DNA of 64,000 bases from an uncultured Pseudomonadota bacterium (GTDB taxonomy: Bacteria > Pseudomonadota > Alphaproteobacteria > JACZXZ01): assembly GCA_963749075.1 (NCBI GenBank), contig CAVVLJ010000004.1, forward strand, positions 448,001 through 512,000, given 5' to 3'. The translations under genes and the position numbers were made by a program. Of this stretch, positions 1-64,000 are shown one piece after another. Under the pieces are notes generated by a model, which made no database searches, was not told where the DNA came from, and saw only the letters and a program-made list of their open reading frames with translations. Each line of letters starts with the position of its first letter. Position 1 is the first letter of the stretch.

Positions 1-93
1 CGGGATTGCCCCAGTCCACGTAATGCAGGCGATGGCGCTGCGAGGTGAGGAACCGCGAGGTCGGTCCGGCGTCTTGCGCCCTGCCGCTCGCGC

Positions 94-939
94 TCATTCG
101 GCCGCCACGTCGTTGCGCAGGAGTCCGATGCCGGAGATTTCCACCTCGATGACGTCGCCTGGCTTCATCCAGAGCGGCGGCTTGCGCGCGAAGCCGACGC
201 CCTCCGGCGTGCCGGTCGCGATGATGTCGCCGGGTGCCAGCGGCAGCACGCCGGAGAGATAATTGACGAGGAAGGGGATGTCGAAGATGAGATCGTCGGT
301 CCTGGCGTGCTGCACCTCCCGGCCGTTGAGCCGCGTGCGGAGCTCGAGCCGCGTCGGATCGCCGATCTCGTCGCTCGTCGTCATCCAGGGACCGATGCTG
401 CCCGTGCGGAAGAAATTCTTGCCCACGATGAGCGAGTGGCCGAATTGGAAGTCGCGGATGCTGCCGTCATTGAGACAGGTGTAGCCGGCGATGTGCCGGA
501 GTGCTGCCTCCCTGGCGATGTGCCGCCCGCCCTTGCCGATAACCAGTGCCAGCTCGCCCTCGAAATCGAAATCGTTCGAGAGGCGCGGCCGGAGGAGCGT
601 GCCGCCAGGAGGTGCGAAGCTCTCGAGCGCGCGGATGAAGACGCTCGGCTGCCGGGGCAGCTTGGCATTGGCCTCGGCGACGTGCCCCTTGTAGTTGCGG
701 CCGACGCAGATGACCTTGGGCGGCGAGGGGATGGGAATCTCGAGCTCGACCTCGGCGAGCCCCACGTCCGGTGCGGCACCGCGGGCGGCGTGCGCGGCCT
801 CGTCCAGCGCATCGGCCGCCAGGAGCTCGGCGAGCGTCGCGAAACGGCCGCCGATGCGGCGTCCGAGATCGACGATGCCTTGGCCCGCCACGACGCCGTA
901 GCTTCGCCGGCCCGCCCTGCGGAAGCTTGCGAGTTTCAT
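94..939 (-). CDS. Fumarylacetoacetate hydrolase (FAH) family protein
   Basis: Motifs KVICVGRNY, DFEGELALVIG, GYTCLNDGSIRD, GKNF, IIATGTPEGVG. Confidence 0.93.
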   Translation of the reverse strand: MKLASFRRAGRRSYGVVAGQGIVDLGRRIGGRFATLAELLAADALDEAAHAARGAAPDVGLAEVELEIPIPSPPKVICVGRNYKGHVAEANAKLPRQPSVFIRALESFAPPGGTLLRPRLSNDFDFEGELALVIGKGGRHIAREAALRHIAGYTCLNDGSIRDFQFGHSLIVGKNFFRTGSIGPWMTTSDEIGDPTRLELRTRLNGREVQHARTDDLIFDIPFLVNYLSGVLPLAPGDIIATGTPEGVGFARKPPLWMKPGDVIEVEISGIGLLRNDVAAE

Positions 940-1023
940 GGCTTATTCTCCGTCCGCCGTCCATTTCGCTGGAACCTAGCAGCCGCCACGGCGCCGGCAT
1001 AACCGATATTTGCCGCCGGCCCC

Positions 1024-1773
1024 TCAGCCCGACCAGCCGAGATGGCTCAAGAACTCGCGCGTGCGGCCCACGTGCGGGGCGTCGAAGATCTGCGCCGGCG
1101 GCCCCTCCTCGATGATGGCGCCGCGGTCGAACACCACCACCCAGTCGGCGACGCGGCGCGCGAAGGTCATCTCGTGGGTGACCACGATCATCGTCATGCC
1201 CTCCTCGGCGAGGCGCTTCATCACGTTCAGCACCTCGCCGATGGTCTCCGGATCGAGTGCCGAGGTCGGCTCGTCGAACAGCATGACCGCGGGCTCCATG
1301 GCGAGCGCCCGGGCGATGGCCACGCGCTGCTGCTGCCCGCCCGAGAGGTTCGCCGGGTAGCTCGCCGCCTTGTCGGCAAGCCCGACCTTGTCGAGGAGCG
1401 CCTCGGCACGCCGCTCGGCCTCCCGGCGCGCCATGCGCAGCACCACGAGAGGGCCGATCGCCACGTTGGCGAGCACGGTGCGGTGGGGGAAGAGCTCGAA
1501 GTTCTGGAACACCATGCCCATGCGCTGGCGCATCCGGCGCATGCCTTGCGCGTCGCGCGGCAGAAGCTCGCCGTCGAGGTGGATCTCGCCGCCGTCGATC
1601 GCCTCGAGCCCGTTCGTGCAGCGCAGCAGCGTCGATTTGCCGGAGCCGGAGGGACCGATGACGCAGACGACCTGGCCCTTCCGCACCTGCATCGACACGT
1701 CGTCGAGGGCGACGAAGGCGCCGAATTGCTTGCGCACGTTGCGATAGACGAGCACCGGCGCGCGGCCGCTCAC
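1024..1773 (-). CDS. Polar amino acid ABC transporter ATP-binding protein
   Basis: Walker A GPSGSGKS, signature [15 protein letters not shown], Walker [15 protein letters not shown] start at 1773 overlaps the upstream permease stop (GTGA). Confidence 0.92.
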
Positions 1774-2429
1774 TCGCTCACCCCCAACCTGCGGTGCAGC
1801 CAGTCGACCAGCTTCGCCTGCGGATAGCCGAGCGCCCAGTAGATCGCCGCCATCGCGGTCAGCATCTCGAGCACGCGGAAGGTCTGCGAGCGGATGCGCA
1901 TGGCGGTATAGGCGAGCTCGCCCACCGCGATGACGGAGACGAGGGAGGTGTCCTTGAAGAGCGAGACCCAGGTGCTGGCGAGCACCGGCAGCACGCGCCG
2001 CGTCGCCTGCGGCAGCACCACCTCGCGCATGGTCTGCCAGCCGCTCATGCCGAGCGCCAGCGCCGCCTCGCTCTGGCCCTTGCGGATCGAGCCGATGCCG
2101 GCGCGGAAGGTCTCGCCGTTGTAGGCGGAGACGTTCATAGAGAGTGCTGCCAGCGCCGTGGCGAAGGGCGGCAGCGAGAGGTCGAGGGCGATCGGCAGCA
2201 CGTAGTAGGCCGCGTAGATCACCAGGATGATCGGCTGGTTGCGCATGAACTCGGTGAAGCCGGCGCTCAGGGCGGAGAGCAGGCGCGAGCCCGAGAGTCG
2301 CATGAGGGCGAGGAGAATGCCGCCGGGCACCGCGATCGCCATCGTCGTCACCGTGAGCAGCACGGTGAGCTCCGTGCCCTCGGCGAGTGCGCCGGCGTTC
2401 TGCCACACCACGGACCAGTCGAGCTTCAT
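1770..2429 (-). CDS. Polar amino acid ABC transporter permease (HisM/GlnP type)
   Basis: MKLDWSVVW start with ATGA overlap, EAA loop [21 protein letters not shown]. Confidence 0.92.
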
Positions 2430-3091
2430 GACCGGCCGAGATGGGCGAGGCGCTTGTAGACCATATCGACCGTCCGGGTGACCGGGAAGAGGATGACGAA
2501 ATAGGCCGCCATCGCCACCAGGAAGACCTCGATCGGGCGGAAGCTCTGGGCGGCGAGCGTGTGCGAGCGGTTCATGTATTCCGGCACGGCAATGACGCTG
2601 GCGATCGCCGTGTCCTTGATGGTGATCGAGAGGATCGAGCCGAAGGCCGGCAGCATGCGCACCACCGCCTGCGGCAGGACGATTTGGCGGATCACTTGCG
2701 CGCGCGACATGCCGAGCGCGAGTGCCGCCCGGGTCTGTCCCGGCCGCACCGAGTCGATACCGGCGCGCACGATTTCGGCCACGTAGGCCGCGACATGGAG
2801 GGAGAGCGAGACGAGCGCCGCCCAGAACGGCGGCAGCACCAGCCCGGTCACGATCGGCAGCGCGAAGTAGCACCACACCAGCACGACGAGCACCGGCACC
2901 GCGCGCATCGAATCGATGTAGAACACCAGCGGCCCGCGCAACCAGGCGGGGCCGTAGCAACGGGCGAGCCCCACCGCACCGCCCAGCACCAGGCTGCACG
3001 CCATGGTCATGGCCGACAAGGCAAGCGTCACCCCGAGGCCGGCAGCGAGGTAGCGCCAGCTCTGGAGGACCGCCGAGAAGTCGAGGTCCAT
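2426..3091 (-). CDS. Polar amino acid ABC transporter permease
   Basis: [34 protein letters not shown], hydrophobic segments. Confidence 0.92.
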
Positions 3092-3109
3092 CTGCGGGCG
3101 GCCCGCTCG

Positions 3110-3181
3110 CTATCGCATCGTCTCGGCGATCGGCGCCACCGGCAGCGCCGCCGCCGCCGGAATTTCCTCGGGCGATTTCAT
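3110..3181 (-). other. 23-aa ORF (MKSPEEIPAAAALPVAPIAETMR) with strong RBS, possibly a deletion scar of a substrate-binding protein gene
   Basis: GGGGAGGA precedes the ATG at 3181. First position of an ABC operon that lacks a binding-protein gene in this window. Confidence 0.35.
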
Positions 3182-3332
3182 CGCGGCGTTCCTCCCCTCG
3201 TTCGCGCCTAACGATAACCACAAATTATCGCAAGCGCGGATCATTTTCGCTCTCTCCTTTGCGCCTTGTCCTGATAGAGCGTGATTCGCCTCGCCGGGTT
3301 GTGCTCTAAATCGATTTTTGCCAATCGCCGTG

Positions 3333-3347
3333 ATAGGCTTCGCCTAT
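3333..3347. promoter_or_regulatory. LysR-type T-N11-A box (ATAGG-CTTCG-CCTAT) overlapping the LysR start codon
   Basis: Dyad ATAG-N7-CTAT between the divergent LysR and ABC operon. Confidence 0.6.
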
Positions 3348-4245
3348 GAACCTGACCCTCTCCCAGCTCCTGACTTTCGAGCGCATCGTCCGCCTCGGAA
3401 GCTTCCACGCGGCGGCCAAGCACCTCGGGCTCACGCAGCCGAGCGCATCGCAGCGCATCAAGGAGCTGGAGAACGCGCTGGGGACCGAGCTTTTCGTGCG
3501 CCGCGGACCGCGCCTCAGCCTCACGGCGGAGGGCCACGCGCTGATCGACTATGCTGACCGCATGCTCGACACCGCCGACGAGATCGTCAGCCGCTTCCGC
3601 AGCCGCGACCCGCTCAAGGGCATGCTGCGCCTCGGGCTCAACGAGAGCTTTGCGCTCGTCTGTCTCACGGATCTCCTGAAGCGCCTGAAAGAGCGCCACC
3701 CCGAGCTCAAGACCTCCGTCCACGTCGGCGACACCAGGACGGTGAGCGGGCTCCTGAACGAGCGCAAGCTCGACGTGGCGGTGGTGTCAGAGCCCGAAGT
3801 CGAGGCGCACGTCCACCAGCGGCCGATCGGCACGAACGAGCTCGGCTGGGTCGCCAGCACCAAGCTCGACATCTCGCAAGCGGTGCTGTCGCCGGCCGAG
3901 CTCAGCCGCCACCATCTCATCACCAGCGCGCCGCCCGCGCGGCTGATCGAGACTGCCACCAACTGGTTCGCCCAGGCGGGCGCCGCGCCCACGCGGCTCA
4001 GCACCTGCAACAGCCTCTCCATCATGATGCTGACCATCCTCGACGGCCTGGCCATCGGGCTCGTCCCGGTGCGCGTCATGCGCGACGAGATCAAGGCGGG
4101 ACGGGCCAAGCGCATTGCCGTGCTGCCGGCCATCGCAGGGCACCGCGTCTCGCTCTGCTATCAGGCGAGCGAGTTCGGGCCCAGCCTGCAGTCGATCCTC
4201 GATCTGATGCGCGAGCTCATCGCGCACCACAAGCTCTTCATATGA
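3346..4245 (+). CDS. LysR family transcriptional regulator
   Basis: N-terminal HTH GSFHAAAKHLGLTQPSASQRIKELE, 299 aa. Confidence 0.95.
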   Translation: MNLTLSQLLTFERIVRLGSFHAAAKHLGLTQPSASQRIKELENALGTELFVRRGPRLSLTAEGHALIDYADRMLDTADEIVSRFRSRDPLKGMLRLGLNESFALVCLTDLLKRLKERHPELKTSVHVGDTRTVSGLLNERKLDVAVVSEPEVEAHVHQRPIGTNELGWVASTKLDISQAVLSPAELSRHHLITSAPPARLIETATNWFAQAGAAPTRLSTCNSLSIMMLTILDGLAIGLVPVRVMRDEIKAGRAKRIAVLPAIAGHRVSLCYQASEFGPSLQSILDLMRELIAHHKLFI

Positions 4246-4300
4246 GCATGACAGGCCGGCGTCCGGGTGCGCATGGGGGTCAGCGGACGGGGAGAGCGCC

Positions 4301-5131
4301 ATGAGCGAGGAGATCAGCGTAACCGCGCACTACGGCACCGGCGACTTGCGCGCGCGGGTCGAGGAGGCGCTGAGCCGCGCAGGCTTGGGCTCCGGCACCG
4401 TCGCCTGGTCGGAGCTGGCGCTCCTCGACCAGTTCCACGTGCGCGGCCTCGCCGCGACGAAGGAGCTTGGAGAGAGCCTGAAAGTGCGCAAGGAGCACGC
4501 CGTCCTCGATGTCGGCTGCGGCCTCGGCGGACCCTCCCGCTATCTCGCGGCGACTTTCGGCTGCCGGGTCGAGGGCATCGATCTCAGCCAGGCTTACGTC
4601 GACGTGGCGCGCATGCTCGCGGAGCGGAGCGGCCTCGCGGCGCAGGTTTCGTACCGGCAGGCGGACGCGCTCGAGCTTCCCTTCGCCGAGGCGGAGTTCG
4701 ACATCGTATGGACGCAGCACGCGGCAATGAACATCGCCGACCGCGCGCGGCTCTATGGCGAAATGCATCGCGTGCTCAAGCCGGGCGGCCGGCTCGCCAT
4801 CTACGACGTCCTGGCGGGCGAGGGCGGTCCGCTCATCTTCCCGGTGCCGTGGGCGCGCGAGCCCGCGATCAGCTTCCTCCTCACCTCGCAGGCCATGCGC
4901 AGCCTCCTCGAGGAGGGCGGCTTCAAGGTTCTCTCCTGGCGGGACAAGACCCACGAGGGCATCGCCTGGTTCTCGCAGCAGCAGGCGGCAAGGCAGGCCG
5001 GGCGGGCGACGCCGCCGCTCGGCATCCAGGTGGTCATGGGTCCCGAGTTCCCGGCGATGATCGAGAATCTCGGCCGCAACCTGCGCGAGGGCCGCGCGCG
5101 GCTCCTCGAGGCCGTGCTGCAGAAGCGCTGA
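4301..5131 (+). CDS. Class I SAM-dependent methyltransferase
   Basis: VLDVGCGLGG, ADALELPF, RVLKPGGRL. GGGGAG RBS. Confidence 0.92.
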   Translation: MSEEISVTAHYGTGDLRARVEEALSRAGLGSGTVAWSELALLDQFHVRGLAATKELGESLKVRKEHAVLDVGCGLGGPSRYLAATFGCRVEGIDLSQAYVDVARMLAERSGLAAQVSYRQADALELPFAEAEFDIVWTQHAAMNIADRARLYGEMHRVLKPGGRLAIYDVLAGEGGPLIFPVPWAREPAISFLLTSQAMRSLLEEGGFKVLSWRDKTHEGIAWFSQQQAARQAGRATPPLGIQVVMGPEFPAMIENLGRNLREGRARLLEAVLQKR

Positions 5132-5153
5132 CGCCGACGCCCCACGCCGCCGC

Positions 5154-5249
5154 TCAGGCGATCGTCTCGATGGCGAGTGCGATGCCCTGGCCGCCGCCGA
5201 TGCAGAGCGTGACCAAGCCGCGCTTGAGGCCGTCGCGCAACAGCCGTCC
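5154..5249 (-). pseudogene. C-terminal fragment of an acetyl-CoA acetyltransferase (thiolase)
   Basis: Minus-strand translation GRLLRDGLKRGLVTLCIGGGQGIALAIETIA* contains the thiolase CIGGGQG motif. It is bounded upstream by an in-frame stop and the rest of the gene is absent. Confidence 0.8.
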
Positions 5250-5315
5250 TCAAGATTGTCGGACCGGCCGGCAGCGACCTATAATACATGCCGTTTCCAG
5301 GGGGGGCTTCGGCGG

Positions 5316-5947
5316 ATGGCGGTATATCTCGACGAGGACATGATGGGGCGGGACGACGATCTCGTCGGATTTCCCCATCTCCTCCTTTGCATGGGCTTCG
5401 TCGCCCGCACCAACGCGGGCCCCTGGGGCGTGCACCTGACCAGCCCGGCAAATTCTCCCGGCACTTTCACGGCGTACTGCAATTGGGCCAAGGGGAAAGG
5501 ATTGACGGCCGGTGCCATCACCGACCTCTACGGCTGCTGCAACCATGTGGTGCGATACGGGACAAGCAGCCCTACGGCGGGACTGAAGGCGTGGCGCGAG
5601 GAGATGGCTGCCTTTGCCAATCAGCTCGGATGGTCCGGGCCCGCGCGCGGCTTCGATACCGGCATCATCGATCCGCGGGACGGTACTTACGTGGAATACC
5701 GGCAGCAGATCGGCGGCGCGCAGCCTTGCGCCATCTTCTACAAGCGCAATGAGAAGACCGTCGTCCCCGGCACGACGAGCGTAGCCAGCCAGGGCGGCAC
5801 GGCGGACGTCGTGGCATGGGATGCGGGCAACAAGCAATTCCGCGCCATGGCGTTCCCCAAGACGAACGTGGTGGGAAAAGTGTCCGCCCTCCACACGGGC
5901 GTGTTCCATGAGCTGGATTACGCACTGCGCCTGACGAAGATCGGCGT

Positions 5948-5951
<4 letters not shown>
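5316..5951 (+). CDS. Hypothetical protein, possible CheD/CNF1/YfiH-like Cys-His hydrolase
   Basis: Protein-like composition, lower GC than flanks. N-terminal [23 protein letters not shown] has Cys-His spacing like CheD. Confidence 0.6.
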
Positions 5952-10351
<4,400 letters not shown>

Positions 10352-10362
10352 GGGAGGGGACC

Positions 10363-10737
10363 CTACGCTGCAGTTTCGGTCAGCAAGCGCCGCATCGCCT
10401 TCGGATCGCGCTCGATCGCCAGCAACAAGGCGCGCGCCGGGGCGTCCGGCGTGCTGCGGTGCTGCTCCCAATCGCGCAATGTGGAGACGGGCAAGTGAAA
10501 CGCTTGGGCGAACTCAGTTTGCGTCATGCCGAGCCGCTGGCGCAACAACTTCACGCGCGGCACGCGACGCATCCGCGCCAACTGCTCCTTCGTCAGCGGC
10601 TGGGCGTCCGGGTCCGACAACGCCGCCGCCATGGCCTCTGCCTCGGTCATGGCATCGAGCCGGGCCCAATCGGTATTCCCTCGTGGCAGAGGGTCACCGC
10701 TCTTTATCGTCACCCGCGTAGTACCGCTCTTGTTCAT
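10363..10737 (-). CDS. XRE-family HTH protein, antitoxin-like
   Basis: [11 protein letters not shown]...DPDAQPL N-terminus and [16 protein letters not shown]...[18 protein letters not shown]. Confidence 0.85.
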
Positions 10738-10762
10738 CTCGTGGGTTGCGCCTCAGTTCATC

Positions 10763-10967
10763 GATTTCCAGCCGCAAGCGGCGAACTCCCTCTCCTCCTT
10801 CAGGAGGAGAGGGTCGGGGTGAGGAGGCGGCTCTCTAGGGCGCAGCGCTGGCCGTAGAGGCGCTCAAGCGCTCGGCCTCCTCACCTTCCCATCGCTGCGC
10901 GATGGGCCCCTTCCTCTCCTCCTGAAGGAGCAGAGGATCGACGCCCTCATGTCCGCTTGCGGAAATC
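10763..10967. repeat. REP/RIME-like palindromic element (MITE-like)
   Basis: 12-bp perfect hairpin CCCTCTCCTCCT-tc-AGGAGGAGAGGG at 10788-10813, related hairpin at 10913-10936, internal GGTGAGGAGGC/GCCTCCTCACC, outer CCGCAAGCGG/CCGCTTGCGG. Confidence 0.75.
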
Positions 10968-11120
10968 CAATCCATCGGGATGCTACGGGATACCGGTAGT
11001 TCGATCAATCGATTTCCGCAGCCTCATTGCCGCCTCTCCAACTTGACGCCGAGTCCCCTTGCGCAAAGCGGGCGCAGCCTCGATAGTCGCGCGTGAGCTT
11101 GGCAGCGGGGAGGGGCGGGC

Positions 11121-11957
11121 ATGCGCGTGGGGGCATCTTATTTCCCGACCGACTACGGGATCGACATCGGCGAGCTTGCGGCGGCCCTCGAGGCGCGCGG
11201 CTTCGAATCGCTCTTCGTGCCCGAGCACACGCATATCCCCGTGAGCCGCCGCACGCCTTTCCCCGCCGGCGGCGAGGTGCCCAAGCGCTACCTGCACGGC
11301 CACGATCCCTTCATCGCACTCTCCTTCGCCGCGGCGGCGACGCGGCGGCTCCTCCTCGGCACCGGCGTCTGCCTCCTGCCGCAGCGCGATGCAATCGTCA
11401 CGGCGAAATGCATCGCCAGTCTCGACCGGCTCTCGGGCGGCCGCTTCATCTTCGGCATCGGCGGCGGCTGGAACGTCGACGAGATGGAGAATCACGGCGC
11501 CCGCTACGAGACCCGCTTCAAGCTCATGCGCGAGCGCGTGCTCGCGATCAAGGCGCTGTGGACCCAGGAGAAGGCGCAGTTCCACGGCGAGATGGTCAAT
11601 TTCGATCCGGTCTGGCTCTATCCCAAGCCGGAGCAGCTGCCGTATCCGCCCATCCTGCTGGGCGGCGAGAGCGATCATACGCTGAAGCGCGTCGTCGAGT
11701 ATTGCGACGGCTGGTTCCCGCGCGCCAATCTGCGCTTCGAGGCGCGCTCGGGGAGGGAGCGCCTCGCCCGCATGGCCGAGGCGGCGGGGCGCGATCCGGC
11801 CACGCTCTCGATCTCGGTCTTCCGGGCGCCGGCCGACAAGGCGGTGCTCGACGGCTATCGCGAGGTCGGCATCGAGCGGGCGCTCCTCGACATCCCCGAC
11901 CTCGGGCGCGACGAAATCCTGGCGTTCTTGGATGAGAGGGCGCCTTTGGCCGCGTGA
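11121..11957 (+). CDS. LLM-class (F420-dependent type) oxidoreductase
   Basis: GFESLFVPEHTHIP, DPFIALS, LGTGVCL, LDRLSGGRFIFGIGGGWN, PILLGG. Confidence 0.92.
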   Translation: MRVGASYFPTDYGIDIGELAAALEARGFESLFVPEHTHIPVSRRTPFPAGGEVPKRYLHGHDPFIALSFAAAATRRLLLGTGVCLLPQRDAIVTAKCIASLDRLSGGRFIFGIGGGWNVDEMENHGARYETRFKLMRERVLAIKALWTQEKAQFHGEMVNFDPVWLYPKPEQLPYPPILLGGESDHTLKRVVEYCDGWFPRANLRFEARSGRERLARMAEAAGRDPATLSISVFRAPADKAVLDGYREVGIERALLDIPDLGRDEILAFLDERAPLAA

Positions 11958-11970
11958 GGCGCTTGCCGCG

Positions 11971-12948
11971 ATGCTGCGCACGCTCGCCCGCCTGCTGAGC
12001 ATCGTGCCGGCCGTGGCATTGGCGGCCGCGGGGGCTGAGGCGGCCGAGCGGGTCGCCGCGGCGGTCGTCTTCGCCGTCGACGTCTCGGGCAGCGTCAATG
12101 CCGAGCGCTACGAGCTGCAGCGCGCCGGCATCGCCGGCGTCTTCGCCGATGCGGCGATCGCTGAGATCGTCGGCGACGGGCTCGCGGTCACGCTCATGGA
12201 GTGGTCGGACGGCCACGCGGTCTCGGTGCCCTGGACGATCCTCAGGAGTGCCGCGGACGCCGAGGCGCTGGCGCGCACCATCGCCCGGGTGCCGCGCGCC
12301 CCCGGCTACTCGACCGAGCTCTCGCTGGCCCTTCTCGCGGCGGCCGACCTCCTCGCCGCCTGTCCCTGCGAGGCGGCGAGCCGCATCATCGACGTCTCGG
12401 GCGACGGCTCGAACAACGGGCCCATCTCGACCCCGATCGCCCGCGACGAGGTGGTGGCGCGCGGCATCCGCATCAACGGGCTGCCCATCGTGACGCCGGC
12501 CGAGCCGGACCTCGCGCAATGGTACCGCGACAACGTGGTCGGCGGGGACGGCGGCTTCATGGAGGTGGCGAACGGCTACGAGGATTTCGCCCGCGCCATG
12601 CGGCGGAAGTTCCTCCTCGAGGTAGCAGCCCTGGGGAGCCGGCCGCGGCGGAGGGGACGGCCGAGAGTGCTGCGGCGAAGGAAATCGGTCGCCCGGAAGC
12701 GCCACGGGATTCGCGCAGATCCGAAGAGCAAGGGAGCCTCGGACCGGGTCCGGTGGGTCCTTCGAGGCGCTCGCTGCGCTCGCTCCCCCGGGCACTTCGT
12801 CCGGGGTGTTAAGTCCTTCCGCCACACACGGAATTGCCTTGTCCTGAGGAGCAACCCGAAAGGGTTGCGTCGCGAAGGACCCACGGCGGCGCTGCAATCC
12901 TCCTCGGTCCCTCGGGTAGTGGGTCATTTTGATTGGAATGCCGCTTGA
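11971..12948 (+). CDS. DUF1194 (vWA-like) exported protein with aberrant C-terminal read-through
   Basis: Signal peptide, AVDVSGSV MIDAS motif, IDVSGDGSNN, INGLPI, family-typical end ARAMRRKFLLEVA near 12630. The frame then continues through a repeat into the IS end. Confidence 0.85.
   Translation: MLRTLARLLSIVPAVALAAAGAEAAERVAAAVVFAVDVSGSVNAERYELQRAGIAGVFADAAIAEIVGDGLAVTLMEWSDGHAVSVPWTILRSAADAEALARTIARVPRAPGYSTELSLALLAAADLLAACPCEAASRIIDVSGDGSNNGPISTPIARDEVVARGIRINGLPIVTPAEPDLAQWYRDNVVGGDGGFMEVANGYEDFARAMRRKFLLEVAALGSRPRRRGRPRVLRRRKSVARKRHGIRADPKSKGASDRVRWVLRGARCARSPGHFVRGVKSFRHTRNCLVLRSNPKGLRREGPTAALQSSSVPRVVGHFDWNAA
12753..12884. repeat. REP/MITE-like element, family A copy 1
   Basis: 12-bp perfect terminal IR GTGGGTCCTTCG/CGAAGGACCCAC with internal hairpins. 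Homologous to the reverse complement of 48570-48651. Confidence 0.75.
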
Positions 12949-13472
12949 CCGCACTTTAGGCCACCGTTGGCCAAAACACACAGGTAGGTCTGGCCAGTTT
13001 GGGTGTTAATTACCCATGCAGCAGTAACGGGCGAACTCGGAATATTGCTCAATTGCCAGGCGCCTACTGGGGCTGTCGTTGATTCCGAAGTTGCGGCGAG
13101 CGTTTCTATTTTCGGCAGTGCCGCCTCAGCGCCCCGGTTGCCGACGAGCCACGAGACGGCGGGCTTGGTATCAGCATCGATCGCCGTCCAGGTCCATAGA
13201 TCGCCAACGCCTGCATCGCCCTTCATGTGCTCGGGCACGTTCTTTTGCTTCGCGTAGCAGAACGCCCAAATTTCATCGACCTGCACCCGCTTGCAGGTGA
13301 GGTTGCGAAGCGCCTTGTCCTGGTACTCTGCACAAGCTTGGCCGGCGTCCACGAGGAGCTTGGCAACCGTGTTCTTGCTCGCCCCCGTAAGCCGAGTGGT
13401 GGCACGGATGCTCATTCCCTCGACCATCATGCCGAGGATTTGACCGCGGCGAGCAATGGGAAGTTTGTTCAT
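12924..13472 (-). pseudogene. Truncated IS1-family-like DDE transposase fused to an unrelated C-terminus
   Basis: MNKLP...EGMSIRATTRLTGASKNTV (HTH), QVDEIWAF, WTWTAIDADTK, SWLVGNR. The sequence diverges after GAEAA (~13120) and the later catalytic D/E region is absent. Confidence 0.8.
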
Positions 13473-13563
13473 ATGATTGCCAATGTCGTGAGTTATCGTT
13501 GACAACACTGCAGCGTAGGGTTTACAATGTATCAAGTTAAGTTTCTAATAGGAGAACTTAAAG

Positions 13564-14661
13564 TTGGCAATCGAACGCCGTAGCCGTCAAAACCCAGCCA
13601 TTCGTGAGTTCATTCTAAGGAATGTCGCGGGCTATCCAGGCAGCATAGTGGCTAGGACCGCCAAGGAATTTTCTATATCTCGAACGGCAGTCAATAATTA
13701 CATGCGAAATTTTATAAATAACGGATTGATAACGGCACAAGGAAAGACACTTGCGCGACGGTATAGACTTAAGTCGCTTGTCGACATTACTGACATAGTT
13801 AAAATAACACCAGGTATCTTCGAGAACGATGTTTGGAGAGAAAAAATATTACCTCACATTAAGGGAGTTAATTCTAGCATAGTAGATATATGTCAATATG
13901 GCTTTACAGAAATGTTCAATAACGTCATTGACCACTCTCAAAGCCCCGACGCAATGATTACCTATACGCAGACGTATGCCGATATACGCATATTTGTAGT
14001 GGATAACGGGGTCGGAATTTTTGAAAAAATACAGAAATACTTTAATCTCACCGATCCCCGTAGCGCACTTCTTGAATTGGCCAAGGGAAAACTCACTTCG
14101 GATAAGGCTAGGCATACCGGGGAGGGTATATTCTTTACGTCTAGAATGTTTGACATGTTTATAATTGACTCTGGACACTTATCTTATCAAAGAACGCGTC
14201 GTGATGACGATGACTGGCTTATAGAGACGCACGATATAATAAAATATGTCAAAGGAACTGTAGTAAGCATGACGATTTCAACAAATGCGTCTTGGACGGC
14301 AAAAAATGTGTTCGATAAATATTCTGATTTTATTGAGGACGATGGGGTGTCTGCGTTTACCAAGACGCACGTGCCAATCCTGCTCGGCAGATATCCTGGC
14401 GAACAGCTCGTGTCTCGTTCACAGGCAAAAAGAATCTTGTCTAGGTTTGATCGATTTTCGGAGGTGATGCTTGATTTCAGAGGGGTGCAACAAATCGGCC
14501 AGCCATTTGCTGACGAAATTTTTAGGGTCTTTGCGAATGAGCACCCACAGGTCAAGGTCGTCGCGATAAATACGAGTTCAGACGTTCAGCGGATGATTGA
14601 ATATGCGCGAGCGAACAACAGGCCGGCTAATACCGCTGGAATCTCTGATAGCCGCGATTAG
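13564..14661 (+). CDS. wHTH + HATPase_c + STAS-like (DUF4325-type) protein, transposon passenger
   Basis: HTH AKEFSISRTAVNNYM, N-box EMFNNVIDHS, DNGVGIF, HTGEGIFF, GTVV, C-terminal SRSQAKR...LDFRGVQQIGQPFADEIF. Strongly AT-rich, TTG start with GGAGA RBS. Confidence 0.85.
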   Translation: MAIERRSRQNPAIREFILRNVAGYPGSIVARTAKEFSISRTAVNNYMRNFINNGLITAQGKTLARRYRLKSLVDITDIVKITPGIFENDVWREKILPHIKGVNSSIVDICQYGFTEMFNNVIDHSQSPDAMITYTQTYADIRIFVVDNGVGIFEKIQKYFNLTDPRSALLELAKGKLTSDKARHTGEGIFFTSRMFDMFIIDSGHLSYQRTRRDDDDWLIETHDIIKYVKGTVVSMTISTNASWTAKNVFDKYSDFIEDDGVSAFTKTHVPILLGRYPGEQLVSRSQAKRILSRFDRFSEVMLDFRGVQQIGQPFADEIFRVFANEHPQVKVVAINTSSDVQRMIEYARANNRPANTAGISDSRD

Positions 14662-14831
14662 GTGTCTCGGCGATGAAGTGCCTTTCGGTGCTTGGTCGCG
14701 CCTGCGGATCGGCGTGAAAGTTCGTCCCTTTTCTCGTCTCTCTTATCCTCCACTTGCCCAGTTGCGATATCGACAATCAGCTTGCCGAGCTGTAGAGGGT
14801 CGCGGGGACGCGGGAGTCGCTTGGTGACCAT
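14658..14831 (-). CDS. Small basic protein MVTKRLPRPRDPLQLGKLIVDIATGQVEDK... (57 aa, possibly truncated), likely IS accessory
   Basis: Open frame verified by hand and below the ORF-track cutoff. I recall the RPRDxxQLxKxIVDIATG motif from small proteins next to this transposase type (not searched). Confidence 0.6.
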   Translation of the reverse strand: MVTKRLPRPRDPLQLGKLIVDIATGQVEDKRDEKRDELSRRSAGATKHRKALHRRDT

Positions 14832-14895
14832 GCTCGAAGTATGGCATGGCTGAGGTCGCTAGGCGATAGGGTCCAAAACTCAAACTGACCCACTA

Positions 14896-16801
14896 GTGCG
14901 CCAGGAAGCTGGCGTGATCCAGCCGGTGAAAGTCCGGCCCAGGTAAGGGGTAGCGCCCGCCTGGTAGCGAGTGTTGCGCTGTGGAAGGCAACGACCACGG
15001 CGAAGCGTACACAGCGATTGTGCGGGGTGGGCTATTGAGCCGCGTAAGCAGTAATGTCGGAGGGGCCGAGGCTTTTAGTGTAGCCGAAGGCAACATGTGC
15101 GGCGCCGCTATGCGAGGCGCCGTCGCCCTACCGAGGTCGAAGACCCCATCACGCACAAAGGGAGCCCGCCGGAACCTGGGAGATCCCACGTCCGGCCAGC
15201 GGCGACAAGCCGCCCTGGTCCGCATCGGGAAGGCGAGGAGCCGTAGCCGATGACGCACGGGCGCGGGAAGTCAGACTCCGCCATAGTAGCTGGGAAGCCG
15301 ACGAACAAGGCCGGGCAATCGGTTGCGGAGCCGGTGGAGCGAAGGGCGGAGGCCAAGGGGAATGCGGGCCAGCACAGCACGCGCCGGGCACAGGACCGGG
15401 AAAGCGTGTCCCATGCGCTGGATCGCATACGACAAGCGGCAAGGCAAAGGAAGAAGGAACGGTTCACCTCGCTCTTCCACCATATCACCATCAGCCTGCT
15501 CCGGCTGGCGTTCTTCGCGCTCAAGCGAGACGCCATGCCCGGCGTAGACGGGTTGACATGGCAGGACTACGAGGCAGACCTCGAGTGCAAGCTCGAGGAC
15601 CTGCACGCACGGGTCCGCCGGGGAGCGTATCGGGCACTGCCGTCCCGGCGACGGTACATACCGAAACCGGACGGCCGGCAGCGCCCGCTCGCCGTTGCCG
15701 CCCTCGAGGACAAGATCGTCCAACGGGCGACCATCGCGGTGCTGAACGCGATCTACGAGGAGGACTTCCTCGGGTTCTCGTATGGCTTCCGGCCACGGCG
15801 CGGCCAGCACGATGCGCTGGACGCACTGGCGGTCGGGCTCACCAGCAAGAAGGTGAACTACGTTCTCGATGCGGACATCCGGTCCTTTTTCGACGCGGTC
15901 GATCAAACATGGCTCGTCCGCTTCTTGGAGAACCGGATCAGTGACCCGCGTATCATCCGCCTGATCCAGAAATGGCTCAAGGCGGGCATCCTGGAAGACG
16001 GGGTCGTGACGGTGAGTGAGAGGGGGACGGGACAGGGCTCGGTGGCATCACCGCTCCTTGCCAACGTCTACCTGCACTACGTCTTCGACCTCTGGGCCGA
16101 GCGCTGGCGACGGCGCGAGGCACAGGGCGATATGATCATCGTGCGCTATGCGGACGACATCGTTGTCGGCTTCGAGCGTGAGGCCGACGCCCGACGCTTC
16201 TGGGAGGCGATGCGGGAGCGGTTGCAGGAGTTCTCGCTGACGCTGCATCCGGAAAAGACCCGCCTGATCGAGTTTGGCCGCCATGCCGCGGCCGAGCGCA
16301 AGCAGCGCGGGCTCGGTAAACCGGAAACCTTCAACTTCCTAGGCTTCACCTTCCTCTGCGGTAAATCGCGCCGCGGGAACTTCCTCCTCAAGCGGAAGAC
16401 CCGGCGTGACCGCATGGTGGCCAAGCTCAAGGAGGTAAAGGGCGAACTGCGGCGGCGGATGCATCAGCCCATCCCGGTGCAAGGGACGTGGCTGCGGCAG
16501 GTCGTCACCGGCTTCTTTGGCTATCACGCAGTGCCGACAAACTTCCCGGCACTTGCGGCCTTCCGGCGCCATGTCACCGGCCTCTGGCGGCGCACGCTCC
16601 GGCGGCGCAGCCAGAAGGACGGCTCGACCTGGGGACGGATCGAGAAGCTGGCCAACGACTTTCTCCCAAAACCCCGCATCCTTCACCCCTGGCCGAGCAA
16701 GCGCTTCGCCGTCAAACACCCGAGGTGGGAGCCGTATGCGGGAAATCCGCCCGTACGGATCTGTGCGGGGGGCGCCCAGTAATGGGCGTCCCTACCGCGA
16801 T
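14896..16801 (+). mobile_element. Intact group II intron (probably bacterial class E-like)
   Basis: 5' GTGCG at 14896. Domain V GAGCCGTATGCGGGAAATCCGCCCGTACGGATC (AGC triad 16730-16732). Domain VI ends CCTACCGCGAT. Removing the intron restores the IS TIR. Confidence 0.92.
15250..16782 (+). CDS. ltrA: Group II intron reverse transcriptase/maturase, no endonuclease domain
   Basis: PGVDG, YIPKPDGRQRPL, SYGFRP, DADIRSFFD, GTGQGSVASPLLANVYLH, RYADD, FNFLGF. The ORF runs into domain V. Confidence 0.95.
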   Translation: MTHGRGKSDSAIVAGKPTNKAGQSVAEPVERRAEAKGNAGQHSTRRAQDRESVSHALDRIRQAARQRKKERFTSLFHHITISLLRLAFFALKRDAMPGVDGLTWQDYEADLECKLEDLHARVRRGAYRALPSRRRYIPKPDGRQRPLAVAALEDKIVQRATIAVLNAIYEEDFLGFSYGFRPRRGQHDALDALAVGLTSKKVNYVLDADIRSFFDAVDQTWLVRFLENRISDPRIIRLIQKWLKAGILEDGVVTVSERGTGQGSVASPLLANVYLHYVFDLWAERWRRREAQGDMIIVRYADDIVVGFEREADARRFWEAMRERLQEFSLTLHPEKTRLIEFGRHAAAERKQRGLGKPETFNFLGFTFLCGKSRRGNFLLKRKTRRDRMVAKLKEVKGELRRRMHQPIPVQGTWLRQVVTGFFGYHAVPTNFPALAAFRRHVTGLWRRTLRRRSQKDGSTWGRIEKLANDFLPKPRILHPWPSKRFAVKHPRWEPYAGNPPVRICAGGAQ

Positions 16802-16893
16802 CCGTCCCTCCCTGCCGCTTGAACTGGCGGGCACTCCGGGCGCACACTATTTGATCGTAGCGAGCCTCGGTCTCGTTCGTGCGCGGGTCAGCG

Positions 16894-17604
16894 ATGGGCA
16901 AGGACGGCGGCAAGCTTCCTGGCGAGGCGGTGGGACCGGCGGCGGTGGCCGAGTTCCTCGCAAGGGTGGCGCGCGCGCCGGCGCCGCAGCCCGCCGGCGG
17001 GCGCGGCCGGCTCATCTTCGCCATGGACGCGACCGCCAGCCGCGAGCCCACCTGGGACCGCGCCGCGCGCATCCAGGGCGACATGTTCAAGGCGACCGAG
17101 GGCCTGGGCGGGCTCGACGTGCAGCTCGTCTTCTACCGCGGCTTCGGCGAGTGCAAGACGAGCCCCTGGGTCTCCAACACGGACGACCTGGTGCGCCGCA
17201 TGACCGCCGTCTTCTGCCTCGCCGGCCAGACCCAGATCGCCAAGGTGCTGCGTCACGCCCTCGCCGAGACCAAGCGGCAAAAGGTGAATGCGCTGGTCTT
17301 CGTGGGCGACTGCATGGAGGAGAGCATCGACGGCCTCGCCCAACTCGCGGGCGAGCTCGGGCTTTTGGGCGTCCCCTGCTTCATGTTCCACGAGGGCGGC
17401 GATCCGATCGCCGCGCGCGCCTTCAAGGAAATCGCGCGGCTCTCCCACGGCGCCTACTGTGCCTTCGACGCGGCGAGCGCCCAGCAGTTGCGCGAGCTCC
17501 TGAGCGCCGTCGCCGTCTATGCCGCGGGCGGCCACAAGGCGCTCGCCCATTACGGCAAGGCCACGGGCGGGCTGGCGCTCCAGCTCACCCACCAGGTGCG
17601 CTAG
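16894..17604 (+). CDS. vWA domain protein
   Basis: LIFAMDATASR MIDAS motif, VFYRG, GQTQI, VFVGDCMEE, FMFHEG. Confidence 0.88.
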   Translation: MGKDGGKLPGEAVGPAAVAEFLARVARAPAPQPAGGRGRLIFAMDATASREPTWDRAARIQGDMFKATEGLGGLDVQLVFYRGFGECKTSPWVSNTDDLVRRMTAVFCLAGQTQIAKVLRHALAETKRQKVNALVFVGDCMEESIDGLAQLAGELGLLGVPCFMFHEGGDPIAARAFKEIARLSHGAYCAFDAASAQQLRELLSAVAVYAAGGHKALAHYGKATGGLALQLTHQVR

Positions 17605-17608
17605 CGCC

Positions 17609-18346
17609 GTGGTCGCCTATTTTCTCCTCGGCACGGCGCTCCTCCTGAGCCTCCTCCTCCTCGCGCGCTGGCTCGCCGCGGCGGATACCGGCTCGCTCGT
17701 CAAGGGCATGCGCTACGGCGGCGGTGCTGCCGCTGCAGGCCTGGCGCTCTACCTCGTCGTCTCCGGACGCTGGCCCATGGCGATCGCCGCCCTCAGCACG
17801 GTGCTGCCGCTCGTCATGCGCTGGCGCTTCGCCTCGGACCGCATCAAGGCGGCACGGGGGCCGCGCCCCGGGCAGCGCTCCGAGGTCGAGACGGCGTTCC
17901 TCAGCATGACCCTCGATCACGATACCGGCGAGATGTCGGGCGCCGTTCTCGCAGGATCCCAGGCCGGCCGCCCCCTCGCGGACATGAGCCTGGCCGAGCT
18001 CGCGAGCCTGCTCGAGGAATGCGCCGCCCACGACGGCCAATCTGTCTCGCTCCTCGAGAGCTATCTCGTGCGCCGCTTCGGCGCCGATTGGCGCGACGCG
18101 GCCGGCGGCGGCGGCGCCAAGGCCGCTCCGGGCGGCGCTGCCGGCGGGGAGGGCCGGCGCCGCTCCTCCAACGAGATGACGCGCGGCGAGGCGCTCGAGA
18201 TCCTCGGCCTCAAGGAGGGGGCGGCGCCCGAGGACATCAAGGACGCCTATCGCCGCCTCATGCTCAAGCTGCACCCCGACGCCGGCGGCTCGGGCTACTT
18301 GGCTGCCAAGCTCAACCAGGCCAAGGACGTGCTCCTCGGGGGCTGA
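17609..18346 (+). CDS. Membrane-anchored DnaJ-domain protein
   Basis: N-terminal hydrophobic helices, MTLDHDTGEMSG, C-terminal J domain EALEILGL...KLHPDAGGSGYLAAKLNQAKD. Confidence 0.88.
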   Translation: MVAYFLLGTALLLSLLLLARWLAAADTGSLVKGMRYGGGAAAAGLALYLVVSGRWPMAIAALSTVLPLVMRWRFASDRIKAARGPRPGQRSEVETAFLSMTLDHDTGEMSGAVLAGSQAGRPLADMSLAELASLLEECAAHDGQSVSLLESYLVRRFGADWRDAAGGGGAKAAPGGAAGGEGRRRSSNEMTRGEALEILGLKEGAAPEDIKDAYRRLMLKLHPDAGGSGYLAAKLNQAKDVLLGG

Positions 18347-18475
18347 GGTCCCTTGCGCCTGGAGGCGGCGGCGTGCCGGTTGCTATCCCGTCCTCCCTAT
18401 GGCACAAAGCAGCGCGCCCGCGCCCGCTGCCACGCGAAGAAGGAGAGAGGAGCGCCTCTCAGCCGAGCCGAGCCC

Positions 18476-19378
18476 ATGAGCCAGCGCATACGCAAAGCCA
18501 TCTTCCCCGTCGGCGGCCTCGGCACGCGCTTCCTGCCCGCGACCAAGGCGATGCCCAAGGAGATGCTGCCGGTCGTCGACAAACCCTTGATCCAATATGC
18601 GGTCGAGGAGGCGCAGGCGGCCGGCATCGAGGACTTCATCTTCGTGACCGGTCGCGGCAAGACGGCGATCGAGGACCATTTCGACCATTCCTACGAGCTG
18701 CAGAGCGTGCTCGCCGAGCGCGGCAAGCTGGCCGAGATCGAGGCGCTGCGCCGCTGGCTGCCGCGGCCGGGCCGCGTCGCCTATACGCGCCAGCAGGAAC
18801 CGCTCGGCCTCGGCCACGCGGTGTGGTGCGCGCGCAGCCTCGTCGGCGACGAGCCCTTCGCCGTGCTGCTCGCCGACGACCTGGTGCTGGCCGAGGTCCC
18901 CTGCCTCAAGCAGATGATCGACGCCCACGCCGAGGTCGGCGGCAATATGGTGGCCGTCATGGAGGTGCCGCGCGCGCACACCAACCGCTACGGCGTGCTC
19001 GATATCGCGGCCGACCACGGCCGTCTCGTCGAGGCAAAGGGCCTCGTCGAGAAGCCGTCCCCCGAGCGCGCCCCCTCCACCCTCTCGATCATCGGGCGCT
19101 ATATCCTGGGACCCGAGGTGATGGAGCAGCTCGAGCGCGGGGAGCACGGCGCCGGCGGCGAGATCCAGCTCACCGACGCGCTCGCCCGCACGATCGGCGA
19201 GCATCCCTTCCACGGCCTGCGCTTCGAGGGCACGCGCTTCGACTGCGGCGACAAGATCGGCTTCTTCGAGGCCAACATCGCCTTCGCCATCCAGCGCGAG
19301 GATCTCGGGCCCGCCGTGCGCGAGGTGCTCCAGCGCTACGCGGCGCCCGCGAGCCCGCGGGTCAAGGCCGCGCTCTGA
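18476..19378 (+). CDS. galU: UTP-glucose-1-phosphate uridylyltransferase
   Basis: KAIFPVGGLGTRFLPATKAMPKEMLP, QQEPLGLGHAV, VEKP, GEIQLTD. Confidence 0.96.
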   Translation: MSQRIRKAIFPVGGLGTRFLPATKAMPKEMLPVVDKPLIQYAVEEAQAAGIEDFIFVTGRGKTAIEDHFDHSYELQSVLAERGKLAEIEALRRWLPRPGRVAYTRQQEPLGLGHAVWCARSLVGDEPFAVLLADDLVLAEVPCLKQMIDAHAEVGGNMVAVMEVPRAHTNRYGVLDIAADHGRLVEAKGLVEKPSPERAPSTLSIIGRYILGPEVMEQLERGEHGAGGEIQLTDALARTIGEHPFHGLRFEGTRFDCGDKIGFFEANIAFAIQREDLGPAVREVLQRYAAPASPRVKAAL

Positions 19379-19416
19379 GCGGGACGAACTAGCCGCAACC
19401 GGGAGAGGGCATCCTC

Positions 19417-20790
19417 ATGCGCATCGCCATGGTCGGCACCGGCTATGTCGGGCTGGTCTCCGGCGCCTGCTTCTCCGAGTTCGGCGTGGAGACGGTGTGC
19501 GTCGACAAGGATGCGGACAAGATCGCGCGGCTTAAGCGCGGCGAGATGCCGATCTACGAGCCCGGGCTCGCGGCGCTCGTCGAGAGCAACGCCAAGACGG
19601 GCCGTCTCGCCTTCACGAGCGATCTCGCCGCCGCGGTCGGCGAGGCCGACGCCGTCTTCATCGCGGTCGGCACGCCGAGCCGGCGCGGCGACGGCCATGC
19701 CGACCTGAGCTTCGTCTACGAGGCCGCGCGCGAGATTGCAGCGGCACTCCGCGGCTACACGGCGGTGATCACCAAGTCGACGGTGCCCGTCGGCACGGGC
19801 CGCGCGGTCGAGCGCATCATCCGCGAGCTCAGGCCGTCCGCCGACTTCGACATGGTGTCGAACCCGGAGTTCCTGCGCGAGGGCTCGGCGATCAACGATT
19901 TCATGCGGCCGGACCGCGTCGTGATCGGCGCCGAGAGCGAGCGGGCGCGCGAGCTCGTGCGGCGGCTCTACCGCCCGCTCTACCTCATCGAGACGCCGAT
20001 CCTCTTCACCGGGCTCGAGACCGCGGAGCTCATCAAGTACGCGGCGAACAGCTTCCTCGCGATGAAGGTCAGCTTCATCAACGAGATCGCCGACCTCTGC
20101 GAGCGCCTGGGCACGGACGTACAGGACGTGGCGCGCGGCATCGGGCTCGACGGCCGCATCGGGCGCAAGTTCCTCCACGCCGGCCCGGGCTACGGCGGCT
20201 CCTGCTTCCCCAAGGACACGGAGGCGCTCGCGCGCATCGCCGAGGAGGCAGGTGCTCCGGTCCGCCTCGTCGAGACGGTCGCCCGCGTCAATGCCGCGCG
20301 CAAGGCGCGCATGGCGGAGAAGGTCATCGCGGCGGTGGGCGGCTCGCTCGCGGGCAAGGTGGTCGCCGTGCTCGGCCTCACCTTCAAGCCCAACACGGAC
20401 GACATGCGCGAATCGCCGAGCCTCGAGATCGTGCCGGCGCTCTTGCGCGCGGGTGCCGCGGTGCGCGCCTTCGATCCCGAGGGCATGGCGGAGGCGAGGA
20501 AGCTCCTCGACGGCGTCGTCTGGTGCGAGAGCGCCTATCAGGCCATGGAAGGTGCCGATGCGCTCGCCATCCTGACCGAGTGGAACGAGTTCCGCGCCCT
20601 CGACCTGCAGCGTGCCAAGTCGCTGCTCAAGGCACCGGTCGTCATCGATTACCGCAACATCTACCGCCCCGAGGAGATGGCGGCGGCCGGTTTCCGCTAC
20701 GTCTCCGTGGGCCGGCCCGCGGCTGACGGCAGTGCCGCGCGCGCGGCTTCCGCCCGGCTCAAGGCCGCGGCGCAGGGCTCCAAGGCATGA
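19417..20790 (+). CDS. ugd: UDP-glucose 6-dehydrogenase
   Basis: [45 protein letters not shown]. Confidence 0.95.
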
Positions 20791-22166
20791 CGGGTCACGT
20801 CTTCGACCCCAGCATCCTGCGCGAGTACGACATCCGCGGCATCGTTGGCCAGTCGCTCGCCGCCGCGGATGCCGAGGCGCTCGGCCGCGCCTTCGGCACG
20901 CTCCTCGTGCGCGAGGGCGGCGCCAAGGCGGCGCTCGGCTACGACGGCAGGCTGAGCTCGCCCGCGCTCGCCGCAGCGCTCGGCGCCGGACTCGCGGCGA
21001 GCGGCCTCGAGGTCGTGCGCGTGGGTCTGGGGCCGACGCCGATGCTCTATTTCGCCAACCGGCATCTTGCCTGCGACGGCGCCGTGATGGTGACGGGCTC
21101 CCACAATCCGCCCGACTACAACGGCTTCAAGATGGTGCTCAAGGGGCGCGCGATCTACGGCCAAGACATCCGCCGCTTGGGCGAGATCGCCGCGGCGGGG
21201 GATTTCGTCGACGGCCGCGGCCGCATGACGGACGCGGCGGTGCTCGAGGACTATGTGGCGCGGCTTCTGGCGGACGCGGCGCTTGCCCGCCCGCTCAAGG
21301 TCGCCTGGGACGCGGGCAATGGTGCCGCGGGCGAGGCGATGGCGCTCCTGACCAGGCGCCTGCCGGGCCAGCACATCCTCCTCAACGAGAGGATCGACGG
21401 CCGCTTCCCGGCGCACCATCCGGACCCCACCGTCGAGGCCAATCTCGAGGAGCTGCGCTCAGCCGTCCTCGACCACGGCTGCGACGTGGGCATCGCCTTC
21501 GACGGCGACGGCGACCGCATCGGCGTGCTCGACGGCAAGGGCCGCATCCTCTGGGGCGACCAGTTCCTCGTCTTCCTCGCCAAGGAGGTGCTGGCGGCGC
21601 ATCCGGGTGCCACTATCATCGCCGACGTGAAGGCCAGCCAGGTGCTGTTCGACGAGATCGCGCGCATGGGAGGCAAGCCGCTCATGTATCGCACCGGCCA
21701 TTCGCTCATCAAGGCGAAGATGGCCGAGACGGGAGCGCCCCTCGCCGGCGAGATGAGCGGCCACATCTTCTTCGCCGACCGCTACTACGGCTACGACGAC
21801 GCGCTCTATGCCGCGGTGCGCCTGCTCTCGGTGGTATCCCGCGAGAGCGCCAGCCTGGCCGAGCTGCGCGACCGCCTGCCGCGCGTCGTCAATACGCCCG
21901 AGCTGCGCATCCCCTCGAGCGAGGCGCGCAAGTTCAGGGTGATCGAGGAGGTGAAGGGCCGCCTCGAGGCAGCAGGGGCGGACGTGATCGGGATCGACGG
22001 CGTGCGCGTGAGGAACGGCGACGGCTGGTGGCTGCTGCGCGCCTCCAATACCCAGGACGTGCTCGTCGCCCGCTGCGAATCGGCGAGCGAGGCGGGCTTG
22101 GCCAGGCTCAAGTCGGCGTTGCGCCGAGAGCTCGCGGCGAGCCGGGTCGCGGTGCCCGAGCTCTGA
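20787..22166 (+). CDS. Phosphomannomutase/phosphoglucomutase (AlgC/ExoC type)
   Basis: [34 protein letters not shown]. Confidence 0.95.
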
Positions 22167-22182
22167 GCGGCGCCGGGAAGCC

Positions 22183-22695
22183 ATGCGCGCCCATATCGAG
22201 CGGCCTCTTCCCGCGCGCCGCGCCATGGCTTTCTTCTTCTACGGCACCCTCATGGACGCGGAGATGCGCCGTCTCGTGCTGGGGAGTGCTGCGGCGGCGC
22301 TGCCCGCGCGGCTCATGGGATATCGCCGCATGGCCGAGCTGCGCTCGCCGGTGCCGGTGCTGGCGCGCCGGCCGGGTGCTGCCGCCGACGGCGTCCTCGT
22401 GCGCGGCATCGACCGGCGTCGGGCCGCCCGGCTCCGCCACTACGAGGGGTGCCAATACCGCCTCGCCTGCTGCATGGTGGAGCTCTCCGGCGGCGAGCGC
22501 TGCCGCGCGTTCGTCTTTCTCGCCCGCGCGCCTGCGGCGTTCCGCCACATGCCCTGGCGGCTCGACGCCTGGCAGCGGCGCTGGCGGCACCGCGCTCTCA
22601 AGCTCGCGGCCCTCTGGCTCGCGTCCTACCGTGCGGCTGGCTACGAGACGCGCGGACGGCTGCGCTGGGTCAAGCGCTGGGCCGCGCGGGATTAG
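22183..22695 (+). CDS. Gamma-glutamylcyclotransferase (AIG2-like) family protein
   Basis: FFFYGTLMD motif, YEG. Start may be 22225. Confidence 0.75.
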   Translation: MRAHIERPLPARRAMAFFFYGTLMDAEMRRLVLGSAAAALPARLMGYRRMAELRSPVPVLARRPGAAADGVLVRGIDRRRAARLRHYEGCQYRLACCMVELSGGERCRAFVFLARAPAAFRHMPWRLDAWQRRWRHRALKLAALWLASYRAAGYETRGRLRWVKRWAARD

Positions 22696-22708
22696 CGCCG
22701 CGGCTCCG

Positions 22709-24127
22709 CTAGTGGGCGAGCTCGGCGAGGGTGTGCTCGTTGCCCGGGGCGAGGATGACGCACTCGTGACGCTGCCGGTGGATCTTGCCGCAGGCGGCGT
22801 GCGCCTCGCCCGCGCTGATGCCGGTCAGGCGGGCGCGATAGACCATGCCGCGGCCGGCCGGGCCGCGCACGACGGAGACCGTCGCCTTGCGCAATCCGGC
22901 GAACGCGTGCTTCACCCTGAGCGCCGCCGAGTGGGCCTGGCGGCTGTGGGCATAGGCGCCCACTTGGATGCCCCAGCGGTTGCCCCAGTGGGACGCCGGA
23001 TGCCGCTCCTCGGCCTGATCGTCCTCGATCACCGCGAGGGCAGGCGCCGTCTTGACGTTGGCACTGGGCGCTTGGCCGGTGCTTGCCGCGGCGCCGGCCG
23101 GCGCGGCGGCTGCCTCGCGGGGTTCGGCGGCGGCGGGTGCCGCGCCCGGCGCATCGCCGAGCGGAGCCGAGCTCACGGCGGCGATCGCCGCCGCCGGCAT
23201 CTTGGGGCCATCATCCTTGGCGTCATTGTCCTTGGCGCCCGCGCGGGCGAGGAAGGGTCCGGCCGCCGAAGCGGGGGCCGCCGCGGGCGCGGCATAGCTC
23301 GCCTGGCGGACGACGGCGCGCCGGTCGAAGCCCGAGTCGAGAAGGCGCATCATCGCTCGGTCGCGCGCAGCACCGGTACGGCCGCCCAGCACCACGCCGA
23401 TGAGGCGCCGGCCGTCGCGCACCGCGGAGGTCACCAGATTGTAGCCCGAGGCATGGATGTAGCCCGTCTTGAGCCCGTCCGCCCCGTCGTAATTGACCAG
23501 CACGTGATTGTGGGTGGGGATGGTGGTGCCCTGGAAGGTGAACTCGCGGGCGCTGAAGTAGTGGTAGAATTGCGGATAGTCGCGGATGAGCGCGCGCGCG
23601 AGCGCCGCCATGTCGCGCGCCGTCGTGACCTGATCCGGATCGGGCAGGCCCGAGGCGTTGTAGAAATGGGTGGCGGTCATGCCGAGCTGGGCCGCCTTCT
23701 TCGTCATGAGCTCGGCGAAATGATCCTCGCTGCCGCCCAGCGCCTCGGCCAGCACCACGGCGGCGTCATTGGCCGACTTGACGGTGAGACCGAGGACGGC
23801 CTCCTCCACCGTGATCGTCTCGCCCGGCTCCAGATCGAGCTTGGTCGGCTCCTGTGCCGCGGCGTGCGGCGACACGCCGAGCGGCTGATTGAGCTTGAGG
23901 CGTCCTTGCTGCACGGCCTCGAACGTGAGGTAGAGGGTCATCATCTTGGTGAGCGAGGCCGGGTAGGTCCGCGCATCGGCATTATAAGATTCGAGCACCT
24001 GGCCGGTCCTGGCGTCGATCACCAGCGCTTCATACGCCTCGGGTCTTGCCAAGGCCGGCTGCGCCCACAGCACGGCACTGCCGAGAAGCAGCAGAACGGC
24101 AACGCTAGAGAGCCGGCCTCGAGACAT
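22709..24127 (-). CDS. D-alanyl-D-alanine carboxypeptidase (S11) with C-terminal SPOR domain
   Basis: YPASLTK (SxxK), KSAND (SxN), GLKTG, WGIQVGAY SPOR start, signal peptide. Confidence 0.92.
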   Translation of the reverse strand: MSRGRLSSVAVLLLLGSAVLWAQPALARPEAYEALVIDARTGQVLESYNADARTYPASLTKMMTLYLTFEAVQQGRLKLNQPLGVSPHAAAQEPTKLDLEPGETITVEEAVLGLTVKSANDAAVVLAEALGGSEDHFAELMTKKAAQLGMTATHFYNASGLPDPDQVTTARDMAALARALIRDYPQFYHYFSAREFTFQGTTIPTHNHVLVNYDGADGLKTGYIHASGYNLVTSAVRDGRRLIGVVLGGRTGAARDRAMMRLLDSGFDRRAVVRQASYAAPAAAPASAAGPFLARAGAKDNDAKDDGPKMPAAAIAAVSSAPLGDAPGAAPAAAEPREAAAAPAGAAASTGQAPSANVKTAPALAVIEDDQAEERHPASHWGNRWGIQVGAYAHSRQAHSAALRVKHAFAGLRKATVSVVRGPAGRGMVYRARLTGISAGEAHAACGKIHRQRHECVILAPGNEHTLAELAH

Positions 24128-24423
24128 GAAACGACCTCCCATCTGCCCTCAACTCTCCCCCTCGAGCGAGTTCTCTCCCGGACACTGCCCAATGAATCCC
24201 TGATCAGATTGCGGCAATTCTATGGAACGACAGATTCCGTGTCTACCCAAAACGCCGCACCAAGAAAAAAATCGAGCTATTCGGCAGCGAATGCCTGCTG
24301 TGCTTGGCCCTCTCCGCGCTGCCGAGGACGCCGCCGCGGGCAGGGCGGGCGTCGTCGGAGCAGGCTCCCCGGCGCGCCTTCGGGCGATGCCCGCGACGCC
24401 CGGGCATGGTGCGGAATCTCTTT

Positions 24424-24497
24424 TGTTGCAATGCACAATAAATCTTGACAACCGCGAGGGGTTGCCTATATTCCGGTCATTGCTGCAATGCAGCATA
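24424..24497 (+). promoter_or_regulatory. Phasin promoter with PhaR-like TGC-repeat boxes
   Basis: CTTGAC (24444)-N16-CTATAT, flanked by TTGCAATGCA and TTGCTGCAATGCAGCA. Confidence 0.6.
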
Positions 24498-24578
24498 ACC
24501 GCTTGGCGTGCAGGCCGGATTCGGCGTGGGCGGTGCGCGTTCGCGCTTTATTTCAGCATATGGAAAGGAGTCCCGGAG

Positions 24579-25106
24579 ATGGCATCCAAAGGCAAGACTG
24601 AGAGGCCGGTGCAACCGCTCGGGTCGGTTGTCGAGGCCGGCAAGCAGACGGTCGAGAGCGTGGTCAAGGCATCGACCGAGGCCGCGACGAAGAACTACGG
24701 GAAGGCGATCGCCGCGACTCAGGAGCAGCTCGAGAAGGCGACGAGTGCCGCGTTCCAGAGCTACGACGAGTTCGCAGCGCTCGGCAAGGACAACCTCGAC
24801 GCCTTCGTCAAGGCCTCGACCGTGCTGGTCAAGGGCTTCGAGACGCTCGGCAAGGAGGTCGCGAGCTACGGCCAGACCTCGATCGAGAAGAGCGTGGCGA
24901 GCGCGCAGGCGCTGTTCGGCGTGAAGACGCTGCGCGAGCTGGTCGAGCTGCAGACCGAGATGGCCAAGGAGAGCTTCGATGCCCTGGTGGCCGGGGGCAC
25001 CAGGATCGGCGAGCTCTCGGTGAAGGTGGCGAACGATGCCTTCGAGCCGATCCAGGAGCAGGTGAGCGTGGCGGTCGAGAAGATGCTGAAGCCGATCGCC
25101 GCCTGA
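24579..25106 (+). CDS. phaP: Phasin family protein
   Basis: Ala/Lys/Glu-rich helical protein (KDNLDAFVKAS, KTLRELVELQT, AFEPI). Typical position between the S11 peptidase and clpS. Confidence 0.85.
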   Translation: MASKGKTERPVQPLGSVVEAGKQTVESVVKASTEAATKNYGKAIAATQEQLEKATSAAFQSYDEFAALGKDNLDAFVKASTVLVKGFETLGKEVASYGQTSIEKSVASAQALFGVKTLRELVELQTEMAKESFDALVAGGTRIGELSVKVANDAFEPIQEQVSVAVEKMLKPIAA

Positions 25107-25134
25107 CGTTTCTCCACCGGCGGCAGTGCGTTCC

Positions 25135-25171
25135 AAAGGGCTCGCGATCGATCGCGGGCCCTTTGTCGTTT
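25135..25171 (+). terminator. Intrinsic terminator after phasin
   Basis: AAAGGGCTCGCGAT-CG-ATCGCGGGCCCTTT hairpin followed by a T-rich tract. Confidence 0.6.
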
Positions 25172-25306
25172 CCGTGGTATGCTTCACCGCCGCGCGGCGG
25201 CGCATTAAGTCACCCTTGAGCCGCTTCGAAGGGTTTTGTGTTGCGCGCGATTTTGAATATCATAGGCGGATCTTGGGCGACCCTGGGATAAGATCGTCGA
25301 GCGGCC

Positions 25307-25636
25307 ATGGGCAACACGCGCAAGTCTGACGAGGATGGCGGCACCGGCACGGGCGTAGTGGTCAAGCCCCGGCCGAAGACCAAGAAGCCCGCGCTCTACA
25401 AGGTGCTGATGCTGAACGACGACTACACGCCAATGGAGTTTGTCGTGCATGTTCTGGAGCGCTTTTTCGGCAAGAGCCATCAGGATGCGACGCAGATCAT
25501 GCTGCACGTCCATCGCCGCGGCGTGGGCGTGTGCGGCGTCTACAGCTTCGAGGTGGCCGAGACCAAGGTCAATCAAGTGATCGACTACGCGCGGCGCCAT
25601 CAGCATCCGCTGCAATGCACGCTCGAGAAGGAATAG
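25307..25636 (+). CDS. clpS: ATP-dependent Clp protease adaptor ClpS
   Basis: [37 protein letters not shown]. Confidence 0.97.
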
Positions 25637-25666
25637 CCGCATCCCATTGGAGACAGGTCAAGCCGC

Positions 25667-27997
25667 ATGCTCTCACCCAACCTCGAACAGAGCCTTCACC
25701 GCGCGCTGGCGCTGGCCAACGAGCGGCGGCACGAATACGCGACGCTCGAGCACCTGCTGCTCGCCCTCTCCGAGGACGCGGACGCGCTCGCGGTGCTGCG
25801 CGCCTGCGGCGTCGACGTGGACCGCCTGAGGCGCGAGCTCACCGACTACGTCGACAACGAGCTCTCGAGCCTCATCACCAACCGGCTCGAGGACGCCAAG
25901 CCCACCGCGGGCTTCCAGCGCGTCCTCCAGCGCGCCGCCATCCACGTGCAGTCGTCCGGCCGGGAGGAGGTGACGGGTGCCAACGTGCTGGTCGCCATGT
26001 TCGCCGAGCGCGAGTCCCACGCCGTGTTCTTCCTCCAGGAGCAGGACATGACGCGGCTCGACGCGGTCAACTACATCTCGCACGGCATCGCCAAGGTGCC
26101 GGGCCACACCCAGGCCAAGAGCCCGCACGGCGCCGACGACGACGCGGCACCGGAGAAGGTGGTGCGGCGCGGGCAGGACGCGCTCGGCAGCTATTGCGTC
26201 AACCTCAACGAGAAGGCGCGCCAGGGCAAGATCGACCCGCTCATCGGCCGCGAAGCGGAGGTCGAGCGCACCATCCAGATCCTGTGCCGGCGCCAGAAGA
26301 ACAATCCGCTCTACGTGGGCGATCCGGGCGTGGGCAAGACCGCGATCGCCGAAGGCCTAGCCAGGCGCATCGTGCGCGGCGAGGTGCCCGACGTGCTGCG
26401 CGGCTCGGTGATCTACAGCCTCGACATGGGAGCGCTGCTCGCCGGCACGCGCTACCGCGGCGACTTCGAGGAGCGGCTCAAGGCGGTCATCAACGAGCTC
26501 GAGCACCAGAAGAACGCCATCCTCTTCATCGACGAGATCCACACGGTGATCGGCGCGGGCGCCACCAGCGGCGGCTCGATGGACGCCTCCAACTTGCTCA
26601 AGCCGGCGCTCGCCGGCGGCACCATCCGCTGCATCGGCTCGACGACCTACAAGGAGTACCGCAACTACTTCGAGAAGGACCGCGCGCTCGTCCGCCGCTT
26701 CCAGAAGATCGACGTGAACGAGCCGTCGGTCGAGGATTCGATCAAGATCCTGCAGGGCCTCAAGCCCTATTACGAGCGCCACCACCGCGTGCGCTACACC
26801 GCCGAGGCGATCCGCGCCGCGGTCGAGCTCTCGGCGCGCTACATCACCGACCGCAAGCTGCCCGACAAGGCGATCGACGTGATCGACGAGGTGGGGGCGG
26901 CGCAGATGCTGGTCGCCGAGAACAAGCGCAAGAAGACGGTGGCGCTCAAGGACGTGGAGGCCGTGGTCGCCAAGATCGCGCGCATCCCGCCGCGCAACGT
27001 GAGCCGCGACGACAAGAGCGTGCTGCGGGGCCTCGAGCAGGACCTGAAGCGCATGGTCTTCGGCCAGGACCGCGCCATCCACGCGCTGTCGTCTGCCATC
27101 AAGCTCGCCCGCGCGGGCCTGCGCGAGCCGGAGAAGCCGATCGGCTGCTATCTCTTCTCGGGTCCGACCGGCGTCGGCAAGACCGAGGTGGCGCGCCAGC
27201 TCGCGCACTCGCTCTCGGTCGAGCTCATCCGCTTCGACATGTCCGAGTACATGGAGCGCCACAGCGTCTCGCGGCTCATCGGAGCACCCCCCGGCTACGT
27301 CGGCTTCGACCAGGGCGGCTTGCTCACCGACGCGGTCGACCAGCACCCCTACGCGGTCCTCCTCCTCGACGAGATCGAGAAGGCGCATCCCGACCTCTTC
27401 AACATCCTTCTCCAGGTCATGGACCACGGCAAGCTCACCGATCACAACGGCAAGACCATCGACTTCCGCAACGTCATCCTCATCATGACGACGAACGCGG
27501 GCGCCGCCGACATGGCGAAGCACCCCATCGGCTTCGAGCGCACGACCCGGCTCGGCGACGACCAGGACGCCATCAACCGCATGTTCACGCCGGAGTTCCG
27601 CAACCGCCTCGATGCCACCATCGGCTTCGCGCATCTCACGCCGGAGACCGTCGAGCGCGTGGTCGACAAGTTCGTCATCCAGCTCGAGGAGCAGCTCGCC
27701 GACCGCAACGTCTCGATCGAGTTGACACCCGAGGCGCGGCGCTGGCTCGCCCAGAAGGGCTACGATCCGGCCTTCGGCGCGCGGCCGCTCGGCCGCGTCA
27801 TCCAGGAGCACGTCAAGAAGGGCATCGCCGACGAGCTCCTCTTCGGCAAGCTCGTCCACGGCGGCATCGTCAAGGTGCGGCTCGAGGGCGATGTGCTCGC
27901 CTTCGATTATCTCCCCGAGATCCGCACCAAGCGGAAGGCCAAGGAGGGCGGCGGCGAGCCGGTGCCGCCGCCGCCGCCGCCGGCGCTCGTGGAGTAG
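25667..27997 (+). CDS. clpA: ATP-dependent Clp protease ATP-binding subunit ClpA
   Basis: Two AAA modules ([16 protein letters not shown]), IGF loop, directly after clpS. Confidence 0.97.
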
Positions 27998-28031
27998 CAG
28001 CGGCACGGAAGCCGTCTCTGGCGGTAGCGTC

Positions 28032-29165
28032 ATGGTGCACCGCTTTCTCGAGGGCGTGCGCGTCCTCGACCTCAGCCAATATGTGCCGGGGCCTTACGCG
28101 GCGCTCATCCTGGCCGACCTCGGCGCCGAGGTGGTCAAGCTCGAGCCGCCCGGCGGCGAGCCCATGCGGCGCGCGGCACTCCGCGGCAAGGACGGCGTCT
28201 CCGCCCATTACAAGGTGATGAACGGCGGCAAGACGGTCGTCGAGCTCGACCTCAAGTCGCCCGCCGGCAAGGCAGGCTTCGAGACGCTCCTCGCCGCCGC
28301 CGACGTCATGGTCGAGTCCTACCGCCCGGGCGTGCTCGACCGCCTGGGCTTCACGCGCGAGCGGCTCCTTGAGCTCAACCCGCGGCTCGTCCATGTGGCG
28401 CTCTCGGGCTGGGGGCAGGGCGGGCCCTACCGGCTCAAGGCCGGCCACGACATCAATTACATGTCGCTCGGCGGCGGCCTCATCGCCGCGGGCCCGCTTG
28501 CGGCACCCTCCTTCGCCTGGCCGCCCGCCGCCGATTACGCGAGCGGCATCCAGGCGGCGGCGGCGGCGCTCGCCGGCCTGGTGCGCCGCGGCCGCACCGG
28601 CACGGGCGCCTTCATCGACGTGAGCCTCGCCGAGAGCGTGCTCGCCTGGCAGTCGATCGGCCTCACCTCGGCGGCGCGCGGCGCGGGCGCGCCCACGCGC
28701 GCCGCCGGCCAGCTGAACGGCGGTGCCGCCTGCTACAACATCTACCGCACCAAGGACGGGCGCTTCCTCTCGCTGGGCAATCTCGAGGCGAAGTTCTGGG
28801 CCAACTTCTGCCGCGCGGTCGGGCGGCCGGTGTGGATCCCGCGCCAATGGGAACCCCTCCCGCAGCATACCCTCATCGCCGAGCTCGCGGCCCTCTTTGC
28901 CGCCGAGCCGCTCGCCCATTGGGAACGCATCTTGGAACCGGTCGACAACTGCTTCGAGCCGGTGCGCGAATTCGCCGAGATCGAAGATCACGCGCAGGTG
29001 GCGGCGCGCCGGCTCGTGCAGCGCACGGAGGGGCCCGAGCCGCTCGTCGAGGTGCTCTTCCCCGCCTGGGTCGACGGCGCGCCGCCGGGCCCGCGCCCGC
29101 CCGTGCGCTTCGCGGAGGCGGGCGAGGTGGTGGGCGCCTGGCAGGCGCCGGCGGTCGCGGAATAG
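28032..29165 (+). CDS. CaiB/BaiF family (class III) CoA transferase
   Basis: RVLDLSQYVPGP, ADLGAEVVKLE, LDLKS, ESYRPGV, AGHDINY. Confidence 0.92.
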   Translation: MVHRFLEGVRVLDLSQYVPGPYAALILADLGAEVVKLEPPGGEPMRRAALRGKDGVSAHYKVMNGGKTVVELDLKSPAGKAGFETLLAAADVMVESYRPGVLDRLGFTRERLLELNPRLVHVALSGWGQGGPYRLKAGHDINYMSLGGGLIAAGPLAAPSFAWPPAADYASGIQAAAAALAGLVRRGRTGTGAFIDVSLAESVLAWQSIGLTSAARGAGAPTRAAGQLNGGAACYNIYRTKDGRFLSLGNLEAKFWANFCRAVGRPVWIPRQWEPLPQHTLIAELAALFAAEPLAHWERILEPVDNCFEPVREFAEIEDHAQVAARRLVQRTEGPEPLVEVLFPAWVDGAPPGPRPPVRFAEAGEVVGAWQAPAVAE

Positions 29166-29173
29166 GCGCTCCG

Positions 29174-30010
29174 CTATTTCGCCGGCGCAGTCTCGTCGAA
29201 GGGGGACGCCGGCAGAGGGGCTGCCGTCGGATCGGGCGTCTGCGGCGTACCGAACTTCACGTCGACGCGGCCGCGGCGCCCGCCGTCCGGATATTTGCCC
29301 TCGTCGACGAGCGCCTGGCGGCGCTGCGTATAGAGGCTGCGCATGGAGGCGTAATAGTCGATCGAGGTGCTCTCGATGGCGTCGAGCGCGTCGAGGTATT
29401 GCGTGCGCTCGTCGAGCGTGGAGACGCTCGACTTGGCCAGGTTCGCGTAAGTGATCGCCGCCGAGCCGCCGATGAAGAAGAAGGGATCGACGACGAAGCC
29501 GACCAGGATACCGACCGTATCGCGGAGATCCGAGGGGCCGAAAAAGGGCAGCTCGACATAGGGCCCCGGGTCGATGCCCCAGACGCCGAAGGTCTGACCG
29601 AAGTCGGCGTCGTGGTGCGGCAGTTCCCAGCGGACGGCGATGTCGAAGATGCCGAGGCCGCCTACGGTGGTGTTCACGACAAAGCGGCGCAGCGCCGTCC
29701 AGGCGAGGCCGAGATTGCCCTGGAGCAGGTCGTTGAGCCCGACCACCGGCTCGCCGAGATTGGCGAGCACGTTGTGGACGCCCTTGCGCACGCCCTCGGG
29801 CAGGTTGTCGCGGTAGGCGACCGCCACCGGCTTCATCACGTTGCGGTCGGCGAACTGGTTGGCCGAGAAGACGTCGCGGTTCGCCCCCTCGACGGGATCG
29901 CTCACGTCGCCCGCCTGCGCCGCCGCAGCCGCCCCGCCGGGCGGATCGGAGCAGGCGGCGAGAGAGAGGAGCACCGCCGTGACGAGCGGCACATGGAGAG
30001 CGGATCTCAT
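29174..30010 (-). CDS. mlaA: VacJ/MlaA lipoprotein
   Basis: Lipobox LAAC, DPVEGANR, RFVVNTTVG, DFGQTFG, LPFFGPSDLRD. Confidence 0.92.
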   Translation of the reverse strand: MRSALHVPLVTAVLLSLAACSDPPGGAAAAAQAGDVSDPVEGANRDVFSANQFADRNVMKPVAVAYRDNLPEGVRKGVHNVLANLGEPVVGLNDLLQGNLGLAWTALRRFVVNTTVGGLGIFDIAVRWELPHHDADFGQTFGVWGIDPGPYVELPFFGPSDLRDTVGILVGFVVDPFFFIGGSAAITYANLAKSSVSTLDERTQYLDALDAIESTSIDYYASMRSLYTQRRQALVDEGKYPDGGRRGRVDVKFGTPQTPDPTAAPLPASPFDETAPAK

Positions 30011-30576
30011 GGCCCTCTCGGTTATGCGACTTGTCCTGCCCCGCCAATGATCGCCGTCACAGCTCGAGCCCCGGCCGGCGGAAGCGGGCGCGCAAAGGGC
30101 GCGCCATCCCTCTCGCACATCTTATGCCGCGTCGCCCCGCGGCGTACAATACCGTCGGCGCCCCGGACCGGCCGACCCCGCGTCCGGGGCGGCGCAGGGA
30201 AGCCGCTGCTGCTCCATATGTCTCCATAGGACTCCACAAAGCGCGGCCAAGGACCCCGGCCGGCGCCCTGTAAGTTGGGCGCCGCGCGCATGGCCGCCAT
30301 GGCCGGAGAGATGCCATGTTTGCATTTTAGGCAAAGGCCGGCCTAGTTTTTGCGCCGCCGCGGAGGGGCCCGCTCCCGCGCGGCCGGAAGTCCCCGAGCC
30401 CGTCGGCCTTGCCGCCGCGGGGAGCGGGGCCGCGGCGGCAGGCGAAGCTTGGAGACGAGATGACGTCCTTACCGCTCGGCAAGCCGAGACAAGCACATGG
30501 CGCGGTCCGCACGGCGCTGCCCGCGGACCCTGCGATCGCAGGCCAAGCGCCTCAGCGTTCCGGAGGGGCACGCATC

Positions 30577-31290
30577 ATGGCGGCTCAGAAGCGCATTCTT
30601 CTGGTAGACGACGATACGGAGCTGGTCGAGATGATCCGCGAATACCTCGAGCCCGAGGGCTTCGCGGTCGACGTCGCCCACGACAGCGAGACGTGCCTCG
30701 CGAGCGAGCCCGAGCGCAAGGACCTCATCATCCTCGACGTGATGCTGCCGGGGCTTTCGGGGCTCGAGGTCCTCAAGGCGCTGCGCCAGCGCTCGTCGGT
30801 GCCGGTCATCCTCCTGACCGCGCGCGACGGCGAGCTGGACCGCGTGGTGGGCCTCGAGATCGGCGCCGACGATTACGTGCCGAAGCCGTTCAATCCGCGC
30901 GAGCTCGTGGCGCGCATGCGCGCGGTGCTGCGCCGGACCTCGGCCGACGGACCCCGCCCGGCGCCCGATCTCGCGGTCGGCGGCGTCCATCTCAACACCG
31001 CCGCGCGCAGCGCCTCCTGCGACGGCCGCCTCCTCGATCTCACCACCGCCGAGTTCAATCTTCTCGAGCATCTCCTGCGCCGGGCCGGTCAGATCGTGAC
31101 GCGCGACGAGCTGTCGGCGGCGGCCTTCGGCCGCCAGCAGATGACGCGGATCGACCGCAACGTCGACACGCTCGTCAGCAAGGTGAGGCGCAAGCTCGAC
31201 GCGGAGGGCGATCTCGAGGGGCGCATCAAGACCGTGCGCAATATCGGCTATCTCCTGGCACTTCCCCCATCCCCCTCCGAGCGAGGATAA
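30577..31290 (+). CDS. OmpR/CpxR-family response regulator
   Basis: LLVDDD, LDVMLP, GADDYVPKPF, winged helix IKTVRNIGY. Confidence 0.94.
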   Translation: MAAQKRILLVDDDTELVEMIREYLEPEGFAVDVAHDSETCLASEPERKDLIILDVMLPGLSGLEVLKALRQRSSVPVILLTARDGELDRVVGLEIGADDYVPKPFNPRELVARMRAVLRRTSADGPRPAPDLAVGGVHLNTAARSASCDGRLLDLTTAEFNLLEHLLRRAGQIVTRDELSAAAFGRQQMTRIDRNVDTLVSKVRRKLDAEGDLEGRIKTVRNIGYLLALPPSPSERG

Positions 31291-31294
31291 GGCG

Positions 31295-32638
31295 ATGCCG
31301 CGCACGCTCTTCGGCAAGATCTTCCTGTGGTCGGCGCTGGCGCAGCTCATCACGCTCGGCAGCATCCTGGCGCTGGTGACCTTCTACCTTCCCGAATCGG
31401 AGGAGGCCGTCAACAACGCCTGGTCGCTCTACGCCCACACCGCGGTCGTGCTCCTCGAGAAGTTCGGGCCGGCAGCACTCGACGAATTCCTCACCCGCAC
31501 CGGGGAGGACACGCTGCTCCAGCTGCAGCTCGAGGCGACGCGGCCCGGTGCTCCCTGCCTCTCGCCGGCTCCTGCCGGAGGCAACGCGGCGAGCAGCGCC
31601 GGCGGCACGCGCGCGCCCGACGATGACACCACCGCGATCGCGACGCGCGGGCTCGACGGCGATTATTGCCTCACCGTGCATGCCAAGGCCGGCGGGCTTC
31701 CGGAATCGCCCGAAAGCCGCCGCTCGCGCCTGCAGATCGCCATCCTCTTCGAGCTCCTGAGCTGCGCGGGCTTGAGCTATTTCATCGCGCGCTACCTGGC
31801 GCGGCCGATCTCGGAGCTGCGGCGCGCCGCGACCCGCCTCGCGCGCGGCGACCTTTCGGCGCGGGTCGGCGGCAAGTTCGCCGCGCGCAACGACGAGGCC
31901 GCCGATCTGGTGCGCGAGTTCGACCAGATGGCGGAGCGCGTCGCCGACCTGATCGTGGCGCAGCGCCGCCTCATCGGCGACATCTCGCACGAGATCAAGT
32001 CGCCGCTCGCGCGCCTCGCCGTGGCGCTCGGCTTGGCCCGGCGCGCGGCGGAAGGCTATGCGCCCAAGCAGTTCGAGCGCATGCAGCGCGAGATCGGGAA
32101 GATCACCCAGCTCGTGAGCGAGCTCTTGACGCTTGCCCGGCTCGAGCGCGACGACGCCGCCGCGCGGAGCGCTCCCGTGGACCTCGCCGCGGTCGTCGAG
32201 CGCATCGTGGCCGACGCGGTCTATGAATCCCAGAGCCGCGGGCACGACGTGGTGCTGCACCGGCCCGAGCGCCCGATCGTCGTCGAGGGCGACGAGGATC
32301 TCCTTCGCCAGGCGATCGAGAACGTCGTGCGCAACGCCATCTTCTATACCTCCGACGGCACCAAGGTGGAGGTCTCGCTCGCGCTTGAGCGCCCGGGCTG
32401 GGCCCGCCTCGAGATACGCGATCAGGGGCCCGGCGTGCCCGCCGAAGCCCTGGGCCACCTCTTCGAGCCGTTCTACCGCGTCGACCAGGCGCGTGCGCGC
32501 AAGACCGGCGGAACCGGCGTGGGCCTCGCGATCTGCGCGCGTGCCATACGGCTTCACGACGGCTTCGTCCATGTGCGGAACGGCGAGCAGCACGGCCTCG
32601 TCGTCGAGATCGGCCTGCCGCTCGGCCATGGCGCCTAG
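31295..32638 (+). CDS. CpxA-like sensor histidine kinase
   Basis: Two TM segments, HAMP, ISHEIKSPL, ENVVRNA, DQGPG, FYRVD, GTGVGL. Confidence 0.94.
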   Translation: MPRTLFGKIFLWSALAQLITLGSILALVTFYLPESEEAVNNAWSLYAHTAVVLLEKFGPAALDEFLTRTGEDTLLQLQLEATRPGAPCLSPAPAGGNAASSAGGTRAPDDDTTAIATRGLDGDYCLTVHAKAGGLPESPESRRSRLQIAILFELLSCAGLSYFIARYLARPISELRRAATRLARGDLSARVGGKFAARNDEAADLVREFDQMAERVADLIVAQRRLIGDISHEIKSPLARLAVALGLARRAAEGYAPKQFERMQREIGKITQLVSELLTLARLERDDAAARSAPVDLAAVVERIVADAVYESQSRGHDVVLHRPERPIVVEGDEDLLRQAIENVVRNAIFYTSDGTKVEVSLALERPGWARLEIRDQGPGVPAEALGHLFEPFYRVDQARARKTGGTGVGLAICARAIRLHDGFVHVRNGEQHGLVVEIGLPLGHGA

Positions 32639-32794
32639 GTCCATGTTCGGCGGATCCGCAAGCCCGGGTGTGACGCCGATGCAACAGGGCGGCCGCAAGC
32701 GTGCGGCGGCCGTCTTGTCTCGCGGCGCCGATCGCATAGATTTAGCCACTCGCAACCGGGTGGGCAGCACTCGGCCGGCCAAGTCGGGGTCGCG

Positions 32795-33133
32795 ATGAGT
32801 TACGCTTCCGTCCCGCTCGCAGCGCTGGCGCTCGCGGCCCTCATCGGCCTCACGCAGGCGCACGCCTTCCCGAACGAAGGGCCCGGCAGGGGCGGCGGCG
32901 GGCCGCAACAGCCCACGGCACCGGAGCAGCGCCCGCAGGGGCCGCCCTCGGGGTACGATTTCTCAGGCGAGCACTTCAATTTCTCCTTGCGCAGCAGGGG
33001 AGGCGCCCCTCCCGAGCAGCGCGATCCCGGCGCCCGGGGCAGCGCACCCGACAACCCGCCGCAGGGCAGCTCGCGCGGCTTCTTCGGCCGGGTGTGGCAC
33101 GGAGTCCGCGGTCTCTTCGACGGCGGCGACTGA
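32795..33133 (+). CDS. Small exported Pro/Gly-rich hypothetical protein
   Basis: Signal peptide ending AHA, low-complexity mature region. Confidence 0.65.
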   Translation: MSYASVPLAALALAALIGLTQAHAFPNEGPGRGGGGPQQPTAPEQRPQGPPSGYDFSGEHFNFSLRSRGGAPPEQRDPGARGSAPDNPPQGSSRGFFGRVWHGVRGLFDGGD

Positions 33134-33326
33134 GGCCGCGGTGGGCGCCGGCCGCGCGCCGGCAGGCCGACATCTCTCAAGCTATCTCCACACAACTCGA
33201 CAGGCTCTCCCGCGATGATGACGGTCTAAGCCGCTCATCGAGGATGGAGAGTGTCGATGCCCATTGCCGTTGCCCGCCTCGCCGCCGCCGCCGCCGGACC
33301 GCCCTCAGCGCCGCGGAGGCCTTGCC

Positions 33327-34820
33327 ATGCATGAGCTCTTTGCAGCGCTCGCGCGCAACGCCGCCATGGGCCGCAACAGGCCTGCCGTCTCCGACGACGG
33401 GAGCGTCCTCGGCTATGCCGAGCTTGCCGGGCGCGTAGCCGGGCTCGCCGAGGAGATCGCGGCGCTGCCGCCGGTCATCGGCCTCGTCGGCAGCAGCGGC
33501 ATCGATTGGGTCGCGGCGCAGCTCGCCTGCTGGCTCGCCGGCAAGACCGTGGTGCCGCTGCCGGCGTTCTTCCGCCCCGTCCAGCTCGAGCACATCCTCG
33601 CGGATGCCGGCGTCGGCCACGTGCTGGCCGCGCGCGATGCGGCGGCATGGGCGCGACGCTTGCCGCTCCCCACCACGCCCGTCTCGGAGCGGCGCGCCGC
33701 AAGGCTGCCGGAGCTGCGCGAGGGTGCTGGGCAGATCGTCTACACCTCGGGTGCCACCGGCAGGCCCAAGGGGGTCAAGCTCGGCAGCGCCCAGCTCGCA
33801 TGGAGCGCCCGCGCGCTTGCGGAGGCGACGCGCGCGGCGGCCACGGACCTCCACCTCTCCGTCATGCCGCTGGCCCTTCTCCTCGAGACGGTCTCGGCCG
33901 TCATGGTGCCGATTCTCGCGGGTGCCAGCGTGCGGCTCGAGCCGGCCATCGCCGAAGCGGGCATCTCGAGCGCGCCCGGCGGCCTGGCCGAGGCCTTCGG
34001 CCGCGTCGAGCCGACGACCTCGGTGCTCGTTCCCCACCTTCTCGCCGCCTGGGTCGGCGAGCTCACCGCCGCCGGCCGGCCGGCACCCGGAAGCCTCCGC
34101 TTCATCGCGGTCGGCGGCGGGCATGTCTCGCGGGCACTCGCGGCGCGCGCCTGGCGGCTCGGCATCCCGGTCCACGAGGGATACGGGCTCGCGGAGTGCA
34201 GCTCGGTCGTCGCCGTCAACCGCCCGCACGCGCGCAAGCTCGGCACGGTCGGGCGGCCGCTCGCCGGGCTCTCGGTCCATATCGACGACGGCGAGATCGT
34301 GGTGCAGGGAGCCGCGGTCATGGATGGATACGTGCGCGGCCGCCCGGTCGAGGGCCAGTGGCGGACGGGCGATCTTGGCACGATCGACGGCGACGGCTTC
34401 CTCTCGGTCCACGGGCGGCGGGACAACGTTCTCGTCACCGCCTTGGGGCGCACCATCAGCCCGGAATGGATCGAGGGGCTCCTCGCCGACGACCCGCGCA
34501 TCGCCGAGGCGGCGGTCGCCGGCGAGAGGCGCGCCCATCTCGCGGTGCTGCTCGTGCCCTCCGCGGCGGGCGAGCCATGGTTCGCCCGCGCAGAGCCCCG
34601 CGAGGTCACGGCGCTCATCGGCCGTCTCTGCCGCGAGGTGCCGGTCCATGCGGTGCCGCGCCGCTTTCTTGTGGTCACCGCCGCCAAGCTGAAGCGCCTC
34701 GGGCTTGCCGGGCGGGAGGGGCGGCTCAGGCGCGCCGCGACGCTCGACTTCTTCTCGTCCGAGATCGACGGGCTCTACGCCCCGCCGCCGGCGCGTGCCG
34801 TGCTCGAGGCCAGACCATGA
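33327..34820 (+). CDS. AMP-binding enzyme (acyl-CoA synthetase-like)
   Basis: YTSGATGRPKG, EGYGLAEC, WRTGDLG, GRRDNV, ISPEWIE. GGAGG RBS. Confidence 0.9.
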   Translation: MHELFAALARNAAMGRNRPAVSDDGSVLGYAELAGRVAGLAEEIAALPPVIGLVGSSGIDWVAAQLACWLAGKTVVPLPAFFRPVQLEHILADAGVGHVLAARDAAAWARRLPLPTTPVSERRAARLPELREGAGQIVYTSGATGRPKGVKLGSAQLAWSARALAEATRAAATDLHLSVMPLALLLETVSAVMVPILAGASVRLEPAIAEAGISSAPGGLAEAFGRVEPTTSVLVPHLLAAWVGELTAAGRPAPGSLRFIAVGGGHVSRALAARAWRLGIPVHEGYGLAECSSVVAVNRPHARKLGTVGRPLAGLSVHIDDGEIVVQGAAVMDGYVRGRPVEGQWRTGDLGTIDGDGFLSVHGRRDNVLVTALGRTISPEWIEGLLADDPRIAEAAVAGERRAHLAVLLVPSAAGEPWFARAEPREVTALIGRLCREVPVHAVPRRFLVVTAAKLKRLGLAGREGRLRRAATLDFFSSEIDGLYAPPPARAVLEARP

Positions 34821-34868
34821 TGCCGCGTGCGCGCCGCCGGTGCCGCACGCTCAAACGGGAGGACAGTC

Positions 34869-35744
34869 ATGCAGCTTGAGGGAAAGGTGGCGCTCATCAC
34901 CGAGGCGGGCTCCGGCATCGGCCGCGCGCTTGCCTGCGAGGCGGCGCTGCGCGGCATGCGGCCGGTGCTCGCCGGGCGCGGTGCCGCGGCTCTCGAGCGC
35001 ACGGCGTCGATGCTGCCGGCGGACAGCATCTTTTCCATCTTTCCCGCCGACGTGAGCGACGCCTACGCGCGCCGCCTCTTGTGCGCTCATGTCGCCCAAG
35101 AGTGGGGGCAGCTCAACGTCCTGGTGAACAACGGCGGCCTGCCGCTCGCAAGTCCTCTCGCGGCGACGACGGACCGCGACATCGAGCGCTTGATGACGGC
35201 GAACCTCATCGCTCCGATCGCCCTCACGCGGGCGCTCCTGCCGCTTCTCGTGGCTACGGCACCCTCGCGCGTGGTGAACGTGGGATCGCACTTCGGCCAC
35301 GTCCCCTATCCGTTTTTCGCCGCCTATTCCGCGGCCAAGTGCGGCCTCGCCGGCTTCTCGATCGCATTGCGGCGGGAGCTCGGCAGCCTCGGCGTCGGCG
35401 TCACCTACGCGGCACCGCGCGCGACGCCGGCCGAGGCGAGCGGCGCGCTCGAAGCGCTCCGCGAGCCGCTCGGGATGGCGCTCGACATGCCGGAGACCAT
35501 CGCGCGCCGCGTGTGGGAGGCGGTCGCCCGCGAGGCGGACGACGTCCATCCAAACGCGCGCGAGCGGCTCGCTCGGGCGCTTCAGGGCCTGTGGCCCAGG
35601 CTCGGCGACCGCGCCCTGGCGCGGCGTCTCCCGGACGGCAGGCTGCGCAGCCTGCTCCTCAAGGCGATGCCGTGGGTGCGCCCCACGCTCGCGCGGCACC
35701 ATGAGTCGGCGCCGGTTTCCGGCTTGCAATTGCACCGGGCGTGA
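34869..35744 (+). CDS. Short-chain dehydrogenase/reductase with atypical cofactor motif
   Basis: ITEAGSGIG (usually TGxxxGIG), LVNNGG (usually NNAG), intact YSAAK, YAAPRAT. Confidence 0.85.
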   Translation: MQLEGKVALITEAGSGIGRALACEAALRGMRPVLAGRGAAALERTASMLPADSIFSIFPADVSDAYARRLLCAHVAQEWGQLNVLVNNGGLPLASPLAATTDRDIERLMTANLIAPIALTRALLPLLVATAPSRVVNVGSHFGHVPYPFFAAYSAAKCGLAGFSIALRRELGSLGVGVTYAAPRATPAEASGALEALREPLGMALDMPETIARRVWEAVAREADDVHPNARERLARALQGLWPRLGDRALARRLPDGRLRSLLLKAMPWVRPTLARHHESAPVSGLQLHRA

Positions 35745-35788
35745 GCGATGCCGGCGTCGTCCTCGCGCCGCGCGGCGCGCGTCCGGGC

Positions 35789-36955
35789 TCAGGCGCGCTC
35801 CGGCTCCTTGCGGAAGGGGGAGAATTGGGCGAGCGCCTCGCGCTCTTCCGCGACCGCGTGGCGTTCGCGCGCGAGATAGTCGCCGACCGCCCTGGCAAAA
35901 CCCCGGTCGGCGATCCAATGGGCGCTATAGGTCGCCTGGGGCAGGTAGCCGCGCTGGATCTTGTGCGGACCCTGGGCGCCGGCCTCGACGCGCTGCAAGC
36001 CATGGGCGATGGCGAAATCGATGGCGCGGTAGTAGCAGCACTCGAAATGGAGGAAGGGGTAGTCGCCCTCCGAGCCCCAGTTGCGGCCGTAGAGCGTGGT
36101 GCTGCCGCGCAGGTTGAGGGCGCCCGCCACGAGCCGGCCGCGCTCCGCCGCCATGATGAGCACGACCCGCCCGGCCATGGTGGCGCCAAGGCGGGCGAAG
36201 AAATCGCGCGTGAGATAGGGATGGCCCCACTTGCGGTCGCTCGTGTTGCGGTAGAAGCGGAAGAAGGCGTCCCAGTGGCGCTGCGCGATGTCGCCGCCCG
36301 TGAGCGCCATGATCTCGAGGCCGCTCGCGAGCGCCGCCGCGCGCTCCTTGCGGATGTTCTTGCGCTTGCGCGAGCTCAATGCCGCGAGGAAGCCGTCGAA
36401 GCTCGCGTAGCCGCGGTTCTCCCAATGGAACTGCTCGCCCTCGCGCTGAAGGAGGCCGGCGGCACCGAGCGCCCGCCACTCCTCGGCACGCGGGAAGGTG
36501 ATGTGGAGCGAGGAGACGCCGAGGCGCTCGGCCACATCGACCAGGCCTCTGATGAGCGTCTCGCGCGTGCCCGGCGGGGCCAGCGGATGGACGAGGAGGC
36601 GCGGCCCCGTGACCGGCGTGAAGGGCACCGCCACCTGGAGCTTCGGGTAATAGCGTCCGCCCGCGCGCTCGAAGGCGTCCGCCCAGCCGTGGTCGAAGAC
36701 GTACTCGCCGTAGGAGTGGCTCTTGAGATACATGGGTGCGGCCGCGATGAGACGGCCCGCCTTGTCCTCGATGACGAGGTGGCGGGGGAGCCAGCCCGTC
36801 GTGCCGGTTGCCGAGCCGCTCTCCTCGAGGGCCGCGAGGAAGGCGTGGCAGACGCTGGGGTTCTCGGCGCCGGCGAGGGCGTCCCAGGCGGCCGCCTCGA
36901 GCTCGGCCATGCGCTCGACGAGGCGGATGGTCGCGGGCTCGCGGCCGTCAGGCAT
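35789..36955 (-). CDS. GNAT-like DUF482 (FemAB-like) protein
   Basis: HSYGEYVFDHGWA, YYPKL..VPFTPVTG, SSLHITF, LYGRNWG, LHFECCYY, EAGAQGPHK. Confidence 0.93.
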   Translation of the reverse strand: MPDGREPATIRLVERMAELEAAAWDALAGAENPSVCHAFLAALEESGSATGTTGWLPRHLVIEDKAGRLIAAAPMYLKSHSYGEYVFDHGWADAFERAGGRYYPKLQVAVPFTPVTGPRLLVHPLAPPGTRETLIRGLVDVAERLGVSSLHITFPRAEEWRALGAAGLLQREGEQFHWENRGYASFDGFLAALSSRKRKNIRKERAAALASGLEIMALTGGDIAQRHWDAFFRFYRNTSDRKWGHPYLTRDFFARLGATMAGRVVLIMAAERGRLVAGALNLRGSTTLYGRNWGSEGDYPFLHFECCYYRAIDFAIAHGLQRVEAGAQGPHKIQRGYLPQATYSAHWIADRGFARAVGDYLARERHAVAEEREALAQFSPFRKEPERA

Positions 36956-37224
36956 GGCGGGATCCGGAGGGCGCGGAGGGCCTCATGCCCTTGAGGATGG
37001 CGCAGGCCGAGCCGCCCGGCAAGATGCGCCGAGCGAAGGCAGCGGCGGCGAGCTAAGCGATGGCCGACGCACGCCGCGAGAAGCCTTGCGGGCGGCCGGC
37101 AGGCCGCGGCCCCCTAAAGGGGGGCGCCGTCGGGCATCCCGGGCGCTGCGGGAATGACGACCGCGGACGCAGCGGAATTCATATGCTGCTTAGAATCGCG
37201 CGAATGCGCCGAGGTGCGTCGATT

Positions 37225-37641
37225 TCACGCGGCCCGGACGTACGGTGCCGACGACGGTGCGCTGAGCAACTCTTGCCAGGTCGTGCCAAGCCGCTTGCGT
37301 TCCGCTTCCGCGGCCTTCGCCGCGGCGAGGATTTCGCCGTCATGCGCGCTGCCGAGCATCCCGAGGATGGCCGCCAAGCGGTCCTTCGGCTCGGTGTGCG
37401 CAGCGACTTCAGTGTCGGCGAGCATCCATTCGCCGTTGCGGGTGCACCGCAGGACGCCTTGGCGCTCCAAATGCTCGGCCGCTTTGCGGACGCTGGCATA
37501 GATCGCGGGGGACGGCTGCGCGAACGGCGCCGCGACTTCCCACGCGAGAAGCTGAGTGGAAAGGTGCCGCGTCCGGGTGAGGATGGCGATGATCGCGCAT
37601 TCGACGCGATCGAAGCCCGGCCCAATGCGACCGGCATTCAT
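37225..37641 (-). CDS. Hypothetical protein: wHTH-like N-terminus plus LGMLGSAHDGE motif domain
   Basis: ATG at 37641 overlaps the upstream small ORF stop (ATGA). Protein-like composition. Confidence 0.6.
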   Translation of the reverse strand: MNAGRIGPGFDRVECAIIAILTRTRHLSTQLLAWEVAAPFAQPSPAIYASVRKAAEHLERQGVLRCTRNGEWMLADTEVAAHTEPKDRLAAILGMLGSAHDGEILAAAKAAEAERKRLGTTWQELLSAPSSAPYVRAA

Positions 37642-37724
37642 GGCGCGGACCGCAGGGCGAGCGTGAACACGATGGCGATCGCGCCAAGCCAAACAATCAA
37701 GTCATCGGGCAATCTATGGTGCAT
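37638..37724 (-). CDS. 28-aa single-TM peptide MHHRLPDDLIVWLGAIAIVFTLALRSAP
   Basis: Hydrophobic stretch, stop overlaps the next start. Confidence 0.4.
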   Translation of the reverse strand: MHHRLPDDLIVWLGAIAIVFTLALRSAP

Positions 37725-38144
37725 GACACTATCCGACTCCGTGGCACCCCTCTCGGGGATGGTTAGCTTGCCCGCCTTCCTCCAGGCCTCTGCCGGCGGC
37801 CTTAAGACGAGATGAGCAAAAGCGGGGCCACAGCCTCCGGGCCCCGGAACGGGCCCGCGGCGGGGGGCCGGAAAGATCAAAATATCATTTCAAAGCAATC
37901 TGTTACGGCAGAATACCGAGACGGAGACTAAGCTGGGAGCGGTCCTGGCGCGAACCGCCGCCGCCGCTCCGCACTGCATTTCGCTGCAAAAGCCGCGGCA
38001 AATTGCCAAGGCTCGAAGGACCGGCGGATGCCTCCGCCGCCATCCCATGCGGCACTCGGCCGGGCGGGCATCGAGGCGATAATTGCGGGGGCCTGGCAAG
38101 ACCATCTTTGGACTTGCCGCAGGCGAGCGAAAGCCGAACGCCGC

Positions 38145-38609
38145 TCACCCCACCTCGAGCACCGCCGCGACCTCGACCGCGACGTTCGCCGGCAGCGAGC
38201 CGGCGCCGACCGCGAAACGCGCGTGCTTGCCCGCGTCGCCGAACACCTCGACGAAGAGGTCCGAGGCGCCGTTCACCACCTTGGGATGGTCGGTATAGTC
38301 GGGCACCGCATTGACGAAGCCCTGCACCATGACGACGCGCTTCACCCGGTCGAGGCTGCCGAGTGCCGCTTGCGCCTGGGCGAGCACGTTGAGCGCGCAG
38401 AGCCGCGCCGCCGCGCGGCCGTCCTCGAGCGAGATCTCCTTGCCGAGCTTGCCGATGTATTGGAGTTTGCCGTCGAGGAAGGTGACCTGGCCGGAGACGA
38501 AGAGGAGGTTGCCCGCCGCCACCGTGGGCACGTAGTTGGCGACCGGCGCTGCCGCCTTGGGCAGCTCGATCTTGAGCTCCTTGAGACGCGCCTCGATCCC
38601 GCCGGCCAT
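38145..38609 (-). CDS. RidA/YjgF family protein
   Basis: [38 protein letters not shown]. Confidence 0.93.
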
Positions 38610-38761
38610 GGCCTGTCCTCCTCGCTATTGACGGTTCCCGCGCAGCACTGCGGCACAAGCGCCGCAGCGGCGGGCGGGAGGATAGCCGCCCGCGCGCGCG
38701 CATGCCAGGATCATTCCGGCGCTATGACGGCACCCTCGCTTGTAGGTGCCACGCACTCCTC

Positions 38762-38865
38762 CTATGATCGCTGGCTATGATCGCTGGCTATGATCGCTGG
38801 CTATGATCGCTGGCTATGATCGCTGGCTATGATCGCTGGCTATGATCGCCGGCTATGAGCGCTGG
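38762..38865. repeat. 13-bp tandem repeat CTATGATCGCTGG, 6 perfect plus 2 degenerate copies
   Basis: Counted directly, no spacers. Confidence 0.97.
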
Positions 38866-38900
38866 CCGGCCATGATCCGCAGCCGGCCGTCCGCATCATC

Positions 38901-39584
38901 ATGGAGGCAGCCCTGCTCCGCGCTCTTGCACTCGCGGCCCTCGTCGCCGTCTCGTTCCTCCCCGCAGCGCCGGCCCGGGCGCAGCTCTTGGCCCTCGAGC
39001 GCTATCTCTCGCCGCCCAAGGTGGATTACGCGGCGGACGTGGTGATGACCGCGGACGGCGCGCCGGTCGAGGGCAGGATCATGCGCTCGACGGGCAAGGA
39101 GCGCCGCGAGATGACCGTCGAGGGCGAGCTCGAGATCGTCATCATCCGGCTCGACCGCAACCTGGTCTGGAGCCTGGCGCCCGACGACAAGCTCTACGTC
39201 GAATCCTCGCTCGACGACGTGCTCGGCCGCACGCCCGACGCCGCGGGCAAGACGCGCGAGCCGCAGCTCACCCTGACGGCACTCGGCAGCGAGCAGGTGG
39301 CGGGCATGCATGCCTCCAAGAAGAAGGTGAGCGGCAAGGAGGCCGACGGCTCTGCCGTCGAGGGGGTGGTGTGGGTGAGCGACGACGGCATCGTGCTGCG
39401 CGCCGAGAGCGCGCTCGTCGACGACGACGGCAAGCACCACAGCCTGCGCATGGAGCTCAAGAACGTCCGCATCGGTCCGCAGAGCCCGGCGCTCTTCGAG
39501 ATACCCGCGGGCTACAAGCGCGTCACGCACGGCAAGACGGGCTCGCTCGCACCCGCGGGCGCCGCGCGCGCCCGCACCGGCTGA
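38901..39584 (+). CDS. Exported DUF4412-like beta-rich protein
   Basis: Signal peptide, IIRLDRNLVW, LGSEQVAG, VWVSDDGIVLR, PALFEIPAGY. Confidence 0.8.
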   Translation: MEAALLRALALAALVAVSFLPAAPARAQLLALERYLSPPKVDYAADVVMTADGAPVEGRIMRSTGKERREMTVEGELEIVIIRLDRNLVWSLAPDDKLYVESSLDDVLGRTPDAAGKTREPQLTLTALGSEQVAGMHASKKKVSGKEADGSAVEGVVWVSDDGIVLRAESALVDDDGKHHSLRMELKNVRIGPQSPALFEIPAGYKRVTHGKTGSLAPAGAARARTG

Positions 39585-39607
39585 GGGCGCCCGCCGGCGG
39601 GGGCGGC

Positions 39608-40177
39608 ATGACCACGGACAGGGGCGAGGTCCCGCTCATCAATATGGCGAACGTCATGCTCGCCGTGCTCAAGGCGGCGGCGCTGGCGGAAGTGGCGGCG
39701 GAGGACTGCGTGGCCGTGCTCATGCGTCAGCTCGCGCGCGTGCACGAGGACGCCGAGGCGGTGCTGGCCGAGCTCGCAGACCGCGTCGCCACGGCACTCG
39801 AGGCGCTCTCGGCGGCGGGTCTCCTCGCGGCCGCCGAGGGCGGGCGCTATCGCCTGACGGCGCGCGGGCGCACCGTGCTCGAGGAGCACCCGATGGGGGT
39901 CGACGATACGGTACTCGCCGAGTTCCGCGAGTTCCGCGACTTCGTGCGACGGCTCGAGGCGCCGGCCCGAACGGCGCCAACGGCGGCTGCCGCACCAAGC
40001 GCCTATCTCGACGGCTACAGCGCCTATCTCGGCGGCCGCCGCGTCACGGAGAACCCGCACCCCGCCGACATGAACGAGCATATGGCCTGGGACGCCGGCT
40101 GGTTCGAGGCGTTCGACGAGGCGCTCGAGAACAGCGCGGACGCGGAGCGCGGCGGCGGGGGAGCGCGTGGCCCATAG
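39608..40177 (+). CDS. Mrr_N-like winged-helix domain fused to an RMF/CrpP-like domain
   Basis: RVATALEALSAAGLL...GRYRLTARGRTVLEEHP...LAEFREFRDF, then AYLDGYSAYLGG....ENPH......AWDAGWFEA. Confidence 0.7.
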   Translation: MTTDRGEVPLINMANVMLAVLKAAALAEVAAEDCVAVLMRQLARVHEDAEAVLAELADRVATALEALSAAGLLAAAEGGRYRLTARGRTVLEEHPMGVDDTVLAEFREFRDFVRRLEAPARTAPTAAAAPSAYLDGYSAYLGGRRVTENPHPADMNEHMAWDAGWFEAFDEALENSADAERGGGGARGP

Positions 40178-41555
40178 CGCCGGCTCGGGCGACGCGCGCC
40201 GCGGCTCTTCCGGCCTGGCGCGCGCCTGGCGCGTCCACAAGAACGCGCTCGCCGCCTGGTCGGACGACGCCTTCCGCGAGGAGCTGATCGAGATCCGCAT
40301 GCTCTTCCGCCGCGTGCTCGTATTGAACGCGCCCGCGGCGGTCAAGCATGTGCTGCTCGACCGCGCCGACAATTACGTGAAGAGCTTCATCGCGCGCCAG
40401 CTCCTGAAGCCGCTCGGCCAGGGCCTGCTCACGAGCGAGGGGGCGGCCTGGCGCCGCCAGCGCCGCACCATGGCGCCCGCCTTCCACCCGAGGCGCATCG
40501 AGGCCTTGGCCCCGCTCATGGTGGAGGCGACGCTCGAGCGGCTCGCCGCCTGGGAGCGCCTCGGCGAGGGCGCCGTCCTCGACGTGGCCGAGGAGATGGC
40601 TCGCCTCACCCTCGACATCATCACGCGCACCATGTTCTCGAGCGACATCCGCGAGCGCGTGGACGAGGTGCGGCGGGCGGTGCTCGCCTACCAGCGCGTG
40701 GGGGGACGGCCGGCGCTCTTCGATCTTCTCGGCCTGCCGCGCTGGCTGCCGCGGCTCCAGGCCTTGCGCATGCGCGATCCGGGCGCAGCACTCGACGCCA
40801 TCATCTACGAGATCATCGAGCGGCGGCGGCGCGGGCCCGCATCGCCCGACGACCTCCTGGGCCTCCTCCTCGCGGCGCGCGACGAGGAGAGCGGTGCCGC
40901 AATGGACGACCGCGAGCTGCGCGACCAGACCTCCACCATCTTCACCGCCGGTCACGAGACGACCGCCAACGCGCTGGCCTGGACCTGGTACCTCCTCGCC
41001 CTCCATCCCGCGGTCGAGGCGAGGCTGAGGGATGAGCTCAGAGCCGTGCTCGGCGGCCGCGCGCCCGCCGGCGGCAACGTCCCGCGCCTCCCCTACACGC
41101 GCATGGTGATCGAGGAGGCGATGCGGCTCTATCCGCCGGCCCACACCATGTCGCGCGAGGCGCTCGCCGACGACGAGATCATGGGCCGCAAGGTGCCCAA
41201 GGGCTCGACCGTGGTGATCTCGCCCTGGCTCATCCATCGCCACGAGAAGCTGTGGGAGCGCCCGCTCGTCTTCGATCCGGAGCGCATGGCGCCCGAGCGC
41301 CAGGAGAGCCGGCCGCGCTACGCCTATCTCCCCTTCGGCGGCGGGCCGCGCATCTGCATCGGCGCCGGCTTCGCCATGCAGGAGGCGATCCTCATCGTGG
41401 CGAGCGTGGCCCAGCGCTTCCGCTTGAGCCTCCTCCCGGGCCACGCCATCGAGCCGGTGGGCCTCATCACGCTCAAGCCCAAGGGCGGCTTGCCCATGCG
41501 CCTCGAGCGGCGCACGTCTCACACGGCGGCGCGGCACACGGCGCCGATCTTGTAG
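40167..41555 (+). CDS. Cytochrome P450
   Basis: AGHETT, EAMR (ExxR), FDPER, FGGGPRICIG heme motif. Confidence 0.95.
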   Translation: MAHSAGSGDARRGSSGLARAWRVHKNALAAWSDDAFREELIEIRMLFRRVLVLNAPAAVKHVLLDRADNYVKSFIARQLLKPLGQGLLTSEGAAWRRQRRTMAPAFHPRRIEALAPLMVEATLERLAAWERLGEGAVLDVAEEMARLTLDIITRTMFSSDIRERVDEVRRAVLAYQRVGGRPALFDLLGLPRWLPRLQALRMRDPGAALDAIIYEIIERRRRGPASPDDLLGLLLAARDEESGAAMDDRELRDQTSTIFTAGHETTANALAWTWYLLALHPAVEARLRDELRAVLGGRAPAGGNVPRLPYTRMVIEEAMRLYPPAHTMSREALADDEIMGRKVPKGSTVVISPWLIHRHEKLWERPLVFDPERMAPERQESRPRYAYLPFGGGPRICIGAGFAMQEAILIVASVAQRFRLSLLPGHAIEPVGLITLKPKGGLPMRLERRTSHTAARHTAPIL

Positions 41556-41914
41556 CCGTCCGGGTCGAGCACGAAGGCACCGTAGTAGTGCGCGTCATAT
41601 TCGGGGCGCAGGCCCGGCGCGCCGTTATCCACGGCGCCGCGCGCAAGTGCTGCGGCATGGAAGGCATCCACCGCGGCGCGCGAGCTCGCGCCGAAGCAGA
41701 AGTGAAGGCCGAGGCCGGGCTCGACCGCACCTTGCGGCCGGCGCGCGAGGATCCAGAAGACCGCATGGCCCGGGCCGTAGCCGATGCCGCCCCGCACCTC
41801 CTTGGCGCGCGCCAAGCCGAGCGGCGCCAAGGCCGCATCATAGAAGGCGGCCGCCGCCGCGAGATCGGCGACGGCGATCGAGGCGTGGTCGAGCGGCGCA
41901 TAGGGCCGGCTCAT
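41519..41914 (-). CDS. VOC (glyoxalase) family protein
   Basis: LDHASIAV, FYDAALAPLG, AVDAFHAAAL, DNGAPGLR, YYGAFVLDPDG. Confidence 0.92.
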   Translation of the reverse strand: MSRPYAPLDHASIAVADLAAAAAFYDAALAPLGLARAKEVRGGIGYGPGHAVFWILARRPQGAVEPGLGLHFCFGASSRAAVDAFHAAALARGAVDNGAPGLRPEYDAHYYGAFVLDPDGYKIGAVCRAAV

Positions 41915-41981
41915 GGCTACCTCATTCCAGCGGGTCGGGCCGTCCAGTGCAGTAATCCTGACATTTGATCCCGATCTACGC

Positions 41982-42086
41982 CGTCATGCGCGCCCCCGGG
42001 CTCTTCGACCCGGGGGTGTCCCGCGCATCCACGCCTACGGCGGCTCCGGCAAGGCGTGGACGGCCGTGACAAGCACGGCCATGACG
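41982..42086. repeat. REP-like palindromic element (CGTCATG...GGCCGTGACAAGCACGGCCATGACG type)
   Basis: Terminal CGTCATG/CATGACG with nested hairpins CCCCCGGG/CCCGGGGG and TCCACGCC/GGCGTGGA. Confidence 0.75.
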
Positions 42087-42104
42087 TTCGTTGGGCATGC
42101 GAAT

Positions 42105-42271
42105 CGTCCGTTGGAAACAGTACACGAGGAGGTTTCAAGGTCCGCTCAATCAGCCGACCCGATCGTGTGCGACAGGATCGTGCCAGCAATGGCGCGTTGC
42201 ACGCCCGAAACCGGCTTCCGTTCACGCGTCGGAATATTCGCGCTCCCGCGCGGCGTGAAGCGCAGCTTCAT
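42105..42271 (-). pseudogene. Degenerate RelE/ParE-like toxin remnant
   Basis: Starts MKLRFTPR with ATGA overlap to the antitoxin-like gene. Frame stops after 41 codons, with an out-of-frame VLFP remnant downstream. Confidence 0.5.
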
Positions 42272-42495
42272 GGGTCGAAGCGGCGGAACGCCGCTTCGAC
42301 TTCGGCATCGGTCGCGAACTGGCGGCGTTTGGCCTGGGCGAGGCTTTCCAATACGTCGGCCAGGTGCTGAGGATCGATTTCCTCCGGCTCTCCCTCGCCT
42401 CCCACCATGTTGAGCATGGCGCGGGCGATCTCGTCCTGGCTCTCGGGCGGCAAGCGGTGAACCGCTGCGAGAGCCTTTTCCAAGAGCTTGGTCAT
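42268..42495 (-). CDS. Small antitoxin-like protein (MTKLLEKA...QDEIA...FATDAEVEAAFRRF)
   Basis: 75 aa, sequence pattern typical of ParE-associated antitoxins. Confidence 0.7.
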   Translation of the reverse strand: MTKLLEKALAAVHRLPPESQDEIARAMLNMVGGEGEPEEIDPQHLADVLESLAQAKRRQFATDAEVEAAFRRFDP

Positions 42496-42558
42496 GGGGG
42501 AAAGAATAAGCGGTCTTCCGGCGAGAAAATAGCCACTTTGCAGATAGGCCGTATTACG

Positions 42559-42591
42559 AAAAAAGGGGGATGCGCCGCTGCCGCATCCCCC
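42559..42591 (-). terminator. Intrinsic terminator of nrdJ
   Basis: 10-bp stem GGGGGATGCG/CGCATCCCCC plus T6 on the minus strand. Confidence 0.85.
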
Positions 42592-42639
42592 TGAGGTCAG
42601 GGAGGAGTCCACCTCTGTCGCCGGGGAGCAGCGGCTGTC

Positions 42640-46350
<3,711 letters not shown>

Positions 46351-46502
46351 GATGCCGTCTCCCCCTCCGTTCGCTGCCCCGTCGGCCGACCCCTCGCGAG
46401 GCCCCTTGGGGCCCCCCGAGTCGCCACCCCGCCGAGCGCGGATTGCTGCCCTTGCCCAGTTCCGCGGTCGCCCCAAGTAATTGCGGTTTTGTGTCAAGCC
46501 AA

Positions 46503-46518
46503 CCGCTAGATATTGACC
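46503..46518. promoter_or_regulatory. NrdR box upstream of nrdJ
   Basis: ccgCtAgATaTtGacc fits the acaCwAtATaTwGtg consensus core. Confidence 0.55.
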
Positions 46519-46774
46519 AACGGGGGAGCGGTGCGCAAGTGAAATCTTCGCCCTTCGGGACGTTTTCAACAAATTTTTTCCGGGAGGTGTAGTATCGAAG
46601 GGACGTATGATTACAGTTATAGCAGAGCGCTCGATTGTCTTATTTGAAGACAACCACTGAGAGCGCCATGCCGGCGAGAGTCTATACTTCCGTCGTTTGG
46701 TGTCCCGCGGCCTTCATTCCTGTCGTTCGTGGCTTTCGAATCAGGGTGCGCAGAATAGCACCGGGCACGGGGAC

Positions 46775-46822
46775 AGTCAATATGTAGGGGCTTGCTCCGG
46801 AAGGGCCCACTGCATATAGGAA
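46775..46822. promoter_or_regulatory. Tandem NrdR boxes, 32 bp apart
   Basis: agtCaAtATgTaGggg (46775) and ccaCtgcATaTaGgaa (46807). Spacing typical of NrdR tandem sites. Confidence 0.65.
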
Positions 46823-47134
46823 AACTTCCGATGGCTGTCATCCCGGGCCCATCGGCCGGCAGAAGGCCGCTTCCGCGCCTCACGGCTCCGCCGCGGGCAG
46901 CGCCAACGGACGGCCGCGGCGCGTGAGGAAGGGGGCTGTCATCGCGAGCGTTGCGCCCAGCATCCGGAGCGCCCTCGGGCGCGGCGCCTTCTCGTTGCGC
47001 ATCCTCACGGAGCGGCGGGCAGCCCGTCTCCAGGCGGGCTCGGGCGGGCCTGGGCAGGCTGGACGGGGGCGGCGCCAAGTGCCATAGTCCGGCCGCGCAT
47101 CCCTTGCCCGAGGAAGCCTCAAGGACACCCGAGC

Positions 47135-47503
47135 ATGAGCGTCGGCACCCTTCTCTACACTTGGCTCCATGGCGAGCTCGTGGGGCGCGACGCCGAGGGC
47201 AACCGCTATTACCGGGAGAAGGGCGGGCGCCGGCGCAACGTGGGCGGACTCGGCCGCGAGCGCCGCTGGGTCATCTACGAGGGCGAGCCCGAGGGCTCGC
47301 GCGTGCCGCCCGAGTGGCACGCCTGGCTCCACCACACGGTGGAGGCGCCGCCTCTCGGCGAGCGTCCCACGCGGCCCTGGCTCAAGGCCCACGAGCCGAA
47401 CCTGACCGGCACGCCGCTCGCCTATCGCCCGCAGGGGCACGAGCTGCGCGGCGGCCGGCGCGCCAAGGCGACGGGCGACTACGAGCCCTGGCGCCCGACG
47501 TAA
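47135..47503 (+). CDS. NADH:ubiquinone oxidoreductase subunit NDUFA12 family
   Basis: VGRDAEGNRYY, RRWVIY, VPPEWHAWLHH, PNLTGT.AYRP. Confidence 0.93.
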   Translation: MSVGTLLYTWLHGELVGRDAEGNRYYREKGGRRRNVGGLGRERRWVIYEGEPEGSRVPPEWHAWLHHTVEAPPLGERPTRPWLKAHEPNLTGTPLAYRPQGHELRGGRRAKATGDYEPWRPT

Positions 47504-47534
47504 GCGGACACGGCAGGCGGACGGAGAAGGCGAC

Positions 47535-48026
47535 TTGGCACTGCGGATCAGCCGTGATGCGACCGAGATGCTGGTCGGTGCCGCGGCACTCGCCGCTTTC
47601 TCGCTCTTCGTCATCTTCGCCTTCACGGTCAACCAGAGCTCGGTGAGCGGCTACCAGCTCTTTGCCAAGTACCACCATGTCGACGGCTTGGCGCTCCACG
47701 CCGACGCGCGCCTCGCCGGCATCCGCGTGGGCGAGGTCACGGGCGAGCGCCTGACGAACGGGGACGAGGCGGTCGTCACCATGACGCTCAAGGACGGCAT
47801 CGAGATTCCGCGCGACAGCGCTGCGATCATCGCGAGCGACGGCCTGCTCGGCGCCAAGTTCATCAAGATCGATCCCGGCGGGGATCTCCAGATGATCAAG
47901 CCGGGCGGCTCCTTCGATTACGTCGAGGACTCCGTCGATTTCGAGCGCCTGCTGCAGCGCGTCGTGCAGGAGGCGGAGCAGACGCGCAAGGCGGCCCCGG
48001 CGGCGCCGGCCGGCAAGAGCGAGTGA
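47535..48026 (+). CDS. mlaD: MlaD/MCE family protein
   Basis: TM anchor, VDGL..ADARLAGIRVGEV, DGLLGAKFIKIDPG. Confidence 0.88.
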   Translation: MALRISRDATEMLVGAAALAAFSLFVIFAFTVNQSSVSGYQLFAKYHHVDGLALHADARLAGIRVGEVTGERLTNGDEAVVTMTLKDGIEIPRDSAAIIASDGLLGAKFIKIDPGGDLQMIKPGGSFDYVEDSVDFERLLQRVVQEAEQTRKAAPAAPAGKSE

Positions 48027-48042
48027 GCGGGGGGAGGGCGCC

Positions 48043-48525
48043 GTGCTGGGCAAGAACCTGGTCGAAACCATCATGGGCGGCCTCGTGCTGCTGGTCGCCG
48101 CCATCTTTCTCGGCTTCGCCTATGTCTCCGCCGACCTGCGTCCCGCCGCCGGCTATTCGGTGAGCGCCGTCTTCAGCTCGATCGACGGGCTCACCGTCGG
48201 CTCCGACGTGCGCGTCGGCGGCGTCAAGGTCGGCATCGTCACGCGCCAGGCGCTCGACCCCAAGGACTATCGCGCGCTCGTCACCATGAACCTGGAGCCG
48301 AGCGTCGAGCTGCCCAGCGATACCAAGGCGGTGGTGGCGAGTGCCAGCCTGATGGGCGGCAAATACATCAAGCTGGAGCCCGGCAGCGCCAAGACGATGC
48401 TGAAGCCGGGCAGCGAGATCACCGACACCGAGGGTGCCGTGGTGCTCGAGGAGCTTCTCGGCAAGATCATCTTCCTCGCGACCGATCAGACCCCGTCGAA
48501 TGCGGGCAGCGCCCCGGCGAAATGA
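48043..48525 (+). CDS. mlaD: MlaD/MCE family protein (second copy)
   Basis: IDGLTVGSDVRVGGVKVG, SLMGGKYIKLEPG. Confidence 0.92.
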   Translation: MLGKNLVETIMGGLVLLVAAIFLGFAYVSADLRPAAGYSVSAVFSSIDGLTVGSDVRVGGVKVGIVTRQALDPKDYRALVTMNLEPSVELPSDTKAVVASASLMGGKYIKLEPGSAKTMLKPGSEITDTEGAVVLEELLGKIIFLATDQTPSNAGSAPAK

Positions 48526-48569
48526 GGGTGCCCGCGGCACGGCCTCAAGGACCAGGTTGTGCGCGTGCG

Positions 48570-48651
48570 TTCCTCAGGATGAGTTCCATTTGCGTGTGGC
48601 AGAAAGACCCGACCTTATCCTGAGCGAGCGCAGCTTGCATCTCGAAGGATC
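48570..48651. repeat. REP/MITE-like element, family A copy 2 (inverted, degenerate)
   Basis: Reverse complement shares TCCTTCGAG, GCTGCGCTCGCTC, GCCACAC and TCCTGAGGA blocks in the same order as 12753-12884. Confidence 0.7.
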
Positions 48652-48703
48652 CGCCGCACGCGGTCCGAGGCGCCCTTGCACAGCGCGACGCCGCACTCCC
48701 CGC

Positions 48704-49099
48704 CTGAGGCGCCTCGCGGCTATTGCCGTCCTCGCCGCCGGCGTCTCGGCGGCGCGCGCCGACAGCTGGATCGACGAGGACACCGCGGTGCTCCAGGGGC
48801 TCGACAAGGTGACCGCGCAAATCTCGACGATCGAGGACAAGGTCGGCGAGACCGCGCATTTCGGCACGCTCGAGATCACCGTGCGCGCCTGCCGCAAGCA
48901 TCCGCCCGAGGAGCCGCCCGAGGCGGTCGCCTTCCTGGAGATCCGCGAGAAGAAGGCGGGCGAGGAGGCGAAGCTCCTGTTCAGCGGCTGGATGTTCGCC
49001 TCGAGCCCGGCGCTCTCGGCGCTCCAGCATCCCGTCTACGATCTCTGGGTCGTCGACTGCAAGAATCCGAAGAGCCAATCCTCGGGCAAGTCGGGCTGA
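48704..49099 (+). CDS. DUF2155 exported protein (start uncertain)
   Basis: [49 protein letters not shown]. Confidence 0.85.
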
Positions 49100-49686
49100 A
49101 AGACGGCGCTCTTGCCGAGTGCCGCCGCGAGCAGCGCGCGGTACTCGGCGCGCGGGATCTCGACGGCGCCGAACTGCTCGAGGTGCCTGGTGACGAACTG
49201 GGTGTCGAGGAGCGTGAAGCCGCCCGCCACGAGCCGGGCCACGAGATGGACGAGGGCCACCTTGCTCGCGTCGGCGGCCAGGCTGAACATGCTCTCGCCG
49301 AAGAAGGCGGCGCCGAGCGCCACGCCGTAGAGCCCGCCCAGGAGCTCGCCGCCCTGCCAGCACTCGACCGAATGGGCGATGCCCATCTCGTGAAGGGTGC
49401 CGTAGAGCCGCTCGATGTCGGGATTGATCCAGCTCTCGGGACGCCCTTCGCGGCACTCGGCGCAGGCGGCGATGACCGCCGCGAAGGCGCCGTCGACGCG
49501 CACCTCGAAGCGCCTCTGCCTGAGCGTGCGCCTGAGCCGGCGCGGCACATGGAAGCGCTCGAGCGGCATGATGCCGCGCCACTCGGGGTCGAGCCAATAG
49601 AGGTGCCGGCTCGCGCGGCTGTCGGCCATGGGGAAGATGCCGACCGCATAGGCGCGCAGCAGGAGCTCCGGCGTGAGCCTGGTCAT
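49036..49686 (-). CDS. aat: Leucyl/phenylalanyl-tRNA--protein transferase
   Basis: [45 protein letters not shown]. Confidence 0.95.
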
Positions 49687-49926
49687 GGGCAGACTATAGC
49701 GTGGCACCCGAATGCCACAAAAGCGCGCGCGGCGGCGGGCCGGGAGATCTTCGGGGGCGATGCCGCGGCGCTGCCGCCGCCCGACGCGGCGGCGCACGCA
49801 GGCGCCGGGCCGGCGGGGAGGCCGGCTTAGCTCACGATCTTGTCGTTTGGCTTGTCGGCAGCGAGCTTTTATCACTATATGTTGTATATTGGTCCGCGTC
49901 AGCATCGCCAGAGGCGGCCAGCTGCG

Positions 49927-52851
<2,925 letters not shown>

Positions 52852-52867
52852 GCTTGGCCCCGCCGCG

Positions 52868-53988
52868 TCAGTCGAGCGTCTCGCGGTAGGACCAGATGGC
52901 GATGGCTGCCGCCGCCAGCGTGAAGGCGGCGATCGGCCATAGTTCCGGCACGATCTCGGCGGCCCCGTTGCCCTTAAGCAGGATGCCGCGCACGATGCGG
53001 AAGGCGTGCGTGGTGGGAAAGACCTCGCCGATCCATTGCGCCCAGACCGGCATGCCGCGGAAGGGAAACATGAAGCCGGAGAGCAGGATCGACGGCAGCA
53101 GGGTGAATTGCGCCATCTGCATGGCCTGCATCTGGTTGGTCGCGATCGTCGAGAAGGTGAAGCCGAGCGCCAGATTGCTCGCGATGAAGAGCCCGAGCGC
53201 CAGCATGAGGAGGGGAATCGAGCCGCGCACCGGCAGATGGAAGACCGCCGCGGAGATCGCCATGATCAGGATGACCTGGATATAGCCGATCGCGATGTAG
53301 GGAACGATCTTGGCGAGCATGACCTCGACCGGGCGCACCGGCATGGCGAGGAGATTCTCCATCGTGCCGCGCTCCCGCTCGCGGGTGATCGACAAGGAGG
53401 TGACGATCAGCGTGGAGAAGAGGAGGACGACGCACATGAGCCCGGGCACGATGTTGAGGACCGTGAGCTGCTCCGGGTTGTAGCGTGCGTGGAGCACGAA
53501 GCCGAAGGGCGCGGTCGCGGGCTGCGAGCGGAGAAGCGGCGGCAGGTCGCGGTCGAGCGACCCGGCGAGGGCGGCGAGTGCGGCGGTGGCGTTGCCGATC
53601 GCCGTCGGATCGGTCGCGTCGGCGTCGACGAGTATCTGGGGCGCCTCGCCGCGATCGACCGAGCGAGCGAAGTCCGGCGGAATGTCGATGACGAAGAGAA
53701 GCTCGCCTTCCGCCAGCGCCCGCTCCGCCGCGGCCTCGGACGCGAGCGGACGGATGTCGTAGTAGCCGGTGTTGGCGAGCGCGGCAAGGATCGAGCGCTC
53801 GTAGCGCGAATGATCCGCCGAGAGAACTCCCGTCGGCAGGTGCTTGGGATCGGTGTTGATGGCGTATCCGAAGAGGAAGAGCTGCATGACCGGCAGCGCT
53901 ATGATCATGCGCAGCGTCAAGGGATCGCGCAGCACCTGGATGCACTCCTTGCGCAGCACGGCGGCGAAGCGCCGGAGGGAGAGGCCCC

Positions 53989-53992
<4 letters not shown>
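52868..53992 (-). CDS. ABC-2 exporter permease (YbhR/YbhS type)
   Basis: KECIQVLRD, QLFLFGYAIN, ITRERERGTMENLL, LSGFMFP. GTG start overlaps the ATPase stop. Confidence 0.92.
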
Positions 53993-54902
<910 letters not shown>

Positions 54903-54906
<4 letters not shown>

Positions 54907-55898
54907 GGCCGCCCGCCCGCGGCGGCCGCCCGGACCTCCATGGGCTGGCCGGGATTGACGAGGGTCGCCTGATCCGCCCGCGGCCGGGCCTCGATGAGAT
55001 AGACGAGCTTCGCCCGCGTCGATTCGCTGTAGATCACGGGCGGGGTGTATTCCGCCTGGGGCGAGATGAACGAGATCGTGCCGACGAGGCCGGCGGGACA
55101 GCCGTCGCAGCTGAAGGCGACGGGGTCGCCGCGGTGGAGCGACGAAAGGGCCGGCTCCGGGACGAAGAAGCGCACGAAGATGTTTCCCGGCGGCAGGATC
55201 GACACCACGGGAGCGCCGGCGGCCATCGTCTCGCCGGGCCGCGCGAGCACGTCGGCGACGCGCCCGCCGATGGGGGCGGCGACGCTCCTCTGGGCGAGCC
55301 GCCATTCGGCCATCGCGAGCGCGGCGCGCGCCGCCTCGGCCGCGGCTTGCTGCGCCTTGATCTCCCCGGCACGGCCGAGGGGCGCCTCGGCTTGCGCGAG
55401 TGCCGCCTCCGCGGCCTGCACCTTGGCCTCGGCCGAGCGGCGGTCGGCGCGGAAGTGATCAACGTCCTCTTTCGAGTTGCCGCCGATGCGCAATTGCGCT
55501 TCGCCGCGGTCGAGATCGAGGCGCGACCGCACGAGCGTGGCACGGGCATCCTCGAGGCTCGCCGCGGCCTGCGCGATCTCCGTCGCCTTGCTCGCGGCTT
55601 CGAGATTGGCGAGCTGCTCTTGCGCCTGGGCGAGCTGGCGCGCCGCCTGGTCGCGCTCGGCGCGCTCGGCGGTGTCGTCCTCAGCGAAGAGCGGCGCCCC
55701 CGCGGCGATACGGTCGCCGCGCTCGACCGCGACGGCGGTGAGCAGACCCTCCAAGACCGGCGCCACCTTGACGTAATCGGCCTCGCCGTAGCCCTGCCAA
55801 GCCGGTGGTGCCGCGCTGCGATGGCGCCACCACCACAGCGACGCAGCACCCCCGCCGATGGCGAGAAGGGCGAGCAGAATGAGAAGCGTACGCCGCAT
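54903..55898 (-). CDS. HlyD-family membrane fusion protein
   Basis: N-terminal TM, GYGEADY, coiled coil, FISPQAEYTPP. Confidence 0.92.
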
Positions 55899-55959
55899 CG
55901 CCGGGCCTCGCGCAAGCGGTGGAGCGCCGATCCGCGGATGGACTGCGGCGGCGGAAATA

Positions 55960-55990
55960 ATTATGATACGATACTGTATTGTATCGTAAT
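55960..55990. promoter_or_regulatory. Probable TetR operator (31-bp imperfect palindrome)
   Basis: ATTATGATACGATAC-T-GTATTGTATCGTAAT between the divergent TetR and exporter genes. Confidence 0.75.
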
Positions 55991-56053
55991 CCGGCGCAAG
56001 CGCTTTTGCCTTTCTCGGCGCTGCGGCGAAACCGCTTTGGCGAGCGTGCGGCG

Positions 56054-56719
56054 ATGGGCGGAAGAAGGATCGGAAGGCCGGCGCCGGCGGCGGCGCGCAG
56101 GGTGCCGGGGAGGCCGCGCAGCTCGGCGGCCGACGCGGCGATCCTGCGCGCCGGTCTCGAGCTCTTCGTCGAGCACGGCATCGGCGGCGCCAGCATCCAG
56201 CAGATCGCCAGGCGTGCCGGCGTCTCGCGCGCCACCATCTACCGGCGCTGGCCGGGCCGCGAGGAGCTCCTGGCGCAGGCCATCGAAGCGTGGAGGAACG
56301 CCAGCGGGCTCACCGCCGAGGTGGTCGACCGCACGCCGCCCGCGGCGTTCCCGAGGCTCCTGCTCGACGCCTGCAAGATGCTGGCGCGGCCGGAGATCCG
56401 CAACGTCATGGCGCGCCTCTTGGGCTCGCTGCCGGACTACCCGCAGCTGATGGCGGTCTATCGCGAGAGCTATTTCCTGCCCAGGCGACAGGCCTTCTTG
56501 CAGGCGCTCGAGCGGGCGCGGACGGCGGGCGTGCTCGCGCCGGGCGCCGACGTCCAGACGCTCGCCGAGATGATCGCCGGTGCCTTGATGCATCGGCTGC
56601 TGTTTGCACCGCCGGCGGAGAACGCGGCCCGCGAGCTGCGCGCCTTCTTGACGAAGCTCCTTCGGCAGGCGGGGTTCCGCCTCCCCCGCTCGCCGAGGAA
56701 GGCGCGGCGGAAGTCATGA
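56054..56719 (+). CDS. TetR/AcrR family regulator
   Basis: GRPRS, SIQQIARRAGVSRATIYRRW. Confidence 0.92.
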   Translation: MGGRRIGRPAPAAARRVPGRPRSSAADAAILRAGLELFVEHGIGGASIQQIARRAGVSRATIYRRWPGREELLAQAIEAWRNASGLTAEVVDRTPPAAFPRLLLDACKMLARPEIRNVMARLLGSLPDYPQLMAVYRESYFLPRRQAFLQALERARTAGVLAPGADVQTLAEMIAGALMHRLLFAPPAENAARELRAFLTKLLRQAGFRLPRSPRKARRKS

Positions 56720-56790
56720 CCGGCATCGGCGCCATGAGCGAGCTCGCTGCCGTTGCCGACCGGCCACGGCGGCTTTTGTCGGTTGCGGGT

Positions 56791-57515
56791 GTGCGCCGTG
56801 ACAAGGCGGCGCTTTCCAGTGGGTGCAAGGCCCACCCGGCAACCGCTCCAGCCGGAAGCAATCGGAGCAGTCATGGAGGTAACGAAATGACTGAAGCCTC
56901 TGATTAGCGTGTCACGAATTGGTGACAGCGCGAGTGTGCAGGCCGCAACGTGAGTGAACGCTGAGCAAGCCTCGAAAAGGACGATGCACAGGCCAACCCG
57001 ACGACCCTTTCGGGGAAGGCTGATACGGCTGGGAGATATGAGCGAAGACGACTTCCAGCTGCTGTGCCGGGGTAGTGGCGGCAGCATGTACACAAGGAAA
57101 GCGCACGCAACACGGGAAGCCCCGAGGCGTGGTCAGGGATGACCAACCGGACGCCCGCGAGGGACAGGCCGGGCGCCCTGGGGTGGCGGAGAGGTTCGTA
57201 GTACCGCTGAAGCCGGGTAACGCCGGTGGAGGGAAGGGACCTCAGTTCAAGACAGACGCAATACGCGGTGAAGGACCTGGAGATTGGGCAACCTATCAAC
57301 TCCGAAGAGTGTTCAGAAACTGCAGATGGTGTTGCACGCGAACTGTGAAGGCGTGAGGTCTTGTCCGAGAGCCGGATGCGGGAGATCCGCATGTCCGGTT
57401 CGATGAGCGGGGTGTGGAAACGGAGCCAGGGTCGAACCAGTGAGGCACCGCCAGACGAAAGGGGCGGCAACAGATATGTTCGGCCTACAGCCACCGCGCC
57501 ACACCTCGACTCTAC
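56791..57515 (+). mobile_element. ORF-less (internally deleted) group II intron, 725 nt
   Basis: 5' GTGCG, domain V GAGCCGGATGCGGGAGATCCGCATGTCCGGTTC (57369-57401), 3' end GACTCTAC. Only an IEP-like N-terminal remnant LGNLSTPKSVQKLQMVLHA (from 57284) remains. Confidence 0.9.
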
Positions 57516-57848
57516 CCCGCAACCAGCGTAATTTGCATGCCCGGAAGCGCCGAATCCCGCGCGCGCCGTTCGGTTGAGGGCACCTTCAGAAGGGCGCAGA
57601 AGGATAGCGGCCGCCGCCGGAGCGACTGTCGCGATGGCGATCCGCCGACAGCGGGCTCGGCGCTGGATCCATATCGGCGAGGGCCGTACAACGGTCGAAG
57701 GCCGGCGGCGTCGGCATTGGCTTGTCAAAATTCGCAGGTTGGGACAGATTTGGACTCGTACTGGCTTCCGTCTGGAGAATGCCGGCTTACATGATTATCC
57801 TCCACTGTCTTGCGAATGAAATATATCTGGAACTTCCAGGTTGAGAAC

Positions 57849-58268
57849 ATGAAAAGGTCGGGCGCGAGCCAAGGCCAGTCGGCATCGGAGCTCATCTCGA
57901 AAAGAATCGCCGAACTCGGGGACTGGCGCGGGGAAACCCTCGGCAGAATGCGCAAGCTCATCAAGGAAGCAGACCCGGACGTCGTCGAGGAGTGGAAGTG
58001 GATGGGCACTCCGGTTTGGTCGCACGACGGCATCATCTGCACTGGCGAATCCTACAAGAATGTCGTGAAGCTTACCTTCTTCAAGGGCGCGTCTCTGAAG
58101 GATCGGGCCCGTCTCTTCAACTCGAGTCTCGACGGAAACGCACGCCGCGCGATCGACATCCGCGAAGGAGAAGAAGTCGACGAGTCCGCCTTCAAGGCGC
58201 TCGTTCGCCAAGCGGTCGCCCTCAACAGTTCTGGCAAGTCGAAACCTTCGAAGAAAGCGAAGTCCTAA
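57849..58268 (+). CDS. DUF1801 (YdhG-like) protein
   Basis: [39 protein letters not shown]. Confidence 0.92.
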
Positions 58269-58466
58269 GGGATTCCGCCCCTGAACGGGTCCGAAATCGG
58301 GGTGGCGGAGGTGTCGTTCCGCCCGAGCGTACCTAGGTTGAAGATGGCCTCGACAGTCGCAAGGAGCGAATAGCGGCTTAGTGCTGCGGGCGATATGGGA
58401 TTAAATCTCACGGTTGCGTGACGAAGTACTTGCTGCGGGTGCGGCATCCGCCCCGGGGGCGAGACG

Positions 58467-58595
58467 GTGGCGTTCTCGATTATCCCGACCGTCTTGGGCA
58501 TCGGGGCGTTCTGCGCGCTTTTGTACGAATTGGCGGTCTATGCCCTGCCCGCCTTCGTTGGCTTCTCGGTCGGCTTTTGGGCGATCCATACGTAG
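58467..58595 (+). pseudogene. Truncated membrane-protein fragment (GIGAFCALLYELAVYALPAFVG), ICE/plasmid-type
   Basis: 42-codon hydrophobic ORF ending abruptly in TAG. I recall the LAVYALP motif from alphaproteobacterial conjugative-element hypothetical proteins (not searched). Confidence 0.4.
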
Positions 58596-58700
58596 ATCGC
58601 TTGAACGAGATTCGTCATCGCATAGCGAGCCCGGCAACCATGGGTGCCCCCTATCGCGATCGCAACATATGCCGGCATTCACCCTTGTTCCGTCGGTTCG

Positions 58701-60716
58701 TCAGAGAAGCGCAATGATCAGGATGGCCACGAGCAGCGCACCGATCAGCGAGAGATAAAAATTGAGATGGCCGGACTGGATGATGCGCAATCTCGCGGCA
58801 ACGGCGATGACCAGCCTCTCCAGCGGCGCGAACAGGTACGGCCCGAAAATCGGCGCCACATCGTGGCTGAACACCAGTCTTCGCACGAAGTACGGCTGGC
58901 CGTCCGATTCATGGGCAAGCTCGTGCTCCGTCTCGACGGTAGGCCGGTAGATGAAGCTGTAGAAAGTGCGGAGCGCGTTGGAGAAGGTGAGCGCCGTGGT
59001 CGCCGCCTGGCTCGCATCCTGGTCGCGACCGCCATACCACACCGAGGCACGGCGCACGGCGAAGCGCCTCGTCAGCAGCAGCAAGCCGAGCGGAACGAGA
59101 GCGAGGAGCGGCATCACGACCACGAGCAGGGTCGGCGAGATGAAGGCGAAGGTCTCGGGCACCCGGATCGGCGCCCCGGTGGCCGGCACGAGGAGCGGCC
59201 CGACGTGCATCTTGGCGACGGCCGTGGTGCCGAACTCCCGAGCGACGGCGGTGCCGAGGGAGTCGAGCCAGAGCGGCATCCCCACCGCCAGTGCCAAGAC
59301 CAGCAGCCCGAGAAGGCCAACCGCAAGCGAAGCCGCGGCCGGCACCCGGCCGTTCTTGCTCTCGCTGCGGCCCAGCAGGCCGATGCCGAAGAGCTTGATG
59401 AAGATCGCGAAGGCGATGGCCGCCGTGAGCGCCAGCCCGGCGCCGGCCAGCGCCGTCGTCAGCCGGCTCGCGAGGCTGGTGAGGTGGAAGCCCTGGAAGA
59501 AGGTCTGGAAGAGATACCATTCGCTGACGAAGCCGGCCTGGGGCGGCATCGCAGCCAGGCTCATCGCCGCGAAAAGCGCGCCGAGACCGAATATCCAGGA
59601 GCTGCGGGCCAAAATCCCGCGCTGGACGAGCCTGTAGTCGCCGACCGCGCGGTAGACGCCGTCGGCCGCGAGAAACAGCGCGCCCTTCGCGAGCGCGTGC
59701 CCCGCGAGATGCAGGAGGGCGACGGTCCAGGCAAGACTGGCGAGATCCATGAGGCCGTCCTGGCGGAACATCAGCGCTGCCCCGAGCAGGCAAACCGCTA
59801 TCGAGCCGTTCTCGGCCGAGGACAGGCTCAGGAGCTCGCGCCAGGCCTCCTGCTGGAAGGCATAGAGGGCGGTGAGGATGGCGCTCACCACGGCAATGGC
59901 GACGACGAAGATGCCGGCGAGCGAGACCGGCAGCGCGTGGTCGGCCGGCAGCCATTCGATGAGGCCGCGGCTCAGCGCGAAAAAGGCGGCATTGAGGACG
60001 ATGCCCGAGAGGAAGGCGCCGGTGGCACCGCTGCCAGCACCATAGGCGCCGGGGAACCATTCGTAGAACGGCAGCAGGCCGAGCTTGGCGCCGAAGCCGA
60101 TGAGCAGCAACAGGCCGACAAAGAGCTGCTCGGCGCGCGGCATCGCCGATGCGGCGGCGGCAAAATCGTCGAAGGACAGGCTGCGGGCGTGGCCGGCGAG
60201 GAGGATGAAGGCGAGAATGAGTGCCACCGCACCGGCCTCGAGCAGGGCCAGCATGAAGAGGACCGGCCGGCCCCTCTCGGGCGCCAGATCCTCGGAGAGG
60301 ATCATCACGGCGCCGCCCAGGCTCATGATCTCCCAGGCCACGAGGAAGCTTGCGGCGTCCTGCAGGCCGAAGACGCCGAGCGCGCCGATCAGGCTCGCGG
60401 CCGCCCCGAAGATCCAGCCGCCCTGGCGCGGCGCCGGCGTACCGAGCCAGGACGCGAGCACCGCCCCGGCCAGGCCAAAGCCGAGGAGCCAGAGCGCCTG
60501 CGGCGAGAGACGGAAGACGGCGCCGGCGGGCCCGATCCCGAGCATCGTATGAATGGGCGGCAGCCCTTCGGGCAGCGCCGCTACGACGAGGATGAGAAGG
60601 GCGATGCCGCCGGCCCCGAGCAGCGCTTTGGCCGCGCCGTGCGCGCTGCCGATGAGCCCGAGCAGTGCCGCGATCAGCCACGCGGCCAGGACCACGGCGA
60701 GGAGCTCAGCCGACAA
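58701..60716 (-). CDS. hyfB: Hydrogenase-4 component B-like antiporter subunit (NuoL/MrpA family)
   Basis: FLVAWEIMS, GFGAKLGLLPFYEWFP, LSSAENG, HALAKGALF, PPQAGFVSEW. Confidence 0.85.
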   Translation of the reverse strand: MSAELLAVVLAAWLIAALLGLIGSAHGAAKALLGAGGIALLILVVAALPEGLPPIHTMLGIGPAGAVFRLSPQALWLLGFGLAGAVLASWLGTPAPRQGGWIFGAAASLIGALGVFGLQDAASFLVAWEIMSLGGAVMILSEDLAPERGRPVLFMLALLEAGAVALILAFILLAGHARSLSFDDFAAAASAMPRAEQLFVGLLLLIGFGAKLGLLPFYEWFPGAYGAGSGATGAFLSGIVLNAAFFALSRGLIEWLPADHALPVSLAGIFVVAIAVVSAILTALYAFQQEAWRELLSLSSAENGSIAVCLLGAALMFRQDGLMDLASLAWTVALLHLAGHALAKGALFLAADGVYRAVGDYRLVQRGILARSSWIFGLGALFAAMSLAAMPPQAGFVSEWYLFQTFFQGFHLTSLASRLTTALAGAGLALTAAIAFAIFIKLFGIGLLGRSESKNGRVPAAASLAVGLLGLLVLALAVGMPLWLDSLGTAVAREFGTTAVAKMHVGPLLVPATGAPIRVPETFAFISPTLLVVVMPLLALVPLGLLLLTRRFAVRRASVWYGGRDQDASQAATTALTFSNALRTFYSFIYRPTVETEHELAHESDGQPYFVRRLVFSHDVAPIFGPYLFAPLERLVIAVAARLRIIQSGHLNFYLSLIGALLVAILIIALL

Positions 60717-61512
60717 GGCGTCCTCCCCTTGCCCGCTGCGGCAGGCGGTCGAGGAACATGAGCAGCGCCTCGATGATCGCGGCAGGATTGGGCGGGCAGC
60801 CCGGCAGATAGAGATCGACCGGCAAGACCCCTTCGAGCCCGTTACCGCAGGCGTAGCCTCCGCCGGCGATCCCCCCCGAGACGGCGCAGGTGCCGACGGC
60901 CATCACCCAGCGCGGCTCCGGCATCGCCTGGTAGGCCCGCTGCAAGGGCTCGCGCATGGCATAGCTGACCGGGCCCGTGACGAGCAGCAGGTCGGCGAAG
61001 CGCGGCGACGGCGTGAAGAAGACGCCGAAGCGGTGCAGGTTGTAGAACGGATTGTTGAGGGCCTGGAGCTCGGACTCGCAGCCGTTGCAGGAGCCGGCAT
61101 CGACATGGCGGATGTGGAGGCTGCGCCGGAAGCCGTCGCGGGAGGCCGCCGCCGCTTGGCCGGAGACCTCGGCCTTGCCCTCGGAGAGCAGCAAGTCCGC
61201 CCGCTCGCGGACGCCGAACGCCCAGTCGAAGGAGGCCGTTGCCGCGTCGTTGGGGCAGGCCTCGACGCAAAGCTGACAGGCAATGCAGCGTCCGTAATCG
61301 ACCGCGAGCCGGTCCTGACCCGTTTCACCCGCCGCGACCGTGATCGCGGACGTCGGGCAAACGGCGGCGCATTCCTTGCACGCGGGCGCGCACTTCTGCG
61401 GCTCGAAGCGCGGCATGCCGAGCACGCCCTCCTGGCCGGCGTCGGGACCGCCCTTGGGCCAGCGCGTGGTCGCCTTGCCCTTCTCCAGTCCGAAGAATGT
61501 CCAGAGCGGCAT
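60706..61512 (-). CDS. 2x[4Fe-4S] ferredoxin fused to a NuoB/HyfI-like small subunit
   Basis: CAPACKECAAVCP, CIACQLCVEACP, GSCNGCE, GTCA, PGCPP. Confidence 0.9.
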   Translation of the reverse strand: MPLWTFFGLEKGKATTRWPKGGPDAGQEGVLGMPRFEPQKCAPACKECAAVCPTSAITVAAGETGQDRLAVDYGRCIACQLCVEACPNDAATASFDWAFGVRERADLLLSEGKAEVSGQAAAASRDGFRRSLHIRHVDAGSCNGCESELQALNNPFYNLHRFGVFFTPSPRFADLLLVTGPVSYAMREPLQRAYQAMPEPRWVMAVGTCAVSGGIAGGGYACGNGLEGVLPVDLYLPGCPPNPAAIIEALLMFLDRLPQRARGGRLVG

Positions 61513-61520
61513 GGCCTCCC

Positions 61521-63029
61521 TCAGCGATCGCAGCCCGCGACAGTGAGGCCGAAGCTCGCCTCGTTGATGGCATAGTCCATCATGTTGCTGTCGTGGACGG
61601 TGAAGGGAAAAACGCGCCAGTTGGAGTAGGACGGCGACTTGATCTTGACGCGCGACAGCGCGCCGCGATCGTCGAAATGCACGGCGTAGAACAGGGAGCC
61701 CCGCGGCGATTCCGCCCAGCCCAGTCCCTCCGCATCGGGCGGCGGCAGGCAATCGGCATGCACCGGGCCCTCGTCGAGCAGCAGCAAGACCCGCTGCATC
61801 AGGGCTATGCTCGCCTCGATCTCGGCCATTCGGACCTGCGCCCGCGCGCGGGCGTCCCCGCTCGTCTTGACCGGCACGGCGAGCGGCAGCTCGCCGTAAG
61901 CCGCATAGGGATGGTCCCGCCGCAGATCGCGGTCGAACCCCGACGCCCGCTGGATGGGTCCCGTCGCTCCCTGATCGAAGGCAATCCCGCGAGGCAGGAC
62001 GCCGGTCGCGATCAGCCGGTCCAGATGACTGTTCGTGTTCTCCAGCATCGTCACATAAAGCGCTATCTGGTCGCGCAGGCTTTCGAGTGCCGTGCTCAGC
62101 CACGGCCCGGGATCGAGGTCGCGCCGGAGGCCGCCCGGGATCAGGAGGCTGCGCAGGAAGCGGCTTCCGGTCAGCCGGCCGTTGATTTGCTTGGCGCGCT
62201 CCTCGAGCAGCTTGCCCTCGGCTTCGCCGACCTTGAGCGTCGTCGTGTGCGAGAGATGGCCGAGATAGTGCAGGTGGTTGTAAAGCCGCTCGAGCTCGGC
62301 GAGCAGCGAGCGCAGCATGCGCGCGCGCGGCGGCACTGCGCACCCCGCCGCCCGCTCCACCGCCTGACAGAAGGCGAGCGCATGGGCGAAGCTGCCGACG
62401 CCGGAGACCCGCTCGGCCAGGATCGTGGCCGCGGCCAGCGAGCGCCCCTCGAAACGCTTCTCCATGCCGCGGTGCTTGAAGAAGAGCTGGGGATGGCAAT
62501 GGATGATGTGCTCGCCGACATAGAAGAAGATGAGCTCCGCCGACTCGACCACGTCGGCGCGCACCGGTCCGAAGGGGAGCCTCTGCACGTCGGCGCCCGC
62601 GATCTCCGGGAGGCCGCCATCGGCGGGCGAGAAGGGCAGCGCCGCGTCGGCCGGATAGGCGGGATCGAGGGGCGGCAGGACCGGATTGGCTCCTTGATGG
62701 AGGACGAGCCGGTGAGGGTCGGGATGGTCGCGGAACGCCACGCCGAATAGATCGGCGATCTCGCGCTCGTACCAGCCGAGGAGCGGGCTGATGGCGGCGA
62801 CGCTCGGCAGCGGCCCGCGCGGCACGCACCGCCACATGAAGAAGTGCTCCGTCCGGCCGCGGTTTCCGACATAGCGCAGCTCGAGGCGGCCGGGACCTGC
62901 GTACCACGCGTAGGCCATCTGCATGCGGCCGCCGCCCTGGATCAGCTCGCGCACGGCTCCCGGCAGATCCTGCGGCTCGATCGGTACGATCTCGAGGGCC
63001 GGGGTCGCGCGCTCGGCTGCCATGGTCAT
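61521..63029 (-). CDS. HyfG/HycE-like large subunit (NuoC+NuoD) lacking NiFe cysteines, Ehr-type
   Basis: WYEREIADLFG, FKHRGMEK, AERVSGVG in place of RxCGxC, ELERLYNH, ESPRG, end SFGLTVAGCDR in place of DPCxxC. Confidence 0.88.
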   Translation of the reverse strand: MTMAAERATPALEIVPIEPQDLPGAVRELIQGGGRMQMAYAWYAGPGRLELRYVGNRGRTEHFFMWRCVPRGPLPSVAAISPLLGWYEREIADLFGVAFRDHPDPHRLVLHQGANPVLPPLDPAYPADAALPFSPADGGLPEIAGADVQRLPFGPVRADVVESAELIFFYVGEHIIHCHPQLFFKHRGMEKRFEGRSLAAATILAERVSGVGSFAHALAFCQAVERAAGCAVPPRARMLRSLLAELERLYNHLHYLGHLSHTTTLKVGEAEGKLLEERAKQINGRLTGSRFLRSLLIPGGLRRDLDPGPWLSTALESLRDQIALYVTMLENTNSHLDRLIATGVLPRGIAFDQGATGPIQRASGFDRDLRRDHPYAAYGELPLAVPVKTSGDARARAQVRMAEIEASIALMQRVLLLLDEGPVHADCLPPPDAEGLGWAESPRGSLFYAVHFDDRGALSRVKIKSPSYSNWRVFPFTVHDSNMMDYAINEASFGLTVAGCDR

Positions 63030-64000
63030 GGCACCCCCGGGGACAGCGATGCGGCGATCGACGTGAGATAGCTCCAGACGTCGGCAGGCCACCACAGGCC
63101 GAGCACGAGGAGGGGCGCCAAAGCCAGCCACATCGGGACCGCGCACCACGCGGCGATTTTGGCAGCCGGCGGTTGGGCATCGGACGGCGGGCTGTAGTAC
63201 ATGGAGCGAAAGTGGTTCATGAAACCGACGAAGATCACGATGAGCAGTATCGCCATGACGTAGACCGCCCAGGAGAAGGACGGCTTCAGCCCGGCCCGCA
63301 TAATCGTGAACTCGCTGAGAAAGAGGCCGAAGGGCGGCGCACCGGTAATGGCAACGGCGCCGGCGAGCCATAGCGCGCCCTCGACGGGAAAGCGCCGGCT
63401 CACGCCGTTGATCCGAAGGATCTCCTTCGTGCCGTAGGCCCGCATCATGTTCCCAGCGCCGAAGAACATGAGGGATTTGTTGAGAGAGTGGTTGAGCATG
63501 TGATAGAGCGCGCCGGCCACGCCGAGGGCGCCGCCGAAGCCGAAGCCGAGCGCCACGACACCCATATGCTCGATGCTCGAGTATGCCATCAGCCGCTTGA
63601 TGCCCTGCTGGCGCACGATGAAGAGCGCGCCGATGAGGAGCGAGAGGGCGCCGAATGCGACGAGCACGAGCTGCGGAAGCTCGCCGAGATCGGCAGCGCG
63701 CAAGACGCGCAGGAACCGCACGATCCCGATCATCGCGGTGTTCAACAGCGCCCCTGACAGCATCGCCGATACCGGCGCCGGGCTTTCGCTGTGGGCGTCC
63801 GGCAGCCAGCTATGCATCGGCGCCAGCCCGACCTTCGTGCCGTAGCCGACGAGCACGAGGAGGAAGGCGAGGATCATCAGGACCGGGTTCATCTTCGGCG
63901 CCGCCTGGCCGAGGGCCGCCCAGGTCATCTCATAGCTCGGCCCAAGGACGAAGCTGCCGCACCAGTAGAAGAGCACGGTGCCGAGCAGCGCCAGGCTGAT
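63026..64000 (-). CDS. hyfF: Hydrogenase-4 component F-like membrane subunit (5' part outside window)
   Basis: GYGTKVGLAPMHSWLPDAHSE, KRLMAYSSIEH, NHSLNKSLMF, PPFGLFLSE. Confidence 0.88.
   Translation of the reverse strand: MSLALLGTVLFYWCGSFVLGPSYEMTWAALGQAAPKMNPVLMILAFLLVLVGYGTKVGLAPMHSWLPDAHSESPAPVSAMLSGALLNTAMIGIVRFLRVLRAADLGELPQLVLVAFGALSLLIGALFIVRQQGIKRLMAYSSIEHMGVVALGFGFGGALGVAGALYHMLNHSLNKSLMFFGAGNMMRAYGTKEILRINGVSRRFPVEGALWLAGAVAITGAPPFGLFLSEFTIMRAGLKPSFSWAVYVMAILLIVIFVGFMNHFRSMYYSPPSDAQPPAAKIAAWCAVPMWLALAPLLVLGLWWPADVWSYLTSIAASLSPGVP

Follow-up and report, generated by a model that had tools for sequence, protein, structure and literature searches.

Background

The homing of a group II intron to the ends of a DNA transposon has been described before. 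In Sinorhizobium meliloti GR4, both inverted repeats of ISRm17 serve as homing sites for the intron RmInt2 (Martinez-Rodriguez et al. 2014, PMC4615759; Toro et al. 2018, PMC5894124), all copies of which are reported to be within inverted repeats belonging to a single IS family (PMC4615759). According to its authors this doubles the number of targets and assures that one of them is on the lagging-strand template (PMC4615759). RmInt1 and RmInt2 also provide the precedent for priming at the replication fork without a nuclease (PMC4615759, PMC5894124). The homing sites of RmInt1 in ISRm2011-2 and of E.c.I4 in IS3-family transposase genes are likewise on multicopy IS elements, and RmInt1 insertion reportedly prevents its host IS from spreading (PMC5894124; PMC3522654). 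The RmInt1 and E.c.I4 targets are inside the transposase gene, in contrast to the terminal repeat used by the intron described here (PMC5894124; PMC3522654), and therefore offer one target per element on a single strand. An IStron, in which a group I intron is combined with an IS200/605-type element, likewise brings a self-splicing intron into intimate association with the end of a DNA transposon, but as one fused element that is spliced as a whole from host RNA (PMC4227781). The present intron is an independent invader whose splicing would remove only itself. Class C group II introns have their insertion sites downstream of terminators and at attC sites. They too aim at a DNA motif that is recurrent and structured, and not at a gene, but they use only EBS1 and EBS3 and recognise a stem-loop, whereas the present intron has a covarying EBS2 and belongs to the ribozyme family RF02005.

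The intron lies in the window, the whole stretch of 64,000 nucleotides that was analysed, from an uncultured Pseudomonadota bacterium. Like RmInt2 it is an endonuclease-less, IIB-type bacterial group II intron with copies at the inverted repeats of an IS family, here at opposite ends and with a partner terminal inverted repeat (TIR) for two of the three full copies. Its EBS2 is 4 nt long, and RmInt2 is reported to tolerate a four-base EBS2/IBS2 pairing (PMC4615759). The two differ in their proteins, since RmInt2 is of ORF class D (PMC4615759) and the C-terminus of the present intron-encoded protein (IEP) does not fit the class D motif, and in their hosts, ISRm17 being assigned to ISNCY/ISDol1 (PMC10194956) and the present host being IS1-like. 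RmInt2 needs positions +2 and +7 of the 3' exon (PMC4615759), whereas conservation here stops at +2 because the transposon ends there. Homing of RmInt2 has been seen in retrohoming assays (PMC4615759), while the present intron is known from sequence alone. The phrases 'two targets per element' and 'parasite of a transposon', used in the initial annotation of this locus, correspond to the published RmInt2/ISRm17 account (PMC4615759, PMC5894124). The idea of TIR homing itself is not new; the intron lineage and the IS family are different.

The intron, its protein and its exon recognition

The features of the locus are collected in Table 1. The intron has the boundaries expected from the 5' GUGYG and 3' AY rule, with GTGCG at 14896 and ...CCGCGAT ending at 16801, and joining the exons across it restores the TIR tip. 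The Rfam model RF02005 (group-II-D1D4-6) matches at 14929-15146 with 164 bits (E 1.8e-47, gathering score 49). The IEP reading frame runs on through domains V and VI, has YADD at residue 300 and is intact in all three full copies of the genome. It scores 334 bits on TIGR04416 (cutoff 300). In Pfam, RVT_1 (E 4.2e-37) is the sole family at E<=0.01 over the 510 aa, and no D/En (HNH) endonuclease domain was found in this search. The C-terminus (..KLANDFLPKPRILHPW..) departs from the ORF class D motif LX3AX3PXLF[V/A]HW; by eye it reads L-AND-F-LPK-P-R-I-L-H-P-W, with the spacing of the motif kept and 4 fixed residues different. It is an endonuclease-less, IIB-type group II intron of predicted mobility. 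Introns on Klebsiella plasmids are 61% identical to it.

Table 1. Positions of the intron, its exon-binding sites and the host element in the window
Feature	Position	Strand	Remarks
Left target-site duplication copy GTCCCTCG	12907-12914		7/8 match to GTCCCTCC
Left TIR of host element GGTAGTGGGTCATTTTGA	12915-12932	+	1 mismatch to spliced right end
Truncated IS1-like transposase ORF	12924-13535	-	NF033558 45.6 bits; partial alignment to C20 transposase
Low-GC passenger gene, 365 aa	13564-14661	+	PF14213 DUF4325, E 6.5e-14
Inner 16 nt of right TIR, 5' exon end	14880-14895	+	IBS2 14884-14887, IBS1 14891-14895
Group II intron, 1906 nt	14896-16801	+	GTGCG...GCGAT; RF02005 and RF00029 matches
EBS2 (CAGU)	15049-15052	+	Predicted pairing with ACUG at -12..-9
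EBS1 hairpin GGCU-UUUAGUGU-AGCC	15070-15085	+	EBS1 UAGUG at 15076-15080
EBS3 (G)	15139	+	Predicted pairing with C at +1 (16802)
Intron-encoded reverse transcriptase/maturase (IEP), 510 aa	15250-16782	+	RVT_1, TIGR04416
Intron domains V/VI	16727-16801	+	RF00029, 50.3 bits (gathering score 40)
CC, outermost 2 nt of right TIR, 3' exon start	16802-16803	+	Completes GGTAGTG on opposite strand
Right target-site duplication copy GTCCCTCC	16804-16811		7/8 match to GTCCCTCG

The initial annotation proposed that the TAGTG hairpin is EBS1 and matches the CACTA that precedes the intron. UAGUG is complementary to CACUA at 14891-14895 (IBS1), but five complementary bases alone are weak, and it is because of covariation in the relatives that this assignment goes beyond chance. 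The EBS1 loop, EBS2 and EBS3 (G15139) covary with the exon flanks across some 60-70 relatives. A perfect complement of the EBS1 5-mer to exon positions -5 to -1 is present in 44 of 62 intron/exon pairs, compared with 2.9% of shuffled exons. The EBS2 4-mer, placed directly after a conserved CGCG(A/U)AAG as it is in the relatives, has its complement in the exon in 41 of the 62 pairs (19% of shuffled exons). The EBS3 alignment column is Watson-Crick to exon position +1 in 72 of 73 relatives, and the next best column reaches 57%. The segment 15070-15085 is also a hairpin in the Rfam consensus structure, and folds freely at -13.6 kcal/mol with an 8-nt loop (z -2.3). Rfam structure, free fold and covariation all place UAGUG within the EBS1 loop, in agreement with the proposal, and the hairpin is, on this combined evidence, the EBS1 hairpin.

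The host elements in the genome

In the window the right TIR of an IS1-like element is split into ...TCAAACTGACCCACTA, the intron and CC. The spliced right-end 18-mer has a partner on the minus strand at 12915-12932 with 1 mismatch. The window contains two matches to this 18-mer where 0.02 are expected, and none of 100 shuffled sequences had two or more. The octamers GTCCCTCG on the left and GTCCCTCC on the right, after CC, form a 7/8 direct repeat around the element and intron. The partner TIR and the direct repeat therefore place the intron 2 nt from the tip, and bear out what was first claimed for this insertion. Elements of the IS1 family (ISfinder) have TIRs of the GGnnnTG type and target duplications of 8-9 bp. 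The host TIRs found here begin with GGTAGTG or GGTAATG and the duplications are of 8 bp, matching at 8/8 positions in a second host, on contig C20, and at 7/8 in the window.

The transposase ORF in the window scores 45.6 bits on NF033558 (IS1 family), below the cutoff of 100; beyond the HTH it retains no more than the beginning of the catalytic region, and its alignment to the 329-aa C20 transposase is confined to residues 14-139 of the latter, at 63% identity. The passenger gene is transcribed toward the intron-bearing end and has a predicted HTH, a weak HATPase-like region (the Pfam HATPase families score below their cutoffs) and a STAS-like DUF4325 domain. A role for this gene in anti-phage defence was considered and dropped, PADLOC giving no match. 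The left TIR had been suggested as a free target for the intron. It is intact and unoccupied, but it appears to be a poorer target, with AATG at the IBS2 position where occupied sites have ACTG, and it is among the 25 one-mismatch candidate sites of the genome.

Besides a 57-nt stump, the genome has three full intron copies, which differ at 2-3 of their 1906 nt. A GGTAGTG-type TIR-like end precedes all three full copies and the stump, and CC follows all three full copies. The C20 host is complete and 3.9 kb long; it is bounded by the TIRs GGTAATGGTACAGTTT.../GGTAGTGGGTCAGTTT..., and its 8-bp duplication, CGCGCGTC, is perfect. Its transposase matches PF03400 (DDE_Tnp_IS1) with 33.8 bits (cutoff 24.1) and scores 71.4 bits on NF033558, below the cutoff of 100. 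A partner TIR together with a target duplication, which proves a site to be the end of a transposon, is found for these two hosts of the genome only and thus for two of the three full copies. The third copy, C17, has no transposon beside it, and the ORFs adjoining its 5' exon are not transposase-like by tblastn. It may have entered a stray end or a sequence that resembles one by chance; by our arithmetic, chance alone should give about 4 sites in the genome that differ from the 18-mer at up to 3 positions. The stump is in TIR-like sequence, with no element recognisable around it. A congener carries the intron at the same position, as one copy on a contig that ends inside it. ACTG-NNN-CACTA/C sites (the slash marking the insertion point) number three in the genome, two occupied perfect sites and one unoccupied, while 1 of 26 one-mismatch sites is occupied; about 10 TIR-like sites are left free. 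In a test for a bias of insertion toward the lagging-strand template, the GC skew at the three full copies was +0.004 to +0.010 at 200 kb, with signs that flip at smaller scales, a skew too weak and noisy on these contigs to reveal such a bias.

Discussion

Our results suggest, with a probability that we put at about 85%, that this endonuclease-less, IIB-type intron has the outermost ~17 nt of IS1-like TIRs as its natural homing site. Full transposons, derivatives with cargo, short forms resembling MITEs and stray ends would all be among its hosts. The intron RNA can pair with the TIR by EBS2 (-12 to -9), EBS1 (-5 to -1) and EBS3 (+1), and this fixes every insertion at 2 nt from the tip. In each case the intron faces outward and is thus in sense orientation in transcripts that leave the element. 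The spliced RNA-protein particle may then reverse-splice into a TIR and, lacking a nuclease, copy itself from a replication-fork primer, as in RmInt1 and RmInt2. As the repeat is inverted, each element would present the site once per strand. With 1.9 kb of insert separating the tip from the part of the TIR that the transposase binds, that end should no longer function at the DNA level. The initial annotation held that the intron probably immobilises its element; since the transposase of the window host is already truncated, we can say only that it might.

The specialisation on TIRs that had been proposed is supported by the recurrence of copies with the same EBS1 at the TIR-like site, in the three full copies and the stump, in the one copy of the congener, and in metagenomes. 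Among introns with an identical EBS1 hairpin, ...AAACTGAGACACTA is found upstream in 43 of 52 distinct metagenome contexts and CC downstream in 20 of 21. This recurrence, at the same position in every copy examined of two genomes and in those 43 contexts, already refutes a single chance retrotransposition that happened to land in a TIR, an explanation we regard as close to untenable, even if five-base EBS1/IBS1 matches are common and CACTAC occurs 528 times on the two strands of the genome. Nearly as improbable is an intron that does not home by itself but moves with its host transposon, the common flanks being those of one composite element. The duplications do flank transposon and intron together, as joint movement would also produce. 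The hosts, however, differ in length (2.0 kb in the window, 3.9 kb for C20), in cargo and in the intron-bearing end, and are similar in only two short stretches of DNA (70% and 80% identity), whereas their introns differ at 3 of 1906 nt (99.8% identical). Near-identical intron copies are thus found in unrelated hosts, and the intron must have reached the window and C20 hosts separately. In the window it is at the end that the transposase gene reads away from and in C20 at the end read toward, so both kinds of end are used. The truncated transposase in the window, a split TIR with just 2 nt at its outer end, and the 52 distinct upstream contexts also argue against joint movement.

Sequence information at the metagenome insertion sites is limited to -17 to +2. 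This matches the footprint expected for recognition by the intron RNA and protein, and alone it is no proof of a transposon tip. It could be that the intron reads a motif of ~17 nt as such, which IS1-like TIRs happen to contain, and that most of its sites are not transposon ends. The C17 site, with no transposon alongside, would agree with this, as would the scarcity of partner TIRs and IS1 transposases at metagenome loci. Partner TIRs turned up in 3 of the 52 contexts, with one further pair of abutted ends (44 of the contexts extend 300 nt or more upstream), and a motif scan of the loci for a partner TIR gave 3 inverted matches against 2 control matches. None of 74 upstream ORFs of at least 130 aa had an IS1 transposase match among the best 25 of 111 families, in upstream flanks averaging ~880 nt; the 74 are from 86 listed ORFs, 12 from L135 and L094 being omitted as near-duplicate contexts. 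We nevertheless consider this reading unlikely. Two hosts in the genome are TIR-bounded and complete, with target duplications. Perfect TIRs of 18 nt bound L095, an element of 808 bp; L104 and L156 are also TIR-bounded, and L126/L164 have abutted ends. In a subgroup of loci 80-100 nt of similar host sequence stops exactly at the junction, and L094, L107 and L121 have short IS1-like transposase remnants 170-500 nt upstream. The motif is, in addition, the tip consensus of many GGTAGTG-type ends in the genome.

More distant IEP relatives (72-81% aa identity, 80 loci) are inserted in other sequences, with GACCCACTA in none of the 80, and their EBS1, EBS2 and EBS3 are altered to fit their own exons. 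They are therefore retargeted lineages and not counter-examples, and the exon flanks agree with the TIR specialisation of copies with the present EBS1. The nearest sister lineage, L008 from Azospirillum (81% IEP identity), has different EBS sequences. Its intron is also exactly 2 nt away from a tip, that of a different TIR, which belongs to a MITE-like element of ~130 bp with ATTCTC repeats on either side. Another three groups of relatives are inside inverted repeats of other elements. In a search for partner TIRs round the sites of 63 relatives, six (L008, L016, L017, L027, L030 and L031) were above the 99th percentile of 599 controls. As only these 6 of 63 exceed the controls, a TIR habit of the whole clade is not established, and we speculate with considerable doubt that homing to transposon tips is heritable beyond the one lineage. 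If it were, something besides base pairing would steer retargeting toward ends, a candidate cue being the sensing by the IEP of a transposon-end feature or of transposition or replication intermediates, and the clade would permanently restrain DNA transposons in soil bacteria.

For annotation, the ends of IS1-like elements can be split by 1.9 kb, and ends occupied by the intron explain contig breaks there, such as that in the congener. The target is short and fully specified, with three RNA pairings predicted in -12 to +1, ending at the last base of the transposon. This would make it an easy system in which to ask whether an end is disabled by the insertion and whether the inverted repeat solves the strand problem of nuclease-less introns. 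The intron would be a second and independent case, apparently a widespread one, of a retroelement living on the repeats that end DNA transposons, with its site at the very tip.

Intron, encoded protein and host element

The initial annotation had described an intron splitting a terminal inverted repeat (TIR) 2 nt from its tip, and this is confirmed. With the intron removed, the exons rejoin as TCAAACTGACCCACTA|CC, for which an inverted partner with one mismatch is found at 12915-12932 (two TIR matches in the window, 0.02 expected). Outside both ends, GTCCCTCG and GTCCCTCC form a target duplication that agrees at 7 of 8 positions. The partner TIR and the duplication therefore define a TIR-bounded element of ~2.0 kb, with the intron 2 nt in from its right tip. 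Compared with a 329-aa relative encoded elsewhere in the genome, the transposase ORF of this host element aligns to residues 14-139 only, and the host element was thus already defective. Its passenger gene has, by eye, a GC content far below that of its surroundings and an N-terminal HTH-like region, along with a weak HATPase-like region and the STAS-like domain; it has no PADLOC match.

Features identified in the window
Feature	Position	Strand	Evidence
Complete group II intron	14896-16801	+	starts GTGCG, ends ...CCGCGAT
Intron domains I-IV	within 14896-16801	+	Rfam RF02005, 164 bits, E 1.8e-47
Intron domains V/VI	3' end of intron, from 16727	+	Rfam RF00029, 50.3 bits
Intron-encoded protein (IEP) ORF, 510 aa	15250-16782	+	RVT_1 E 4.2e-37; group II reverse transcriptase/maturase model TIGR04416 334 bits (cutoff 300)
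Transposase ORF	inside host element	-	best family IS1 transposase, 45.6 bits, below cutoff
Low-GC passenger gene	13564-14661	+	DUF4325 domain, STAS-like
Short group II intron, ~725 nt	56791-57515	+	RF02003 100 bits, RF00029 43.6 bits

In a Pfam search of the 510-aa IEP no endonuclease domain was detected, since RVT_1 was the sole family found. The IEP reading frame extends through ribozyme domains V and VI (16727-16782), ending ..KHPRWEPYAGNPPVRICAGGAQ*, and in most of 80 relatives the alignment also reaches the last IEP residues. This indicates that the same bases both form catalytic RNA and encode protein. The second intron in the window retains a remnant of the IEP N-terminus only, and is therefore an ORF-less derivative; it is centred in a palindrome, with GGTTGCGGGT ahead and CCCGCAACC behind.

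Target recognition

The proposed EBS1-IBS1 pairing is borne out. The EBS1 hairpin GGCU-UUUAGUGU-AGCC (15070-15085) is formed both in the Rfam consensus and in a free fold, and we examined covariation in 80 loci with located boundaries and IEPs 72-81% identical, which gave 62 distinct intron/exon pairs. In 44 of the 62, exon positions -5..-1 have a perfect 5-mer complement in the equivalent loop, compared with 2.9% when exons were shuffled among introns. A 4-mer complement to -13..-7, in the EBS2 segment directly after the conserved CGCGAAAG in relatives, is present in 41/62 pairs (19% shuffled), and the EBS2 of the window intron is CAGU (15049-15052), which pairs with ACUG at -12..-9. The EBS3 position is a single alignment column in which 72 of 73 sequences carry the Watson-Crick complement of exon +1; the window base is G15139, facing C16802. 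The entire target recognised by the RNA lies within the TIR, ending one base short of its tip.

Copies in this genome and a congener

The genome carries the intron in three full copies, one each on contigs C4 (that of the window), C17 and C20, with 2-3 differences over 1906 nt and the IEP intact in every copy; a 57-nt 5' stump lies on contig C16. The 5' exons of the full copies end ..TCAAACTGACCCACTA (C4), ..TCAAACGGTGCCACTA (C17) and ..CGAAACTGACCCACTA (C20), each with CC opening the 3' exon, and that of the stump ends ..TTCAAACCGAGACTA. Among 11 family genomes, this one included, a congener (G006) has a contig that stops 84 nt into an identical intron, with a 5' exon ending ..AAATTCAAACTGAGACACTA.

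The element hosting the C20 copy is 3.9 kb long and has five cargo ORFs, TIRs starting GGTAATGG and GGTAGTGG, and a perfect 8-bp duplication, CGCGCGTC. Its 329-aa transposase passes the cutoff for Pfam DDE_Tnp_IS1 (33.8 bits, cutoff 24.1) and scores below that of the NCBIfam IS1 model (71.4 bits, cutoff 100). Since the C4 and C20 hosts have only two short stretches in common (70% and 80% identity), the intron entered each independently; relative to the transposase gene it lies at opposite ends. At the C17 copy the TIR-like 5' exon adjoins ordinary-looking ORFs and a search for a partner TIR found none. This site is a stray TIR end or else an ectopic sequence resembling one.

The left TIR of the window element, suggested to be a vacant target, is indeed unoccupied; it has one IBS2 mismatch and is among 25 such unoccupied sites genome-wide. 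Only one unoccupied ACTG-NNN-CACTA|C site exists in the genome, itself a GGTAGTG-type end. Paired GGTAGTG-type inverted ends ~155-240 bp apart were also seen on four contigs (C17:650597-650751, C20:455409-455563, C21:386429-386583 and C14:42173-42415), none occupied by the intron. The pairs resemble MITE-like elements derived from the same family of transposons.

Metagenome copies and relatives

Searching metagenomes for exact matches to the 25-nt EBS1 hairpin gave 90 stretches, and the following results are from 80 loci of the 90. In 66 loci the 5' exon extends for 30 nt or more, and these have 52 distinct distal contexts; alignments >250 nt join five pairs of these, leaving about 47 unrelated. 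Among these loci, 43/52 contexts match AAACTGAGACACTA at the junction with no more than 3 mismatches, 42/52 have CACTA at the 5' exon end, and CC opens the 3' exon in 20 of the 21 distinct contexts in which it is readable. Sequence information around the junctions is confined to -17..+2. This conservation would also be expected from the footprint of the intron alone, and a transposon end is proven only by a partner TIR, which few metagenome contigs have. At one locus (L095) an element of 808 bp is bounded by perfect 18-nt TIRs, the partner TIRs of two others lie 94 bp (L104) and 474 bp (L156) off, and in L126 and L164 the left and right tips are almost abutted directly before the intron (GGTAGTGTCTCACTTAAACTGAGACACTA|), an arrangement reminiscent of a minimal element or of the relic of a circle junction. 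Scanning for the motif yielded 3 inverted matches versus 2 control matches. As the upstream flanks average about 880 nt, the far end of 2-4 kb elements could not show. Upstream ORFs are mostly ordinary genes or other-family transposases, with short IS1-like transposase remnants at three loci only.

Copies of the intron with internal deletions, which leave 1064, 636 and 1240 nt from its 5' to its 3' end, occupy the same TIR position in L095, L103 and L137. In L130 a different group II intron (GTGCGCCGGGAGACC...) begins at the start of the 3' flank, and the 73%-identical intron of congener G002 starts in the same way; the two introns of L130 are nested or in tandem. A small ORF (..GGKARAAKLS..RR.EIA..AA..RW, end) adjoins a TIR in the L095 element and on C20 (L091:1572-1796). 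It matches no Pfam or NCBIfam family and could represent an accessory gene conserved among these transposons.

The GACCCACTA flank is absent from all 80 loci whose IEPs are more distant; their flanks differ and so, correspondingly, do their EBS sequences. The nearest relative, in Azospirillum canadense (81% IEP identity), has three copies at ..GAATTCGCCAGCAGTA|TC. At L008 this sequence forms the right TIR of an element of ~130 bp with ATTCTC repeats on both sides, and the insertion is once more 2 nt from the tip. Inverted partners above the 99th percentile of 599 controls were found at 6 of 63 relatives' sites, an enrichment and not a rule. In one MAG (L027, L029-L031) relatives of the intron are inserted at GTAGGGTGGGC|AAAATC. 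The site belongs to palindromic repeat units that are nested (..GATTTTGCCCACGCGGT..ACCGCGTGGGCAAAATC..) and is their outer arm, with the 5' exon outermost.

Relation to known systems

Group II introns targeting insertion sequences (ISs) are well established, for example RmInt1 in ISRm2011-2 and E.c.I4, which targets IS3-type transposase genes (PMC5894124, PMC3522654). Homing to inverted repeats (IRs) has a direct published precedent in RmInt2, for which PMC4615759 reports that all seven copies in Sinorhizobium meliloti GR4 lie within the IRs of ISRm17, that through these IRs each IS offers two sites for insertion, which lie on opposite replication strands, and that assays show a lagging-strand bias. 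ISRm17 belongs to ISNCY/ISDol1 (PMC10194956), and, unlike RmInt2, the present IEP by eye misfits the class D C-terminal motif as quoted in PMC4615759. In the literature searched, mostly outside subscription journals and supplements, the TIR tips of the IS1 family are not reported as a homing site for group II introns. The suggested TIR specialisation, with the TIR tip as the homing site of the window intron, is supported in its core by the three full copies, the stump, the congener and the 43/52 metagenome contexts among the loci listed. Some occupied sites may not be transposon ends, and the insertion may, as suggested, immobilise the host element. The interest of the finding lies chiefly in its breadth in soil metagenomes and in the clean geometry at the tip.
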